A stretch of DNA of 64,000 nucleotides from an uncultured Planctomycetaceae bacterium. Its GTDB lineage: Bacteria; Planctomycetota; Planctomycetia; Isosphaerales; Isosphaeraceae. The translations under genes were made by a program, and so were the position numbers. Location of the stretch: the NCBI GenBank assembly GCA_963833985.1, contig CAWIAD010000002.1, positions 6,208,001 to 6,272,000 of the forward strand, in the 5' to 3' direction. A model generated the notes under the pieces. It worked only from the letters and a program-made list of their open reading frames with translations, searched no databases and was not told the DNA's origin. This document shows positions 1-64,000 of this stretch, piece by piece; position 1 is the stretch's first letter, and every line of letters starts with the position of its first letter.

Positions 1-1342
1 AAGGATCGTGGAGATCCAGCAGGAAAGCCCCCATGGCGTACTTGCGCATCGCACCGACACCGTGAGTGAGCACGAGCCACCCGGCTTCTGTCTCCAGCGG
101 CGAGCCGCAGTTGCCCAGTTGCACGAACTCCCAGCCGTAGGTCGGCTTGGCGATCTGCTCCTTGGTGTACCAGAAATGAAGCATGTCCGAGTACATCAGG
201 TAGATGTTCTCGTTGTCCTGTCTTGAGAGCATGGCGTAAAGACCGTTCACCTTCCTGGGAAAGAGTGCCAGGCCCTTGTTGCGGACCTCCGGGCCGTTGA
301 GCGTGCTGGCCTTGAAGCGCAGGAAGTCTTCGGTCTCAAGGATCTGCGGCAGCACGACCTTGCCGTCGAAGGCCGTGTAGGTGGCGTAGTAGCGTGCCGA
401 TCCGTCGTCGTCCTGAAACTTGACGAAGCGGGCATCCTCGATGCCATTGGTCTCGGTGGGGGAGGAGGGAAAGATGATCCGCTCCGAGAGCGAGAGCTCG
501 GGGCTGAAGCAAATCTCGTAGTTGGCCTTGACCAGGATGAGCATGTTGTGGGCGATCGGTTCCAGCTCGCGGTGGCGCGGGCGATTCTGCTGCAAGCCGC
601 GCTGGATCGACCGCTGGATGTCATCCACGGCGAACTGGTCGCCCAGCGTGCTCAGCACGTCGTCGGCGAAGGGGCTGTCGATCCCCAGCTCGATCAGCTT
701 GCGGGCGTAGAGACGCTTGTCGAACTGGGTATTGGGAACCAACTCGGGTGCCGTGACGAAGCGCGTGGGCTCGTCGATGGCAATCCGGTTCTCAGCATCG
801 ATCACGCCGCTCCGGAACGTGATTGACGAGATGTGCCCCTCGCCGGTGGCCCGGAGGCTGAGGATGAACCGTCGCGAGCCTTCCGGAAGAACGTCCTGAT
901 CGGGGTGCCAGACCATGGAGGGATTGAACAGCGCCGCGGATTCGAGCGAGTATTCCTGGGTGAAATAAGCGCCCATCAAAAGCTTGCGGTTCTCGCTGAT
1001 CGGCTGGTCGGTGAGGAGATGATGCCGGATCTGGTCGAACCGCTTGAGGAAGAACTGGCGCGTCTTTTGATGGCGGTCGCGGAATTCGCTCAGGACATCT
1101 TCGAGGAGCAGGTCCACCTCGGCTTCAGAGAGCGCCGCGACCCGTCCCAGGATACGCTCGATCCGGTGCTCGCTGGCAGGCTGGAACGGGCGAATGACCA
1201 CGCGGCCGTTGTTCGGCCTGATCACGATGCCCGTTCGTTTGGCCTCGGGCGGTCGAGACGGGTGCGACAGGCCGTCGGGGTGATCACCTCCGGCGGCCGG
1301 ACTGGTCGCTTCCACGGTCAGTGTGGAGCTGTCACGTTCCAT
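1..1342 (-). CDS. Glycoside hydrolase family 130-like protein (glycosidase/phosphorylase), 3' end runs off the window
   Basis: Manual translation from ATG 1342 (GGAG RBS upstream): ...YSLESAALFNPSMVWHPDQ...RFILSLRATGEGHISS...NGIEDARFV...YYATYTAFDG...NKGLALFPRK. Absent from the ORF track because there is no stop in the window. Confidence 0.8.
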   Translation of the reverse strand, partial: MERDSSTLTVEATSPAAGGDHPDGLSHPSRPPEAKRTGIVIRPNNGRVVIRPFQPASEHRIERILGRVAALSEAEVDLLLEDVLSEFRDRHQKTRQFFLKRFDQIRHHLLTDQPISENRKLLMGAYFTQEYSLESAALFNPSMVWHPDQDVLPEGSRRFILSLRATGEGHISSITFRSGVIDAENRIAIDEPTRFVTAPELVPNTQFDKRLYARKLIELGIDSPFADDVLSTLGDQFAVDDIQRSIQRGLQQNRPRHRELEPIAHNMLILVKANYEICFSPELSLSERIIFPSSPTETNGIEDARFVKFQDDDGSARYYATYTAFDGKVVLPQILETEDFLRFKASTLNGPEVRNKGLALFPRKVNGLYAMLSRQDNENIYLMYSDMLHFWYTKEQIAKPTYGWEFVQLGNCGSPLETEAGWLVLTHGVGAMRKYAMGAFLLDLHDP

Positions 1343-1496
1343 GCGCAGGAACTCCGGGTCTGGTATCTGTTTTCCCATCGAAATCGCTTTGCGGGGCCGA
1401 CAGCGTGAGTCTCGAAGCGGGCCGAACTGGCATCTGACCGACCCGGGACCAGGCGCGTCGCGGTCCGTACGCTGCCCGTCTTCAAAGTGAACAGGA

Positions 1497-3778
1497 TCAC
1501 GCCCCCTGCACCTGGCGGAACGGTGCCAGTACGCTCTCCAGGAGCTTCATCTCGCCCAGCGCCAGCAGGAAGGAAAGAGTGGACTCGGCCCCCTGGTTCT
1601 GGTTGACGCGGTCCTCCTGGAGGCCGTCGCAGCAGCCGCCGGTCTTGGCGTCGTACAGCTCCAGCCCCAGGTCGTTGTTGCCGAGGAACCATTCGAAGGC
1701 CAGCCGCGCCTCCTTGAGCCACACGGTATCCTCGGTGGACTGATACGCACTGATGCAGGCCGACACGGTCGCCGAGGCTTCCAGCGGCTGCTGATCAAAC
1801 TGGGCACAGTCGGTCCCGCGATGGTAAAAGCCCTCCGAGCCGATGGGGCGGAAATGGCCGGCGGACGCCTTCTGCTGGCCAACCAGCCAGTGCAGTGCCG
1901 TCACGCCGATGTCCACGGCCCGGTCATTTCCGCTCGAGCGCCCGCTGGTGATCAGGCCCTGACACAACCGGGCGTTGTCATACGTGAGGTACTCTTCAAA
2001 CCAGCACCACTCGCGGGACGCTGTTTGATCATAGAGCGCGGAGAGACGCTCCGTGAGCGTATCGCGCACCTGGCTGGCCTGCCGGGCCCCGCTGAGCCGC
2101 TCGAGATAATGGTGAATGCCCAGCAGACCGAAGGCCCAGGTCCGCGGCGACTTGGTCTCCAGAAGCGCCGGTAAAGCCAGGTCGAAGAGTTCGGATGCCC
2201 AGAACTGAAGATCACGCCGCTTCGACCTGTGAACACAGGCTCCCAGCGCCCAGAGGGCCCTGCCCTGGCAGTCCTCCGAGCCGATCGGCTCCAGCCAGGA
2301 CCGGTTGTAGCCCATGAAGTTGCGGAACCGGCAGACCTTGCGATCAAACGCATAGTTGAGAAACGCCGCGTACGATGCCGTCAGCCGCTGGATCTGCACG
2401 AGCTGATGCCCAGTTGCTCGAGCAGCAGCGTCAGCAGCAGCGCGCGGGAGTTGTCGTCAGTGCAATAGCCTTCGGCGAAGTTGGGGATCGAGTAGCAGGC
2501 ATGCTGGAGGATCCCTGCCGAGTCGGTCATGCGGATCAGGTGGTCGAGCCTCCAGCCGGGCAGGTCCATCGGCTCCTCGGCCAGCGTCCGCACCGCCTGC
2601 AACTTGACCGGCACGTCCAGCCGGCTCCGCCGCGCACGCTGGAACGAATCCATGTAATCGTGGGCGATGTGGCTCCAGATCATCTCTCGGCCCAGAAGAT
2701 ACGCCTTTTTGCGCAACGCGTGGCGGCGCGTCTCGTCGCGCAACAGCTCGCAGACTTCGCGGGCCAGCGCGGCGGAATCTCCGAACGGCACCAGCACGCC
2801 GCGCCCTTCGCCCAGCAGCTCTTCGGCATGCCAGTAGGGAGTGGAGATGACTGCCTTGCCGCAGCCGAACGCATAGGCCAGCGTGCCGGACGTGATCTGC
2901 GCGGGGTTGAGGTATGGTGTGATGTAGATGTCGGCCACGCCAATGAACTCGAGCAGCTCGTCGATCTCGACGAAGCGGTTGTAAAAGCTCACATTCTGCT
3001 TGATGCCCAGACTCTTGGCCAGACGCTCCAGGCTGATGCGGTACCGCTCGCCCTGCTCGCGGATCAGGTTCGGATGGGTCGCACCAAGCACGATGTAGAC
3101 GAAATTCGGGTGTTCCTTGAGGATCGTCGGCATGGCGCGGAGCATGTGCTCGATGCCCTTGTTGGGCGAGAGCAGGCCGAAGGTCAGCGCGACGAACTTC
3201 CCCTCGACGTCAAACTGGTCCTTGTAGAAGGCGGGATCGATGAACGCCATGTCGGGGATGCCGTGGGCGATGAGGTCGATCTTGGACTCCGGAACGTCGT
3301 AGACCTCGCGCAGGAAGAGCCGCGCCCGTTCCGTCATGACGATCACCCGGGCGGAGAGGTCGATCACCTGGTCGAGCACCCGCCGCTGTTCCATGGAGGG
3401 TTGGTCGAGCACGGTGTGCAACGTGGTGGCGACGGGCATCCGCAGGTTCCTCAGCAGGCGGATGATGTGGCTGCCGGAGGGCCCGCCGAAGATGCCGTAC
3501 TCATGCTGGAGACACACGACATCGACGTTGGCGAAGTTCAGGTAGTCGGCCGCGCGCAAGTAGCCATCGAGCTCCTGCTCCTCAATCTCGAACCGGACCT
3601 CGGGCGGATAGTCGTACCCCTCGGTCACATCGTTGACCGGGACAACGAAGCAGTCCGAGGCGGGATACTGCGTGGCCACCGACGTACACACGTCGTGGGT
3701 GAAGGTGGCGATCCCGCACTTGCGCGGCAGGTAGTCGCCGATGAAGCCGATCTTGCGAATCTCGGTGGTACGACTCAT
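1497..3778 (-). CDS. Glycosyltransferase family 4 with long C-terminal domain; one apparent frameshift near 2398 (probably a sequencing error)
   Basis: ORF 2381-3817 (YLPRKCGIATFT, QHEYGIFGG, FGLLSPNKGIE, GYCTDDNSRAL) and ORF 1497-2399 (FRNFM, SED, FDQQP, NQGAESTL) are two halves of one widespread ~750 aa protein. Junction AGC TC(G) GTG CAG lacks one G. Confidence 0.85.
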
Positions 3779-4074
3779 AGGATATCGTGGGACGGCAGGA
3801 TCAACCGGTGCTGGCAAGAACCGCCTCGGAACCCGCCCAGCGGGAGATCAAGATCAATACCAGATGCCAGGGCCAGGATTGCCAGGACTTGACCACGCAA
3901 CCTCGAAACTCCATCAAGCACGCGCTACCGCTGCTCGGCCGGGCAGCAAGGCGGCGAAGCTGGGGCCTGTCCCCCGAACGCTGAACGCTGCCGTGCCAGT
4001 TTCAAGGTCAGCGAAAAAACGGGACGCCGGCGGATGGCTCGAAATGGGCGCAGCGCAGGCAGACAACCCTCCTT

Positions 4075-4485
4075 TTGAGCCTTCTCGACGTCCCTATCAT
4101 ATCGCATGATTCTAACAAACCATTCGGTGCTGGCGAAAGCCAGCAGCACCCGGCGGGACCCCTTGCCGTGAGCCGGATGATCACACCTGCCGGGAATCGC
4201 CGCATCCACCTGGGCATCGCGCACCAGTCCTCGCCCGGCGACTTCACGGGCCACCCGAGAATCGACGGGGACCTGCTTGCCCGGCGCCTGCGCTCGCGCG
4301 GCCGGACCATCTCCGCATTCCCTCAGCATCTCCGCGTCGTCATCATGCCCAACCATGACTGGCCCATCGTGGAGCAGTTCCTGGAAGACCTCGCCCACTG
4401 CGCAGCGATCCGAAGCGCATCGTTCTCGGTGCGGACGGCCGGCCCGGTATTGATCCCGGCCCCCCCTTGGTTCACTTGCCACTAA
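4075..4485 (+). CDS. Possible hypothetical protein
   Basis: 136-codon ORF in an otherwise empty gap; no motif recognised and start uncertain. Confidence 0.3.
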   Translation: MSLLDVPIISHDSNKPFGAGESQQHPAGPLAVSRMITPAGNRRIHLGIAHQSSPGDFTGHPRIDGDLLARRLRSRGRTISAFPQHLRVVIMPNHDWPIVEQFLEDLAHCAAIRSASFSVRTAGPVLIPAPPWFTCH

Positions 4486-4657
4486 TCGAGTTATATGTGC
4501 AACTGTAACAATTTGATCAAAATATCTTGACTATTGCCAGAACCTGGTGGATGATCGGATTTCAGATCACCTGTTCCGTCATTCATCTGGCCACCCCGGA
4601 TCGTGCGACATCTCGCGTTCGAGGCGTTCCGGGAATCCTTCCGCCCGCGAGGTCGGC

Positions 4658-6649
4658 ATGAGCACCGTTGCGCGAACCGAGACGCTGGATGCACTCTTTC
4701 CCCAGCTTGACGGATCGAATGGCCGGCATTTCCCCTATCCCGGTGTGCCCATGACGTGCGACGGCGCCGAGGCGGTCGTACACGTTGAGACGCACATCAG
4801 CCAGGCCGCCGGCGCCTATCCCATCACCAGCTCCACCACCATGGGGGGCGGCTTCAACGCCGGGGTCATGAACGGTGCGCTCAACCTCTGGGGCGACCCC
4901 CTCATGTTCTTCGAGCCAGAAAGCGAGCATTCGGCGGCCAGCGTCTGCGAGGGCTTCGCCGTGGCCGGTGGACGGGTGACGAACTTCACCTCGGGCCAGG
5001 GCCTGGTGCTCATGAAGGAGGTGCTCTACACGATTGCCGGCAAGAGGCTGCCGGTGGTCATGAACATTGGCGCACGGGCGCTCACCAGCCAGGGGCTGAA
5101 CGTGCATGCCGGGCACGACGACATGATGTCGGTGGCGGACTGCGGTTGGGGCATGATCTTCGGCCGCAACGCCCAGGAAGCCGGCGATTTCTGCCTCATC
5201 GCCCGGCGCGCGGCCGAGGCCGGTCATACGCCATTCTTCAACGTGCAGGACGGCTTCCTGACCACGCATACCGTCGAACGCGTGCACCTCCCCGAACCGG
5301 AGTTCATGAAATCGTTCGTCGGCGACCCCCGGGAGAAACTCCTGAACCTGATGGACCCTGCCAGCCCGGTCATGTCGGGCGTGGTCCAGAATCAGGACTC
5401 GTACATGAAGGGTAAGATCGCCCAGCACTGGTATTATGATCGGATCGATCCGATCCTGGCCGAGGCCTTCGAGGAGTTCTACAAACAGACCGGCCGGCGC
5501 TACAGTTTCCTGGAGCCCTATCGCTGCGAGGATGCCGAGTACATCCTCATCGGCATGGGGTGCTACATGGAGACCGTGAAGGCGGCCGTCGACTACCTCC
5601 GCGAGCAGAAGGGTATTGCCGCGGGCTGTCTGACCGTCTTCGTTTTCCGGCCGTTCCCGGCGGCGCGGATCATCGAGGCGCTCCGTGGCTGCCGGGCGAT
5701 CACCGTCTTCGAACGCATGGACGACCCCCTCTCCACCACGGGCAATCACCTCACTCGCGAGATCAAGGCGGCATTCTGCGACGCCATGACCGGCCAGAAC
5801 GGCCAGGACCCGATCGAACGGATCCCCCGCGTCTACAGCGGCTCGGCCGGCCTGGGCAGCCGCGACGTCCGGCCCGGCGACATTATCGCCGCCTTCGAGA
5901 ACATGATTCATGACGGGCCTGAGTATTTCAGCATCGGCATCGACCACCCCTCGGCACTGAAGCTGGCGAACGATCCGGACCTGCGTCCCCACGGCGGCTT
6001 CTCGATGCGCGGGCATTCGGTCGGCGGCTTCGGCTCGGTCACCACCAACAAGGTCATCGCCACCATCGCCGGCGACGTCTTCGGCAAGGACGTGCAGGCG
6101 TATCCCAAGTACGGCTCGGAGAAGAAGGGACTGCCGACGACCTATTACCTGACGATTGCCGATTCCCACATCCTCACCCACTGCGAGCTCGAGCAGGTCG
6201 ATCTCGTTTGCATCAACGACCCGACGGCCATCTTGAGTCCCGGCCCGCTCAAGGGACTGGTGGAGGGTGGTGCGATCTTCATGCAGTCGCCCCACGAGGA
6301 TCCCGCCGAGGTCTGGAAGCGGATCCCCGAGCACAATCGCCGCACGATCCGGTCCCGGAACCTGCACGTGTACTACGCCGACATGGTGAAGATCGCGCGT
6401 GAGGTGGCCTCCGTGGCCGACCTCCAGATGCGCATGCAGGGCATCGTCCTGCTGGGAGCGTTCCTCAAGCTCACGCCCTACGCCGCCCTCGCCGGCATGA
6501 AGGACGAGCAGGTCGACGCCGGTGTCGAGAAGGCCCTGCGCAAGTACTTCGGCAAGCGCGGCGACCGTGTCGTGCAGGACAACCTCACCTGCGTCCAACG
6601 CGGCTATCGCGAAACGCGTGAGATTCCCCGGGAAATCTTCCAGGGCTGA
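4658..6649 (+). CDS. Pyruvate/2-oxoacid:ferredoxin(flavodoxin) oxidoreductase, fused alpha+gamma part
   Basis: YPITSST, ESEHSAA, FTSGQGLVLMKE, GHSVGGFGSVTTNK, YGSEKKG; GAGG RBS before ATG 4658. Confidence 0.9.
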   Translation: MSTVARTETLDALFPQLDGSNGRHFPYPGVPMTCDGAEAVVHVETHISQAAGAYPITSSTTMGGGFNAGVMNGALNLWGDPLMFFEPESEHSAASVCEGFAVAGGRVTNFTSGQGLVLMKEVLYTIAGKRLPVVMNIGARALTSQGLNVHAGHDDMMSVADCGWGMIFGRNAQEAGDFCLIARRAAEAGHTPFFNVQDGFLTTHTVERVHLPEPEFMKSFVGDPREKLLNLMDPASPVMSGVVQNQDSYMKGKIAQHWYYDRIDPILAEAFEEFYKQTGRRYSFLEPYRCEDAEYILIGMGCYMETVKAAVDYLREQKGIAAGCLTVFVFRPFPAARIIEALRGCRAITVFERMDDPLSTTGNHLTREIKAAFCDAMTGQNGQDPIERIPRVYSGSAGLGSRDVRPGDIIAAFENMIHDGPEYFSIGIDHPSALKLANDPDLRPHGGFSMRGHSVGGFGSVTTNKVIATIAGDVFGKDVQAYPKYGSEKKGLPTTYYLTIADSHILTHCELEQVDLVCINDPTAILSPGPLKGLVEGGAIFMQSPHEDPAEVWKRIPEHNRRTIRSRNLHVYYADMVKIAREVASVADLQMRMQGIVLLGAFLKLTPYAALAGMKDEQVDAGVEKALRKYFGKRGDRVVQDNLTCVQRGYRETREIPREIFQG

Positions 6650-6740
6650 AGCACGCCGGCCTGCGCCGGCCGGGCTGCCCTTCGCTTCCAACGCGCGCTC
6701 AGATCGCATCCGTGGCTCCCTTCCTCTCGAGGAGAGATCG

Positions 6741-8387
6741 ATGCTCCAGACTCCCACCCGACCCTCGATGAACGACGCGCACGACCAGGACCCGTACAAC
6801 AACAGCAGCTATGGCACCCTGGTCGATGCCCCCTACAAGCTTGTCAGCTTGCCCGTCCTCGACGTCCTCGACTTCAACGAGCGCATCATCCGCGGCTACG
6901 AGGAGGGCTCGGCCGAGAAGGGGCTCCCCGCCGATCTGTCGGTGGCGCGTTCTCTGGTTCCCGCCGGCACGGCCACACTCCGCGACTTCAGCAACATCGC
7001 CCCCGAGATTCCCATTTACCTGCCCGAGAACTGCACCGGCTGCATGGACTGCGTCACCCAGTGCCCCGACACCGCCATCCTGGGCAAAGTGCTCTCCGAG
7101 TCCGAGCTGGAAGACCACCTGGCGACGATTCATGAACCGTCCGACCGCGACATGTTCCGAGTCCAGTGGTCGCGCACCAAGAAGTATTTTGAAGCCCCCA
7201 AGAAGAAGGGGATCGCCGGTGGGATGTTCAACATCATCATCGACCCCAGCAAATGCAAGGGGTGCGCCGAGTGCGTCACCATCTGCGACGACAACGCTCT
7301 GAAGATGGCCGACAAGACCGACGACGTCATGACCACCGCGCGGAAGAGCCACCGCCTGTTCAAGAGCTTCGGTCCCAGCAATCCCCAGTACGTCAGCGAC
7401 AACCTGCTCATTGACATGATGCTCAAGGAGCAGACGCACATCTACACTGGCGGCGCAGGGTCGTGCGCGGGCTGCGGCGAGGGGACGGCCCTGCGCATGA
7501 TGTGCGCGGCGACCGGCTCGAAGTACGGCGATCAGTGGGGAATCGTCGCCGCGACCGGGTGCAACACGGTCTATACCTCAACCTATCCTTATAACCCCTA
7601 TCTCGTGCCCTGGACCAACTCACTCTTCGAGAACGCACCGGCGTACGCCATCGGCGTGCGCATGCGCTGGGACCAGATGGGCTGGCGCGATCGCCCGCTC
7701 TGGTGCCTGGGTGGAGACGGTGCCATGTTCGACATCGGCTTCCAGTCGCTCTCGCGGATGTTTGCCAGCGGTATGAACATCAAGGTATTCGTGCTCGATA
7801 CCCAGGTTTATTCGAACACCGGCGGTCAGGCCTCGACCAGCAGCTTCACCGGCCAGAACACCAAGATGAGCGTGCACGGCAAGGCGATCGGCGGCAAGCA
7901 GGAACGTCGCAAGGAGATCGCCCAGATCGCCATGATGCACCCGCGCACCTACGTGGCCCAGACAACCTGTGCCCACACGAACCACTTCTACCGCTCGGTC
8001 ATCGGCGCACTCGAGTTCGACGGCCCGGCCATCGTCGTCTGCTACACCACCTGCCAGCCCGAGCACGGCGTGGGCGACAACATGGCTGCCGAGCAGGCCC
8101 GGCTGGCGGTGGACAGCAGGGCATTTCCCCTCCTGGTCTACGACCCCCGCAAGGGCAGCACCATCAAGGAGCGGCTCTCGCTCCAGGGCAACCCGGCGGC
8201 GAAGGACGACTGGTTCGTCAATCCCAAGACCAAGGAGCCGGTCACGTTTCTGGATTTCGCCCGCAGCGAGGGCCGCTTCTCCAAGCACTTCGACCGCGAC
8301 GGCAACCCGTCGGAAACGCTGCTTCGCGCCCGGGAAGACCGGCTGGAGAACTGGCATCTGCTCCAGGAGCTGGCGGGGCTGAGGTGA
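6741..8387 (+). CDS. Pyruvate/2-oxoacid:ferredoxin oxidoreductase, fused ferredoxin (delta) + TPP-binding (beta) part
   Basis: CTGCMDCVTQCP and CKGCAECVTIC 4Fe-4S motifs, SCAGCGE, ATGC, GGDG...YSNTGGQ TPP motif; GAGGAG RBS. Confidence 0.9.
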   Translation: MLQTPTRPSMNDAHDQDPYNNSSYGTLVDAPYKLVSLPVLDVLDFNERIIRGYEEGSAEKGLPADLSVARSLVPAGTATLRDFSNIAPEIPIYLPENCTGCMDCVTQCPDTAILGKVLSESELEDHLATIHEPSDRDMFRVQWSRTKKYFEAPKKKGIAGGMFNIIIDPSKCKGCAECVTICDDNALKMADKTDDVMTTARKSHRLFKSFGPSNPQYVSDNLLIDMMLKEQTHIYTGGAGSCAGCGEGTALRMMCAATGSKYGDQWGIVAATGCNTVYTSTYPYNPYLVPWTNSLFENAPAYAIGVRMRWDQMGWRDRPLWCLGGDGAMFDIGFQSLSRMFASGMNIKVFVLDTQVYSNTGGQASTSSFTGQNTKMSVHGKAIGGKQERRKEIAQIAMMHPRTYVAQTTCAHTNHFYRSVIGALEFDGPAIVVCYTTCQPEHGVGDNMAAEQARLAVDSRAFPLLVYDPRKGSTIKERLSLQGNPAAKDDWFVNPKTKEPVTFLDFARSEGRFSKHFDRDGNPSETLLRAREDRLENWHLLQELAGLR

Positions 8388-8416
8388 GGCGAGGCGAGCT
8401 GAGGGTCGCACGGCAC

Positions 8417-8746
8417 ATGAACGCCGGCACCGGCACTATCGTGGCCTCTCATGTCCATGCGTCTGGCGGCCTGGCCGAGACCCTGGATTTTGTCAGGCGC
8501 ACCCGCTCGGAGCTCCGGCAGCTCCGGCGGGTGTACGCGTGGATCGATCGTCTACACATCTGTGACGTCAATCGGGATGTCTTTGAAGTGATTGGTCTGG
8601 GTTACGCTGATCCCGACGTCATTGCCGTATTCAAAGACATCAACGCCGCCTACGACCCTCGCAGTCTGCACCTGCCGACGGCTACGGAGTACAAGGAGTT
8701 CAACCTTGGCCGCTGTCATCCCTGGGCCGAGGACCGGGTGATGTGA
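8417..8746 (+). CDS. Hypothetical protein (109 aa), likely co-transcribed with the oxidoreductase
   Basis: ATG 29 nt after the previous stop, GAGGG upstream, protein-like composition. Confidence 0.6.
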   Translation: MNAGTGTIVASHVHASGGLAETLDFVRRTRSELRQLRRVYAWIDRLHICDVNRDVFEVIGLGYADPDVIAVFKDINAAYDPRSLHLPTATEYKEFNLGRCHPWAEDRVM

Positions 8747-9716
8747 GCATCCGCCTGAGTCTCCAGGCCAGCACGATCGGCGCCGCGATCAGCGTGAGGG
8801 TGAAAGCGGGCGGTTCGGGGACTGCCGCGTACGCCGCCTGGCCGATCACTTGCCCGATCTCCGTGGTGGGATGGACGGTGTCCCAGAACAGGTAACCCTG
8901 TCCGTTGTAGTTTGGATCAAGGTATGCAGGGTCCGTCACGTTGGTGAGGCCATGCGCTCCCGGGTCCATCATGAGGTTCTGAAAGACCGAATTGACGTCG
9001 ACCTGGTGGATCGTGACACCGAGTTCCTGCTGGAGGCCGTCAAGCTGGGAGTGGAGCATGCTGTCGAACTGGAGCGAGAGGTAATTCAGGGCGCCGCTGA
9101 CTGGTAATCCACTGGTCGCCGGAAGTTCACCCAGCAATGGCAGGTTGGGTACCAGGAATTGCCTGGCGCCGGCAGCGGCCAGCAATGTGATATCGCTGAC
9201 CAGGTTCGCAACCGGCACTGAGGGATCGGTCACTCCGCCGTGCAGGAAATCATTGGCCCCGCCCCAGATCGTGAAGAGCTGCGTGGCCGCGATGGAAGGC
9301 GAGGTGGAAAGGTACTGGGTGATCTGCATCCCGATATTGGGTGTGTTGTAGATCGGAGAGAGCCCTGTGCCAGTCTCCGCCCCACCCCAGGCATAATCCA
9401 TACCGCCCGCCACGCTGGGTCCTGGTGCGGCGACTCCCAGGTCTTTCGCCAGGTATTCCAGCCAGATCGGCCCGTTCGAAAACCGCCCCGGGTCATACGA
9501 ACCGCCTGGATACGAACCGCCCGGATACAGACTCCCTGGGTTGGGGTTGACCCCTCCGGTCGCAAGATAAATGTTGCCGACGTCAGAGAGGCTGTCCCCG
9601 AAGGCGACGATCCCACTGATACCGCCGGCGCGCGCTGAGCTGGCCGACCACAAGAAAGAGAGAACAGCCAGCAAGGCAAGACGTCGCATCGGTGTCAATA
9701 TCGTACGCGCCATCAT
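8700..9716 (-). CDS. SGNH/GDSL hydrolase with signal peptide and PEP-CTERM-like sorting signal
   Basis: FGDSLSD, GRFSNG, GGAND, FWDTVHPT blocks; C-terminal VPEP + hydrophobic stretch + RLRR; AAGGAG RBS. Confidence 0.88.
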   Translation of the reverse strand: MMARTILTPMRRLALLAVLSFLWSASSARAGGISGIVAFGDSLSDVGNIYLATGGVNPNPGSLYPGGSYPGGSYDPGRFSNGPIWLEYLAKDLGVAAPGPSVAGGMDYAWGGAETGTGLSPIYNTPNIGMQITQYLSTSPSIAATQLFTIWGGANDFLHGGVTDPSVPVANLVSDITLLAAAGARQFLVPNLPLLGELPATSGLPVSGALNYLSLQFDSMLHSQLDGLQQELGVTIHQVDVNSVFQNLMMDPGAHGLTNVTDPAYLDPNYNGQGYLFWDTVHPTTEIGQVIGQAAYAAVPEPPAFTLTLIAAPIVLAWRLRRMLTSPGPRPRDDSGQG

Positions 9717-10073
9717 GATTCGAATACTCCTTTTGGGTGCATCACAAAGAGAGTGCACGCATGGCGATTCGTCGTCTCGCTTTCCTGCGAGAGAACGCGA
9801 CGACCGCGAACCCGCACACTCTACCTACGGATCATCCCTGGTTTCCTTACGCGGATCTGATTCTCGGGCCCATCCCACGCCTGCGCCGGGTGGCCTGGCA
9901 CCAGATGAACTCGCATCCAGGCCAGGTTTCGACCACAATAACGATCTGGGGCCGTTGCGCTGCACGGACCGAGGCTGAGCCCATTGCGCAATATCGCGTG
10001 CAGGTTCTATCAGAATTTCGCAAAAGGTAAAGATCGGTTTCAAATTATCGTGATCGGAAAGGAAACATCGGCT

Positions 10074-10793
10074 GTGGCAGCACGACCGGAATCGGAAAAG
10101 GATAGGCAGGCACACGCGCACCGTCTGAGCGCCTTGCAGGGAACGCCGCCGGGTTCGCTGGTGATCCATGAGATCTACCGTAGCCTGCAAGGGGAAAGCA
10201 CGTATGCCGGGCTTCCCTGCGTCTTCGTGCGGCTCACGGCCTGCCACCTGCGGTGCGTCTATTGCGACACGTCCCACGCCTTCACCGAAGGAGCGCTCAT
10301 GACCCTTGACGATGTCGTCGAGAAGGCGCTTACCCTGGGTGATGAGCTTGTGGAGATCACCGGCGGAGAGCCCCTGCTTCAACCCGATGTCCACCCGCTC
10401 ATGGCCCGCCTGGCCGACGCCGGCAAGACGGTTCTGCTGGAAACCAGCGGAGCAATGGACACTGGCGCCGTCGATCCCCGTGTGCACGTCATCCTGGACC
10501 TCAAGACGCCCGGCTCCGGCGAGGTGAACGCGAACGTCTGGAGCAATCTCGCCCGGCTGCGGCCGACGGACGAGATCAAATTCGTCGTCTGCGACCGGGC
10601 TGACTTCGAATGGTCCAGGCACGTCGTCCAGGAGCATCGGCTCACGGAGCGCTGCCCTGTCCTGTTCTCTGCCGCCTTCGGCCAGGTCAACCCCACCGAG
10701 CTGGCGGCCTGGATCCTCGAATCGCGGCTTGCCGTCCGTCTTCAGCTCCAGCAGCACAAGATCCTCTGGGACCCCAAGGCAAGAGGGGTCTGA
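10074..10793 (+). CDS. queE: 7-carboxy-7-deazaguanine synthase (radical SAM)
   Basis: EIYRSLQGE, FVRLTACHLRCVYCDT (CxxxCxxC), ITGGEP, ETSG, QLQQHK; GTG start after AAGGA. Confidence 0.85.
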   Translation: MAARPESEKDRQAHAHRLSALQGTPPGSLVIHEIYRSLQGESTYAGLPCVFVRLTACHLRCVYCDTSHAFTEGALMTLDDVVEKALTLGDELVEITGGEPLLQPDVHPLMARLADAGKTVLLETSGAMDTGAVDPRVHVILDLKTPGSGEVNANVWSNLARLRPTDEIKFVVCDRADFEWSRHVVQEHRLTERCPVLFSAAFGQVNPTELAAWILESRLAVRLQLQQHKILWDPKARGV

Positions 10794-11078
10794 GTCCGAG
10801 CGGCCTGGTCGCGTGCTCCCACATGCGTCCGGCAAAAGTGGCCTTGAACAGCCAGACCACCCAGTGGAGCGCACGCTTTCGCCGCCCTGGACCGCCGCGC
10901 GCCGCCTCGCTCGCAGAGGCGGCGCGCTGATCCAAACCAACGGGCGGATTGTCAAAGAGCACCCACACGGATCCCTCCTGCTCAGTCTACGGCCAGATCG
11001 CCGGCCAAACGCATCTCGCCTCGTTTGTCCCGACTCACCCGGCCGATCCGACAATTCTCAAGCGGGTCGCATCAATGA

Positions 11079-11146
11079 GCCGTGGGCAGTAGGCCGTGGG
11101 CAGTTTGTAGGCGGCAGTAGGCCGTGGGCAGTAGGCAGTGGGCAGT
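11079..11146 (+). repeat. Irregular tandem GGCAGT(A/G) heptamer-like repeats
   Basis: gccgtgggcagtaggccgtgggcagt...ggcagtaggccgtgggcagtaggcagtgggcagt read directly. Confidence 0.7.
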
Positions 11147-11252
11147 CCTATACATCTCCTCAATGAACTCGATGCTTTCTGTGCTTCATAGTCTGTCTCG
11201 CCCTCCGATACGGAATTGCGCAGTCGGCAGTGGGTGGTCGTTGTCGGTTGCT

Positions 11253-11408
11253 TCATCTGTCCCGCAGTTCCTGGATTTGGCTCCGTTCTGGCGCCCCTTT
11301 TCGCTCCGCAACGGCTGTATCCTCTTTGCCAATATCAACTTGCGTCGCCAGATCATTGGCTTCGTTCAAGATACTCTGAGAAACGCGCCGAGCACCACCC
11401 GTAGGGTG
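11253..11408 (-). pseudogene. Detached 3' end (51 codons) of the gene at 12869-14071, cut off by the IS4
   Basis: Removing the IS and one target copy gives an in-frame continuation HPTGGARRVSQSILNEANDLATQVDIGKEDTAVAERKGAPERSQIQELRDR*. Confidence 0.75.
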
Positions 11409-11427
11409 GGTCAGCGCAGCGCAACCC
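11401..11427 (+). repeat. GTAG-type REP palindrome GTAGGGTGGGTCAGCGCAGCGCAACCC(ACC), split by the IS4; second part at 12874-12896
   Basis: GTAG tetranucleotide followed by an imperfect hairpin GGTGGGT...ACCCACC, restored when the IS is removed. Confidence 0.75.
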
Positions 11428-12873
11428 CATAGCGTCCAACTTAAGGAATTTGGCCTAGGAAAAAAGAAAGGAAGTCCTTAATCCAGTTCGCGTTGTATCG
11501 AGCAAGCGCGTCCTGGAAGAAGGAGCTTCCGTTGGGGATCATAAACAAGGTGGCCGTGTTGTTGCAATCGAGCTTGGGTTCGAAACTCGACGAGATCGGT
11601 CGTGCGACGGGCGTGATCCGGCGGCAACGAAAATTCTCGGGCGCGTCGCTGCTCAAGACCATGGTTCTGACTGTGATGAAGACGCCTCGCCCCCATACCA
11701 ACGACTTCGTCGCGACGGCGGCACTGCTGGGTGTGAACGTGACTGCCGAGGCGATCGAAAAGCGGTTCTCGGAGAAGCTCGTCGCGCACTTCGCGCGGGT
11801 TTGGAACACGTGTTGGAGTCCGTCGTGGAGGCGTCGGCGGCCGGCGTGGCGCTGCTGGACAAGTTCACCGCCGTCGTGATCGCCGACAGCACCACGGTGA
11901 CCTTGCCCGACGAATTCGAGGCGGAATTTCCCGGCTGCGGTGGCAAAACGGGCAGTGGTAAGGCAGCGGTGAAAATTCAGGTGGCGTGGGAACTGCGCCG
12001 CGGTCAGTTGGAGAAGTTGGAGGTCCATCCCGGTCGTCACAGCGACGCCACGAGCGTGGACGTGGACGCACCAGTGGCCTCCGGATCGCTGACGCTCCGC
12101 GACCTGGGATACTTTTGCCTGGAGCGGTTCCGATCCATCGGCGCAAGGAGCTTATTGGATTTCGCGTTGGCAACACGGCACGGCCGTTTTCGACGCGGAG
12201 GGGCGGCGATGGGAGATGCTGGCGTTTCTCCGACGGCAACCCGCCGGCATGCCGGTCGACGTGTCGATCGCGGTGGGCGCGGCGGAGCGTCTGGGATGTC
12301 GGTTGATCGCCTTGCGAGTGCCTCCGGAGGTGGCGAACCGACGTCGGCAAGCGGCCTACGAAAAGGCTCAAAAACACGGCCGCGTGCCCACGCAAGAACA
12401 TCTGGACTTGTGCGACTGGACGATTTTCCTGACCAACTGCCTGGCCGCACTTCTGACGTGGAAAGAGGTCGTGGTCCTGTATCGGACGCGCTGGCAAATC
12501 GAACTGCTGTTCAAACTTTGGAAATCTCACAACCACCTCGCCGAGTCGCGTGCACACTGGACCAGCATGGAACGCCTGGCGTTGTTCTGGGCGAAACTGA
12601 TCGGCGTGGTGCTTCAGCATTGGCTGCTCCTGACCGCGAACGCGGCCGATCCCCGCCGCAGCCACTGGAAAGCGGCCCGCGTCATCCGGAACTGGATGGA
12701 ATCCCTGACCCGAGCGTTGGATAACATCGACGAGCTCATACGCACCTTGAGAGACATGGCCACGACGATCGCCAGCGTCGCTCAGAAGAAACGTCGGAAG
12801 AAACGGCCCAGCCTATTCCAACTCCTTTTGGATCCAGAACTTCTGGAATGGAATCCTTAAGTTGGACGCTATG
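11428..12873 (+). mobile_element. IS4-family insertion sequence (~1.45 kb)
   Basis: Perfect terminal IRs CATAGCGTCCAACTTAAGGA / TCCTTAAGTTGGACGCTATG; flanking direct repeat GGGTCAGCGCAGCGCAACCC at 11408-11427 and 12874-12893. Confidence 0.92.
11532..12860 (+). CDS. IS4-family DDE transposase, two apparent frameshifts (~11792, ~12142)
   Basis: Three partial frames give IADST, RDLGYF and the YRTRWQIELLFKLWKS (YREK) motif; TTG start after AAGGAG; stop lies inside the right IR. Confidence 0.85.
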
Positions 12874-14071
12874 GGGTCAGCGCAGCGCAACCCACCGTCT
12901 TGCAGACCTTTACGTGCGGCGAGATGCCCCCGCTCGACGACATTCCGGGACCATCCCCGTCGTTCCGGCCGTCGCGCGATTCATCGTGTGGTTGACGTGC
13001 GACTGGCTCGGGCGCGGGGCCGATCTGTGGCTCATGGACAACCGGCATAGGGGGACGGTCGGCCTCGTTGTTGTTGTCGGCGCCGAGCTCGGCTTTTTGC
13101 AGGTTCGACAGCGTGGTCAGCGTACGCAGTAGCTCGCGGGTCAGTGCACCCTGGTGCCGGCGCAGGACCGCAAGGGCCTTGCTGGCGGCGAAGACCGCGC
13201 GGTCGGGCTCGGCGTCGGCTTCCATCTGCTCCAGGTCCTCGTGCTCGCCGAGCCTTGCTTCCAGCCGGTGGATCGCCTCGTCCACGATCGAGCTGAGGAC
13301 CTCCCAGCCCTCTTTCGGGCTGGCCGGCGGGCGAGACAGGCGCCGCCACGGCATCGCGCCGCTGAAATAAGGGCCGGAGCTGGCCTTCATGTTCCGGAAC
13401 AGCTCCCAGAGCTCGCGGCCCTGACCCGGTTCGATCGCGTCGACGGCCTGGAACACGCGGTTGGCGGCCGGGTCGATCATGCCTTCCAGGAAGCTCTTGC
13501 CCATGAGCCGCAGGAACCGGTAGTGGTCGGTCTCGCTCCAGGCGGCCCGCACGTCGATGAGGTTGCGGAACTCGGACCACCGCGCCAGCAGCCAGCGGCA
13601 GCCCTCGGGGATCTGCTCGAGCCGGGCGAGGAAGACGGCGGGCATGTCGTCGTAGTACTCGGCCTTGCCGAACCGCTCACGCGGGTCGAGGGTGTCCAGC
13701 AGCTTGCGGCCCAGGATGTGGGCCTGCTTCAGCCGCGTGGCCTCGTCGCGGTCGCGCTGGCGGTGCACGCGAGCCGCGAGGTAAGCCGTCTCGGCCCGCT
13801 CGGCGCGGTCGATCTGCCAGTCGATGCGCGCCGCATGGCCGACCAGGGTGCGCTCGACGTCGTTGCGCGGCACGAGTTCGAACGTCCACTGCAAGATCCG
13901 TTCGGCGAGCTCCTTCGGATCTTCCTGTGGCAGGACGGGGATGGCGATGCGGGCGTTGGCGCCATGCCTCAGCGCGTTGAGCCGGGCGCGGGCCTTGCCC
14001 TGGTCGCTCTTCGGCCCCGTGCTTTTTGCGGCGTTGCGGCGATTGGCCGCGATCTGGGCTGTGGTGGCCAC
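12869..14071 (-). CDS. Hypothetical protein of the ANRRNA..STGP..GK..NA..HG family, C-terminus truncated by the IS4
   Basis: Characteristic N-terminus MATTAQIAANRRNAAKSTGPKSDQGKARARLNALRHG; the current stop is supplied by the IS4 IR. Confidence 0.8.
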   Translation of the reverse strand: MATTAQIAANRRNAAKSTGPKSDQGKARARLNALRHGANARIAIPVLPQEDPKELAERILQWTFELVPRNDVERTLVGHAARIDWQIDRAERAETAYLAARVHRQRDRDEATRLKQAHILGRKLLDTLDPRERFGKAEYYDDMPAVFLARLEQIPEGCRWLLARWSEFRNLIDVRAAWSETDHYRFLRLMGKSFLEGMIDPAANRVFQAVDAIEPGQGRELWELFRNMKASSGPYFSGAMPWRRLSRPPASPKEGWEVLSSIVDEAIHRLEARLGEHEDLEQMEADAEPDRAVFAASKALAVLRRHQGALTRELLRTLTTLSNLQKAELGADNNNEADRPPMPVVHEPQIGPAPEPVARQPHDESRDGRNDGDGPGMSSSGGISPHVKVCKTVGCAALTP

Positions 14072-14299
14072 GGAGTTGCTCTCTTTGCTTGTAGTGCAGG
14101 TCGTGTATGCGGTGCGCAGAGCGGCCCTGGCTGCTGGTTCACCGAGGAGCGGCGCGGGGAGCGGCCCTCTCGGCGAGCCGCGGCCGATGCGCCGGGATCT
14201 GCCGTCTATCTATGAGGATCCGACCGAAACTGCCAAAAACCGGAGGAATCCGGAGAAATTTTTGGTTTCCCCCTCAGCCGTCGGGCAGGTGTATTCGTA

Positions 14300-14376
14300 C
14301 GGCAGGCGATGCTTGCGTGCCGGGGCGTCTGCGTCCGCATCTGCGTCGCCGCAGGGCACGCAATCCTTGCCTGCCG
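14300..14376. repeat. Imperfect 22-bp inverted repeat (hairpin) downstream of the Y1 transposase
   Basis: CGGCAGGCGATGCTTGCGTGCC (14300-14321) pairs with GGCACGCAATCCTTGCCTGCCG (14355-14376), 19 of 22 positions. Confidence 0.65.
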
Positions 14377-14445
14377 GGGCGCGCACCATGACTTCTCCGC
14401 CTGGAGCCCGGGCGCATGGCCAGGTGCGCCAGCGCCATGGACTCT

Positions 14446-14666
14446 GCGGCACATGGCCACGTGCGTGAGCACGTGGTTTTCACGGGCGCAGCCTCCAACC
14501 TCGGGCGTGAGCCCGACCAGCACTGCGCCGCATCACAGGCATCCCCACGGCGATGCTCCACCCGACCCCGCGTCCGCGGCGCATGGCCACGTGCGTGAGC
14601 ACGTGGTTTTCACGGGCGCAGCCTCCAACCTCGGGCGTGAGCCCGACCAGCCCCGCGCCGCATCAC
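14446..14666. repeat. Two ~90-bp direct repeats with a 130-bp period
   Basis: 14452-14521 is identical to 14582-14651 (70 bp) and similarity extends on both sides; a decayed partial copy lies near 14411. Confidence 0.9.
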
Positions 14667-14671
14667 GCTCA

Positions 14672-15724
14672 TCACCTCACCTCGCACCCGCCCAGGTTCG
14701 CCAGATGATGCCGCCCCAGCCGCCCCGCAATCTCCCGCAGCCGTTCCCGGCTTGCCGCGAAGAACCGCCCCAGCAGCCGGCCCCCGGCCAGCTTCAGCAG
14801 CCGCGCTTGCCAGCTCTCGGCATTGCTCCCCAGCCGTTCCAGGATCCCCGCCAGTTCCGCCGAGATCGCCGCCTTCCCCTCGCGATACAGCCGCCCGGTG
14901 TACTCTACCAGCAGCAGATAGCTGCCCAGCGAGAACCCCTCGACCATCCCTTCGCGACCGCGACCGGAGTCCGAGTCCGAGTCAAGCCCCCGTCGGTCCT
15001 CGATCGGGCACAGCCACAGCCCCTCCTCCAGCCCCTCCGCCGCCTGCGACCCCGCCACGCTGCCGGCCTCGGCGGCCTTCAGGTCCTCGGCTCGCCCCTG
15101 CTCCTGGACGTGCTCGACCCGCTGCTTGATCGACGTGTGGGCACTCGCCTCGGGCACCTCGGCGATGCCCGCGGCCACCGGGTTCAGATCGATGTAAGTG
15201 CAAGTGGCCAGCAACGATTCCTCATCGAGGATCGCCACGCTCTGGAACCGCCCCTCGAAGAACGCCCCGCGGGTGTTCTCCTCGCGGTTGGCCATCCGCG
15301 ACAGCGGCTCCTTGAGGCACTTCATGAACCAGCTCAGGCTTTGCAGCCGCTGGCGTGCCATCACCACCCACTTCACGTCTTTCAGCCGTTCCTTGACCCA
15401 CGCCTCCGAGATCGCAACCGCCCGCCGCGTCTTGTCGCGCGGTGGAAACAGCCTCCCCCAGCGCCGCACGACCTCTTCATCCGCCCACCCCGCAGCCACA
15501 TCCGGGTCGAGCCGCACCAGCAGATGCAGATGGTTATCGAGGATGGCGAACCCTCCCACGGCCACCGAGAAGATCTCCGCAAGTTCCCGCAACCGCCGTT
15601 CGATCCATTCTTTACGGTCGAGATGCCCCTCGCCCAGTAGGAACGCCCGCCGCACACAGCGGCTAATGCAGTGATACCAGCGGGTGACCGACGGATCCAC
15701 CAGATGCGCACGGGCAATCGTCAT
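14672..15724 (-). CDS. Y1/HUH-superfamily transposase (RAYT-related, long ~350 aa type)
   Basis: YHCISRCVRRAFL, HUH motif in LDNHLHLLV, FFEGRF, catalytic-Tyr region YIDLNPVAAG; GGAGG RBS before ATG 15724; frame intact. Confidence 0.88.
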   Translation of the reverse strand: MTIARAHLVDPSVTRWYHCISRCVRRAFLLGEGHLDRKEWIERRLRELAEIFSVAVGGFAILDNHLHLLVRLDPDVAAGWADEEVVRRWGRLFPPRDKTRRAVAISEAWVKERLKDVKWVVMARQRLQSLSWFMKCLKEPLSRMANREENTRGAFFEGRFQSVAILDEESLLATCTYIDLNPVAAGIAEVPEASAHTSIKQRVEHVQEQGRAEDLKAAEAGSVAGSQAAEGLEEGLWLCPIEDRRGLDSDSDSGRGREGMVEGFSLGSYLLLVEYTGRLYREGKAAISAELAGILERLGSNAESWQARLLKLAGGRLLGRFFAASRERLREIAGRLGRHHLANLGGCEVR

Positions 15725-15785
15725 GCACGGACCTCCCAGCAAGATCCGCACAAGCTACCCAATTCCACCGCCCGAGTCAAGAATA

Positions 15786-16007
15786 CATTGCATGTCCTTG
15801 CTGCTTCTTCATTGCATGTCCTTGCTGCTTCTTGCTGCTTCCTTTGCTGCTTCCCTTTGTCCTTGCTGCTTCTTGCTGCTTCTGCTGCTTCCTTGCATGT
15901 CCTTGCTGCTTCGCTGCTTCGTGTCCTTGCTGCTTCGTGTCCTTGCTGCTTCCTTGCTGCTTCTGTGTCCTTGCTGCTTCTTCCTTGCTGCTTCTGCTTG
16001 CTGCTTC
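15786..16007 (+). repeat. Array of 15 variably 5'-truncated copies of CATTGCATGTCCTTGCTGCTTC
   Basis: Parsed by hand: every unit ends in GCTGCTTC, units are 8-22 nt, separated by 0-4 extra nt. Confidence 0.92.
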
Positions 16008-16010
16008 TAC

Positions 16011-16274
16011 CATCCTGATTCTCGAGCCCGAGGTGTTCGGCACGACGACCGGTTCATTGACGGCCGACATCCAGGGCAAGTCTGCGTTCGCGAGCAACGT
16101 CGCCTTCGGCGGCATCCCGGCTTCGGCTCGCCCCCCGGCGCCGGCGGCACCGGCTACGGCGGCGGCCTGTTCGTCGGCGGCGGGACCGTGACTGTCTCGA
16201 AGAAGACGAAGTTCGCCGCGAACTTCGCCATGACCGAAGGCAACGACACCTACGGGCCGTATACCACGACCTGA
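16011..16274 (+). pseudogene. 3' remnant of a Gly-rich surface/beta-helix-type protein gene
   Basis: Reads ILILEPEVFGTTTGSLTADIQGKSAFASNVAFGG / PGFGSPPGAGGTGYGGGLFVGGGTVTVSKKTKFAANFAMTEGNDTYGPYTTT* with one frame slip, high GC3, no start codon; begins immediately after the array. Confidence 0.65.
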
Positions 16275-16720
16275 AGCCGTCGCGCGGACCGCCGCCTCTC
16301 CCGATCGTTCGCCCCGCGAGACCCGGCCGACGGCCGCGCCTCCAGGGCCGCGATCATCCTCTCGCACGCATCGGCTTCGGCCCGTCCTCCGGGAAGTGCA
16401 TCACAACGCGGGAGGGCGAGCCGTCCGGCCCTGGCCGTCTGATTCCCTGAGAAGCTGAAATTGATGATGACGCTCAACTTCCAGCGATTCGAAGATGTTT
16501 CACTCGTGGCCGCGTAAAGTATTCTTGGGCGACATCGGCGTATGCCCCCTCGAAACGTTGCTCGAGAGATTTCATTGAGCTTGTCAGACGAGGGCAAGCA
16601 GGCTCACATGGCCCTGATTGACGGACGAGGCAGGGTGCTGATACGTTCGGAACGTCTGCCCGTTCAGTTTGACAGGGGCCAGCCTGCGTGGGTGGAGAAG
16701 ACCCGAGAGTGAGCCATCCC

Positions 16721-17377
16721 ATGAGTACGATGATTGCACCGCCAAGGAACGAGGCGCGGCTGGTCGTGCCGGATGTCTCCTGGTCGGTCTACGAGACCTG
16801 GGTCGACTCGCTACCCGAATCAACGCCGGTGCGGATGGCCTACGACGGAAGGAACCTGGAGATCATGACAAAAGGGCCGGACCATGAGGATTACCGGCAG
16901 CTCCTGGGGCATCTTGTCGTCGAGACCGCACGGGCACTGAGGCTATCACTCAAAGGTCTGGGCGAGACGACGTGGAAACGCGTCGAGATCCAGCGCGGGA
17001 TCGAGGCCGACCAGTGCTACTACTTCAGCCCCGAAAAGCTCGTGGAGGCGACGCGAAGCCGAGGGGCAAACGATGTTACCTCGTTTCCGAATCCCGACCT
17101 GGCCATCGAGGTTGACCTTTCGCCATCGCAGATCGACAGGCCCGGCATCTACGCCGCGTTGGGCGTAGCAGAAGTCTGGCGCTTCGACGGCGAGACGACG
17201 ACGATCGAGCGCCTGGGCACGGATGGGCGATACGAACTGGCCGCGGCGAGCACCTTCCTGGGCATACGGGCCGACGAGGTCACGCGATGGCTTGTCGCCG
17301 AGGACTCAACTGACGAGATTGCCTGGCTGGAGCGGCTTTCTGACTGGCTCAGGAACGAATGGCAGAAACGGCCCTGA
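16721..17377 (+). CDS. Uma2-family (DUF820) PD-(D/E)XK endonuclease-like protein
   Basis: RMAYDGRNLEIM, RGIEADQCYYF, PDLAIEVD, YAALGVAEVWRFDG. Confidence 0.88.
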   Translation: MSTMIAPPRNEARLVVPDVSWSVYETWVDSLPESTPVRMAYDGRNLEIMTKGPDHEDYRQLLGHLVVETARALRLSLKGLGETTWKRVEIQRGIEADQCYYFSPEKLVEATRSRGANDVTSFPNPDLAIEVDLSPSQIDRPGIYAALGVAEVWRFDGETTTIERLGTDGRYELAAASTFLGIRADEVTRWLVAEDSTDEIAWLERLSDWLRNEWQKRP

Positions 17378-17616
17378 GTGCAGGGTCAGCTTGAGGATGT
17401 CCGGTGCTCGTGGTCCTCCATCGATCGAAGTAGAGAATGCAAAGCCATGTCGTCTGGCCTCTCTATTCGCAGGCTGGTTGCCGTCGGGATCCGTGGATCG
17501 TTGTTCATTCACCGGAAGTGCGGGACGGGTCAAGAATCGATTGAGCAAAAGCTCGGAAGCGGCGCCGCGATGCCAGACTATTGTAGAAACTGTCGCAGGG
17601 AGACCGGGTCACTCTT

Positions 17617-17814
17617 CGCCCCGGAGGGGCGGTGTCAATAGCCAGGTGGCGTCAGCCCCTGGATGCCAAAAGGCGCGTGAAACGGAGCGTCTTCAGCCCC
17701 GGCCGGGCGCTAGTGGGCGGGTCACTGCCGCCCCGTTCGGGGCTGGCCAACGTGCGACGCTGCCCGCATCCCATGGGTTCACCCCTAACTCTTGTCGGCC
17801 GCCCCTCCGGGGCG
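17617..17814. repeat. ~200-bp nested palindrome (REPIN/BIME-like)
   Basis: Perfect 16-bp outer IR CGCCCCGGAGGGGCGG (17617-17632) / CCGCCCCTCCGGGGCG (17799-17814), degenerate middle arms, inner CAGCCCCG...CGGGGCTG pair. Confidence 0.75.
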
Positions 17815-18044
17815 CTGGTTGAAAGGACGGTTCGCGGTCGCTATCTTGGTCGACGGTCCCGCGCGGGCCAGCCTGTTTGCCCATGCGGCAATTCCTGACG
17901 CGACCGCTCCCAAGGTCAGACGCATCGACGTCATCGTCTGGCGCAGTGCTCTTCGAACACGCATCGCACGGGATGGCCCAGAAGCCCGTATCCATTGCCT
18001 CAGAGCCGTGCGGGAGCCGGGCGAATCGAGAGGGAGGTACCAGC

Positions 18045-19661
18045 ATGGCAGGGACCGATGATCGCCGCATCGAGACGGCCAGCGAGGGCGCGCCATCCGC
18101 GGGAGCAGGCTTGCCGGATCCAGGATCCGCCGCAACGGCGCACCTCCCACCGGTAGCCGCGAATCCCGCAGGTGGTCCCGCCGCGCCGGTGCAGGGCGAG
18201 CCACGGCCAAGATCGCGCTGGCGGAGATGGCTGGTCATCCACGGGGTCCTGCTCACCCTGGCGGTGATAGGCTACCTGCTGTACCCCACATTGATCACGA
18301 TGTGGAACACGGTTTCCACCGATGACTCCTATGTCAACAGTCACGTGACGTTTGTGGCTCCGCGGGTGCCGGGGCAGGTCGCGGAAGTGCTCGTGGACGA
18401 CAACATGCGCGTGGCGAAGGGGGACCTGCTCGTCCAGCTCGATCGCGAACCGTACCAGGTGCAGGTCGACATCAAGAAGGCAGCCGTGGTGAATGCCGAG
18501 GCCGACCTGAGGGCTGCCGAAGCGGACGTCCGGGCCACTCTGGGCCTGGTCCGCAGCCAGCGCTGGCATCTTCAGACAGCCATCGAACAGGTCGACAACC
18601 AGGTGGCCCTGCTGCGCGCCCGCGTGGCTGCCCTGAAAAGCAAGGAGGCCACGCGCGATCGGGCCAGGGCCGATCTGCGGCGCGCCGAGGCTCTCTACGG
18701 CCGTTCCGCAATCTCGCGAGAGGAGCTCGACCAGCGTCGTGAGGCCGACAGGGTCGCGGACGCTCTGGCGAATCAAGCTCTCGAAGAGGTGTCCGAGACG
18801 CGGGTCTCGCTCGGCCTGCCCCCGCGCCCCGAGAAGGGGGAACTGTCGGATGTTCCCGATAATCTCAATCAGACATTCTCCGCCGTCCGCCAGGCACTCG
18901 CCGAACTCGCGCGGGGCGTCGCGCAGGTTGGCCTGCCGCTGGTCTCGACGACCCTGACACCGGAAAAGGCGCTCGCCGAATTCGTCAGCCGGGACAAGGA
19001 GGGGAACATCGACCGGATCCTGGAGCGGATTGTTCCCGAAGCGCCGGCGGTCCGGCAGGCAGTCGCAAAAAAGCAGCAGGCGGAGCGCGATCTGGCGCAG
19101 GCGGAATTGAACCTCCGCTACTGCGACGTCCGCGCCGAGATCGACGGCGTGGTGACTCGCCGCAACGTGAACCCTGGCAACAATGTCGCGGCAGGGCAAA
19201 GCCTCATGGCCGTGCGCTCGATCACGGAGATCTGGATCGACGCCAATTTCAAGGAAACACAGCTTGCCGATCTGCGCATTGGCCAGCGTGTGCGCTGTGA
19301 GGTGGATATGTACGGCGGCCGGCGTGAGTTTGAAGGCCGCATCACCGGCTTCACCATGGGGACTGGCCAGACCCTTGCGCTGCTGCCGCCCCAGAACGCC
19401 ACGGGCAACTTCGTGAAGATCGTCCAGCGATTACCGGTGCGCATCGAATTGACCGATTACGAGCCGGACAAGCAGCCCTTGTTCGTGGGACTCTCGGTGG
19501 TCCCCCACGTGTATTACAAGGAGCCACCCACCGGTCCTCACGCTGGTGAGGTGCTGCAACCCTTGAGCTCGTCTGCTCGCATCCGGAAAGCCCCCGGGGC
19601 AAACGGCACGCTGGAGGCAGAAACCGCACAGGCCAGGGAACCCGTCGGGGGCCATCCGTAA
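18045..19661 (+). CDS. HlyD/EmrA-family efflux periplasmic adaptor
   Basis: TM helix, STDDSYV, WIDANFKETQL, LLPPQNATGNFVKIVQRLPVRI; GGAGG RBS. Confidence 0.92.
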   Translation: MAGTDDRRIETASEGAPSAGAGLPDPGSAATAHLPPVAANPAGGPAAPVQGEPRPRSRWRRWLVIHGVLLTLAVIGYLLYPTLITMWNTVSTDDSYVNSHVTFVAPRVPGQVAEVLVDDNMRVAKGDLLVQLDREPYQVQVDIKKAAVVNAEADLRAAEADVRATLGLVRSQRWHLQTAIEQVDNQVALLRARVAALKSKEATRDRARADLRRAEALYGRSAISREELDQRREADRVADALANQALEEVSETRVSLGLPPRPEKGELSDVPDNLNQTFSAVRQALAELARGVAQVGLPLVSTTLTPEKALAEFVSRDKEGNIDRILERIVPEAPAVRQAVAKKQQAERDLAQAELNLRYCDVRAEIDGVVTRRNVNPGNNVAAGQSLMAVRSITEIWIDANFKETQLADLRIGQRVRCEVDMYGGRREFEGRITGFTMGTGQTLALLPPQNATGNFVKIVQRLPVRIELTDYEPDKQPLFVGLSVVPHVYYKEPPTGPHAGEVLQPLSSSARIRKAPGANGTLEAETAQAREPVGGHP

Positions 19662-19726
19662 CCGGAACGCCGCAGGGTCTCGCCGGCATCCGGGAAACGG
19701 AGCAGTGCAGCCACAGGAGCCCGTTC

Positions 19727-21337
19727 ATGAGCAGTGCGGTCCTGACCTCGAGAGCGAGCAGCCGCCCCGCCATCAGCCAGTGGCTGGTCGCCGTGGCCGT
19801 GGTCATCCCGACCTTCATGGAGGTGCTGGACACGACGATCGCCAATGTCTCGCTACGGTATATTGCCGGCGGCCTGTCGGCGACGAACGTGGACAGCGAG
19901 TGGGTGCTCACCAGCTACCTTGCGGCCAATGCCACGATCCTGCCCATCTCCGGCTGGCTGTCGGCCCATCTCGGACGCCGCCGCTACTTTCTGATGTCGA
20001 TCGCCATCTTCACCATCGCCTCGGGTCTTTGCGGCCTGGCGGGTAGCCTGTGGCAACTGATCCTCTTCCGGGTGATCCAGGGGCTTGCCGGAGGCGGTCT
20101 CCAGCCCTCCAGCCAGGGCGTTCTGCTCGACGCGTTCCCGGCCGAGAAACAGGGCGCCGCACAGACGATGTTCGGCGTGGCGGCCTTGCTGGCCCCGGTC
20201 GTCGGCCCCACACTGGGCGGCTATCTCACGGTCACCTACAACTGGCGCTGGATCTTCTACATCAACCTGCCGGTGGGTGCCATCGGCTTCGTGGCGTCTT
20301 ACCTGCTGGTCAAGGACCCGGAATACCTCGAGAAGGAGCGGGCAGCGCTGCGCCGCCGGCCGCTGAACTTCGACTACGTCGGCCTGGGACTGCTCGTCCT
20401 GATCATGTCGAGCTGGGAAGTGATGCTCAGCAAGGGACAGGAGTGGGACTGGTACAACGACCCGTTCTGGCGCGTGCAGACACTCTTTGTTCTGTTCGTC
20501 TTCGGGCTGGCAAGCTTGATCTTTTACGAGCTGCGGGTCGCGAACCCGGTGGTCGATTTCCGGCCGCTGGGCGAGCGGAACTTCGCGGCATGCTGCATCA
20601 TCATTTTCTGTGCCTACGGCGTGCTCTACGGCGCCAGCACTTCCTTGCCGGGCCTGCTCCAGTCGCTCTTTGGGTACGACGCGTACGTCTCCGGCCTGGT
20701 GCAATCGCCCTCAGGCATCTTTTCAATCATGGGGCTGGTGGTCGTGGGATCGCTCATCGGGCGCGGCATCGACGCGCGCTGGTTGATTGCCTGCGGCCTG
20801 CTGATCATGGCGGCCGGCAACTACTGGATGGCCATGATGAACATTGATATCAGTCCCTTTCAGGTGGTCTGGCCGAGGGTCGTGCTGATCGTCGGCCTGT
20901 CGATGATCTTCGTGTCCATCAACGTTGCCGCGTTCCGGTACACGCCCAGCCACCTGCGCGGGGCAGCGGTCGGACTGATGGCACTGCTTCGCAATGAGGG
21001 GGGAAGCGTCGGCACATCGATGGCCCAGACCATAGCGCAGCGGCGCGACCAGTTCCATACCGCGCGTGTCGGTGAGTTCCTCGATCCGTTCAATCCGAAC
21101 CTGAACGACTTCGCGGAGCGGGGCCGGGCGTACTTCTTCAACCAGACGGGCGACCCGGCCGGAGCCCAGCAGATGACGTGGCAGGCACTCGAAGATCTCC
21201 GCCAGCAGCAGGCCTCTGCACTCGCCTACTTCGACGATTTCTGGCTGTTCGCCGTCCTGGCCTTGCTGCTGCTCGGCCTGATACCGCTCATGAAGCGATC
21301 GGTGGCGGAGAAAGGTGAGCACATCGGGGCGGAGTAG
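19727..21337 (+). CDS. DHA2-family (EmrB/QacA) MFS efflux permease
   Basis: FMEVLDTTIANVSL, WVLTSYL, FRVIQGLAGGGLQP, APVVGPTLGG, WRWIFYINLPVG. Confidence 0.93.
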   Translation: MSSAVLTSRASSRPAISQWLVAVAVVIPTFMEVLDTTIANVSLRYIAGGLSATNVDSEWVLTSYLAANATILPISGWLSAHLGRRRYFLMSIAIFTIASGLCGLAGSLWQLILFRVIQGLAGGGLQPSSQGVLLDAFPAEKQGAAQTMFGVAALLAPVVGPTLGGYLTVTYNWRWIFYINLPVGAIGFVASYLLVKDPEYLEKERAALRRRPLNFDYVGLGLLVLIMSSWEVMLSKGQEWDWYNDPFWRVQTLFVLFVFGLASLIFYELRVANPVVDFRPLGERNFAACCIIIFCAYGVLYGASTSLPGLLQSLFGYDAYVSGLVQSPSGIFSIMGLVVVGSLIGRGIDARWLIACGLLIMAAGNYWMAMMNIDISPFQVVWPRVVLIVGLSMIFVSINVAAFRYTPSHLRGAAVGLMALLRNEGGSVGTSMAQTIAQRRDQFHTARVGEFLDPFNPNLNDFAERGRAYFFNQTGDPAGAQQMTWQALEDLRQQQASALAYFDDFWLFAVLALLLLGLIPLMKRSVAEKGEHIGAE

Positions 21338-21394
21338 TTTTGCGAGTGGAAAGAGTATCAAGCCGTCCGCACTCCGGCCAATTTCCGGGCTTGC

Positions 21395-22183
21395 TCAGCT
21401 CGCCTCGAGGACGGACCGCCAGCGCCTGGGTACGGAATCGAAGGCAATCTGGTAGGTTTCCTCGAGCGGTACGGGCACGTATTGGTCCACGTCAAGGTAG
21501 AGAGGCATGTCGATGAGCCTCTCGCCCACGCAGACCGGCTCGACATAAGCGCGCACGAGGGTTCCCGCCTCGTAGGCGGCCAGCGTGAGCGGCTTGTCCG
21601 CGGGGCGTTCGTAATCCTGGCCGGCAAACTCGTCCCAGATCGCGCCGTGGATGCCCTGCCGATCGCGTGCGGTCGGCGGCTGGAGATCGAGGATCAGGAG
21701 GTGGATCTGGTGGCTGAGGAACTCCGCGGCCTTGCGGACGAAATCTTCAAAAGCCTTGCGATCGGCCTTGTTGCCTCGCGACACGACCTCGACGATGGCC
21801 ACCAGTTCATCGCCGGAAAGGTGGCGCACAGCCACGACGTTCTGTTTACGACGATAGAACTCGTGGTCGGTCTCGGCCGTCACATGCACCTGCGGCCGCG
21901 CTGTGAGTAATCCTCCCCCAGCCGGGCCGTTTCCGTTGCCATGACTGGAATCTCGCCTCATCGCCGTTTGTGCCGGGCCATCCGCGGATGCACTGGTTTC
22001 ATCTCTGGTCCTGGTTCGTGTCAGGACATCCGGTACAAATCTGGCTCCTTGCTGCTCGGCGAGGGCATAGTAGTCGCTCGGAAGTATTCGCTGATTCAGC
22101 ACGTTGGCAATGGCACCGACCCACGCTTGACGGAAGTGATGAAAGATCCCCGCGTCGACTCGTGTCCAGTCGTGGATTGGCAT
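21395..22183 (-). CDS. DUF4058-family protein
   Basis: Typical start MPIHDWTRVDAGIFHHF, VAIVEVVSRGNK, KPLTLAAY, DMPLYL; GGAGG RBS. Confidence 0.82.
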   Translation of the reverse strand: MPIHDWTRVDAGIFHHFRQAWVGAIANVLNQRILPSDYYALAEQQGARFVPDVLTRTRTRDETSASADGPAQTAMRRDSSHGNGNGPAGGGLLTARPQVHVTAETDHEFYRRKQNVVAVRHLSGDELVAIVEVVSRGNKADRKAFEDFVRKAAEFLSHQIHLLILDLQPPTARDRQGIHGAIWDEFAGQDYERPADKPLTLAAYEAGTLVRAYVEPVCVGERLIDMPLYLDVDQYVPVPLEETYQIAFDSVPRRWRSVLEAS

Positions 22184-22315
22184 CGTCGTGCTCTGGCCTC
22201 CGCGTGAAGCTGCCATTCGATTTCGCCCTTCTATCATAGCGGCAGGCGGGTGGGCTCACCACGCACGCCGGTCAACGGCGAACCGGAAGTTCAGCAGAGG
22301 CGACCGATCAACGTC

Positions 22316-24361
22316 TTATCGCAATCCGGCCCCGATGGGCCGGCCGGCCGAGCCGGCGGGCCGGGTGTCCAGGTTCCGGCGGTTGTTCCGTTTCGTGCTC
22401 CTCGGCAGCCTGGGCAGTGGCGAGCGGATCGGTCCATCGTAAACGTACTCGATCTGACCATTGTCGTGGATGTTCAGCTCGACGCTCATGCCCGGCTTCA
22501 GGGACATGAATTCGTGGGCAGCCTCCGCGTTGTTCGTGAACACCTTGACCACGTAGCCGGCGGGTTCCTTGAAAAGGTATTCAAGTCCTGGGCCCTGTGG
22601 AAGGAGCTGATCGTTCACCGTGATGCGCAGCTCGGGATTCGTCCAGTGAAGGACGATGAGTCCCTTCGCCTTCCTGATACCCAGTAGGTCCGGGATCGGA
22701 GGCAGGTTCCAGGTTGACCAGGCCGCCCGCGCGATGAGAAGAAGACCGGCCAGGACCACGATCAGGACGCCCACGCGCTCGATCCACCCGCGGCGCCGCC
22801 TGGGTGGCTTGGCCGGGCCGACGTCGTCCAGGAGAGCAATCCGCGGAGCGGCCGTTGCCGTCAGTTCCGAATTCGGGTTCGTGCCGCGCTGGCGCCGCGC
22901 CAGGTGCCTGCCGAGCACATCGACGACTTCCGCCGCCGTCTGATAGCGATCATTCGGGTCCTTCTCCAGCAGCCGGTCAATGATCCGCGACAGCCATTCG
23001 GGCACCTCGGGGTTGATCTCGCGGATCGGCCGGTGGGTGTCGTCGCAAACCCGTTTCAGTACGCCGAGCGTGGTCGAGGCCCGGAACGGCGAACGGCCGG
23101 TGCACATGGCATAGAGCACCGCGCCCAGGCTGAAGAGATCGGCGCGGTGGCCGATCGTCTCGCAGCGTGCCTGTTCGGGCGCCATGAACAGAGGAGTGCC
23201 GGCGACCACGCCGCTTTGCGTCAGGCTGGCGTCGTCGACGGCGCGTGCCAGGCCGAAGTCGCTGATCTTTACCCGCTCCACGCAGTTTTCCAGCAGGATG
23301 TTGGCGGGCTTGATATCGCGGTGAACCAGGCCCTGGGCGTGCGCCGCGGCCAGGCCCGTGGCGGTCTGCATGCCGATGCGCAAGATGGAGTTCAGGTCCA
23401 GCGGCGCGGAGCGCTCGATGCGCGCCTGGAGCGAGATGCCCGGGATGAATTCCATCACCAGGTAGGGCAGGCCCTTCCACTCGTCCACGGAGTGAATCGC
23501 CACGACGTGCTCGTTGCGGATGGCGGCCGCGGCACGGGCCTCGCGAGCGAACCGCTGCCGCGCCGGGCCGCTGGCGGCGAGCTGGGGCGCCAGGATCTTG
23601 ATCGCGACGGCCCGGTGCAGGGAGGGATCGAAGGCCTTCAAGACGATGCCCATGCCCCCCTGCCCCAGCAGTTCCAGCACATGATAGGGTCCCAGCTTGC
23701 CAAGCTCACCCGGCGTGTCGGAGGGATCAAGGAAGCTGAGCTCGATGGCGGAAACGGTCGCGCCGGGTCCGGCTGGCTCAGCCTCCGGCTCCGGCTCGAT
23801 CTCGTCCTTGAGCGCGCCCATGACGCGCTTCAGTCCCGGGGATTCGCCGGTTCGACCCTGCCGCAGGTTCCTCATTTCTTCGGGCCACGCGTCATCGCCC
23901 GCAGCCAGCGTATCGAGCTTCGACTGGCAAGCATGACAGCGCTCCAGGTGCTTTTCCAGGCTCTGTCTTTCGCGCTCGGAGATCGAGCCGTCGAGCAATT
24001 GCTCGAGCCGGGCGGGGTCCGGGCAGGCGGCCGGCCGCGGCTTCGGCTGGGGATCGAATCCCCAGCAGAGTGCATAGTAGATGGCCCCGCACGCAGAGCA
24101 CGTCTCGACATGATGATCGACAAGCTCGGCGGCGTGAGGACTGAGAGACCCGTCCAGGTATCCCCGCAGCACCGCCATGTCGGGGCAGCCGATCTCCCGC
24201 GGGTTGCCGTTGGCGTCATGGGTCAGCGCCTCGAGCCTTTCCTGACAGGACCCGCAACAAGAGACGTGGTACTCGACGACCTGCCGACGATGCTCGGAGA
24301 TCGAGCCATCGAGCAATTGCAGGAGCAGCTTCTCTCTGGGGCACGCGTGCTTTCGTCTCAT
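22316..24361 (-). CDS. Membrane Ser/Thr protein kinase with three N-terminal anti-sigma-like zinc fingers
   Basis: GQGGMGIV, VAIK, HRDIKPANIL, DFGLA, GTPLFMAPE; three HxxxCxxC motifs; C-terminal TM helix. Confidence 0.93.
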   Translation of the reverse strand: MRRKHACPREKLLLQLLDGSISEHRRQVVEYHVSCCGSCQERLEALTHDANGNPREIGCPDMAVLRGYLDGSLSPHAAELVDHHVETCSACGAIYYALCWGFDPQPKPRPAACPDPARLEQLLDGSISERERQSLEKHLERCHACQSKLDTLAAGDDAWPEEMRNLRQGRTGESPGLKRVMGALKDEIEPEPEAEPAGPGATVSAIELSFLDPSDTPGELGKLGPYHVLELLGQGGMGIVLKAFDPSLHRAVAIKILAPQLAASGPARQRFAREARAAAAIRNEHVVAIHSVDEWKGLPYLVMEFIPGISLQARIERSAPLDLNSILRIGMQTATGLAAAHAQGLVHRDIKPANILLENCVERVKISDFGLARAVDDASLTQSGVVAGTPLFMAPEQARCETIGHRADLFSLGAVLYAMCTGRSPFRASTTLGVLKRVCDDTHRPIREINPEVPEWLSRIIDRLLEKDPNDRYQTAAEVVDVLGRHLARRQRGTNPNSELTATAAPRIALLDDVGPAKPPRRRRGWIERVGVLIVVLAGLLLIARAAWSTWNLPPIPDLLGIRKAKGLIVLHWTNPELRITVNDQLLPQGPGLEYLFKEPAGYVVKVFTNNAEAAHEFMSLKPGMSVELNIHDNGQIEYVYDGPIRSPLPRLPRSTKRNNRRNLDTRPAGSAGRPIGAGLR

Positions 24362-24379
24362 TGCGGTACACTCCGGCAA

Positions 24380-24971
24380 TCAGTCATCCAGCAACTGGCG
24401 GACCTGTTCTTTGATCTGGCCGAGCACCCGGCTCCTGGCGATGTACACGGCCCCCACGGACATCTTCAGACTGGCCGCGACGACCTTGGCCGGCGCGCCC
24501 TCCACGGCTGTTCGCCAGAAAGCCTGCCAGGTTGCTTCCTCGAAGCTGTTGCGAACCTGCTCGGCAGCGTAAGAAAGCACGCGCCTCTGGTAGTCCCGAT
24601 CCCAGGCGGCAGACTCGTCGTCATGGGCCGGTCGGGCCTCAAGCCAGGCGGCCACTGACGCATCACCGGTGGCCTGCGGCAGCCGCTTGCGGGCCTCGAA
24701 ATAGCTGTTCAGTGCATTCCGCGTCACGGTGTAGAGCCAGCCCCGAAACGTTCCCCTGGCGGGATCGTAATCAAGCCGTCCGACCGCGCCGGCAACCGAG
24801 CGCAAGACTTCCTGGGTCAGGTCGGCCGCGTCGCAATCCTGAAGCCCGCGGCGCCGCGGTTTCATACACCAGGGGCGCATAGATCTCCACGAACTGGCCC
24901 CAGGCCTGCCGATCACGGTGATCCTTGATGCGGACCAGCAAGCTCGGTCTTGTGGCGTCGGACGGGTTCAT
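24380..24971 (-). CDS. ECF sigma-70 factor (kinase-associated planctomycete type), apparent frameshift ~24860
   Basis: TRPSLLVRI...AWGQFVEIYAPLVY joins RRRGLQDCDAADLTQEV...GTFRGWL...VGAVYIARSRVL if a GC dinucleotide is restored. Confidence 0.85.
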
Positions 24972-25178
24972 TGCTGTTGCATCCCCTGACAGTTCTTACC
25001 GGCGCCAGAGCAGGACCTTTCACGATTTTCCCGGCCTATCGAGATTCGCTTTCTTTCCCGTCACCGTCGCCCGCTCCGGAGGCTGGGGTAGCCGCGACTT
25101 CACGAAAGCGTATCCTGGCGTGGGCCGTGAGGCGAGTTCACGCAGACGACAGGTCGCAAAACTTCAAAGGAGACAGGG

Positions 25179-25643
25179 ATGCCCGACCGGCGGTCGCTCG
25201 ATTTTCAGAGCATGGAGCAGATCTTGCCTGAGGTGGAGTGCTTGCTCCAGGGACATCAGACGACCGGTCAATGGACGCTCGCGCAGATTCTCTATCATCT
25301 GGCAACCGCGATCCGGCTGTCGAGTTCAGGACATTTCCGGAGACCGGCCGGCCCCGGTGTCGCGGCTCTCAAGCAGCGCTTCTTCAGCACCCGGAAGTTC
25401 CGTGACGGAGCCCCCGTTCCGGTGCCGGCCCTGATGCCGCCAGCCGATGCCGAGCTCGAGCACCAGGCCGAGGCATTGCGCACCGCGATTGCGGGGTTCC
25501 GGGACGCCGACGGCCCGTTTCCCGATCATCCGATCCTCGGCGCTCTCACCCGGGACGACTGGTGCACGTTTCATTGCATCCACGCGGCGCATCACCTGAG
25601 TTACGCCATGCCTTCCCCGGAGACGGCGGAGCGACAGGTCTGA
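25179..25643 (+). CDS. DUF1569 (DinB-like) protein
   Basis: GQWTLAQILYHL...HPILGALTRDDW...HAAHHLS. Confidence 0.8.
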   Translation: MPDRRSLDFQSMEQILPEVECLLQGHQTTGQWTLAQILYHLATAIRLSSSGHFRRPAGPGVAALKQRFFSTRKFRDGAPVPVPALMPPADAELEHQAEALRTAIAGFRDADGPFPDHPILGALTRDDWCTFHCIHAAHHLSYAMPSPETAERQV

Positions 25644-25721
25644 CGGTCTGCTGGCGGGCACGGAGGGCGCGGGGGGCGGCGGGAACCGGGCCGAGGCTCT
25701 GCATTGCAGCCGCCCGATCGA

Positions 25722-25955
25722 TCACCAGCCCAGGCTGGGCCGCAGGCCGATGAGATACTGCACCACCAGCAGGATGATGACATAGCCTGTCACGCGCAGC
25801 ACCATCTGGGAGAGATTGCCGATGATTCGCGCGTAGTCGCGGCAGGTCTGCAAGGCGGCGACGCCACTTCGCAGTGCGATGATCGACCCCACTGCCAGCA
25901 GCGCGAGGATCGGGCCGAACACCAAGAATCCCTGGAACACCCTGGCCGGACTCAT
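25722..25955 (-). CDS. Small two-TM membrane protein (77 aa)
   Basis: MSPARVFQGFLVFGPILALLAVGSIIAL...VTGYVIILLVVQYLIGL, two hydrophobic segments. Confidence 0.6.
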   Translation of the reverse strand: MSPARVFQGFLVFGPILALLAVGSIIALRSGVAALQTCRDYARIIGNLSQMVLRVTGYVIILLVVQYLIGLRPSLGW

Positions 25956-26175
25956 CTTGGGTCGGACCCCCGAACCTGGAACCTGAAGGCTCAGGCCTGT
26001 GCCTGGGCACCACGCGGGCCGTACGGATTCCGCCGCCGTTCGGTCGGCTGCACTCACGCCCTGCCCGGATTAAAGACTAGATGCCAGAAGCCGTCGAGGG
26101 GAAAAAAGAGTCAAGTATTGAACGTGCGAAGAGTCTTTGATTCCCAATTGTACGGGCCGGGCAAGGCAGGGCCCA

Positions 26176-27016
26176 TCAGCCGGTACCCTCAGCGCTCGGG
26201 ACGTGCGCGAGAATGTCCTCCTCGGGCAACGCAAAGAGTCGACGAGCGTTCATCGTGGTCTGGCTGGCAAGCTGGGCCGGTGAAAGCCCGATGGCGCCGG
26301 CCAGCAACTCGACGGTCCAGGCAAGATGAGCGGGTTGGTTGGGCCGCCCTCGCACCGGCTGGGGGCTGAGGTAAGGACTGTCGGTTTCGACGAGCAGCCG
26401 GTCCAGCGGAACGGTCCCCGCGACCGCGCAACGCGTCCAGTGATTTATTGGAGAACGTCACCATACCGGCAAATGAGATGTGCAATCCCAGTGCCAAGAA
26501 CTCGGCCGCATGATCGGCGGTACCGGTGAAGGAGTGCAGGACTCCGCGTATGGGCCGTCCCTGGTGCCGGAGCTGCCCGATCAGGTCGGCCTCGCAACCA
26601 CGGCAGTGGATCACGACCGGAAGTGCGCGCTCGTGGGCCAGGGCCAGGTGGCGATCGAACCAGTCCTGCTGGTCGGTGAAGGGCGTGTGATCCCAGTAAC
26701 GGTCCAGGCCGGTCTCGCCGAGGGCGACCACGTGGGGCTGCTGCGCCAGCTCGCGTATGCGGTCCCAGTCGCCGGCCTGCGCCTCGGAGACGTGATTGGG
26801 TTGTACCCCCACGGCCGCGAAGACTCCCGGGTGCCGCGCAGCGATCTGGAGCACGGTGGCACTGTCGGCGGCCGTGGTGCCGATGGCCACGATCTGGACC
26901 ACGCCGGCAGCCACGGCGCGCTGGATGACACCCGGCAGATCGTGCTGTAGCCTATGGTCCTCCAGGTGTGCGTGGGTGTCCACCAGCGGACTGTGGCAGG
27001 GAACCCGAGGCGTCAT
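26176..27016 (-). CDS. tatD: TatD-family hydrolase, apparent frameshift ~26425
   Basis: DTHAHL, ALGETGLD, VIHCR, GVLHSF, then in the other frame VPLDRLLVETDSPYLSP...NARRLF, stop at 26176. Confidence 0.88.
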
Positions 27017-27558
27017 CCCTGGATCTCTGGTTTGCCCGGCCCGGACGCCGGGACCCGTTCGGCCGCGGCCGGACCATCACCGGCATGGCGGACCGCCGGC
27101 ATGCTCTCCCCATCGTGGTAGCCCAGCAGCTCCAGCCGGTAGCCCGTGATGTGGAAGCCTTGCCGCTCGAGTTCGGCCTCGAGCCGGGGATCAAGCTTGG
27201 AGACCAGCGCGGGATCGAACTGGGTGGGAAGGTCGTAAACCTCGCCTGTACGCAGGCAGCGAAAGTGGTAATGCTGCTCGCTGCGAGCGTCGTACCGGGC
27301 CGAGCCTGTCCCGTCGGTTCCGGTCAACCGCGTTGCCGCTCCGATGGCGACGAGGGCTTCCAGCGCCTTGTAGACCGTCGCCAGGCTGATCCTGGGAAGG
27401 GTTCGCCGCACCGCATGGAAAACGTCTTCGGCTGTGGGGTGGGAGAGCTCCTGACTGAGCTGGTCGTAGACCGCGAGCCGTTGCGTGGTGCAACGCAGCC
27501 CTGCCGACTCGAGAGCCGTGCGGACGGCGTCGTGATGGAGCAGGGCGGGATTCGACAC
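27013..27558 (-). CDS. Fur/PerR-family transcriptional regulator
   Basis: GLRCTTQRLAV, HPTAEDVF, ISLATVYKALE, RYD...HYHFRC; CxxC sites degenerate; overlaps the tatD start by 4 nt. Confidence 0.88.
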   Translation of the reverse strand: MSNPALLHHDAVRTALESAGLRCTTQRLAVYDQLSQELSHPTAEDVFHAVRRTLPRISLATVYKALEALVAIGAATRLTGTDGTGSARYDARSEQHYHFRCLRTGEVYDLPTQFDPALVSKLDPRLEAELERQGFHITGYRLELLGYHDGESMPAVRHAGDGPAAAERVPASGPGKPEIQG

Positions 27559-27840
27559 GCCGGCGCGATCCTTTCCTGGGAACCCGGCGACCACAGCTTG
27601 CTGCGCGTGCCCGGCGGCAGCCAGAGCACAATGGCGGGGTCGGACCTCGTATCTGATCAGGGCTGTTCGGTCTTCCCAGTCATGCGCCTCATCCAGCCCG
27701 CGGCCCGGCCCAGCCCCGCAAGCGAGGTTTGCCCCCGCTCCCGGGCCCGGAGCAGGCCACAACGACCTCGCTTCCCATCAAGAAGAGGGTCCGCGCGGAG
27801 TTGCGGGCCACGCAACGGAAGAGGAAACGGCCTTGCTTCT

Positions 27841-27882
27841 ATTGTTCGGACGCTTGACAGCCCTGTCAACTCCCTATAAATT
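27841..27882. promoter_or_regulatory. Putative overlapping divergent sigma70 promoters around palindrome TTGACAG-CC-CTGTCAA
   Basis: Plus strand TTGACA(27854)-17 nt-TAAATT toward nusA; minus strand TTGACA(27869)-17 nt-AACAAT toward fur. Confidence 0.6.
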
Positions 27883-28160
27883 ATGACATTAGCTGGGATT
27901 GTCGGACACTCTTTCGTGGTTCCGGCTGGAGGGGCTTGGCTCTCTCTTCGGGCCTGGTCGGGCCGTGCGGCCGATCTCGCCGGGGAGGTTCCAGGGAGGC
28001 GTTGCTCTGCTCGATGGCATCGCGGCAAGTAGACCGAGCCCCGCCTGCTCGACCGGGCGCGGCTCGGCGTCGTTTCAGGACGTATCGAATCCGTCTGGCC
28101 GCGATTGCTCCTGCGGGTTGATCATCGAGTAAGCCATCGAGTACGCCTCGGAGGGATGGG

Positions 28161-29912
28161 ATGAGCGTTGACCTGGTCCGGATCGTGGACAGCATTCACC
28201 GGGACAAGAACATCCCCAAGGAGATCTTGTTCGACGGCATCCAGTCGGCGCTCACGACCGCGGCTCGCAAGCACTATCCCGACGCTGGCGACATCGAGGT
28301 CCACATCGACCGCGACACCGGTGCCATCGCCGCCACCAAGGATGGCGTGAAGATGGACCCCGCGGAGCTGGGACGGATCTCGGCCCAGACGGCCAAGCAG
28401 GTGATCATCCAGAAGATCCGCGAAGCGGAGCGCGATAGCCTCTTCGACGAATTCGAGGAGCAGCGTGCCGACCTGGTCACCGGCACCGTGCAACGCTTTG
28501 AAGGGGGAGCGGTCATTGTCAATCTGGGCAAGACCGACGGCATCCTGCCGCGGGGTGAGCAGATCCCCGGCGAGAGCTACCACCCCAACGAGCGCATCCG
28601 TGCCATCATTCTTGATGTCCGCAAGGTCGGCCAGCGGGTGAAGATCATCCTCAGCCGCACGCATCCGGACTTCGTGCGCCGGCTGTTCGAGCTGGAGATC
28701 CCCGAGATCGCCGACCAGATCATCGCGATCCGGGCGCTGGCACGCGAGGCCGGCTATCGCTCCAAGGTCGCGGTCACGTCGATCGATACCAAGATTGACG
28801 CCGTGGGTGCCTGCGTCGGCGTGCGCGGCACGCGTATCAAGAATATCGTCGACGAGCTGGGCGGCGAGCGCATCGATATCGTTCGCTGGAACGAGTCGCT
28901 CCTGGTGCTCATCCCCAACGCGCTGCAACCCGCCGAGATTGACGAGGTGATGCTCTGCCACATGCTCGGCCGCGCCATCGTGCTGGTGCGCGACGATCAG
29001 CTCTCGCTGGCCATCGGCCGGCGCGGCCAGAACGTCCGGCTGGCCTCCAAGCTGGTCGGTTGGGACATCGAGATCATGACCGCCGAAGAGCTGGACGAGG
29101 TCATCGACAAGGCGGTCAAGGCCTTCGAGAAGATCGAAGGGGTCGAGACCGAGCTGGCCGAGCGGCTCGTCGAGCAGGGAATCCTCAGCTATGACGACCT
29201 GTCGGTCATGGAAATCACGGACCTGGTGAACACGATCGAAGGATTGACCGAGGAGCAAGCAACGGAAATTGTGACCAGAGCGGAAGTTCTGGCGGAAGAG
29301 CTGGCCGAGGAGCTGCCTCGGCGGAAGGGTGGCCGGGCCGCCGCGGCGCTCCTGGAGGGATCTTCGCGGAGCGACGGCGATGGAGCGGCCGGCGGCAGCG
29401 ACCAGCCAGCCGACGAGGAACCGCGCCCGACCGATGGGGAAGACGACGGCGGAGCTGCCCCGGACGGATCCGAAGAACGCCTTCCCGCAGACGACGAGAG
29501 TACCACGGAGGCCATCCTCGGCGATTCAGCCGGCATCCACCGTTCGGCCTTGCCTTCCGAACAGGACGATGCGGCCGGGGACGACTTGGCGACCGACGAG
29601 AATACCGATTCGGAGGGAGACGAGGCGAGCGACGACGAGATCCACGACCTGGCCCTGGCGGCGGAGACCTCCGGGTTCTCGCCCCATGGCCACGAGGTAA
29701 CTTCGCAGCCCGGCGACGACGATCAGGGAGCGGCCATTCGCATCGTGACCGATGCTGTCGAGCTGGGCGAGACCTCGAGTTCGTACACTCCGGCTGCTCC
29801 GCCTACCGCCGAGCCAGCCGGGCAGGTCCGACCGGGCCCGTCCGCAGAGGCGGACGGAGCAGAAACACGTGGATCTCAGGAACCAGAGCCGCAAGCCGGC
29901 AATCCGTCGTAG
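28161..29912 (+). CDS. nusA: Transcription termination/antitermination factor NusA with long acidic C-terminal tail
   Basis: [22 protein letters not shown]1 domain, [37 protein letters not shown]. Confidence 0.96.
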
Positions 29913-30187
29913 CCCGAGCGTGCCGTACGCCCCCCCAGGGCGCTGCCCCGCGGCAGCCGGCACGCGAAACAGCGCCCCTGAGGAGTTCCGGGAAACGGAA
30001 TACGGAATCTTGATCCGAGCCAGCTTCCCTGTTCTCCGCTCCGGACACACTGGAATCAAGCCGGCTTCATGCCGCGTACGTCCCTGCAAACCCGACGCGC
30101 GAGCGTGAAAGACCCAAAAATTCTCAACTTATGATCGGGTTGCGGAAGTCCGCGGCCAGCCGGAGATCGCTCCGGGAGGAGTTGCCT

Positions 30188-33100
30188 TTGTCCACGCGTG
30201 TTCACGAGTTGGCGAAAGAACTGGGACTCAAGAGCCAGGAGTTGCTCGAGCGGATCCAGAGTTGGGGGCTGGATGTCAAGGTCAGCGCACTGGCCAGCCT
30301 CGACGCGTCGACCGTGGAGCGAATCAGAACACTGATGGGACAGCCGCCGGTCTCGAAGAACGCCCCCTCCGGCGAAAGGCCCGCGCCAGCGCCGTCTCAA
30401 TCCCCCCCGCCGGCCCCCCGGCCCACGCCTCGCCCGGTGGCCTCGGTACCGTCGGCCGCTGCTGCGCCCGCCTCCGCGGGGGCGGCTCAGGGGCAAGCCG
30501 TGGGCGCCAGGCAGGCCGCCTCCGGCCCGGCACCCCCGGCCCCGGGCGCGCCGCCCGCACAGAGCCGGCCCCTCACCGCCGGGCCGCCGTCCGTTCCCCC
30601 CAGGACGAACGCGTCGCCGGCGGGCCCGGCTCCCACCGCTGCCACACAGGCTGCGCCGCCCTCGGGCCGCCCTCAGGGGGCCGGCCCGTCCCAGGAAGTC
30701 TCTCCGGGCTCCGCCCCCGCACCGGGCCCGGCGCGTTCCATACCGCTCAGCTCGCCTCCCCTGGCACGGCCCGGCGGAGGTTTTGGCGGATCACGCCCGG
30801 GGGGTGGACCCCTTTCTGCGCATACTCCGCACCGGGGCACCGGACTTCGTCCCGGCAGCTCGACCTTTGCTCCCCAGGCCGACTCGCGTTCCTCCCGTCC
30901 GCAAGGTCCGTCACCGTCACCGGGAGGCGCCGAAGGCAGCCCAGGGACCGCGAATTTCCAACCTTTGAAGCGGAGCGACTACATGTCTTCGGCGGGAATT
31001 CGCCCCCCTGTCCAGCGCGGCACGCCGCCATCGGCTCCCGCGCAGACAATGCAGAGGCGTCCGGGTGAAGAAGCCCCCACCGAAGGCGGCCGCCGCGATG
31101 CGCCCGCCGGTCCGCGCCGGCCGCTACCTCCCGTGGCGGCGCCCCAGGCGCCGGTGCATCGCCCAGGGGGGCCGGTTCGGCCCGCTGCCCGCCCCGGCGA
31201 GGGGAAGACGCAGCAGCCCGAGAAGCGGATGACCAAAGAGGAAGTGCTCACCCTCATGCGGTCCGGCCAGCTTGGCAACACGGCCGGTGCCGGCAGCCCG
31301 CCGACCGGACTCCGGGGGGGGCAGCCCCCGCGTGGGCCGGTCATGCCCGGGGCGCCGCGTGACCGTCCCGGTCCGGGTACCGGCACGATGCCCGGCTCGG
31401 GCCCGCGCCGCCCCCTTCCGGGCCCACCGGGAACGTCGCCCCATCCGGGAACCGCGCCGGCGGCTCCGCCCCCCTTCGAGGAAGAAGATGACCGCAAGGC
31501 CAAGGGGAGAGTCGGCTCCTCGGCCGACCGGGCCGGACGCCGCGCCCGCCGCAACGAGCGCGCCACCGAGCGCCGGGTCACCTCACCCTTGCCGGCAGCC
31601 TCCCTTCTGACCGAGGACGAGGAAGTGCGCCGCGTCCGCGCGGCCCGGCGCGGCCACAAGCCGGGCGGTCAGCGGTTCGCCCTCGCGCCCATGCGCAAGA
31701 ACAGCGCTCAGATCGAACCGCCGGTCACCGTCCGCAACCTCTCCGAGGCAATCGGCATCAAGGCCAATGACCTGCTGCGCAAGCTCATGGCCATGGGAGA
31801 AATGGCCACCATCAACGCCACCCTCGACGAGGACCTGGCGCAGATGCTCTCCGTGGAGTTCGGCGTCGAGCTCGAGATCGTGCACGTGCGCACCGCGGAG
31901 GACGATCTCCTCGACTCCCTGGCGCCCGCGGGGTCGTCCGAGGATCTCGTGCCCAGGCCGCCGGTGATCACGATCCTCGGCCATGTCGACCACGGCAAGA
32001 CGTCGCTGCTGGACCGCATCCGCAAGTCGAACGTGGTGCAGAGCGAAAGCGGTGGCATCACGCAGCACATCGGCGCTTACCAGGTCGAGTACAACGGCAA
32101 GCCCATCACCTTCGTGGACACGCCCGGTCACGAGGCCTTCACGGCCATGCGGGCACGCGGCGCCAACGTGACGGATATCGTCGTGCTGGTGGTTGCCGCC
32201 GATGACGGCGTCATGCCCCAGACCGTCGAGGCCATCGCGCATGCCAAGGCCGCCGAGGTGCCGATCGTCGTCGCGCTCAACAAGATCGATCTGCCCAACG
32301 CCGACTCGTCGGCGAACGTCAACAAGATCTATGGCGAGCTCTCGCAGCAGGTGCTGCATCCCGTCGAATGGGGCGGCGACATCGAGGTCGTCAAGACCTC
32401 GACGGTGACCGGACAGGGGATCTCCGACCTGCTGGCCACGCTCGAGGCGATCGCCGATCTCCACGAGCTGAAGGCCGATCCCAACCGGCCCGCCACCGGT
32501 ACGTGCCTCGAGGCTTCGCTCTCGGAGGGGCGCGGTGTGGTGGCGACCGTCCTTGTCCAGGACGGAACCCTGCACGTCGGTGATACCCTCGTCTGCGGCG
32601 ACGGCTATGGCCGCGTGCGGGCGCTCTTCGACGACCATGGCCGGTCGATCGACAAGGCCGGGCCCTCCACCCCGGTCGAGATCTCCGGCGTGGACGTCGT
32701 GCCGACCGCCGGCGAGACCTTCGCGGTGATCGACGATATCGCCCGCGCCCGCGAGATCGCCGAGGCCCGCCGGCTGCGCACCGCGACGCCGCACAGGCCG
32801 AGCGGCAGGCCGTCACGCTGGAAAACCTGTACAGCAAGATGGCCGAGAAGAAGGTCAAGAACCTGAACCTGATCATCAAGGCCGACGTCCAGGGCTCCAT
32901 CGAAGCGCTCACCAAGGAACTGGAGAAGCTCGAGAACAACGAGGTGCCGATCCGCATCCTGCTCAAGGGCGTCGGCGGCATCACCGACAGCGATATCCTG
33001 CTGGCCGAGGCCTCCCAGGCCATCGTCATCGGCTTCCGCGTCGCCCCCGACGACCGGGCAATCACCCAGGCCGAGGAAAAAGACATCGAGATCCGCCGCT

Positions 33101-33468
33101 ACGACATCATTTATCAGGTGACCGACGACATCAAGAAGGCCGTCGAGGGTCTGCTGGTACCGGAGATCAAGGAAGTTCACCTCGGCCGCGCCGTCGTCCG
33201 CCAGGTCTTCAAGATTTCCAAGGTCGGGGCCGTGGCGGGCTGCTTCGTGACGCAGGGCGTCATCGAACGCGGCGCCAAGGTGCGGCTCATCCGCGAGGGC
33301 CGCGAGATTTACAAGGGCGCGCTCGAGGCGCTCAAACGCTTCAAGGACGACGTCAAGGAGGTTCCCCAGAACTTCGAGTGCGGCATCAAGATCGGCAACT
33401 TTGACGATCTCAAGCCCGACGACGTCATCGAGGCGTACCGAGTCGACGTGATCCGCCGGACCCTGTAA
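30188..33468 (+). CDS. infB: Translation initiation factor IF-2, apparent 1-nt frameshift ~32781
   Basis: [40 protein letters not shown], then IIKADVQGS...[11 protein letters not shown]...ECGI in the second frame; TTG start after GGAGGAG. Confidence 0.95.
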
Positions 33469-33661
33469 CGGGCCAGGCTCATCGCCAGCGGCGGCGGCCG
33501 GCGGGCCGGCGGACCAGGACCTCTCGCCGTGGTCCACCACCGGCCCCCACCGCGGCATGCAGTGGCTGGCGCTTCGAGCCGTCTGGCGGCCGCCCTATGC
33601 CGGCCGCGGCGCGAGGTTTGCAACCCGCCTGGCACCGGTTGTCCCCGAGGTAGATTCATCC

Positions 33662-34118
33662 ATGTCCGCTCACCGAAACTTGCGTGTGGCCCAGGCGATC
33701 CGCGAGGTCGTGGCCCAGGCCGTCCTCTTCGAGGCCGCCGATCCGCGGATCCACTCCGTCACGGTCCTGCGCGGAGGTATCCGCGGACCTCCGGCATGCA
33801 ACGGTCCACGTGACGGTGATGGGAAACCAGGCGGAACAGGAGGGTGCCCTGCGCGGGCTCAAGCATGCCGCCGGTTTTTTTCAGTCGAAAGTCGCCGACC
33901 GCCTGCAAACTCGCTACACTCCGCTATTGACATTCAAACTCGATGACAGCGTCAAGAAATCGGTCGAGATGAGCCGGCTCATCGCCGAGGCCGTGGCGTC
34001 CGACCGCAAGCCCGCCGCCGCTGAGGACGCGCCCGAGGGCCCGGCTGAGGACGCCGGTGAGGCCGACGAGAACCCGCACGACCGTCCTCACAACGAGGCT
34101 CCTCCTGCGTCCTCCTGA
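33662..34118 (+). CDS. rbfA: Ribosome-binding factor A, apparent frameshift ~33770
   Basis: RNLRVAQAIRE...DPRI..VTV + EVSADLRHATV...LKHAAGFFQ...RYTPLLTFKLD; located after infB. Confidence 0.9.
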
Positions 34119-34220
34119 AAACCGCCCGGAGCCAGACGCCGATCCCGGTCCTCCGGACCTGCCGGACCCTCTGAAATTCCTACCATTCCCAGACCCTGTT
34201 CTTTTGTGATAACGAGTCTC

Positions 34221-35147
34221 ATGGCGACACAAAGTAAGTCTCAGTTCCTGACCGACGTCCATGCTCAGCTGAAACGGCGGTACAAGCCCCGGCCCGATCG
34301 CAACGCCGTTCGACTGAGCGTGCTGGAAGCCGTGGTTTATGGGATCTGCCACGAGGATGCCACCCGCGAGCAGGCCAACCAGGCGCTCTCCCGGTTCAAG
34401 GACCAATTCTTCGACTGGAACGAGGTCCGCGTCAGCCCGATTGCTGAAATCTCCGAGGCGCTCGCCGACATCCCCGACCCGCGCAGCCGGGCCGAACGGA
34501 TCCGCCGCTTCCTGCGCCAGCTCTTCTCCAAGACGTATGGCTTCACGCTCGAGCCGCTCACCAAGAAGCCGCTCAAGGAAGCGCTCAAGGTCCTGCACGC
34601 CTACGAAGCGTTCACCTCCGACTACGTCACCGCGACGGTGATCCAGCAAGCACTGGGCGGTCATGCAATTCCCGTCGATTCGGCCACGCGTCGGGCACTT
34701 CAGCGGCTGGGCATCGCCGAGAACGACCTGTCATCGCTCCGCGCGACTCTCGAACGAGCGGTCCCCAAGAACCGCGGTGCCGAGTTCCTCGAAATGCTCG
34801 AGGAGCTTGCCCACGATACCTGCGTGGAGAGCGATCCGGATTGCCCCCGTTGCGAACTGCGGAAGATCTGCACGTTCGCTCTGACACGCAAGAGCGAAGC
34901 AGCCCGCGCGGTCCAGGCGGCCGCAAAGGCCGCGGCAAAGGCCGCCGCCGAGGCCCGGAAGGCACCCAAGAAACCGTCCAGGGACGGTTCCAAGGACCGC
35001 CCCGCCCCTGCCCCTGCTCCTGTGCCTGCCCCTGCTCCTGCGCCAAGCCCTGCCGTCCATGCCAGCTCGGCCACCAGTAAAGCAGCTCCCAAGCAGGCCG
35101 CTCCCGTCCCCAAGTCTCCGCCCGGCAAGCGAAGCACAGGCAAGTAA
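34221..35147 (+). CDS. Endonuclease III/HhH-GPD-like protein with 4Fe-4S motif and Ala/Pro/Lys tail
   Basis: FFDWNEVRVS, HAIPVD, C-x6-C-x2-C-x5-C (CVESDPDCPRCELRKIC). Confidence 0.75.
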   Translation: MATQSKSQFLTDVHAQLKRRYKPRPDRNAVRLSVLEAVVYGICHEDATREQANQALSRFKDQFFDWNEVRVSPIAEISEALADIPDPRSRAERIRRFLRQLFSKTYGFTLEPLTKKPLKEALKVLHAYEAFTSDYVTATVIQQALGGHAIPVDSATRRALQRLGIAENDLSSLRATLERAVPKNRGAEFLEMLEELAHDTCVESDPDCPRCELRKICTFALTRKSEAARAVQAAAKAAAKAAAEARKAPKKPSRDGSKDRPAPAPAPVPAPAPAPSPAVHASSATSKAAPKQAAPVPKSPPGKRSTGK

Positions 35148-35198
35148 GCCGCCTCGAGCCGCCATGCGCGTCAAATTTTTTTGTTTGTTAACCTAGAC

Positions 35199-35250
35199 AG
35201 ACGGTCGCCCCTGCCTAAAACACAAGCGGCATGTGGCGGCCGTCTTTTTT
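35199..35250 (+). terminator. Probable intrinsic terminator of the nusA operon
   Basis: AGACGGTCGCC...GGCGGCCGTCT stem followed by a T run; unusually large loop with an inner TGCC/GGCA pair. Confidence 0.5.
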
Positions 35251-35312
35251 GCGTGTGCATGAAAGCAGTCGTCATGGGTCTGATTTCGTTTTTACGACTT
35301 TGGAGAATGACC

Positions 35313-35795
35313 ATGCGTACGCTTCTGGGACTCGTGGCTGCTTTTGCCCTGGCCGCCCCGGCCGTTGCCGCCGAAAAGGACATCGTGGATACCGCGGTCG
35401 CCGCGGGCTCGTTCAAGACACTGGTCGCCGCGGTCAAGGCCGCCGACCTGGTGGACACGCTCAAGGGTGAAGGGCCATTCACCGTCATGGCCCCGACCGA
35501 CGAGGCGTTCGCGAAGCTTCCCGAGGGGACCGTCGAGAGCCTGCTCAAGCCCGAGAACAAGGACAAGCTGATTGCCGTGCTCAAGTACCACGTCATCCCC
35601 GGCAAGGTGCTCGCGGCTGACGTGGTCAAGCTTGACGGCCAGGACGTGAAGACCGCGCAGGGGAGCACGGCGAAGATCGGAGTCAAGGACGGCGGCGTGA
35701 TGATCAACAACGCCAGGGTCGTGAAGACCGACATCGAGTGCAGCAACGGCGTGATCCACGTCATCGACACCGTGATCCTGCCGCCCGCTCAGTGA
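35313..35795 (+). CDS. Secreted fasciclin (FAS1) domain protein
   Basis: Signal peptide, [38 protein letters not shown]. Confidence 0.93.
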
Positions 35796-36010
35796 GCTGT
35801 GGCCTCGGCATGATCGCCGCGACGATTCGAAACGCTGATTGACCGACCGCAGCCTGCCGGGATCTTTTTCCGGTCGGCCGCGGTCGTTTTCGTTGCCGGT
35901 TGCCGGAAACGCGCCGCGGATCGCACGGACACGCCCCTTGCCCGTAAGGTTTCGGTCGCTATGGACACACGCGATCAGTCGCATGGCAAATGAAGGCGGG
36001 GCGTGAGCAA

Positions 36011-36052
36011 CGATGCCACAGTCATGGAAAGAGTTCCATGACTGTGGCATCG
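36011..36052. repeat. Perfect 19-bp hairpin with 4-nt loop between convergent genes
   Basis: CGATGCCACAGTCATGGAA-AGAG-TTCCATGACTGTGGCATCG. Confidence 0.85.
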
Positions 36053-36151
36053 CAATCGGAAGCCTTCAAGGCTGGGTGGCCGCGATTTCAGGGAGTCTGA
36101 GCCCTCGACAGTCCCGTCCACTCGAGAAAGTCCGGGTCCAGATTCCTTCGC

Positions 36152-37309
36152 TCACGGGTTTTTTTGTCGGCCGACAGTGAGCGTGATGGGCTTGTTATCT
36201 TGCGTCTTGAATCTCGAGCGGAGTTCGAATCCATCGGGGATCGAGGCGTATTCGAACAAGCCGCCGACGTTGGGGTCAGGATGATCCTTCAAGACGTCGC
36301 GGCCACCGAGCTGGACAGCGAGGGCTGCCATCAAAAGGGCGCGGCGTGCCTCGATCCGAGCTTCGGCGCGTCGCACGTTGGCGAGCGCCGGAAAGAAAAC
36401 CTTGTAGACCGGGTTGGCGGTTTGCTTCACCGCCTCATTTTCGAATTCCTTCTCGAATTGATCCAGCGGCTGGCTCAGCAGCTGGATGCTCCGCTTGTAG
36501 CTCGCCCGCGTCGCCTCAGCGAGACGGAGCACGCCCTCCGGGGTGCCTCCACATTCCTCGATGAATGCGCGGGCTTTGTTGGCGGAACCGCGGCGTTGCC
36601 CCTCGGGTTCGTTGTTGATGAAGTCGAGCGCCTTCACGAGGCTCTCGGCGTCTTTCGCTCCTTTGACCTGGCGAATGAACCAGTCGAGCAGGAACGTTTC
36701 CTCGGTCTCCGTCGCCATGGCCGTGTTCATGCCCGCAGGCAGCGCGGCCAGGCGCATCCTCAGGCCTTTGATGAGCCCGGCATCGAGCTTGGACAGGTCG
36801 TGAGCGAGCGTCTCGATCGCCACGTGTTCTATCGCGTACCCGACGAGCAGCATGATATTCGTGCCGGTCAGCGACATGTGCCGGCCCAGGGTCATGGCGG
36901 CAACAATGTCGTCCACGGCCTGGTCGTTCTTGCCTTCCTCGAATCGGATGCGAGCGCGAAGGCAGGCGAGTGCGGCCAGGACCCGTGACGCCGGCGCCTG
37001 GGGGAATCTGACATAAATGCCCTCCTCCGGACTGACGCCCCAGTCACAACTTCGCTGTGCGGCCCCTTCGTGCAACATGGTCAGCGCGTAGTCCGCCTGG
37101 GCCACGAGCTGTCGGGCCTGATCGTCCAGGGGCGAAGTCAGGTACTCGTGGATTTTCGCTTGCTCGGCGTCCGTGAATTTGGGAAGTGTCGAAAACGCCT
37201 GCCAGTACTTGAGGGCGGCGTTTCCCGCTGAACCGGGAGGGCCATCGGCCGACGCGGACGTCATCGGTAGTGTGAAGGCCACCATTGCGAAACACAGTGT
37301 GCGCAGCAT
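36152..37309 (-). CDS. Secreted hypothetical protein (helical), last gene of an ECF operon
   Basis: Signal peptide ending ASA; NAALKYWQAF...CDWG; GAGG RBS. Confidence 0.75.
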   Translation of the reverse strand: MLRTLCFAMVAFTLPMTSASADGPPGSAGNAALKYWQAFSTLPKFTDAEQAKIHEYLTSPLDDQARQLVAQADYALTMLHEGAAQRSCDWGVSPEEGIYVRFPQAPASRVLAALACLRARIRFEEGKNDQAVDDIVAAMTLGRHMSLTGTNIMLLVGYAIEHVAIETLAHDLSKLDAGLIKGLRMRLAALPAGMNTAMATETEETFLLDWFIRQVKGAKDAESLVKALDFINNEPEGQRRGSANKARAFIEECGGTPEGVLRLAEATRASYKRSIQLLSQPLDQFEKEFENEAVKQTANPVYKVFFPALANVRRAEARIEARRALLMAALAVQLGGRDVLKDHPDPNVGGLFEYASIPDGFELRSRFKTQDNKPITLTVGRQKNP

Positions 37310-37371
37310 GAGCAATACCTCAAAATCAAAAGGTTCGGACGATCCAGGTCAGAAGAAAAGAATTCGCTCGG

Positions 37372-37806
37372 TTATTCGAGCAGATCTGCGGGAATCGAGG
37401 TTGAGGCGCGCGGTATGGCGGTCTCAACAAGAGGCCAGGTGAACGCAGGAAGCTTCTCCTCATCGGACAATCGTGGATCTTCCCGCCGGACGGCTATGCT
37501 GATGGAGTCAAAGGCCGGCCGACGAGCGGCTGGTTGCCGAGGCCCACTGTCGACGGGGACTGTTGGCTCCTTCTTGCCATGACTCGGATGCCACGCAAGC
37601 ACGGCGATCACGCAGGCGGCAGATGCAAGGCCGATCATGGTAGCCCTGACGGCCCAGCGCCGCGGCGCGATCGGTCTGGCACCTGGTACGGTTGCCAGCA
37701 ATAGGGCTTCCAGATGAGCAGGTACGGAGGGCTGGGGCAGCGAACGCAGCTGCGCTTTCAGCACTTCTCTCGTGCGGTCAAGGTGGGGAGACTCATCGGA
37801 TCGCAT
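37372..37806 (-). CDS. Putative membrane anti-sigma factor
   Basis: Overlaps the ECF sigma stop; LRSLPQPSVPAHLEALL followed by one TM helix. Confidence 0.6.
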   Translation of the reverse strand: MRSDESPHLDRTREVLKAQLRSLPQPSVPAHLEALLLATVPGARPIAPRRWAVRATMIGLASAACVIAVLAWHPSHGKKEPTVPVDSGPRQPAARRPAFDSISIAVRREDPRLSDEEKLPAFTWPLVETAIPRASTSIPADLLE

Positions 37807-38353
37807 GATCAGAGACCTCCTCGTTCAGCACAGTTCGCAAGCGCTCCAGGGCCTCGGAAGTTCGCCATTTCACGGTACCGATCGGTTCCTGAAGCACCAT
37901 GGCCATATCGCGATAGCTCAGTCCCTGTAGATAATGTAGCGCCAGCACGGTTCGCTGCGGGGGGGCAAGTTCATCAAGGGCCCGGTACAGGTGCCTGGAC
38001 TCGTCGCCCGCCATCGCCGTCTCAACTGGGTCGCTCGGCGGGACCGCCTGGCTCGAGAGCCGCCGGAGCATCCCGGTCGTTCGCTGCTGCAATCGCCGGC
38101 TATCGACGAATTTCGTGTAGGCGATCCGGTACAGCCAGGTCGCCAGGGTCGCCCGTCCCTGGAACGCGGCGATTTTCTCCCAGGCGGAGATGAACGTCTC
38201 CTGCGTGAGGTCTTCGGCCTGGTGAACGTCTCCCGTCAGGTGAACCAGCAACCGATAGACCTTTTGGTAATGCAAGCGAATCAGCTCGGCACACGCCCCC
38301 GGTCGGCCGCAACGCAGATTGCTCAACAAGCGTTCTTCCCCCGGTTCCCTCAC
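37793..38353 (-). CDS. ECF sigma-70 factor
   Basis: AEDLTQETF, TWLYRIA, GLSYRDMA..L..PIGTVKWR; GTG start after GGAG. Confidence 0.9.
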   Translation of the reverse strand: MREPGEERLLSNLRCGRPGACAELIRLHYQKVYRLLVHLTGDVHQAEDLTQETFISAWEKIAAFQGRATLATWLYRIAYTKFVDSRRLQQRTTGMLRRLSSQAVPPSDPVETAMAGDESRHLYRALDELAPPQRTVLALHYLQGLSYRDMAMVLQEPIGTVKWRTSEALERLRTVLNEEVSDHAIR

Positions 38354-38955
38354 GCGTTCTCCCCCGGCACAAAAGCGCTGCAAGCCCGCCTTCTACCTCA
38401 TTGGACGAATCGGACTGCCAAGGTGTTGGCGCAATCGGCGAAGGTACGCCAGGAATCCCCCGCAAAGCGAACGGCCGGCCGGGTCACCCAGGCGGGCTGG
38501 GCGGCCAGATGGCGAACACGCACGCGATGCACCCGTGAGTCACGCATCCGACCGTGGCGCTCGGCTCGGATCGACGCGGGTCTCCGCACGAGCGTGCTGG
38601 GCCGTGAGGTCTTCCGGGCAAGGACGGATCTATCACTGAATGTAGAGCGACGGACCGCACCGATGGCACTGTGTCAGGCCCCGGATCTACCAGATGCACC
38701 AGAGGGCTTGCTCGCAACTCTCGATCTCGTGCCTTCGCTCGGCAGCCAGCGAGATCATTGATGTTCGAAAGCCCCTGACGCCATCATGACCGTGAATCCG
38801 GCGAACCCAGTGGCCGCAACCAAAGGCAGGGCTCAACCGTTCGTTTGTGCAGCATCCAGAATAGATTTCTGGGCGATGTAGAGAACCAGGAGGTTGCTCC
38901 GACTACACGGTGGAGATTAACCCCGCTGCATGCCGAATCGAAAGGAGCGCAATCC

Positions 38956-39348
38956 ATGAAGTACATGCTGCTGATGTCGGGCACGAAGGCGGATTTCGAT
39001 TGGTACGCCGAGTGGTCCCAGGACGAACTCCAAACGCACTTCGCTTTCATGCACACTTTCAACAAGGAACTCAAGGCCTCGGGCGTATTCGTCGCGGCCG
39101 AAGGTCTGGGGTTCCCGGATCAGGCCAGGATCGTTCGCGCGGGAAGTGACGGGGCTCCGGTCACCGATGGGGTTTTTCCGGAAGCGAAAGAATTCCTCGC
39201 GGGATTCTGGATCGTGGACGTGGAAGGCCCGGAGCAGGCTTACGAGCTTGCCGCGCGGGTGTCGGCGGCGCCCGGGAACAGGTCCCGAGGCAATCAACCG
39301 ATCGAGGTTCGGCAAGTGATGAGCGGCCCACCGGAACCATCGCAGTGA
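38956..39348 (+). CDS. YciI/DGPF-family protein
   Basis: MKYMLL...VTDGVFPEAKEFLAGFWIVDV...IEVRQV; AAGGAG RBS. Confidence 0.9.
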   Translation: MKYMLLMSGTKADFDWYAEWSQDELQTHFAFMHTFNKELKASGVFVAAEGLGFPDQARIVRAGSDGAPVTDGVFPEAKEFLAGFWIVDVEGPEQAYELAARVSAAPGNRSRGNQPIEVRQVMSGPPEPSQ

Positions 39349-40601
39349 CAGGACAAACCGGGAATAGTCCAGTCGAGCACCTGCTGCGGGAATTGACGCC
39401 GCAGGTGCTCGGAACCGTGGTCCGAAGATTTCGCGACTTCGCCGCGGCGGAAGATGCCGTTCAGGAGGCTTCGCTTGCCGCGGCAATGCAGTGGCCACGC
39501 GAAGGTCTTCCGGACAACCCTCGCGCATGGCTGACGCACGCCGCGTTCCGGCGTATGGCCGACCACATTCGCAGTGAATCGGCGCGCCGGCGTCGCGAGA
39601 CCACGGTTGCTTTGGAGGCCGCGCTCACCCAAGAACCGACGGACATCGAAGCTTCGCCGCGGGAAGATGACACGTTAACACTTCTGTTTATGTGCTGCCA
39701 TCCCGCATTGAGCCCGACTACGGCGATCACACTGACATTGCGGGCGGTGGGCGGCTTGACCACGGCGGAGATCGCCCGCGCGTTTCTGGTGCCCGAAGCT
39801 ACCATGGCCCAGCGAACCAGCCGGGCCAAGCAAAGTATCAAGACCTCCGGCATTCCATTCCAGTTGCCGACCACCGAGGAACGGGCGCACCGCCTGCGCG
39901 CTGTTCTCCACGTCCTGTACCTCATCTTCAACGAAGGCTACTCAAGCAGCGTCGGTTCCGAGCTGCGTCGAGGCGAGTTGTCGAATGAGGCGATTCGCCT
40001 GACGCGAACTGTCCACAACCTGCAACCGGACGACACGGAGGTCGCGGGATTGCTCGCCCTCATGCTGTTGACCGATGCTCGCCGCGTTGCGCGAACCGGC
40101 TCCAAAGGTGAGCTGATCCCGCTCGCTCAGCAAGACAGGAAGCTCTGGGATCGGCAACAGATCGCGGAAGGCATCGCGCTGATCACGGCCACGCTTCCGA
40201 AAGGCTCGGTCGGCCCCTACCAGGTACAGGCCGCCATTGCCGCGGTTCACGATGAAGCGACTCGAGCCCAGGACACTGACTGGCCGCAGATCCTGGCGCT
40301 TTACGAAGTGCTCGGGCGCATGTCCGATAACCCAATGGTCGCGCTCAATCACGCGATCGCGGCGACGATGGTACACGGCGCGTCGAAGGGCCTGGAACTG
40401 CTGGACGCGCTCGAGGCCGACCCGCGCATCGCAGATCATCATCGTATGGACGCCGTCCGCGCACACTTGCTCGAGCTGGCGTCAGACTCCCAGGGCGCCG
40501 TCAGGCACTACCGGCTGGCGGCGAGCAAGACCGGGAGTCTCCCGGAGCGAAATTACCTTCTCATGCAAGCCGCTCGACTCGCTGGTGAACCGAGTCGATG
40601 A
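39345..40601 (+). CDS. ECF42-type sigma factor with C-terminal TPR-like extension
   Basis: AEDAVQEA, LLFMCCHPAL, VLYLIFNEGY, GPYQVQAAIAAVH, TDWPQI; coupled to the YciI gene. Confidence 0.9.
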   Translation: MTGQTGNSPVEHLLRELTPQVLGTVVRRFRDFAAAEDAVQEASLAAAMQWPREGLPDNPRAWLTHAAFRRMADHIRSESARRRRETTVALEAALTQEPTDIEASPREDDTLTLLFMCCHPALSPTTAITLTLRAVGGLTTAEIARAFLVPEATMAQRTSRAKQSIKTSGIPFQLPTTEERAHRLRAVLHVLYLIFNEGYSSSVGSELRRGELSNEAIRLTRTVHNLQPDDTEVAGLLALMLLTDARRVARTGSKGELIPLAQQDRKLWDRQQIAEGIALITATLPKGSVGPYQVQAAIAAVHDEATRAQDTDWPQILALYEVLGRMSDNPMVALNHAIAATMVHGASKGLELLDALEADPRIADHHRMDAVRAHLLELASDSQGAVRHYRLAASKTGSLPERNYLLMQAARLAGEPSR

Positions 40602-40617
40602 TCCAGGGAGCGACATC

Positions 40618-41004
40618 ATGACCTCCAGGCAAAAGCCACCCCAAGACATCGATGAGTATATCGGGCGATTTCCGACCGAGGTCCGGGAGATTCTTGAGCG
40701 GATCAGGACGACGATCCAGACCACGGCGCCCGACGCCGCGGAAACCATCAAGTACGGAATGCCGACGTTCACTCTTGAGGGCAACCTGGTTCACTTTGCT
40801 GCTTTCAAGAAGCATATCGGGTTTTTCCCGCCGACCAGGGGTGATGCGGAATTTCAGAAAGAGGCATCCGTCTATGAAGGGGAAAAGGGCAACCTGAAGT
40901 TTCCGCTTGACGCACCCATCCCTTACGGTTTGATCGGCAAAGCCGTGAAGTTCAGAGTCAAGGAAAACCGGGAGCGTGCCCGAGCAAAAGGAAGCAAGCG
41001 ATGA
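40618..41004 (+). CDS. DUF1801 (YdhG-like) protein
   Basis: IDEYI..FP, ETIKYGMPTF, HFAAFKKHIGFFP, KGNLKFP. Confidence 0.88.
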   Translation: MTSRQKPPQDIDEYIGRFPTEVREILERIRTTIQTTAPDAAETIKYGMPTFTLEGNLVHFAAFKKHIGFFPPTRGDAEFQKEASVYEGEKGNLKFPLDAPIPYGLIGKAVKFRVKENRERARAKGSKR

Positions 41005-41123
41005 CCGGGAATCGGAGCGGCAAGCGCCGGCGCGGGTCTTCGCCTGTCCGGCCGGCAACGAACGTCGCGTACACCGATCAGGAACCAGTGCCAGGTGACC
41101 TCCTTCGGCCACCGATCACGACC

Positions 41124-41801
41124 TCAACGGGCTCGCGCGAGTTCGCGCCGGACCCACCGCCGGAGCGGTCTCGACCAGGATGTCAGGTCACTGGAATCTT
41201 CCTCCAGGATCCAGCGGCGAACCTGGTCCGTATTGACAGAAAGGAACTTGCTCGCGGCCGAGGCCGTGTATCGTCCCCGGGATGTAAGTCGATCGATCCG
41301 CAGTTTCTGGCCATCGAACCGCCAGACCTCGGCGACCTTGAGCGCCGCATAGATTCCGGGGCGATCGATATGTGAAGGTGAGAGATCGACCTCGATGGCC
41401 AGGTCCGGGTCAGGGTAATAGGCCGAGTCGTTCGTTTTTCTTGCCCTGGCCGCCTTCGCTGCCGCGAGCTTATCGGGTCGGAAGTAAAAACACTGGTCAG
41501 CCTCGATGCCCCGATTCACCCCCATGCGCTTCCATGTCGTCTCACCCATGGGCTTGCACGCGATTGCCAGTTCCTCCGCAACCAGTCCCACGAACCTGCC
41601 GAGCAGTTCCTTGAAATCCTCGTGCTCCGGGCCGGTCGTCATGAGCTCGACGTCCCTTCCATCAAAGGCAACGTGCACGCCCGCCCCCTCGGGGATCGAA
41701 TCGACGAGGTACTCGTAGAAGTTCCAGTTCACGCCGGGAATGAGGATCCGCATTTCTCCGGGGACCCTCTGCGCGTCATGTGGAATTGTCGCGACGCTCA
41801 T
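41124..41801 (-). CDS. Uma2-family endonuclease-like protein (paralog of 16721-17377)
   Basis: GETTWKR, RGIEADQCFYF, PDLAIEVDLSPSHIDRPGIYAALKVAEVWRFDG. Confidence 0.88.
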   Translation of the reverse strand: MSVATIPHDAQRVPGEMRILIPGVNWNFYEYLVDSIPEGAGVHVAFDGRDVELMTTGPEHEDFKELLGRFVGLVAEELAIACKPMGETTWKRMGVNRGIEADQCFYFRPDKLAAAKAARARKTNDSAYYPDPDLAIEVDLSPSHIDRPGIYAALKVAEVWRFDGQKLRIDRLTSRGRYTASAASKFLSVNTDQVRRWILEEDSSDLTSWSRPLRRWVRRELARAR

Positions 41802-41889
41802 GTTCGTGCCCCGGTGCCGCGTGCCGTGATCCTCTCGCATGTCGAGTCTCATGAAATCGGCCAGTCGATGCAAGCGCTGGGATGAGAAC

Positions 41890-41985
41890 GAAACGGGGAG
41901 AACCAAACAGGCCGGGTGGCCCCGGGAGAGCAATCCCCCGGGTCCACCCGGCCTGTTTCGGCTCCGTCCCGGCTCCCCCCGTTTC
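41890..41985. other. Long intergenic stem-loop
   Basis: AAACAGGCCGGGTGGCCCCGGGAGA-GCAA-TCCCCCGGGTCCACCCGGCCTGTTT plus an outer GAAACGGGGAG / CTCCCCCCGTTTC stem. Confidence 0.75.
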
Positions 41986-42047
41986 GGCTCCTGCATGTGC
42001 CACCCGAAGCGAAGCGGATGTGCATCGCGCATCAGGCGGCTTGGCCG

Positions 42048-42938
42048 TTAATAGTTGTGCAGGTAGAAGCGCGCACTCTCCCACGTGATCGACCGGCTGT
42101 GTTCAAGATGATCGCGCACGCGCCGGGCCTCGAGCGGAACCCAGATGTCGGTGCGCGTTTCCGCTTCCTCAAGAAGAACCAGCGCGAAGTCCCGCTCGCC
42201 GAACTGGTACAACAATTCGGCAGCGTGGACGCAGCCAGGTTTGATCGACGCGTCGCCCCCGTGCTCATCTCTGAGCGAAACCTCGGCTATCCTCTTGAGT
42301 GCGGGGATGGCGGCCTTCGCCTCGTCACCCGAAAGAAAGTGAAGTCCGGACATGGCCAGGTACCGTTTCCAGTGGTCGTGCGATCCGAGTGCGTCGAGCA
42401 AGGTTGGTAATGCGGCCTCTCCTTCCCCTTGTTGAGCCAGCGCATGGGCGGCCCGGAGACGATTGTCGCTGCTGCGATCTGCCAGCATTCGGGTGAGGGC
42501 GGAAACGAGATCGTCGCGATCCGGGTCATTCCGCATGGTGCGAATCTCTCCGAGGGCCGAGGCCGCGGAGGCGCGGACCAGGTCATCGGGATCGATCGTC
42601 GCCCGGATCAGGGCTGGGACTGCTTTCAGGCTGGCGGGACCGAATTCGGGCAAGGACGCGGCCGCGCTTCGCCGAACGCGCATGCTCGGATCTCTCAGTG
42701 CATCGATCAGAAAGTCAACAGCCTCAGCGGCGTTGACCCCTTTCGCCTGGCCGGAGCGCGCCCGGGTAATGGCTTCCCAGCGGCGTGGACCGTCATCGTC
42801 GTCATGAATCGCGTTCAGCCAGCTTTCGACCGGGTCCAGATGCGTCTTTTTCCAGACTGCCAGCAGCACGGCCGAGAGTGCGACGAGCGCAATCAAGGTC
42901 CGGACCCGGAACGTCACCCTTGGCCTGATCGCCGCCAT
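42048..42938 (-). CDS. HEAT-repeat protein with N-terminal membrane anchor
   Basis: LIDALRDPSMRVRRSAAASL, AVPALI...DPDDLVRASAASALGEI; AGGAG RBS. Confidence 0.85.
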   Translation of the reverse strand: MAAIRPRVTFRVRTLIALVALSAVLLAVWKKTHLDPVESWLNAIHDDDDGPRRWEAITRARSGQAKGVNAAEAVDFLIDALRDPSMRVRRSAAASLPEFGPASLKAVPALIRATIDPDDLVRASAASALGEIRTMRNDPDRDDLVSALTRMLADRSSDNRLRAAHALAQQGEGEAALPTLLDALGSHDHWKRYLAMSGLHFLSGDEAKAAIPALKRIAEVSLRDEHGGDASIKPGCVHAAELLYQFGERDFALVLLEEAETRTDIWVPLEARRVRDHLEHSRSITWESARFYLHNY

Positions 42939-43019
42939 CTTCAAGCTCCTTCTCTGCCCTCTCTGACCGGACTGCGCTCCACAAATCTGCTCATTTTCTT
43001 AGTCCGTAAAAAGCACTCT

Positions 43020-43886
43020 TCAGAAGTTATCGCCCTGAGGTTGACGGGGCGCGAGACTCGATCGGATCCGCCGGGCCTCGTTACGTAGCTGGACGTCGGT
43101 CGACCTGTCGGCTTCGTCGAGGATCGCCAGGGCAGCTTCGTCCTCGCCGAACCGGTAGAGCAGTTCCGCGGCATACACCCGCCCAAGCTTCAGCGGCAGA
43201 TCACTTCCGCCCTCTGTCATGGCGGAGTCGGCAGCCATCTGCTTGATCGCGGGGACGGCGGACCTGGCCTCGGCACCCGACAGAAAACGCAGGCCCGAGA
43301 GTGCGAGGTAACGTCTCCAGCCGTGCCGTGGGCCGAGCGCCGTGATCAGTATCGGTAGTGCGGTCGCACCCTCACCCTGTTGTGCCAGCGAATGGGCCGC
43401 TCTCAGGCGATTGTCCCCTTGTGAGTCGTCCAGCAAACGGCTGAGCGCGGCGATCAACTCTGTGCGGGAGGGGTCATCACCGGGGAGAGCGATCTCGCCC
43501 AGAGCATAGGCGGCATGGCCGCGAACCACATAGTCCGGATCGTCGAGCGCTTGGATCAAGGCCGGTACCGCCGTGCGGCTCGCGGCTCCAAATCGGGGCA
43601 AGGCCGCAGCCGCGGTCTGGCGCACGCGAATGCTCGGGTCGCTCAGTGCTTCGCTGAGCAGCGCGACGGCCGTGGCGGTGTCGGGACCTGTCGCGCCGCC
43701 GCGTAGCGCCAGGTTGATCGCATCCCAGCGCCGGGGACCGTTATCGTCGTCGTGGATGGCGCTCTGCCAGCGCCGGACTGGGGCAAGAGACGTCTCCTTA
43801 CAGATCGCGAGCACAAGGGCCGCGACGGCGACGAAAGCGACCAGTGTCCGGATGCGGAACGTGATTCCCGGCCGCCGTGCGGTCAT
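43020..43886 (-). CDS. HEAT-repeat protein, tandem paralog of 42048-42938
   Basis: Shared blocks AIHDDD.GPRRW, DNRLRAAH.LAQQGEG, RYLA.SGL.FLSG, AAELLY.FGE; start 43886 or 43892. Confidence 0.85.
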   Translation of the reverse strand: MTARRPGITFRIRTLVAFVAVAALVLAICKETSLAPVRRWQSAIHDDDNGPRRWDAINLALRGGATGPDTATAVALLSEALSDPSIRVRQTAAAALPRFGAASRTAVPALIQALDDPDYVVRGHAAYALGEIALPGDDPSRTELIAALSRLLDDSQGDNRLRAAHSLAQQGEGATALPILITALGPRHGWRRYLALSGLRFLSGAEARSAVPAIKQMAADSAMTEGGSDLPLKLGRVYAAELLYRFGEDEAALAILDEADRSTDVQLRNEARRIRSSLAPRQPQGDNF

Positions 43887-44030
43887 GGCCATGTCTCCCG
43901 GCTGCGGGTTTGACGCAACAAAAAAATCCAAGATGACAAGGTCATAGCATCCTGATTGCTGAACTGAAAGCAACGGCTTGGCTGCATGGCGACTCGCCCT
44001 GGGCGTATGAGCCAGGCAATGGATGAGGCA

Positions 44031-44849
44031 TTACGGGTTTTGCGCAAGGTAATCTCTCACCGTGCTATCACTGAAGGATTCGCGGACTTCATAGGACTGG
44101 CCCGATTTCGGGTCGATCAACTTGACATTCCACAAGAATGGTGACTCTGGGGATGACTGGGTCGCCACGACCTGATGTCCCTTCAAGGAAACGCCTGGCT
44201 GACTCCTCTTGATGGACTGCTCCGCTTCCCAGATTGCGGTCGCTTCGATCGCTGATCTCCGCCGTCCGGCAAAGGTGGGGAAGCTGGCTCTCAGTCCGTC
44301 CCTCGCTTTCTGTTCGACGTAGGCGGCTGTTGCGACTCCGCGTAAGCTGAAAGGCATTTCCGCGAACCACGCACGTGACGACAACCACTTGTCAGCCGCC
44401 TGCGCCATCTTTTCCAGTGGGGCCAGGTCCCCCGCAGTCTGACTTCGACCTGAAATCAGGCTGGTGGCTGTTTTGCGGTATGACCGTGCGTATTCTGACG
44501 CCTGCCTCGCCGCGTTCCTGTGAGCCGCAGCCGCTTTCGCCCACAGGGCGGATCGCGCGGTTTGAATGCTTCGCCCGTCCGGGACGTTCGATCTGGCCCC
44601 CGCTTTCACTTCACTTTCAGCCCGTTCCAGGCAACGCGCGGCAGCCTCATTCTCTTCTCTCTCTCGACTCTGTTGAGCCGTGGCGGCTCGGCCAAGCAAC
44701 TCGATCTGAAGATTCACGAGCTGATCCGAGCGACGATAACGGCGAAGCTTTGCCGGCCGGTCCACCATCGTGATATACAGACCCAGGACTGCTGCCGTAA
44801 GAGCCACGGCGATCAGCCACTTGCGAGTTGACATTCTGCGTCTGGGCAT
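44031..44849 (-). CDS. Hypothetical membrane-anchored protein
   Basis: MPRRRMSTRKWLIAVALTAAVLG N-terminal TM; long open frame. Confidence 0.65.
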   Translation of the reverse strand: MPRRRMSTRKWLIAVALTAAVLGLYITMVDRPAKLRRYRRSDQLVNLQIELLGRAATAQQSREREENEAAARCLERAESEVKAGARSNVPDGRSIQTARSALWAKAAAAHRNAARQASEYARSYRKTATSLISGRSQTAGDLAPLEKMAQAADKWLSSRAWFAEMPFSLRGVATAAYVEQKARDGLRASFPTFAGRRRSAIEATAIWEAEQSIKRSQPGVSLKGHQVVATQSSPESPFLWNVKLIDPKSGQSYEVRESFSDSTVRDYLAQNP

Positions 44850-44966
44850 GGCCAAACCCCTATCGCCTCGACCCTCTGGCTTTTGTTTTGCCTCGAAAAA
44901 GATAATCATACGCTTGCGTCGTGAGGTACCAATCCCTCGTGCGTCTTCGGAGCCTCGCGGAATACT

Positions 44967-47435
44967 TCAGCCCCTCGCGGCTTCCAGCACCAGCACCGCG
45001 TCTTCCCAGCCTTCCGGCGTCGCGAATGTCTGCACGCCGGTCTTCGAGAGCTTTTCGATCGGCTCCTGGTTGCCGGTTCGCGGATCGATCCAGCGCCCGC
45101 GGACCTGCCCGCTGGAACTGGCTGCGAGCTTATCCAGCTTGATGGCGACCTCGGTCTTGCCGCCCAGGTAAACCAGGATCCAGCGCCCTTCCTTGTGGCG
45201 CGCGGCCAGGTTCAAGATCTGTCCGCTCGTGTTCCCACCACGGGTAAAGACATCCTGGTCGGGGACCAGGTTCCACCATTCCGGCAGGTCTTCAAACGTC
45301 TTCTTCAAGATACCAAGCTGCGTGGCGCCCGGCGCGTTGAGGGCCTGCTTCCAGGTCGGCAGCACGCGCCAGCTATCGTTGTGGCCGTAGGTGTGGTGGG
45401 CACCGGCGAGGTAGGAATAGTAAGCTTGCCGGCGCACCCAGAGCGGCGTGACGTCGAAGCCGTATTCCGAACCCTGCTCGTAGGCGCCCTCGGCCATGAG
45501 CACGGGCTTGGCCGGCCTGAGATGGTAATCCCTGGTCACGAACGGATAGATCAATTCCACTTGCTTCCAGACCTGCATCGAGTCGAAGTCAAGCCAGGGC
45601 TCATCATGAATGAAGCTCGAGGAGTAGGGAGCAGGGTCGGGCTTGAAGGTGATGAGGTGGGCGCCGCCATCGCCCTCGTGCAGGCCGGCCGCCAGCTCGC
45701 GCAGCACCGGCACGAACTCGGGCTTCGCCTCGGGGGTCATCGACCAGACGATGTTCGGCATGTCCTTGTAGCGGCTGGCCAGCCATTTCGCCCAGGCGCG
45801 GGCGTTGGACAGGGTGATGAACTTGCGATAGCGCTGGTGGTAGAGCGTCATGGAGATGTTGAAGTCCTGCTCGCGGGCGATCCGCAGGACGGCGTCGACG
45901 TTCCGGAAATAGTCCTCGTTGGGCGTGAGCGGGTTGTTGTCGTTCCAGGGTTTGGCACCGTGGATGTTCGGCTTGGTGCCGTCGCCCACGCCCATTACCA
46001 TCACCTGGGCGAAGACGAAGCCGTGCTGCTTGCTTTTCTCGATGATCGTGCGCGCGTCCTCCAGCGAGTACTCGCGGAAAAGCTGCCACTGGGTGGTGCC
46101 CATCCAGAAGACGGGGCGGCCCTTCTGGTCGACGAAGTAGCGGCCGTCGGCGCTGACCTTCGCGGGGTAGACCGGCTCCTCGGCCGGACTGGCGAGGGCC
46201 TCGTCGACGGCGGTGCGGAAGATTCGCATGGCGCCGCCGTGGTTCGTCGGCAGCACCTGGGTCATGAGCACCGCGACCAGTTCGTGGCCGGGGTCGATCC
46301 AGAAATCGGTCGAGAAGAACCCTGCCCAGAAGTAGCGGCCGAGCGTGGGCCTGACGTCGTTCGCCTGCCTGTGCAGCTCCAGCCCGAAACCGAGGCCATA
46401 CTTCATCCCCATGGCCGAGTGGCTGCCAATCTGGTTGGTGGTCATCAGCGCGATCGTTTCGGGCTTGAGGATCCGCACGCCCTCCAGTGCACCGCCGTTT
46501 TGCAGCATGAGGGCAAACCGCGTGTAATCACGCGCCGTCGAGAACAGCCCGCCGCCGCCGGAGAAAAACGTCGCCGAGCCGTAGCGGCGAGGCAAGGGAG
46601 AGAGATGGCCTTCCGCACCGGCGCGGTAGGTCGTCGCCACCCGCGCCTGCTTGCCCTCGGGCACGTGAAAGAACGTGTCGCGCATGTCGAGTGGAGTGAA
46701 GATGTGTTCCTTGAGATAAGCGTCAAAGCTCTGGCCGGAGACGACCTCGATGAGCCGGCCGAGCACGTCGTGGCTGAGCCCATAGGTCCACCCTTCTCCG
46801 GGCTGGTGCGCCAGCGGGGCCCTTGCCAGGCGGGTTACCTGTTCGGCGATGGTCTTGAGCCCGGGAGCCTGAACTCTCGCCAGGGCATAACCCTTCCCCA
46901 GTCGGTCGTTGCTGGACATGAAGCTGCCGTACGAGAAGCCCGAGGTGTGCGACAGCAGGTCGCGCACGGTGACGCCGCGCCGGGCGGCAACCGTGGCAAT
47001 CTCGGTGTCGGTGTCATTCTTTGGATCGCCCAGCACCCGCAGGTCCTTGAGCTCGGGGATGTACCGCGCGATCGGGTCATCGAGGCCGACCTTGCCCTGC
47101 TCCACCAGCCGCATCACGCCGACGCAGGTGATGGGCTTGGACATCGAGGCGATGGCGAAGATCGTGTCCTCGGTCATCAGCTCTTTGGTTTCCAGGTTGC
47201 GGTAGCCGAACGCGGTCGAGAACGCCACCCTGCCCCGGTGCGCAATCACCGCGACGCCGCCGGGGATCTTGCCGTCGTCGACCAGCTTCTGGAACGCCGG
47301 CCTGAGCCGGTCAAGCCGGGCAGTTGAAAGCCCCACCGGGGCCGGGTCCGCCCCTGCGCCCGGTAGCTTGCCGGCCTGGCTTGCCTGGGAGAACAAGAGA
47401 ACCAGCCCTGCGATCAGGCCCGTGCGACGATTCAT
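44967..47435 (-). CDS. Secreted fusion: beta-lactamase-like serine hydrolase + DUF4038 (apiosidase/GH140-like) + C-terminal beta domain
   Basis: IASMSKP (SxxK), LLSHTSG, WTYG, GGGLFST; then SADGRYFVDQKGRPVFWMGTTQW, KPVLMAEGAYE, RRQAYYS, TYGH, WIDPRTG, DAVLVL. Confidence 0.82.
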   Translation of the reverse strand: MNRRTGLIAGLVLLFSQASQAGKLPGAGADPAPVGLSTARLDRLRPAFQKLVDDGKIPGGVAVIAHRGRVAFSTAFGYRNLETKELMTEDTIFAIASMSKPITCVGVMRLVEQGKVGLDDPIARYIPELKDLRVLGDPKNDTDTEIATVAARRGVTVRDLLSHTSGFSYGSFMSSNDRLGKGYALARVQAPGLKTIAEQVTRLARAPLAHQPGEGWTYGLSHDVLGRLIEVVSGQSFDAYLKEHIFTPLDMRDTFFHVPEGKQARVATTYRAGAEGHLSPLPRRYGSATFFSGGGGLFSTARDYTRFALMLQNGGALEGVRILKPETIALMTTNQIGSHSAMGMKYGLGFGLELHRQANDVRPTLGRYFWAGFFSTDFWIDPGHELVAVLMTQVLPTNHGGAMRIFRTAVDEALASPAEEPVYPAKVSADGRYFVDQKGRPVFWMGTTQWQLFREYSLEDARTIIEKSKQHGFVFAQVMVMGVGDGTKPNIHGAKPWNDNNPLTPNEDYFRNVDAVLRIAREQDFNISMTLYHQRYRKFITLSNARAWAKWLASRYKDMPNIVWSMTPEAKPEFVPVLRELAAGLHEGDGGAHLITFKPDPAPYSSSFIHDEPWLDFDSMQVWKQVELIYPFVTRDYHLRPAKPVLMAEGAYEQGSEYGFDVTPLWVRRQAYYSYLAGAHHTYGHNDSWRVLPTWKQALNAPGATQLGILKKTFEDLPEWWNLVPDQDVFTRGGNTSGQILNLAARHKEGRWILVYLGGKTEVAIKLDKLAASSSGQVRGRWIDPRTGNQEPIEKLSKTGVQTFATPEGWEDAVLVLEAARG

Positions 47436-47669
47436 CAGGTTTCTCCCACGCTCTGAACCCCGGGTGCGGTGCGACATCGGCAGCGAGCTTCATTCGACAG
47501 CGCACCACGGGCTCAGTCAAGCAGCGAAGGCAGCCGGAGAACGAACGCCCAGAGCACCCGTTCAGCTCAACGGCCATGACACCGGGCACGGCCCACGCGA
47601 CTCGGCGGCAGGCGGCGGTTATCCTGGGGACCATTCCGCACGGCCTGGTCCGCAACAGGGAGATGTGCC

Positions 47670-49103
47670 ATGGGAACAATCCTGACCCAGATCGATCACC
47701 TCATCGTGGTGATGCTCGAGAACCGCTCGCTGGACAACCTCTGCGGCTGGCTCTACGCGGACCAGACGCCGGCGCATGTGCTGCCGCAGGGGAGTGCTGC
47801 CGCCTTCGACGGCGTGAACCCGAATCTCTGGAATCCGTCAAACGCCTCCTACTTTCAGGGCCAGCCGCCCGAGAAGGTCTTCGTGACCCGGGGCGCGTCG
47901 AGTACGACCGTGCCCGATCCCGACCCGGAGGAGGCGTTCGATCACATCACCTTCCAGCTTTACGGCCCGCAGGGCGCGGTTCCCGACCCGCACTGGCCCA
48001 TGCAGGGGTTCGTGATCGATTATGCGTCCACCGGCGCGGCGAACCCCGCGCAGATCATGGAGTGCTACACGCCGGACCAGGTTCCCGTGACGAGCGCGCT
48101 GGCACGCAATTTCGCCATCTCGGACCGCTGGTTCAGCGCCACGCCCAACCAGACCTGGCCCAATCGCTGTTTCGTGCACGCCGGCACGTCCAACGGCAAC
48201 GTGGACAACGGCGCGATTCCCGATCCGTTCCAGTGGAACGTGCCCTCGATCTTCAACGTGCTCGAGGCCATGGGCGTGAGCTGGACCGTTTACTGCGATA
48301 CGGTCGTCACTCCGTCACTCACCCGCGCCATGTTTCCAAAGCTCTGGGACCCGTTTCTCGACGGCCATTTCCTGAGCTTCCCAGCCTTCGAGTACGCCTG
48401 TGCGAAAGGATCACTGCCGAGCTACAGCTTCATCGAGCCGAGTTTCATGGTCGACCCGAACGACGCTCATCCGCCCCACGACGTCACCGCGGCCGAGCAG
48501 TTCCTGCACGCCATCTGGCAGGCCGTGAGCCAGTCGCCGAAATGGAACAAGATCCTCCTGGTGATCACCTTCGACGAGCACGGCGGCTGCTATGACCACG
48601 TCTTGCCTCCGACGAATGCCGCCACGCCGGATGTGGCCAGCAACCCCGGCGCGGAGGGTTTCCACTTCGACCGTTTCGGTGTCCGCGTGCCTGCGATCGT
48701 CGTGTCCCCCTACATCGAGCCCGGGACGGTGTTTCGCGCAACCGTTTCGGACGCCGGCACGCCCTACGATCACACGTCGATCCTGGCGACGCTGCGCGAC
48801 TGGCTGGCGATCCCCGATACAATCATGCTTCCGAGTGCCCGCATTGCCCGCGCACCCACCCTGGCGTCGGTGCTCACGCGCTCGGCTCCGCGGTCGGATT
48901 TGCCCACGATTTCCGCTCCCGCCATGCTTGCCCCGCGCGTTCAGCTCGCCGTGCCAACGCCGATCAACGGACTGCAAAAGAGCCTGCTCACCGCCTCGGC
49001 CATTCGCTTCGGGATGAATCCCACAGCGGTCATGCAATCGATCCCGACGGTTGGCGACGCCGTGAAGTTTTTCCAGCAACGAGCGTCGATGGCGGCATCG
49101 TAG
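47670..49103 (+). CDS. Phosphoesterase / phospholipase C family protein
   Basis: IDHLIVVMLENRSLDN, TWPNR, FDEHGGCYDHVLPP, FGVRVP, YDHTSIL. Confidence 0.9.
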   Translation: MGTILTQIDHLIVVMLENRSLDNLCGWLYADQTPAHVLPQGSAAAFDGVNPNLWNPSNASYFQGQPPEKVFVTRGASSTTVPDPDPEEAFDHITFQLYGPQGAVPDPHWPMQGFVIDYASTGAANPAQIMECYTPDQVPVTSALARNFAISDRWFSATPNQTWPNRCFVHAGTSNGNVDNGAIPDPFQWNVPSIFNVLEAMGVSWTVYCDTVVTPSLTRAMFPKLWDPFLDGHFLSFPAFEYACAKGSLPSYSFIEPSFMVDPNDAHPPHDVTAAEQFLHAIWQAVSQSPKWNKILLVITFDEHGGCYDHVLPPTNAATPDVASNPGAEGFHFDRFGVRVPAIVVSPYIEPGTVFRATVSDAGTPYDHTSILATLRDWLAIPDTIMLPSARIARAPTLASVLTRSAPRSDLPTISAPAMLAPRVQLAVPTPINGLQKSLLTASAIRFGMNPTAVMQSIPTVGDAVKFFQQRASMAAS

Positions 49104-49171
49104 ACGCGCACTCACTTGTGCCATACGGGGAACCGCCGCGGCGCAGCGCGGACCGAGTGGGAGCGGTCCGA

Positions 49172-51622
49172 CTACGGGCTCACGACGGAGATGGCCCGGT
49201 CGAGCACCTCGTCGCGGCCCTCGGCGACACCGCGGATGGTGCGCGCGGCCGGGACAGTGGGAAGGATGCCGACGCCGTGGTGCCGGGCTCCGTCATGTTT
49301 GAGCACCTTCATGCCGGTCCACGTCACCCGAATGCCGCCGGGCAGGGAGAACGGGTTCACGTTGCCGTTGGTCCCGGCGGTCGGGCCGCCCACAATTGCC
49401 CCGAGCTTGTCGTTTTCGATGATGCCCAGGTACGTCTCTGCGTAGCTGATGGCCCGTCCGTCGGTCAGGAACGCGATCTTCCCGTGAAAACGGGGTGCTT
49501 TGGGCTGCACGAACCAGTTCGAGAAGAGGAATCCCATGTCACGACGGTCGGGTATGTAGGTCACGGGAATCAGCCACTGCGCGCAGGTCACCGGCTTGTC
49601 GATCAGGTGTCCGATCGACTCCGGCCCGACCGCTGCGGGGTAGCCGCGGACGTCGAAGATGATGCCCCGGGCCTCCGCCAATCGCGCCACGGCCGCGTCG
49701 AATTCTTTCTGGGAAATGCGGCTCAGGTCAACGTACATCAGTCCCGGCTTGATCGTTGCGATGCTGGCCGGCCGGGGCTCCCGCAGCGCCAGAAAGGCGG
49801 GTCTGTCGAGTGCTCGCCGCAGCGAAACCGTCAGCGTCTGGAAATCCGGGCCGGCGGGTCGCGATTCCGGGCTGGCCGGGGCGCCGGAATTGGTCGTCAC
49901 ACGGCGGATCTTCAGGGTGATCTCACTGCCGCTTGTTCCCGCGGCAGCCGCGCTGAGAGCGCGCTCGCGCCGCCATTGCGGTGTGGCGCCCGAGATCGTG
50001 GTTTCCTTCTCGGCCAGTACCTCCGCCGTCGGTTTGCCATCGATCTGGACCACGACGTCACCGGGCTTGAGCCCGCCGGCTCCGTGTGCAGCGACTCCGG
50101 TCACGACGAGCTGGTTTTCGATCCAGTCCCACCCGATGGGGGGGAACGATTGCAGGACGAACGCGGCAGGCACGTGAACACCGCCGTGACCGTCGTGCAG
50201 CGCGGCGACCAGGCGACCGAGGGTCTTCACAAAGGCACGCTCGTCGGCATCCTCGGCTGCCCGGCTGAGCGCCAGGCGCAGTTCCCTGGGCCAGTCTGCT
50301 TCAACCACGTCAAAGTAGGGATAGAAGTGCTGGAAGACGTTCCACGCAAGAACGACATCGGCCAGACGGGTGGCGCGGTCGTTGCCGCTGGGTTCAAAGC
50401 CGCTGGGACGTGCCGCGACGGGAGGAGCGGCCTGCTGATCTCCGGGCTGGTTTCCCGCATCGGCCCGGGGTAGCGTGCCCTTCGAGTCTCCTTCGAGCGC
50501 AATCGGGACCAGGCAGGACACTCCTCCGCCCAGGTTCGCCGCGTACGGCTTGCGAGGATCGGGAAGCCGGAGATCGGGCAAGCCCGGCCCCAGCAGCCAC
50601 CTGGGCAAGCGCACGTTGACGCGCTGACTTGAATACACGGGAGACTGGCCGAGTCCGACGCCGACATGCAGCCAGGCCACGGTTCGTGTCGCCTTGGGAT
50701 TCCCGGTTGCGTACTTTTTCTCCTCCCCTGCCGCCAGTCCGGCGGCGCCCGGCCCGGCTTCGGCGGGCGGGCTGCCGGTAGGGAATATGCGCACGGAAGG
50801 GGCGATCGGGCGGAACAGGCGTTGCAGAATGCGAGCCAGCTCATCGGGGGACCTCGCCGGCTCGACCGCGCGCACTCCGTCGCTGGCGAACCGGTTCCAG
50901 TCCGTGGCAGCGGCCTCATCGCTGGGATGGAAATAGCGGACGTAACCGAGGAGCCTGGCAAAGGCCACGAGGTTCTCCAGCCCGCGACCCTCCAGCGCCC
51001 GGGCGGGCTCATTCCCTTCGCCAATTCTGCCGATGACATCGAAGCGAACGTCGTCGAGCCAGGCCCGCCCACGACCGATGAGCATCAGCCCCAGGACAAT
51101 CTGCTCGGCGTCCTCGGCCACCTCGCCAACAATCGAGTCATCGCGCCACTGCGCATGGACGATCGGCCGGTCCTGCATGTTGTCGAAGAAGCCAACGTTA
51201 CCCCCCTTGCGGTCAACCCGCATCCAGAGTTGACCCTGGTTGCCGGCTCCGGACACCTCCACACGGACCGCGGCCCGGAACCGGACGCGCCGGCCACGGA
51301 AAGGCGTCGCGTCGAGAGTTTGCATGAGATTTCCGAACCCGGAAGTTGGCGCTTTCACGTTCTCGCCGCTCAGCAGCCCGCAGCGCCGGCCCTGGTGCGG
51401 GCGGTCCTCGGTGAGACTTGCGGCATAGCCGGCGTTCTGTGAGGGAGCCGGCAAAAACCAACCGTCCGGAACATTGCCCAGCTTCCCACTCTCGAAACCG
51501 GGGTTGGCAATTCCCGGGCCCGGATCAGCCCCCGCACTCGTTCCGACAAGCAACAACCAGAGCCCGCCGGCTGCCATCAGGACTCGACGCACGCTCCAGA
51601 CGGAGTAGGACAAAGCTGTCAT
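49172..51622 (-). CDS. Secreted S41-family peptidase with N-terminal jelly-roll-like domain and PDZ
   Basis: GYVRYFHPS, FQHFYPYF, LHDGHG, IIFDVRGYP, AISYAET, GGPTAGTNG, GVGILP. Confidence 0.87.
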   Translation of the reverse strand: MTALSYSVWSVRRVLMAAGGLWLLLVGTSAGADPGPGIANPGFESGKLGNVPDGWFLPAPSQNAGYAASLTEDRPHQGRRCGLLSGENVKAPTSGFGNLMQTLDATPFRGRRVRFRAAVRVEVSGAGNQGQLWMRVDRKGGNVGFFDNMQDRPIVHAQWRDDSIVGEVAEDAEQIVLGLMLIGRGRAWLDDVRFDVIGRIGEGNEPARALEGRGLENLVAFARLLGYVRYFHPSDEAAATDWNRFASDGVRAVEPARSPDELARILQRLFRPIAPSVRIFPTGSPPAEAGPGAAGLAAGEEKKYATGNPKATRTVAWLHVGVGLGQSPVYSSQRVNVRLPRWLLGPGLPDLRLPDPRKPYAANLGGGVSCLVPIALEGDSKGTLPRADAGNQPGDQQAAPPVAARPSGFEPSGNDRATRLADVVLAWNVFQHFYPYFDVVEADWPRELRLALSRAAEDADERAFVKTLGRLVAALHDGHGGVHVPAAFVLQSFPPIGWDWIENQLVVTGVAAHGAGGLKPGDVVVQIDGKPTAEVLAEKETTISGATPQWRRERALSAAAAGTSGSEITLKIRRVTTNSGAPASPESRPAGPDFQTLTVSLRRALDRPAFLALREPRPASIATIKPGLMYVDLSRISQKEFDAAVARLAEARGIIFDVRGYPAAVGPESIGHLIDKPVTCAQWLIPVTYIPDRRDMGFLFSNWFVQPKAPRFHGKIAFLTDGRAISYAETYLGIIENDKLGAIVGGPTAGTNGNVNPFSLPGGIRVTWTGMKVLKHDGARHHGVGILPTVPAARTIRGVAEGRDEVLDRAISVVSP

Positions 51623-51643
51623 TTCGTTACCTCATCACCCGTG

Positions 51644-52366
51644 TCAGTCTTCCTGCCGGTATTCCCAGCCCCCGCCCAGCGCCACGCCCATGCCCGATGA
51701 GCTGAACGGACCGGCGCCGTTGTGCTCGGGACCCATCCGCACGAAGCCCGATGGGCCGGACGGGTTGGGGTCCAGAAGCAGGCCCACGTTGTGCGAGGCG
51801 GGGTCCATCCGGGCGCCGCGCATCCAGAAGAGGCCAGCCTGCCGCGGAAACGAAATGGATTGACCGGCTGCCGCCTGATCGGCCAGTTGCTCCAGGGCCG
51901 GTCGCGACACGAGAAACGCCAGCCGCAAGGGCCACAGGGTCACCACCGTCCCGGGCGGCACCGCGGTCAGGAGCAAGACCGCCAGCGCGGCGACGTGCGG
52001 CCGGCGCCTTGGCATCGCACCCGGTTCGGTCGCCAGGATGGCCCATGCCACTCCCAGCGCGACGAGGGTGGGCGTGATGATGAACACCGTGGCCAGGAAA
52101 ATGGCCGGCATGGCCTGGTAATGCGGCTCTATGCAAGTCGCCGCCGCGAGCATGCTCATCACGATTGCTGTCAAGAGGAAGCCAAGCGCCGCGGTGCGCC
52201 GGTGTCCGCCCGAGACCACCGCTTGAGCAAAAACCAGGGCCGCGATGGGACACGCGAACACGGCCGCGAGCACGAGCCATTGCGACGTCACGACCAGGCC
52301 TACCGCGACGACGGCGATGGCGATCATCCCGGTTCGGATCGTGAACCGTGGAGACCAGGTATTCAT
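51644..52366 (-). CDS. Hypothetical multi-TM membrane protein
   Basis: PRFTIRTGMIAIAVVA N-terminus, about 5 hydrophobic segments. Confidence 0.7.
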   Translation of the reverse strand: MNTWSPRFTIRTGMIAIAVVAVGLVVTSQWLVLAAVFACPIAALVFAQAVVSGGHRRTAALGFLLTAIVMSMLAAATCIEPHYQAMPAIFLATVFIITPTLVALGVAWAILATEPGAMPRRRPHVAALAVLLLTAVPPGTVVTLWPLRLAFLVSRPALEQLADQAAAGQSISFPRQAGLFWMRGARMDPASHNVGLLLDPNPSGPSGFVRMGPEHNGAGPFSSSGMGVALGGGWEYRQED

Positions 52367-52453
52367 CCGTGCCACGTGAGACATCATGGAAGCGGATCCA
52401 TTTCTTTGATGACAACCTCGGTGGCCGGAGAGTCGCAGGAGACCGCAATTCTC

Positions 52454-52942
52454 CTATGGCCTGAGCATGCTGGGCACGGTCGGGTTCGGCTCGATGGGGG
52501 CCTGGAACAGGCTCTTGCCGTTCTCGTCCTGGAGTCGTAGCCGGGGTGAGCCGTCGGGCTCCAGCCCCAGGAAGATCCGTGGCCGGCGCTGGCTGTCCAG
52601 CAGCGTCAGAGCCACCTGGTTCGCCTTGTTGACCGTGAGCACGAGCTGCGGGTGATTGGCACCCCTGTGACTGAGCTGGAATACCGCGCCGTCGTTCGGG
52701 TCGGGCGTGAGGCCCAGCAGCGCGCGGGGATACCCTCCCCTGTCGGTGAGCAGGATGGTCCCCGCACGCACCTCCTCGACGCGCTCGGCAAGCTGGGCGC
52801 CGGCAAGGGTCATGAGAACCAGGCCAGCCACGAGCAGGCCGCCGATGCGTTTCATGAGCCGGTTGGTCCGGCGCAAGTTCCGGCATTCCCGCTCCAGCGC
52901 CTCGACACGATCGGCAAGCTCTTCCAGCGGCAGCTTCACCAT
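52454..52942 (-). CDS. Hypothetical protein: coiled coil, TM helix, repeated L.D..G..R beta units
   Basis: LADRVEALERECRNLRR, TM, LTDRGGYPRALL / LLDSQRRPRIFL / LQDENGK; GAGAGG RBS. Confidence 0.72.
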   Translation of the reverse strand: MVKLPLEELADRVEALERECRNLRRTNRLMKRIGGLLVAGLVLMTLAGAQLAERVEEVRAGTILLTDRGGYPRALLGLTPDPNDGAVFQLSHRGANHPQLVLTVNKANQVALTLLDSQRRPRIFLGLEPDGSPRLRLQDENGKSLFQAPIEPNPTVPSMLRP

Positions 52943-52979
52943 GGAGGCCTCTCCCTGGGACTCCGGCGTACCCGTCCGG

Positions 52980-53663
52980 TCATCGATCACGTACGGAGTC
53001 CATGATCTCTGCAACGTCCTCAAACGTGGTATGAGCATCGGTGTACATGAACGCGAATGCCAGGGTCCGCGCGCCGAACGAGCGGAGCCGGAAGTCGATG
53101 TGAGCCGTCGTGCCGTAGTCAAAGTGAAACCGCTCGTAACTGACCAGGATTCGCCGCCACGATCCGTGAGTTCCCACGCGCATGTCGTGGCTGCAAGCTT
53201 CCGCGGGCGCCTGCTTGACGATCCGCGCCTCCACGTCTTTGATCGAGTCGGGCAGATCGTAGACGCGCACCTGGAAATCGTTGAAGAAGCGTCCCTCGTT
53301 CCCCCAGCCCTCGCTGCCCACGTGCGCCGCACAGCGATCGAAGGGAAGCGCCGCGTTGCAGATCCGGGCGAATTCCACGTCCCATTCGTCGCGCTCGGGT
53401 TGCCGGATCGGCTCGAGCTCAGCGCGCGCGAGATACAGATTGTTCTTGTGTTCGTTGTACCAGTTCACCCAGACGGCGGGGATCTTGAAGTTCAACTTCG
53501 ACGGGTGGAGGGTGATTGCTGCGCGGTCGCGCGATGCGAAGGGGCGTGAGACGTCTCCTTGCTCTGACGTTGTTCCCTGCGGCGAAGCACCAGCCGGCTG
53601 CTCGTAGTTGCAGGCCGCGAGCGGGAAGAGAGTGGCGATCAGGAGACATGACGTGCGACGCAT
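52980..53663 (-). CDS. Hypothetical lipoprotein
   Basis: MRRTSCLLIATLFPLAAC lipobox; GAGGG RBS. Confidence 0.7.
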   Translation of the reverse strand: MRRTSCLLIATLFPLAACNYEQPAGASPQGTTSEQGDVSRPFASRDRAAITLHPSKLNFKIPAVWVNWYNEHKNNLYLARAELEPIRQPERDEWDVEFARICNAALPFDRCAAHVGSEGWGNEGRFFNDFQVRVYDLPDSIKDVEARIVKQAPAEACSHDMRVGTHGSWRRILVSYERFHFDYGTTAHIDFRLRSFGARTLAFAFMYTDAHTTFEDVAEIMDSVRDR

Positions 53664-53870
53664 CGGCCCGCCCTCGATAGGGTCCCCATCAGTCTGCGTC
53701 AAGTCTACACGGCCATGAACTCGGACGCTCGCCATTTTCTGAATTCGAGAACCGCAGATCAAACCACGAAGGTCATGGAGCCAGGAGCCTCGAGGGAATG
53801 ATCAAGGCGGGCCTGCTTCAAGCAGCGCCAGGTGTGCTGGGTGGAGTGGATGTTGAAGCGAAGACGATGG

Positions 53871-54035
53871 AACCACGAAGGGCACGAAGAGCACGAAGAA
53901 GAGGATGGGGATTGTTGCTCGGAGATGCAACGCTGCGCGGGGAAGAGGTAACGGGAAGAGAATGTCGTGCACGAGCCGGGAGGCGCACGCCAGCGACAAG
54001 AGGCATTCTTTGTGGTCTTTGTGTCCTTTGTGGTT
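53871..54035. repeat. Inverted pair of 9-nt-period (CAC(G/A)AAG) triplet arrays; a third arm at 55319-55346
   Basis: AACCACGAAGGGCACGAAGAGCACGAAGAA (53871-53900) vs TTCTTTGTGGTCTTTGTGTCCTTTGTGGTT (54006-54035). Confidence 0.8.
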
Positions 54036-54116
54036 CATATCTTTCTTTCTACCGGCAGCCTCACGGACGGAGGCCTTCCCGGTGCGTCGTCGCTGCGCTG
54101 GACGCACGCGACAGGG

Positions 54117-55202
54117 CTACCTTTTGAGCATTCTCTCCGTGGTTGAACTGACTTTCCCGAACCTCAGCTCGTAGCGTCTTGATCCCAGCGAGGACGTCGA
54201 GAGCATGACCTCGTCGTCTCCCAGGTCGTACAGTGCCGGCCATGTGAGCCAGGTGCGGTCGGGCGAACGCTCGGAGATCCAGCCGCGCTGTGCCGCCAGC
54301 GTCCAGCTTTGTCCGCCGTCGTCACTCCAGGAGATCCGGTTGGTGCACGATGTGAGGAGCAACCGCCCATCACCAAGCTCCACCACGTTAGGGCCCGCCT
54401 GGTGTCCCTGGATGAGACGCCCCAGCCCCTCCGGCCAGTTCAACCCGTCGGCTGACGCTTTCACGTAGACCGGGGCACCGGCCGGCCCCACCACCTCGTA
54501 CACGGCGAGGTAGCGGCCGCTCTTCAAGCGGATGACCACGGGCATGCCCGGGCGCAGCTTGCCGCCGCCCGGCTGTGCCGCCAGGGCACGTTCCTCTCGC
54601 CAGGTGGCTCCGCCGTCGGCCGAGACCCGGATCGAGCAGACCTGGCTGAACGGTGGATTGTCACGTGAGTGCTTTTCATTCGCATAGGCGACGGCCAGCG
54701 TGCCGTCCGGCAACGTGTACAGCCAGGGCTCCCAGAGCCCCCTGCCGAAGATCTCCCGGGGCGCCACCTCGCTGGCATCGATCACGCCGTGGGGGCTCCA
54801 GCTCTTTCCGTCCCGAACTCCGCGAAACACCAGAAGCCGCCCCGATGAGCGGTCCACCGCGACCGACCGGCAGGTCAAGAGCAGCGGTCCGCCGGGGGCC
54901 TGGAACAGCAGGCCGTTGTCGAGGTTGCGATCCGGCTGGGTCACTGCGGTAAGGTCAATCCACGTCCGGCATCGGTCGCTGCTGCGCGCGATCACCAGCC
55001 GGCTCGGCGCGTCCTTCACCAGTTCGGTCCGCACCGAGAGCCACCTGTCCTCGCCCAGTCTCAACACCCGGATCCAGACCGCGTGCCCGGGCTTGACCGT
55101 GTCGCCCCATGCCACCGGTTCATCGCCCTTCGTCATGGGAGGCAAAACCACAAGCGGCATCAAGGAGACGCAGTACGCGAACCCTGAGAATCCTCGTCGC
55201 AT
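54117..55202 (-). CDS. Secreted sialidase-like BNR/Asp-box beta-propeller
   Basis: Asp boxes SSDRCRTW, SADGGATW, SADGLNW, SDDGGQSW; LWEP and RPGMP motifs; start uncertain. Confidence 0.8.
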   Translation of the reverse strand: MRRGFSGFAYCVSLMPLVVLPPMTKGDEPVAWGDTVKPGHAVWIRVLRLGEDRWLSVRTELVKDAPSRLVIARSSDRCRTWIDLTAVTQPDRNLDNGLLFQAPGGPLLLTCRSVAVDRSSGRLLVFRGVRDGKSWSPHGVIDASEVAPREIFGRGLWEPWLYTLPDGTLAVAYANEKHSRDNPPFSQVCSIRVSADGGATWREERALAAQPGGGKLRPGMPVVIRLKSGRYLAVYEVVGPAGAPVYVKASADGLNWPEGLGRLIQGHQAGPNVVELGDGRLLLTSCTNRISWSDDGGQSWTLAAQRGWISERSPDRTWLTWPALYDLGDDEVMLSTSSLGSRRYELRFGKVSSTTERMLKR

Positions 55203-55858
55203 CGCTCTCTTTCCGGCTTGTGACCAGGACGCGAGTGTCACTCGCGGACCATCTTCCTCGGAATACCGTACGCCAGACAGGCTCATCGGCGTGATGCAGG
55301 CAGCATAAGAAAGACTTGAAACACAAAGGGCACGAAGGCCACAAAGGGGGGAAACAGAGCTTTCCACAAGGAGCCGGGCTTGGAGCCTATGATGGGTCCC
55401 GGTCTGGTAGCCGACCTCGTATTCGAATCTGATCAAAAAATCAGCTCGCGTCGAAACGCCTCCTGACGCTCTCGGATCGGTCGGCTCAGAATCGCGATGC
55501 AGCGATCCCAGCCGTGTACGGGGATCCTGCGGCTTGAGGTCTTCAAGAGCCTTCCTCAGCCGGGAGATCTGCTTACGCGTCGCAGCGTATTTCTTCTGTG
55601 CGTAAGCTGTAATGGTTCAGCGTGAAATGGAGAAACCGGGGCCGAAAGATAAGGCAGAGTGAACATTCACACAGATGGACCGATTTACCGCTTTCGTACC
55701 AATCCCGAAGGAGAAGACAGGGCGGCATCGTGCCGCCCCCTTCGGTCTTGGTCCCTGGGTCGGCGCTCAGGTCGTGTCGCCACGTTGCCTTACCTTCCGC
55801 CCAGGCCATCTCTCATCGTAGCCGCACCGAGCTGAACGAGACAATCGCCTCCCTGTGA

Positions 55859-57132
55859 TCAACCCGTCGCTCGGGTCGTCGCACGCACCTGTTCCCTCCT
55901 TTCACGGGCAGTCTCCAGCTTACGGTCGCGGTCGGCGAAGATCGCTGGACCACGGCCGGCCAGCTTGTCGGCCGGGGCGATGTAACCGATCGCAGAATGA
56001 AGACGCACTTGATTGTAGTGATCAACATAACGTTCCACGAGACGACGGGCATCCTCCAGCGACAGCGGCACGCCGGGCCGGATGCACTCGGATTTCAGCG
56101 AGCGGTGCCAGCGCTCGATCTTGCCGTTGCTTTGCGGATAATATGGCGATGTTCTCACATGTGTCATACCGCAAATCCGAATGAACTCCTTGAAATCCCT
56201 GGCGATGAACTGGGGCCCGTTGTCAGAGATGATCCGCGGGCGGGCGTCAGGGTATCGCTCGCGTGCGCGCTGGATGATCGTCTCGACTTCAGCCTCGGTC
56301 ATGCTCGCGCGGAGCTCCCAGTGGACGATGAACCGGCTGCAGCCGTCGAGCAGGCTGCAAAGCGAGTAGAACGTGCCGGCGACGTTGATGTGCGACATGT
56401 CCACGTGCCAGTGCTCGTGGGGCAAAAGTGGCTGCTGGAAGCCTTTGCCTTTGAGTGAAGGTTTGCTGTTATGATGCTTTATCAACCCCGCATCACGGAG
56501 CACGCGATAGACGCTGGAAGGGCTGACCGCGACGACATCGCCGTCGAGCATCATGAACGCCAGTCGCCGGTAGCCGTCGACGGGATGGTCCTTGTGGAAC
56601 TCGATGATGGCTCGCTTTTCCCACGGCTCCAGCCACCAGTCGCGTGGAACCAAGGCATTGTGCTCGTTGGCCAGTCCATAGCGAGTCTTCCAGTTCTGGA
56701 ACTTGCTGGCTGCGATCCCCAGCCAGGTGATGAACCTGGCGACGGGGATCTCGGTTCGCTGCGACCAGCGCCTGACGAAGTCAACGATGCCGTCGCGGGT
56801 ATCGTGGGGAACCCATGCCTTGGTCAGAGCTCCCCAAGCTCTTTTTTTAGCTGGATGTGTTCCTCCATGAGCTCGGCGACGACTTCATTCTTGCGCTGGA
56901 GCTTGTCGCGGAGGGCTGCGATGGTGCGAAGGTGCTGGCTCTCAGAGGGTCCGTTCTTGCGCTGGAAGGCCGCCGTGCCCCCCTCGAAGAACTGCTTCTG
57001 CCAGAGGTAGAACAACGTGGGCGACAGCTGGTGCTCGTCGCAGAGATCGGAAACGGCGACGCGATCGATGAGGTGGCGCCGGAGGATGGCGACCTTCTCG
57101 ACAGGCGTATAGTTCTTGCGGGGCTTTCGCAT
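55859..57132 (-). CDS. IS3-family transposase OrfAB with programmed -1 frameshift
   Basis: OrfA 56824-57132 (HTH + zipper); OrfB with WHVDM, ISDNGPQF, PQSNGKIERW, YNQVRLHSAIGY; A7G slippery run at 56841-56848. Confidence 0.9.
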
Positions 57133-57161
57133 GGTGAGACTCCTGCCGAGTTGTAGTATAA

Positions 57162-58513
57162 GGCGAGCGGCAGGTCTTAGTTTCCCTGCTGCTCGGTGAT
57201 TCTCGGTTTGATAGTGATGTCATACTTCGGCAGGGTCGCCGATCTTTCCAATCGAGCTTCGTACTGCTTCATCTCCTTGGCGGCGACTCGAACGCCATCG
57301 GGATACTCGCCGTGGAGGCGTTTCACGATCGGGTGCCGGCGCTTCCAGGTCATTCGTAGGGCGCATTGCAGGACCACCTTCAGGCAGTTCAGTAACACGC
57401 CGTTCCATTTCTTCTCCAGGGCCGACCAGCAGCGTTCAATCGGGTTGTATTTGCTGTGGTAGGGGGGATAGTACACCAACCGAATCTCCAACCCCGACCA
57501 GTCGGCAAACTGGACCATCCGTTTCAGGAACTGGGTCCGCCGACCGGAGTTCTTGGGGCCGTTGTCCAGATAGATCACCAGGCGCTTGACATGCCCGAAG
57601 CCTGACCGGACCTGCAGCCACCACATGCGGAGCGCATCGGCCCAAGCGTCGCTGGTCTGCGCGATCCGAACAGGAGCATCAATACCCCGGTCACCCGCAT
57701 CACGATGCCGAAAGGGACCAGCTTCTCCTTGGCTGGCGGATCGTGATCCCATCCCTTGGCCACTTGACCGTCGGCGGCGGTCCTGGTTTTTCCCCCCACG
57801 AGCGTAATCGCCCAATCCCACCTTCGCCTTGGTGTCCATGGAGATCTCCAGCGCCTCAGGATCGTCCCGAGCCTGTTGCTGCACCTCCTTCACGTTGGCG
57901 AAGATCGCGTCGGTCTCCTTGGTCTTCTTCAGCGGCCTGCCCTTCTGAATCCGCTTGAGGCGGAAGTTCATGCGGTTGAGGATGTCCCGCATGGTGCGCT
58001 CGCTGGGCAACGCGTCTCGGGGATAGCCCTTGTCAATCAAGGCTCCTCGCACCTCCGCCGCCGACAGGTTCATGTACCGTCGCGACGACTTCAGTTCCGG
58101 ATCGGCGTAGGTATGGGGCTCGACGATCGCACGGATGTCCGCAGCCAGTTGCGGGTCCTTCTCTTCGCTGCGCAGCCGACCTCTCGCGACGAAATTCTCG
58201 AGACAGCGTATCCCTTGACGGGCCTCGTGCAGTCCTTTCAGGACCGTTTCTCGTCCCCAGCCGAAGCGTCGTTCAGCTTGGCGGGCGCTGCCTTCACAGA
58301 GTTCCGTGGCCACCTCGGCCATGAACAATCGGCGCTGGTATCCGGTCAGCCGTCTGGCTCCCGAACAGATCAAGGCGTCGAGGCACTCAGTGGATCCTTC
58401 CATGACGGTTCCCCTCCCTGGTGTACAGACGGCAACAGGCCAGGCTCTAGCCTTGCATCATCTCACAGAACGGGGAAGCTCAATTCCGGGTAGATCTCGA
58501 CGTGCCGGTCGCC
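57162..58513 (-). mobile_element. ISAzo13-family element
   Basis: IRs GGCGAGCGGCAGGTC (57162) and GACGTGCCGGTCGCC (ends 58513), 13 of 15 match; 3-bp TSD TAA at 57159-57161 and 58514-58516. Confidence 0.88.
57177..58403 (-). CDS. ISAzo13-family transposase
   Basis: FGWGRETV, ISMDTKAKV, YLDNGPKNSGRRTQF, YYPPYHSKYNPIERCW; G6A5 slippery run near 57787-57797. Confidence 0.88.
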   Translation of the reverse strand: MEGSTECLDALICSGARRLTGYQRRLFMAEVATELCEGSARQAERRFGWGRETVLKGLHEARQGIRCLENFVARGRLRSEEKDPQLAADIRAIVEPHTYADPELKSSRRYMNLSAAEVRGALIDKGYPRDALPSERTMRDILNRMNFRLKRIQKGRPLKKTKETDAIFANVKEVQQQARDDPEALEISMDTKAKVGLGDYARGGKNQDRRRRSSGQGMGSRSASQGEAGPFRHRDAGDRGIDAPVRIAQTSDAWADALRMWWLQVRSGFGHVKRLVIYLDNGPKNSGRRTQFLKRMVQFADWSGLEIRLVYYPPYHSKYNPIERCWSALEKKWNGVLLNCLKVVLQCALRMTWKRRHPIVKRLHGEYPDGVRVAAKEMKQYEARLERSATLPKYDITIKPRITEQQGN

Positions 58514-58557
58514 TAACTCGGGTGGTACGCCTCTCCATTTCCGGCTGAAGCAAGACA

Positions 58558-59179
58558 AAGCAAGCTTCGCCTGCGCGGCCTCAATCTCCCGTTTTGCAAC
58601 TTGCTCTTCCTTCCGCGCGGCCGCGATGCGCGCCAGGGCATAGCTCTCGTTGGCCTGCTGCCATGCGCTCGATGCCTCCTTCCCCGGCTGTTCCGTGGCC
58701 TTCCGCGCGGCGTGGACCAGGGCCAGAAGCGCTTCCTCTCTCGCGATGTGGGCGTCGGAGGCGGCCGCCTCACTCACGGCGACGGTCACCTCTCGCCTCG
58801 TCGTCAGGGTCTCTGACTCAAGCAATGCGAGATCATCCTCGGCTTGCTCGATGTCATCGGCAGGAGAGCCGGGAGCTCCGTTCAACAGATCCAGGTCATT
58901 ACGAGCCTCAGCGAGATTCTTTTCCAGGAGCTCGCTCAGTCGCTGCACCGTCTTCGCTCTTTGCACGGTAGCTTCCTTCGCTTGCCGGGCTGCCTTGAGC
59001 AACTTCTTTGCATCTTCCACGGAGATTGGCCGATCTCCCGGGGACCGCTGTACCTTGACGCCGTCATCGGGTCGGGCACGCGCTGCGGGTGCGGGTGCGA
59101 GCACCATGCCGCAGGCCGCGATCAGCGAGAGCCAGCCCCTTCGATGAATCCAGATGACGCGGGCCCTGCGGGTCAACAT
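58558..59179 (-). pseudogene. Secreted coiled-coil protein interrupted by the IS3; continuation resumes at 55607
   Basis: GGAGG RBS, signal-like N-terminus; ...EIEAAQAKLA joins YAQKKYAATRKQISRLRKALEDLKPQ across the TSD. Confidence 0.75.
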
Positions 59180-59335
59180 GAGCACCTCCGGTTCCGACGT
59201 GCTGCTCTCACGCTCTTGGCCGTACTGCTGACGATACCCAGCTCGCATTCAGAATACGACACGCGCGAGCGACTTCAGAGATGTGAGTTTCGCTCGAGGT
59301 CATGCACCGGGACCTGGCTACCCCTCGGTGGCGTC

Positions 59336-59761
59336 TTACCTGCCGAGGTTGTGCGGCCCGAACGCCCGGGGAAGGAGGCTCGCGAGAGCGGTTTCGATCG
59401 TGGCGGGGCCATCGCAGACGCTCAGCACGTCGGCATCGGGGCCGAACTCGTTGAGGACCTGCCGGCAGGCGCCGCAGGGGGCGGTGGGGCTGGCCGTGGG
59501 AGTGTAGACGAGGACGGCCCGGATGCGCACCGGGCCGGCTGATCCTGATTGTGCGACGGCCTGGAACACGGCGGAGCGCTCGGCGCAGATGGTCAGGCCG
59601 TAGGAAGCATTCTCGACGTTGCAGCCGCTGAAGATCTCGCCCTGCTCCGTCAACACCGCTGCGCCGACGGGGAACTTGCTGTACGGGCAATAGGCGCGCG
59701 AAGCCGCTTCGCGCGCGGCCTCGAGGAGTGCTGTTCGTTGCTCGTCCGGGATCATGGTCAC
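59336..59761 (-). CDS. cdd: Cytidine deaminase
   Basis: AYCPYSKFPVGAA, GCNVENASYGLTICAER, PCGACRQ. Confidence 0.95.
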   Translation of the reverse strand: MTMIPDEQRTALLEAAREAASRAYCPYSKFPVGAAVLTEQGEIFSGCNVENASYGLTICAERSAVFQAVAQSGSAGPVRIRAVLVYTPTASPTAPCGACRQVLNEFGPDADVLSVCDGPATIETALASLLPRAFGPHNLGR

Positions 59762-59791
59762 GTCACGCCCACTCCCGAGGCGGTGGCCGGG

Positions 59792-61570
59792 TCAAGCCGG
59801 ATCGTTCGCCTCGCCGCTCGAACCGCCCAGTTGTTCGACGCCAACCCGGGCACAGAACTCGCCGAAGCTCTCGCGGTCTTGCCGTTCGGCGCGGAAGCGT
59901 TCGAGCACCGGAACCAGGGTCGCGACGACCTCGTGGTGCGGGACGTAGTCCTTGTACTCGGTGTTGAGCCGATCACCGAGGGTGCGCCCGCCCAGGAAGA
60001 TGGTGTAAGTCCCCGCGCCCGGCTTGCCGTCGGGACCGATATGGGCCGAGCGGCCGACCAGGCCGATGTCGGCGTTGTAGGGGCGGGCGCAGCCGTTGGG
60101 GCAGCCGGTCATGCGCACGCTCAGGCGCTCCTCGGCCAGGCCCAGGCGGGTGAGCTCGCCCTCCAGCTCGTCGAGCAGCGTGGGCATGGCGCGCTCGGCC
60201 TCGGTGACGGCCTGGCCGCAGGTGGGCAAGGCGGGACAGGCCATGGCCCAGCGGCGGACCGTGGAGATGCGCTCCACCGTGGCAATGCCGTACTCCTCGA
60301 GCCAGGCGTGGATCGGCGCGCGCCAGGCCGGTTCGATGTCGGCCAGCAGGATCGACTGCTGACAGGTCAGCCGCGCCGGGACGGGGTAACGCTCGAAAAA
60401 CGCGCGCAGCCCGCTGAAGAGCCGGAAGGAGCCTTCGTCCTTGATCCGCCCGTTCTCGACCGGGATGCCCAGGAAGAGCTTGCCGTCGCCCTGCTCGTGC
60501 CAGCCCATGTGGTCGTCGACGCCCGTCACGACCACCGGCTTCGGGTCATCGAGGGGATGGCCGAGGTACTCCTCGATCTTGGCCCGGAACGCGGGCAGGC
60601 CCCAGTCGTGAATGACATATTTGAGCCGCGCGCGCTTGCGGTCGGAGCGGTTGCCGAAATCACGAAAGACCTTCAGCACCGCCTCGCCAATCTCGAGCAC
60701 CTTGTCGCGGGAAACGTAGCAGAGCGGGACAGAGAGCATGGGGAACGTCTTCTGGGCGCTCGGGGTGGTTCCCAGCCCGCCGCCCACCAGCACGTTGTAG
60801 CCGGCAATCCGGCCGTCCTGGACGATGGCCAGGTAGCCCAGGTCGTTGGCATGGATATCGGTGCAGTTGTCGTCCGGGAACGCGAACGCCGTCTTGAACT
60901 TGCGCGGCAGGTAGGCCTTGCCGTAGATCGGCTCGACCGGATCGTCGGCCGGAGTGGAAACCTGGGGCGGCTGGGCCGGAGGCAAGCTCTCGATCTTCTC
61001 GCCGTCCAGCCAGATCTCCCAGTAGCTGGAAGAGCGCGGGGCGGCGTGGGCGGCCCAGCGGTGCGCGTCCTCCTGAAGCTGGTCCCTCAGCGCGTCGTGC
61101 ACCGGTGCGGGGCAGCAGAGGACGTTCCGTTCGACGTCGCCGCAGGCCGCAAGCGTCGAGAGCAGGGTTTCATTGATCTGCCGGATCGCCGCCGGCAGGT
61201 CGGTCTTCAGAACGCCGTGGAGCTGAAACTCCTGGCGCGTGGTGACCCGCAGCGTGCCGTTGCCCAGCGAACTTGCCAGCTCGGCGCACGCCAGGTACTG
61301 CGCGGCGGTGAGCTTCCCGCCCACCACCCGCACCCGGACCATGAACTCGTACGCCTTGTCCTTCTTCTCGCGCTTGAGCTGGGTGCGCAGGTCGCGATCA
61401 TCCTGCTGGTAAGAACCGTGGAACTTGAGGATGTTCGCGGCGTCATCGCTGAAGTGGCTGGTTCCGTTGTTCAGCTCGTCGGCCACGAAGGTCTTGAGGT
61501 ACTCGCTGGCGAGCTTCACCGCCTCGACCTTGCTCGGCTTGGGACTGTTCGCGCCGGCCGTCGGCTCCAT
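59792..61570 (-). CDS. cysI: Assimilatory sulfite reductase hemoprotein (CysI/Sir-like)
   Basis: KFHGSYQQDDRD, TTRQ.FQLHG, ACGDVERN, YLPRKFK, ACPALPTC, GCPNGCARP siroheme/4Fe-4S motifs. Confidence 0.9.
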   Translation of the reverse strand: MEPTAGANSPKPSKVEAVKLASEYLKTFVADELNNGTSHFSDDAANILKFHGSYQQDDRDLRTQLKREKKDKAYEFMVRVRVVGGKLTAAQYLACAELASSLGNGTLRVTTRQEFQLHGVLKTDLPAAIRQINETLLSTLAACGDVERNVLCCPAPVHDALRDQLQEDAHRWAAHAAPRSSSYWEIWLDGEKIESLPPAQPPQVSTPADDPVEPIYGKAYLPRKFKTAFAFPDDNCTDIHANDLGYLAIVQDGRIAGYNVLVGGGLGTTPSAQKTFPMLSVPLCYVSRDKVLEIGEAVLKVFRDFGNRSDRKRARLKYVIHDWGLPAFRAKIEEYLGHPLDDPKPVVVTGVDDHMGWHEQGDGKLFLGIPVENGRIKDEGSFRLFSGLRAFFERYPVPARLTCQQSILLADIEPAWRAPIHAWLEEYGIATVERISTVRRWAMACPALPTCGQAVTEAERAMPTLLDELEGELTRLGLAEERLSVRMTGCPNGCARPYNADIGLVGRSAHIGPDGKPGAGTYTIFLGGRTLGDRLNTEYKDYVPHHEVVATLVPVLERFRAERQDRESFGEFCARVGVEQLGGSSGEANDPA

Positions 61571-61631
61571 CGTCACCCTCGATTCTGTCGGTCAATCTTC
61601 ACTTTGTTGGTGATCTTGCTGAACTTTCTCT

Positions 61632-61660
61632 ATCATAGGGAATATGGCAACCGGGGACAA
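61632..61660 (-). promoter_or_regulatory. Putative sigma70 promoter of the sulfite reductase-cdd unit
   Basis: TTGTCC-17 nt-TATGAT on the minus strand, about 60 nt upstream of the start. Confidence 0.55.
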
Positions 61661-61748
61661 CACCCACTCGAACCGGGTTGTGCTTGCGCAACTTCGGTTC
61701 CAGGCGGCCCGGGTCTTGCCGGCACCTCGGTGGGGCCTTCCGAGCACG

Positions 61749-61775
61749 CCTTCTATCGATGCAATCGATGGAAGG
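61749..61775 (-). terminator. Hairpin downstream of the LolA-like gene (possible terminator)
   Basis: CCTTCCATCGAT-TGC-ATCGATAGAAGG; no clear U tract. Confidence 0.35.
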
Positions 61776-61807
61776 ACGCACGCTTTCAGGAGCATACCGG
61801 CCAGAAC

Positions 61808-62974
61808 TTATTTGGGTGTCGGGTCGGCGGGCGGCTTGGGGATGTCGATGGGCTGGTCGAGGACGGGGCCCTCCTGGCGGGCGGCCTCGGCCCGCTTCTG
61901 CATTGCCTGCACCTGGATGGCCTGGTCGAGACCCTTGATCAGCGCCTCGGTGTTGTCTTCCACGTTGGCGTCGGGTTGTGCCTGGAAGGCGAACTCCTCG
62001 GGCTTGATGGCGGCGTTGATCTTGACATTGGTGTAGGCGAGCTTGATCTCGCTGGGATCGATCTTCTCGATCGAGCTGCGTGAGCCGATGAGCTTGCCGT
62101 CCGGGCCGGTGCGGCGGGTGTCGAGCAGGACCGTGGGAACGCTACCAACCATATCCAGCTTGTAGGGCCAGCCGTCTTCCTTGCCCAGGTAGAGCGTGGC
62201 CCGGCTGGGGACGAAGGCCGGCAGGGGACCGGCGGCGGGGAGCGGGCGCTGGTCGGCTCCGACCAGTCCATTCCGGGTGCGCCAGGTTCCCCGCAGCACC
62301 CAGACGGACTTGCCGTCCAGCGTTTCCTCTTCTTTCTGGTCGAACTTCACGGCCCTCCGCAGGCCGACGAGTAGCGTATCCGGGCCAGCGAATCCCATCT
62401 GGCTGAGGATGCCGTCACGCGTCTTGGCGTCGATATCGGGCGAGTTGAGACGCTCGAAGATCGGCTTGATCGAGAGTTTGCGGTAACTCCGGTAGTCGAG
62501 AACCTGCTGATATTCCCAGAGCGTGTCGCCGTCGCACACCTGGAGCAAGCTGCCGGTCGAGTCCGGCAAGCCGGAGACGGTGAGCATGAGGTAGATCTTC
62601 GAGACCGGCGCCTTGAGATAGCGGCCCTTGATGTCGAACTTCTGCTTGAGGATCGTGGCCGACTGGACCATATCGGCCGAGACCGACTTGATGGCCGCGA
62701 CCTTCTTGATCGCCAGGTCGATCAGTTGCTCGGCCTCGGTGGCAGGCTCCGCGGGCGGCTCGGCCGGCTTGCCGGCCCCGGGCGGCTGCGCGAGGTTGCC
62801 GCCGGGCGGCTGCGCCGGAGCGTTCGACTTCGCGTCCGGCGCGGCTGTGGGCGGCTGCGTGCCAGAGGGCTGCGGGGTCTGCGCCAGCGCTTTGCCCTGG
62901 CCAGCAAGTCCGCTGGCCCAGAGAAACGCCCCGGCGAGCACGACGGCGTGCAAGTCAAATCGTTTGTAATACAT
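61808..62974 (-). CDS. Secreted LolA-like fold protein
   Basis: Signal peptide, Pro-rich linker, LQVCDGDTLW, LYLGKEDGWPYK, YTNVKIN...EEFAF. Confidence 0.7.
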   Translation of the reverse strand: MYYKRFDLHAVVLAGAFLWASGLAGQGKALAQTPQPSGTQPPTAAPDAKSNAPAQPPGGNLAQPPGAGKPAEPPAEPATEAEQLIDLAIKKVAAIKSVSADMVQSATILKQKFDIKGRYLKAPVSKIYLMLTVSGLPDSTGSLLQVCDGDTLWEYQQVLDYRSYRKLSIKPIFERLNSPDIDAKTRDGILSQMGFAGPDTLLVGLRRAVKFDQKEEETLDGKSVWVLRGTWRTRNGLVGADQRPLPAAGPLPAFVPSRATLYLGKEDGWPYKLDMVGSVPTVLLDTRRTGPDGKLIGSRSSIEKIDPSEIKLAYTNVKINAAIKPEEFAFQAQPDANVEDNTEALIKGLDQAIQVQAMQKRAEAARQEGPVLDQPIDIPKPPADPTPK

Positions 62975-63372
62975 GATTTGGATGTAAGGCAATTCCTCAA
63001 GGAAGGGGCCAGAATGCCCGATCATAATCGCTAGGCGTCTTGAGACGCAAGTCCGGCCGGCGATCACCGAGCGCCGCGGCCTGGTGGAAACCCGCGACGG
63101 GCTGGAGCACGCACGCGCGGCAGACCGGCGGGCCTGGTCCGGTCCTTTCGTGGTCCGGGCCCGGATGAGCTGGCTCGATGCTCGAGGCGGATTGGTCGGG
63201 ACGTCCGGCGGCCTGGCCAGGCTCTGTTCCTGGACCGTCCCGGGCGGATTGACCATGGCCGATGCGGTCGCAGTAGGAAGTCAGGAAGACCAAGCATTCT
63301 CCCCGATCGTCGGATACGGAGGGCTCGGGCCCCGGGCCGGCCGGCTTGGGTCGCGGGAGTTGGAGGAGATCC

Positions 63373-64000
63373 ATGCATACTATCGGAGTGCTGCTGCTGG
63401 CGGCAGCGACCGCCGGCGACGGATTTGGATATTCCGACCCCGGAGTCCATCTCAAGAAATGGCTGCGGCCGCACGCCGTGGTCTCCAGTGCCGCACCGCC
63501 AGGCGGTCCCCAGTACACCGCCGCAACCATGAACGGCGGCCCGGGGATGGGACCAGGAAACCGCCGCCAGGTCAACACCAAGAGCCAGATCTACTTCATC
63601 GATCCCGACGGCATGAACATCGGCTGGCAAACCAGCACCGGGCCCAACGGCGAACGGTCCTACGCTGGCACTCAGCTCGTCGTGCCGGCCCGCTATAACT
63701 TCACTCAGGGCTATATCTACCGTCTCAAGCTGTCAAACATCCCGGGCCGTCAGGGCGTCAGTCTCTACCCGACCATCGAGGTCGCCCCAACCACCCCGGC
63801 GACCGACGCCTACCTGGCCCACAACGCCATTCCCATCCAGTTCACTGCCGAGGATTTCGATCAGGTGGTCGACGGCGGTAACTTCGTGACCAAGGTCATC
63901 TACCTGCCCGATCCGAAATACCAGGAAGTGGCTGTTTCGGGTGTGGAAACACTCGTCTCTACCCGGCTGGAACCGGGAGTCGATCCGATCCTCGAGGCCG
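63373..64000 (+). CDS. Planctomycete-type conserved secreted hypothetical protein, runs off the window
   Basis: GGAGGAG RBS; MHTIGVLLLAAATAG...PARYNFTQGYIYRLKLSNIPGR...LYPTIEV...EDFDQV..GNFVTKVIYLPDP, open to the window end. Confidence 0.8.
   Translation, partial: MHTIGVLLLAAATAGDGFGYSDPGVHLKKWLRPHAVVSSAAPPGGPQYTAATMNGGPGMGPGNRRQVNTKSQIYFIDPDGMNIGWQTSTGPNGERSYAGTQLVVPARYNFTQGYIYRLKLSNIPGRQGVSLYPTIEVAPTTPATDAYLAHNAIPIQFTAEDFDQVVDGGNFVTKVIYLPDPKYQEVAVSGVETLVSTRLEPGVDPILEA

Follow-up and report, generated by a model that had tools for sequence, protein, structure and literature searches.

How can a row of repeats share one fixed end while the other end is ragged? The question is raised by a locus in a 64,000-nt window (the whole stretch of DNA analysed here) from an uncultured Planctomycetaceae bacterium, in which such an array adjoins a Y1/HUH transposase gene. 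An earlier note, made from the letters alone, had read the array as truncated copies of one 22-nt sequence, written by site-specific cleavage and strand transfer. Based on the comparative sequence analysis presented here, the array at 15786-16007 is best described as a stack of end copies, shortened on their inward side and derived from the left end of a ~1.35-kb Y1/HUH element. The stacks are real and family-wide and are apparently undescribed, and a plausible mechanism can be proposed for them.

The array and its surroundings

Re-parsing recovered the 15 same-ended units reported in the earlier note, all perfect copies and all with the end GCTGCTTC. Non-overlapping unit lengths were 22, 22, 10, 10, 15, 10, 9, 20, 8, 15, 15, 11, 15, 13 and 11 nt, with linkers of 0-4 nt and end-to-end periods of 8-24 nt; the first 14 lengths agreed with the earlier ones and the last was 11 instead of 10 nt, a difference in linker assignment. 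The two full-length units do lie nearest the gene, with the correction that a third long unit (20 nt) is found mid-array. Between the array and the ATG of the intact gene (350 aa) there are 62 nt, close to the ~60 nt given before. The 8-mer of the array has 704 sites in the 10.16-Mb, 65% G+C genome, and this array is the only place with at least three of them within 60 nt. When the whole genome was divided into 44,159 segments of 230 nt, only seven contained any 8-mer at least 10 times, and two of these, besides the present array, adjoin genes of another Y1 family.

The idea of a special 22-nt unit was not upheld: the inner 12 bases are the conserved element end, and the outer 10 bases differ from copy to copy even where the encoded proteins are 99% identical. 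The arrays therefore do not track the protein. We infer that the conserved terminal motif (Table 1) is the recognition site of the transposase, and the true boundary of the element, together with a minus-strand nick, is predicted at 15807/15808.

Table 1. Features of the transposase locus in the window
Feature	Position	Strand	Evidence
22-bp hairpin resembling a REP-like doublet	14300..14376		folding z -3.85
Two 104-nt blocks, CACGTG-palindrome repeat	14443..14676		96/104 identical, 130 nt apart
Intact Y1/HUH transposase gene, 350 aa, TnpA-Y1 subclass-2.3-like	14672..15724	-	profile, motif spacing, fold
Possible weak promoter, TTGACT-17 nt-TAGCTT	15752..15780	-	sequence; under promoter-scan threshold
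Conserved terminal motif TGCATGTCC, outward reading	15789..15797	+	motif upstream of ATG at homologous loci, inverted copy downstream
Copy-specific 10-nt spacer TTGCTGCTTC	15798..15807	+	repeat-end peak +9 to +12; sibling identity at background by +10/+11
14 more end copies, 8-22 nt, linkers 0-4 nt	15808..16007	+	unit parse
Frameshifted C-terminal remnant of a glycine-rich host gene, abutting the array	16008..16274	+	paralog matches

The array stops at a decapitated host gene, as had been noted; for the last 28-40 aa of this remnant, matches of 41-54% were obtained with three paralogs. Across the element, no ORF similar to the missing N-terminal half could be recognised, no intact ortholog was present in 13 same-genus genomes, and no empty site was found, the junction of the remnant being unmatched in these 13 genomes and in the genome itself. 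On the other side of the gene, the duplicated block mentioned in the earlier note is indeed a duplication, of 104 nt and not ~90 bp, and the 22-bp hairpin reported there is real as well. The palindrome blocks occur downstream of most element copies and dispersed in the genome. The hairpin includes TTGCGTGCCC (minus strand, 14363-14354), which may be a degenerate right end; its distance from the ATG is 1370 nt and it has no array. The window copy thus has a clear left end and a degenerate candidate only as its right end. Hairpin and duplicated block are dispersed genome repeats and may be mere bystanders of the mechanism. Promoter scanning of the region gave nothing above threshold.

Several other repeats were observed in the window. 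A 400-aa ORF without a Pfam or NCBIfam match (12869-14071, minus strand), possibly a mobile or passenger gene, lies beside CACGTG repeats in a unit of which the genome has ten copies (91-98% DNA identity); its Atlas matches were hypothetical planctomycete clusters only. A frameshifted IS4-family element (11399-12896) with several 98-99.9% copies lies inside a GTAG-type REP-like palindrome. The short irregular GGCAGT/GGCCGTG repeat at 11080-11147 is downstream of a probable radical-SAM gene, which we take to be queE-like, and similar ACTGCC repeats occur at C2:4013738 and C2:5714558. A dispersed repeat of ~74 nt (16449-16522) has many occurrences in same-genus genomes.

The transposase

The protein scored 24.2 bits against Pfam Y1_Tnp (cut-off 23) and 40 bits against NCBIfam REP_Tyr_transpos (RAYT), below the cut-off of 80. 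HLH (NHLH) is located at 65 and YIDLNP at 177, with an HuH-to-Y distance of 112, followed by HTS at 196-198; H65, H67 and Y177 were invariant among 28 aligned sequences. The predicted structure, which includes a helical insertion at residues 74-127, was weak (pLDDT 59.5; residues 217-287 and 311-350 under 50) and reliable in the core alone. Its best fold matches were IS200/IS605 TnpA (IS608, ISDra2) and TnpA-REP at E about 0.002, with no match at E 0.001, and a PDB profile search with the protein returned nothing. An intrinsic polymerase domain was considered and is not supported, as the best rows of the fold search were Y1 transposases and the PDB profile search was empty, the model being weak in its C-terminal part. 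Matches of the C-terminal half were limited to hypothetical or transposase-named clusters, and no HTH family matched the protein.

The nearest relatives are from Isosphaeraceae and other planctomycetes; 13 gammaproteobacterial records are 33-36% identical over 83-99% of the query. Near-full copies of the element number 13 in the genome, at 88-100% identity. According to the survey that defined it, subclass 2.3 has a median length of 325 aa, an HuH-to-Y distance of 110, NHYH and YVDLNP as consensus motifs, TS after the Y, a long insertion and multiple copies, and the text of that survey gives neither an identifiable flanking REP-like structure nor a mechanism (Quentin et al. 2018, PMC6006769). 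By motifs, distance, length and copy number, the protein is thus classified here as TnpA-Y1 subclass-2.3-like.

Element ends and boundary

On the upstream side of nearly every genomic copy, similarity stops just past TGC(A/C)TGTCC (outward, non-coding strand), and the tails are then copy-specific. The terminal motif can be given overall as TGC(A/C/G)TGTCC, inverted at the two ends, plus a spacer of ~10 nt. It was located 66-172 nt upstream of the ATG in 70 of the 79 homologous GTDB loci with an N-terminus (80 fetched). Downstream, an outward-pointing motif was present in 27 of the 66 loci with enough sequence and the motif was in the wrong orientation in 4; right ends were 1094-1681 nt from the ATG, mostly 1.2-1.35 kb. 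Because the downstream motif is inverted and mini-elements carry back-to-back ends, the family is interpreted as a ~1.35-kb element with inverted ends. No hairpin was detected in the left end region (z 0.46) and no palindrome in the upstream flank. The mini-elements have 45-52 nt between two outward ends (C2:510432-510484, 3032841-3032893, 3035175-3035227 and 5023786-5023831); at the first of them, codon ~18 of a Y1 gene is joined to codon ~187, which points to a target deletion.

The position of the outer end was estimated from 104 exact copies that start inside the element, without assuming a fixed end. Sixty-six of them end at +9 to +12. The starts of the copies are scattered between -3 and -72, with accumulations at -5 (26 copies) and -3 (19 copies). 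Close siblings have the inner bases of the spacer in common: the identity of their ends is 0.92 at +1 and has dropped to 0.47 at +10 and 0.37 at +11 (38 non-independent pairs). The spacer is carried intact between loci in some genomes (AAGGGTGCT in five loci, TAGCAGCT in four) and drifts to T/C-rich sequence in the window genome. Its interpretation as target-site sequence was mostly rejected: a copy of the flank was found elsewhere for 12 of 41 ends, and nine of the 12 had no tail at the junction, two matched the tail partly (C2:3037728, C1:3168830) and one was too diverged. Taken together, the fixed ends at +9 to +12, the sibling divergence at +10/+11 and the flanks without a tail argue that +10 is the real boundary and that the spacer is a fast-changing part of the element. 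The fixed end is accordingly regarded as positional, mostly +9 to +12 from the motif, and not as the sequence GCTGCTTC itself. The sequence-specific cut after GCTGCTTC that had been suggested is not supported, the spacer being different in each copy.

Recurrence of the stacks

The claim that the array is bound to the HUH gene, is built of element-end copies with one end fixed and the other ragged, and recurs at homologs was borne out. Extra units were parsed at 25 of 70 gene-anchored GTDB left ends, compared with 5 of 300 unrelated motif sites; the other 45 of the 70 homologous left ends had none. In the window genome, 9 of 16 gene-anchored left ends carried extra units; a count of 27/37 for all ends in this genome is inflated, as the non-gene ends were chosen partly for being repetitive. 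Right ends carried them in 12 of 27 cases, and stacks of end copies were also found on the ~52-nt mini-elements with two ends back to back. Equivalent stacks follow GGGTGTC or TGCCTGTC in relatives from Pseudoalteromonas, Photobacterium and Catenovulum and include duplications of about 130-200 nt (lengths judged by eye). Stacks are thereby present in two bacterial phyla, often at both element ends. Non-repetitive spacers such as CCGCGTACCT and AAGGGTGCTT also form arrays. No relatives were found among viral contigs with two queries, and two of 5,426 E. coli genomes matched, over 49-51 nt of flank only.

Over the family, unit length ranges from 7 to ~550 nt and the extra bases number 0-6. The longest case is a partial copy of ~550 nt with the same spacer, directly upstream of a full copy (C2:3954755-3955312), a layout that is repeated in Aeromonas (L129/L124). 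Some distal units grade into host-like sequence (C2:2547629, C2:802369). Units farther from the element were not significantly shorter (rho -0.14, p 0.22, 83 units).

Arrays were also seen in other Y1 families of the same genome. A second family of ~236 aa with the motif AACTGACAC has arrays at both ends (C2:2426850-2428500, C2:3098350-3100150), one left end having 21 extra units with block-level duplications. A third, with open frames of 478-498 aa and the motif GTGGGTGGC, is represented by C2:2519151 and C2:551466; these siblings have in common an internalised older array and 21-22 nt past the outer motif and then differ. With stacks behind a separate motif in each of these two further families, stack formation is apparently common to a larger branch of Y1 elements.

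Junctions and same-site comparisons

Among zero-linker junctions, 19 of 22 were without microhomology (mean 0.23 nt, compared with 0.33 nt expected). Linkers were present in 33 of 55 units, and 61 of 71 linker bases in the window genome were purines on the inward strand, a bias that by eye was weaker in the gammaproteobacterial spacers. Untemplated addition tends to purine. Ligation is favoured over slippage because of the lack of microhomology together with the linkers, their purine content and the piling up of starts at -5 and -3. The earlier doubt about simple slippage was thus justified, homology-driven slippage not being supported by the junctions. Two other processes, replication slippage of the ordinary kind in a T/C-rich tract or selection for a field of transposase-binding repeats, could draw on the pyrimidine-rich (outward) spacers and on the higher-order block duplications. 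However, one end is fixed and the other ragged, arrays arise from non-repetitive spacers too, many units have no motif and most copies have no array, and together with the missing microhomology this makes either process very improbable.

The metagenome scan gave 38 loci with seven element-like same-site pairs, four identical and three different; two of nine flank-sharing pairs (L154/L189, L159/L178) had been dropped as chance motif matches without a gene. L153 and L173 have the distal part in common; the difference between them, of 16 nt, adjoins the motif and comes with a new spacer. L158 and L163 are identical inward (420/420) and differ by one unit and ~34 nt of flank, a difference that parallels the truncated host gene beside the window array. 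L174 and L181 differ by one 13-nt unit, possibly through assembly collapse. As three of the seven pairs differ, element ends appear to be reworked after insertion. An assembly or consensus artefact as the source of the arrays is hardly credible, given that dozens of independent assemblies, complete isolate replicons among them, have the same pattern in sequences that differ, and that four same-site pairs from separate contigs agree exactly.

Two strains of Pseudoalteromonas shioyasakiensis (L138, L139) have nested ends at the same icd-ilvI site, right after the terminator, with an end duplication of ~108 nt in one strain that is absent from the other; the two filled strains also differ in inner end sequence and are not a clean pair. 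Compared with the empty site of a strain only ~82% identical, a divergence that weakens the comparison, the insertion looks near-clean and no target-site duplication is evident.

Possible origin of the stacks

Read on the coding (inward) strand, the units have a fixed start, ~10 nt outside the motif, and a variable stop; the fixed point is thus on the side that HUH chemistry would activate. Cleavage by HUH enzymes yields a 5'-phosphotyrosine and a 3'-OH, the latter being able to prime synthesis or resolve the link (PMC8266576). Strand transfer, on which the earlier note had drawn, does not by itself make new DNA, and therefore a host polymerase is needed. We consider that the chances are about even that the stacks are made by nicking ~10 nt outside the motif, abortive displacement synthesis by the host and resealing by the HUH enzyme. 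The transposase would bind the motif, nick the inward strand 9-11 nt 5' of GGACATGCA and, by standard HUH chemistry, stay linked to the 5' end of the element. The host-side 3'-OH would prime displacement synthesis into the element by a host polymerase. This synthesis would mostly abort after 8-25 nt, in many cases right behind the motif, where the bound enzyme would stand in its way, and would occasionally run for hundreds of bases. Carrying 0-6 bases added by slippage or without a template, the resulting 3'-OH would then attack the phosphotyrosine, and the strand would be resealed with one end copy gained (flank-partial end-full end); repetition would give an array. Joining to a trimmed or foreign 3'-OH could lead to flank deletions, nested ends and new insertions, and imprecise cutting could renew the spacer. 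Under these assumptions, the array is likely to record repeated futile starts at the element end.

The geometry is what such a process needs, as after an inward-strand nick at +10 the enzyme would be attached to the element and the primer would belong to the host. The clustering of copy ends at +9 to +12 with spread starts, the loss of sibling identity at +10/+11 and the recurrence of stacks at left and right ends, on mini-elements and in gammaproteobacterial relatives all agree with it. So do joining without pairing, the long partial copies in this genome and in Aeromonas, and the same-site differences of L153/L173 and L158/L163. On the other hand, the 15 perfect units could equally stem from a single burst or from gradual growth, there is no significant shortening of units with distance, and distal units grading into host-like sequence are also expected from repair synthesis. 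Moreover, the 21-22 nt shared past the motif by siblings of another Y1 family mean that the cut is not always at +10, four of seven same-site pairs are identical and L174/L181 could be a collapse, no extra unit was parsed at 45 of 70 left ends, the purine bias weakens in gammaproteobacteria, and a hairpin-free end does not readily suit recognition by a single-strand enzyme.

Some of these points would suit a stutter of repair synthesis at insertion, in which the transposase sets the end by a cut at ~+10 and host end-joining or a low-fidelity polymerase extends the target 3' end over the tip, dissociates and begins again at the tip, with many rounds in a single event. This is rather unlikely in our view, although the perfect units, the blending of distal units with host sequence, the target deletions beside ends and two Ku proteins encoded in the genome speak for it. 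It does not readily account for the lack of microhomology excess, for units of 80-550 nt or for same-site pairs that differ, and no Ku was found above the cut-off in the four gammaproteobacterial records searched, three of which are partial replicons.

The explanation closest to the idea of the earlier note is a rolling-circle stutter in one episode: nicking, short extension and re-cleavage at the regenerated site would yield activated oligomers that are chained onto the 5' end of the element before final joining, with the newest unit distal. Its geometry is that of nicking with abortive synthesis and resealing; the pT181-family Rep is described as re-cutting after an overshoot of 10-12 nt (PMC4797284), and two siblings of another Y1 family share proximal units and differ distally. 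We nevertheless judge it clearly improbable, as the shared part of L153/L173 is distal and the extra part proximal, and units down to 8 nt do not regenerate the motif. Repeated resealing, repair stutter and single-episode chaining all place the transposase cut at about +10.

If repeated nicking, abortive synthesis and resealing is the correct explanation, it would represent an HUH route with hairpin-free inverted repeats and cutting at a distance from the motif. It would also account for the nesting of ends, for termini that creep outward and for the truncation of neighbouring genes, and would be a natural insertion-type molecular recorder. A wider and doubtful possibility, tentatively put forward, is that subclass 2.3 and related Y1 elements constitute an undescribed class of HUH transposons, in which two inverted hairpin-free ends act as positional nicking origins, a protein-capped copy is ligated to any 3'-OH, failed starts write end copies and the arrays are an ordered, heritable log of activity. 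Subclass 2.3 proteins are widespread and multi-copy, and their ends, substrate and mechanism are absent from the text of the defining survey (PMC6006769). The arrays give the ends, the strand and a predicted nick position to within a base or two, so that the enzyme becomes directly testable.

Comparison with known systems

No published description of such stacks or of subclass-2.3 ends was found in the literature searched, which covered main texts, largely from outside subscription journals, and the term 'short irregular repeats/STIR' is absent from the main texts of PMC6006769 and PMC3733652. The ends for subclass 2.3 (as inverted terminal repeats), the end-copy stacks and the same-site variation are apparently new. 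The present element has in common with subclass 2.3 a long Y1 protein, Y---NP, a distance of about 110, TS after the tyrosine, many copies per genome and 33-36% identity to Alteromonadales proteins. It differs from the subclass as described in the text of PMC6006769 in that inverted motifs, a 10-nt spacer and end-copy stacks bound the gene, and in its planctomycete host.

TIRtrons, with the transposase TIRYT, consist of a Y1 gene flanked by terminal inverted repeats (TIRs) and have gene-less TIR dimers and clusters; the protein has ~240 aa and a C-terminal HTH, and the consensus is GGGGWSAS (Di Nocera et al. 2013, PMC3733652). The element is like them in its Y1 gene with terminal inverted repeats and its gene-less paired ends, for the family at 27 of 66 loci and for the window copy with a degenerate candidate only. 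Its inward strand reads AAGGACAT/AAGGACAG, and the motif GGACA(G/T) partly resembles that consensus. However, its protein has 350 aa and no HTH family match, and truncated same-ended stacks are not described in the text of PMC3733652. TIRYT has been equated with subclass 2.1, and none of 26 TIRYTs was assigned to subclass 2.3 (PMC6006769).

With IS200/IS605 TnpA and TnpA-REP the protein shares the Y1 core fold, and the 5'-phosphotyrosine and 3'-OH chemistry known for these enzymes is presumed for it by analogy. These enzymes recognise terminal hairpins and cut fixed short sequences (C|T in TnpA-REP; PMC8266576), whereas the present family has no left-end hairpin, 350 instead of ~140 aa, Y---NP instead of Y---Q and a positional boundary. 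Unlike a REPtron (RAYT groups 2/3), it falls short of the profile cut-off and has an upstream flank without a palindrome, not GTAG REPs on both sides. Rolling-circle initiators such as pT181 Rep (PMC4797284), which is not an HUH enzyme, offer an analogy in nick-primed displacement synthesis with resealing by the same enzyme, and Replitron-1 has variable flanking bases at one end (PMC10288648). As described in the sources consulted, rolling-circle initiators, IS91 and Replitrons have one origin or direct repeats, whereas here two inverted symmetric ends are present and abortive copies are left in the chromosome. By the features tested, the element is therefore placed with subclass 2.3 and not with TIRYT, IS200/IS605 or the classical REPtron; it resembles a TIRtron and would work like an abortive rolling-circle origin.
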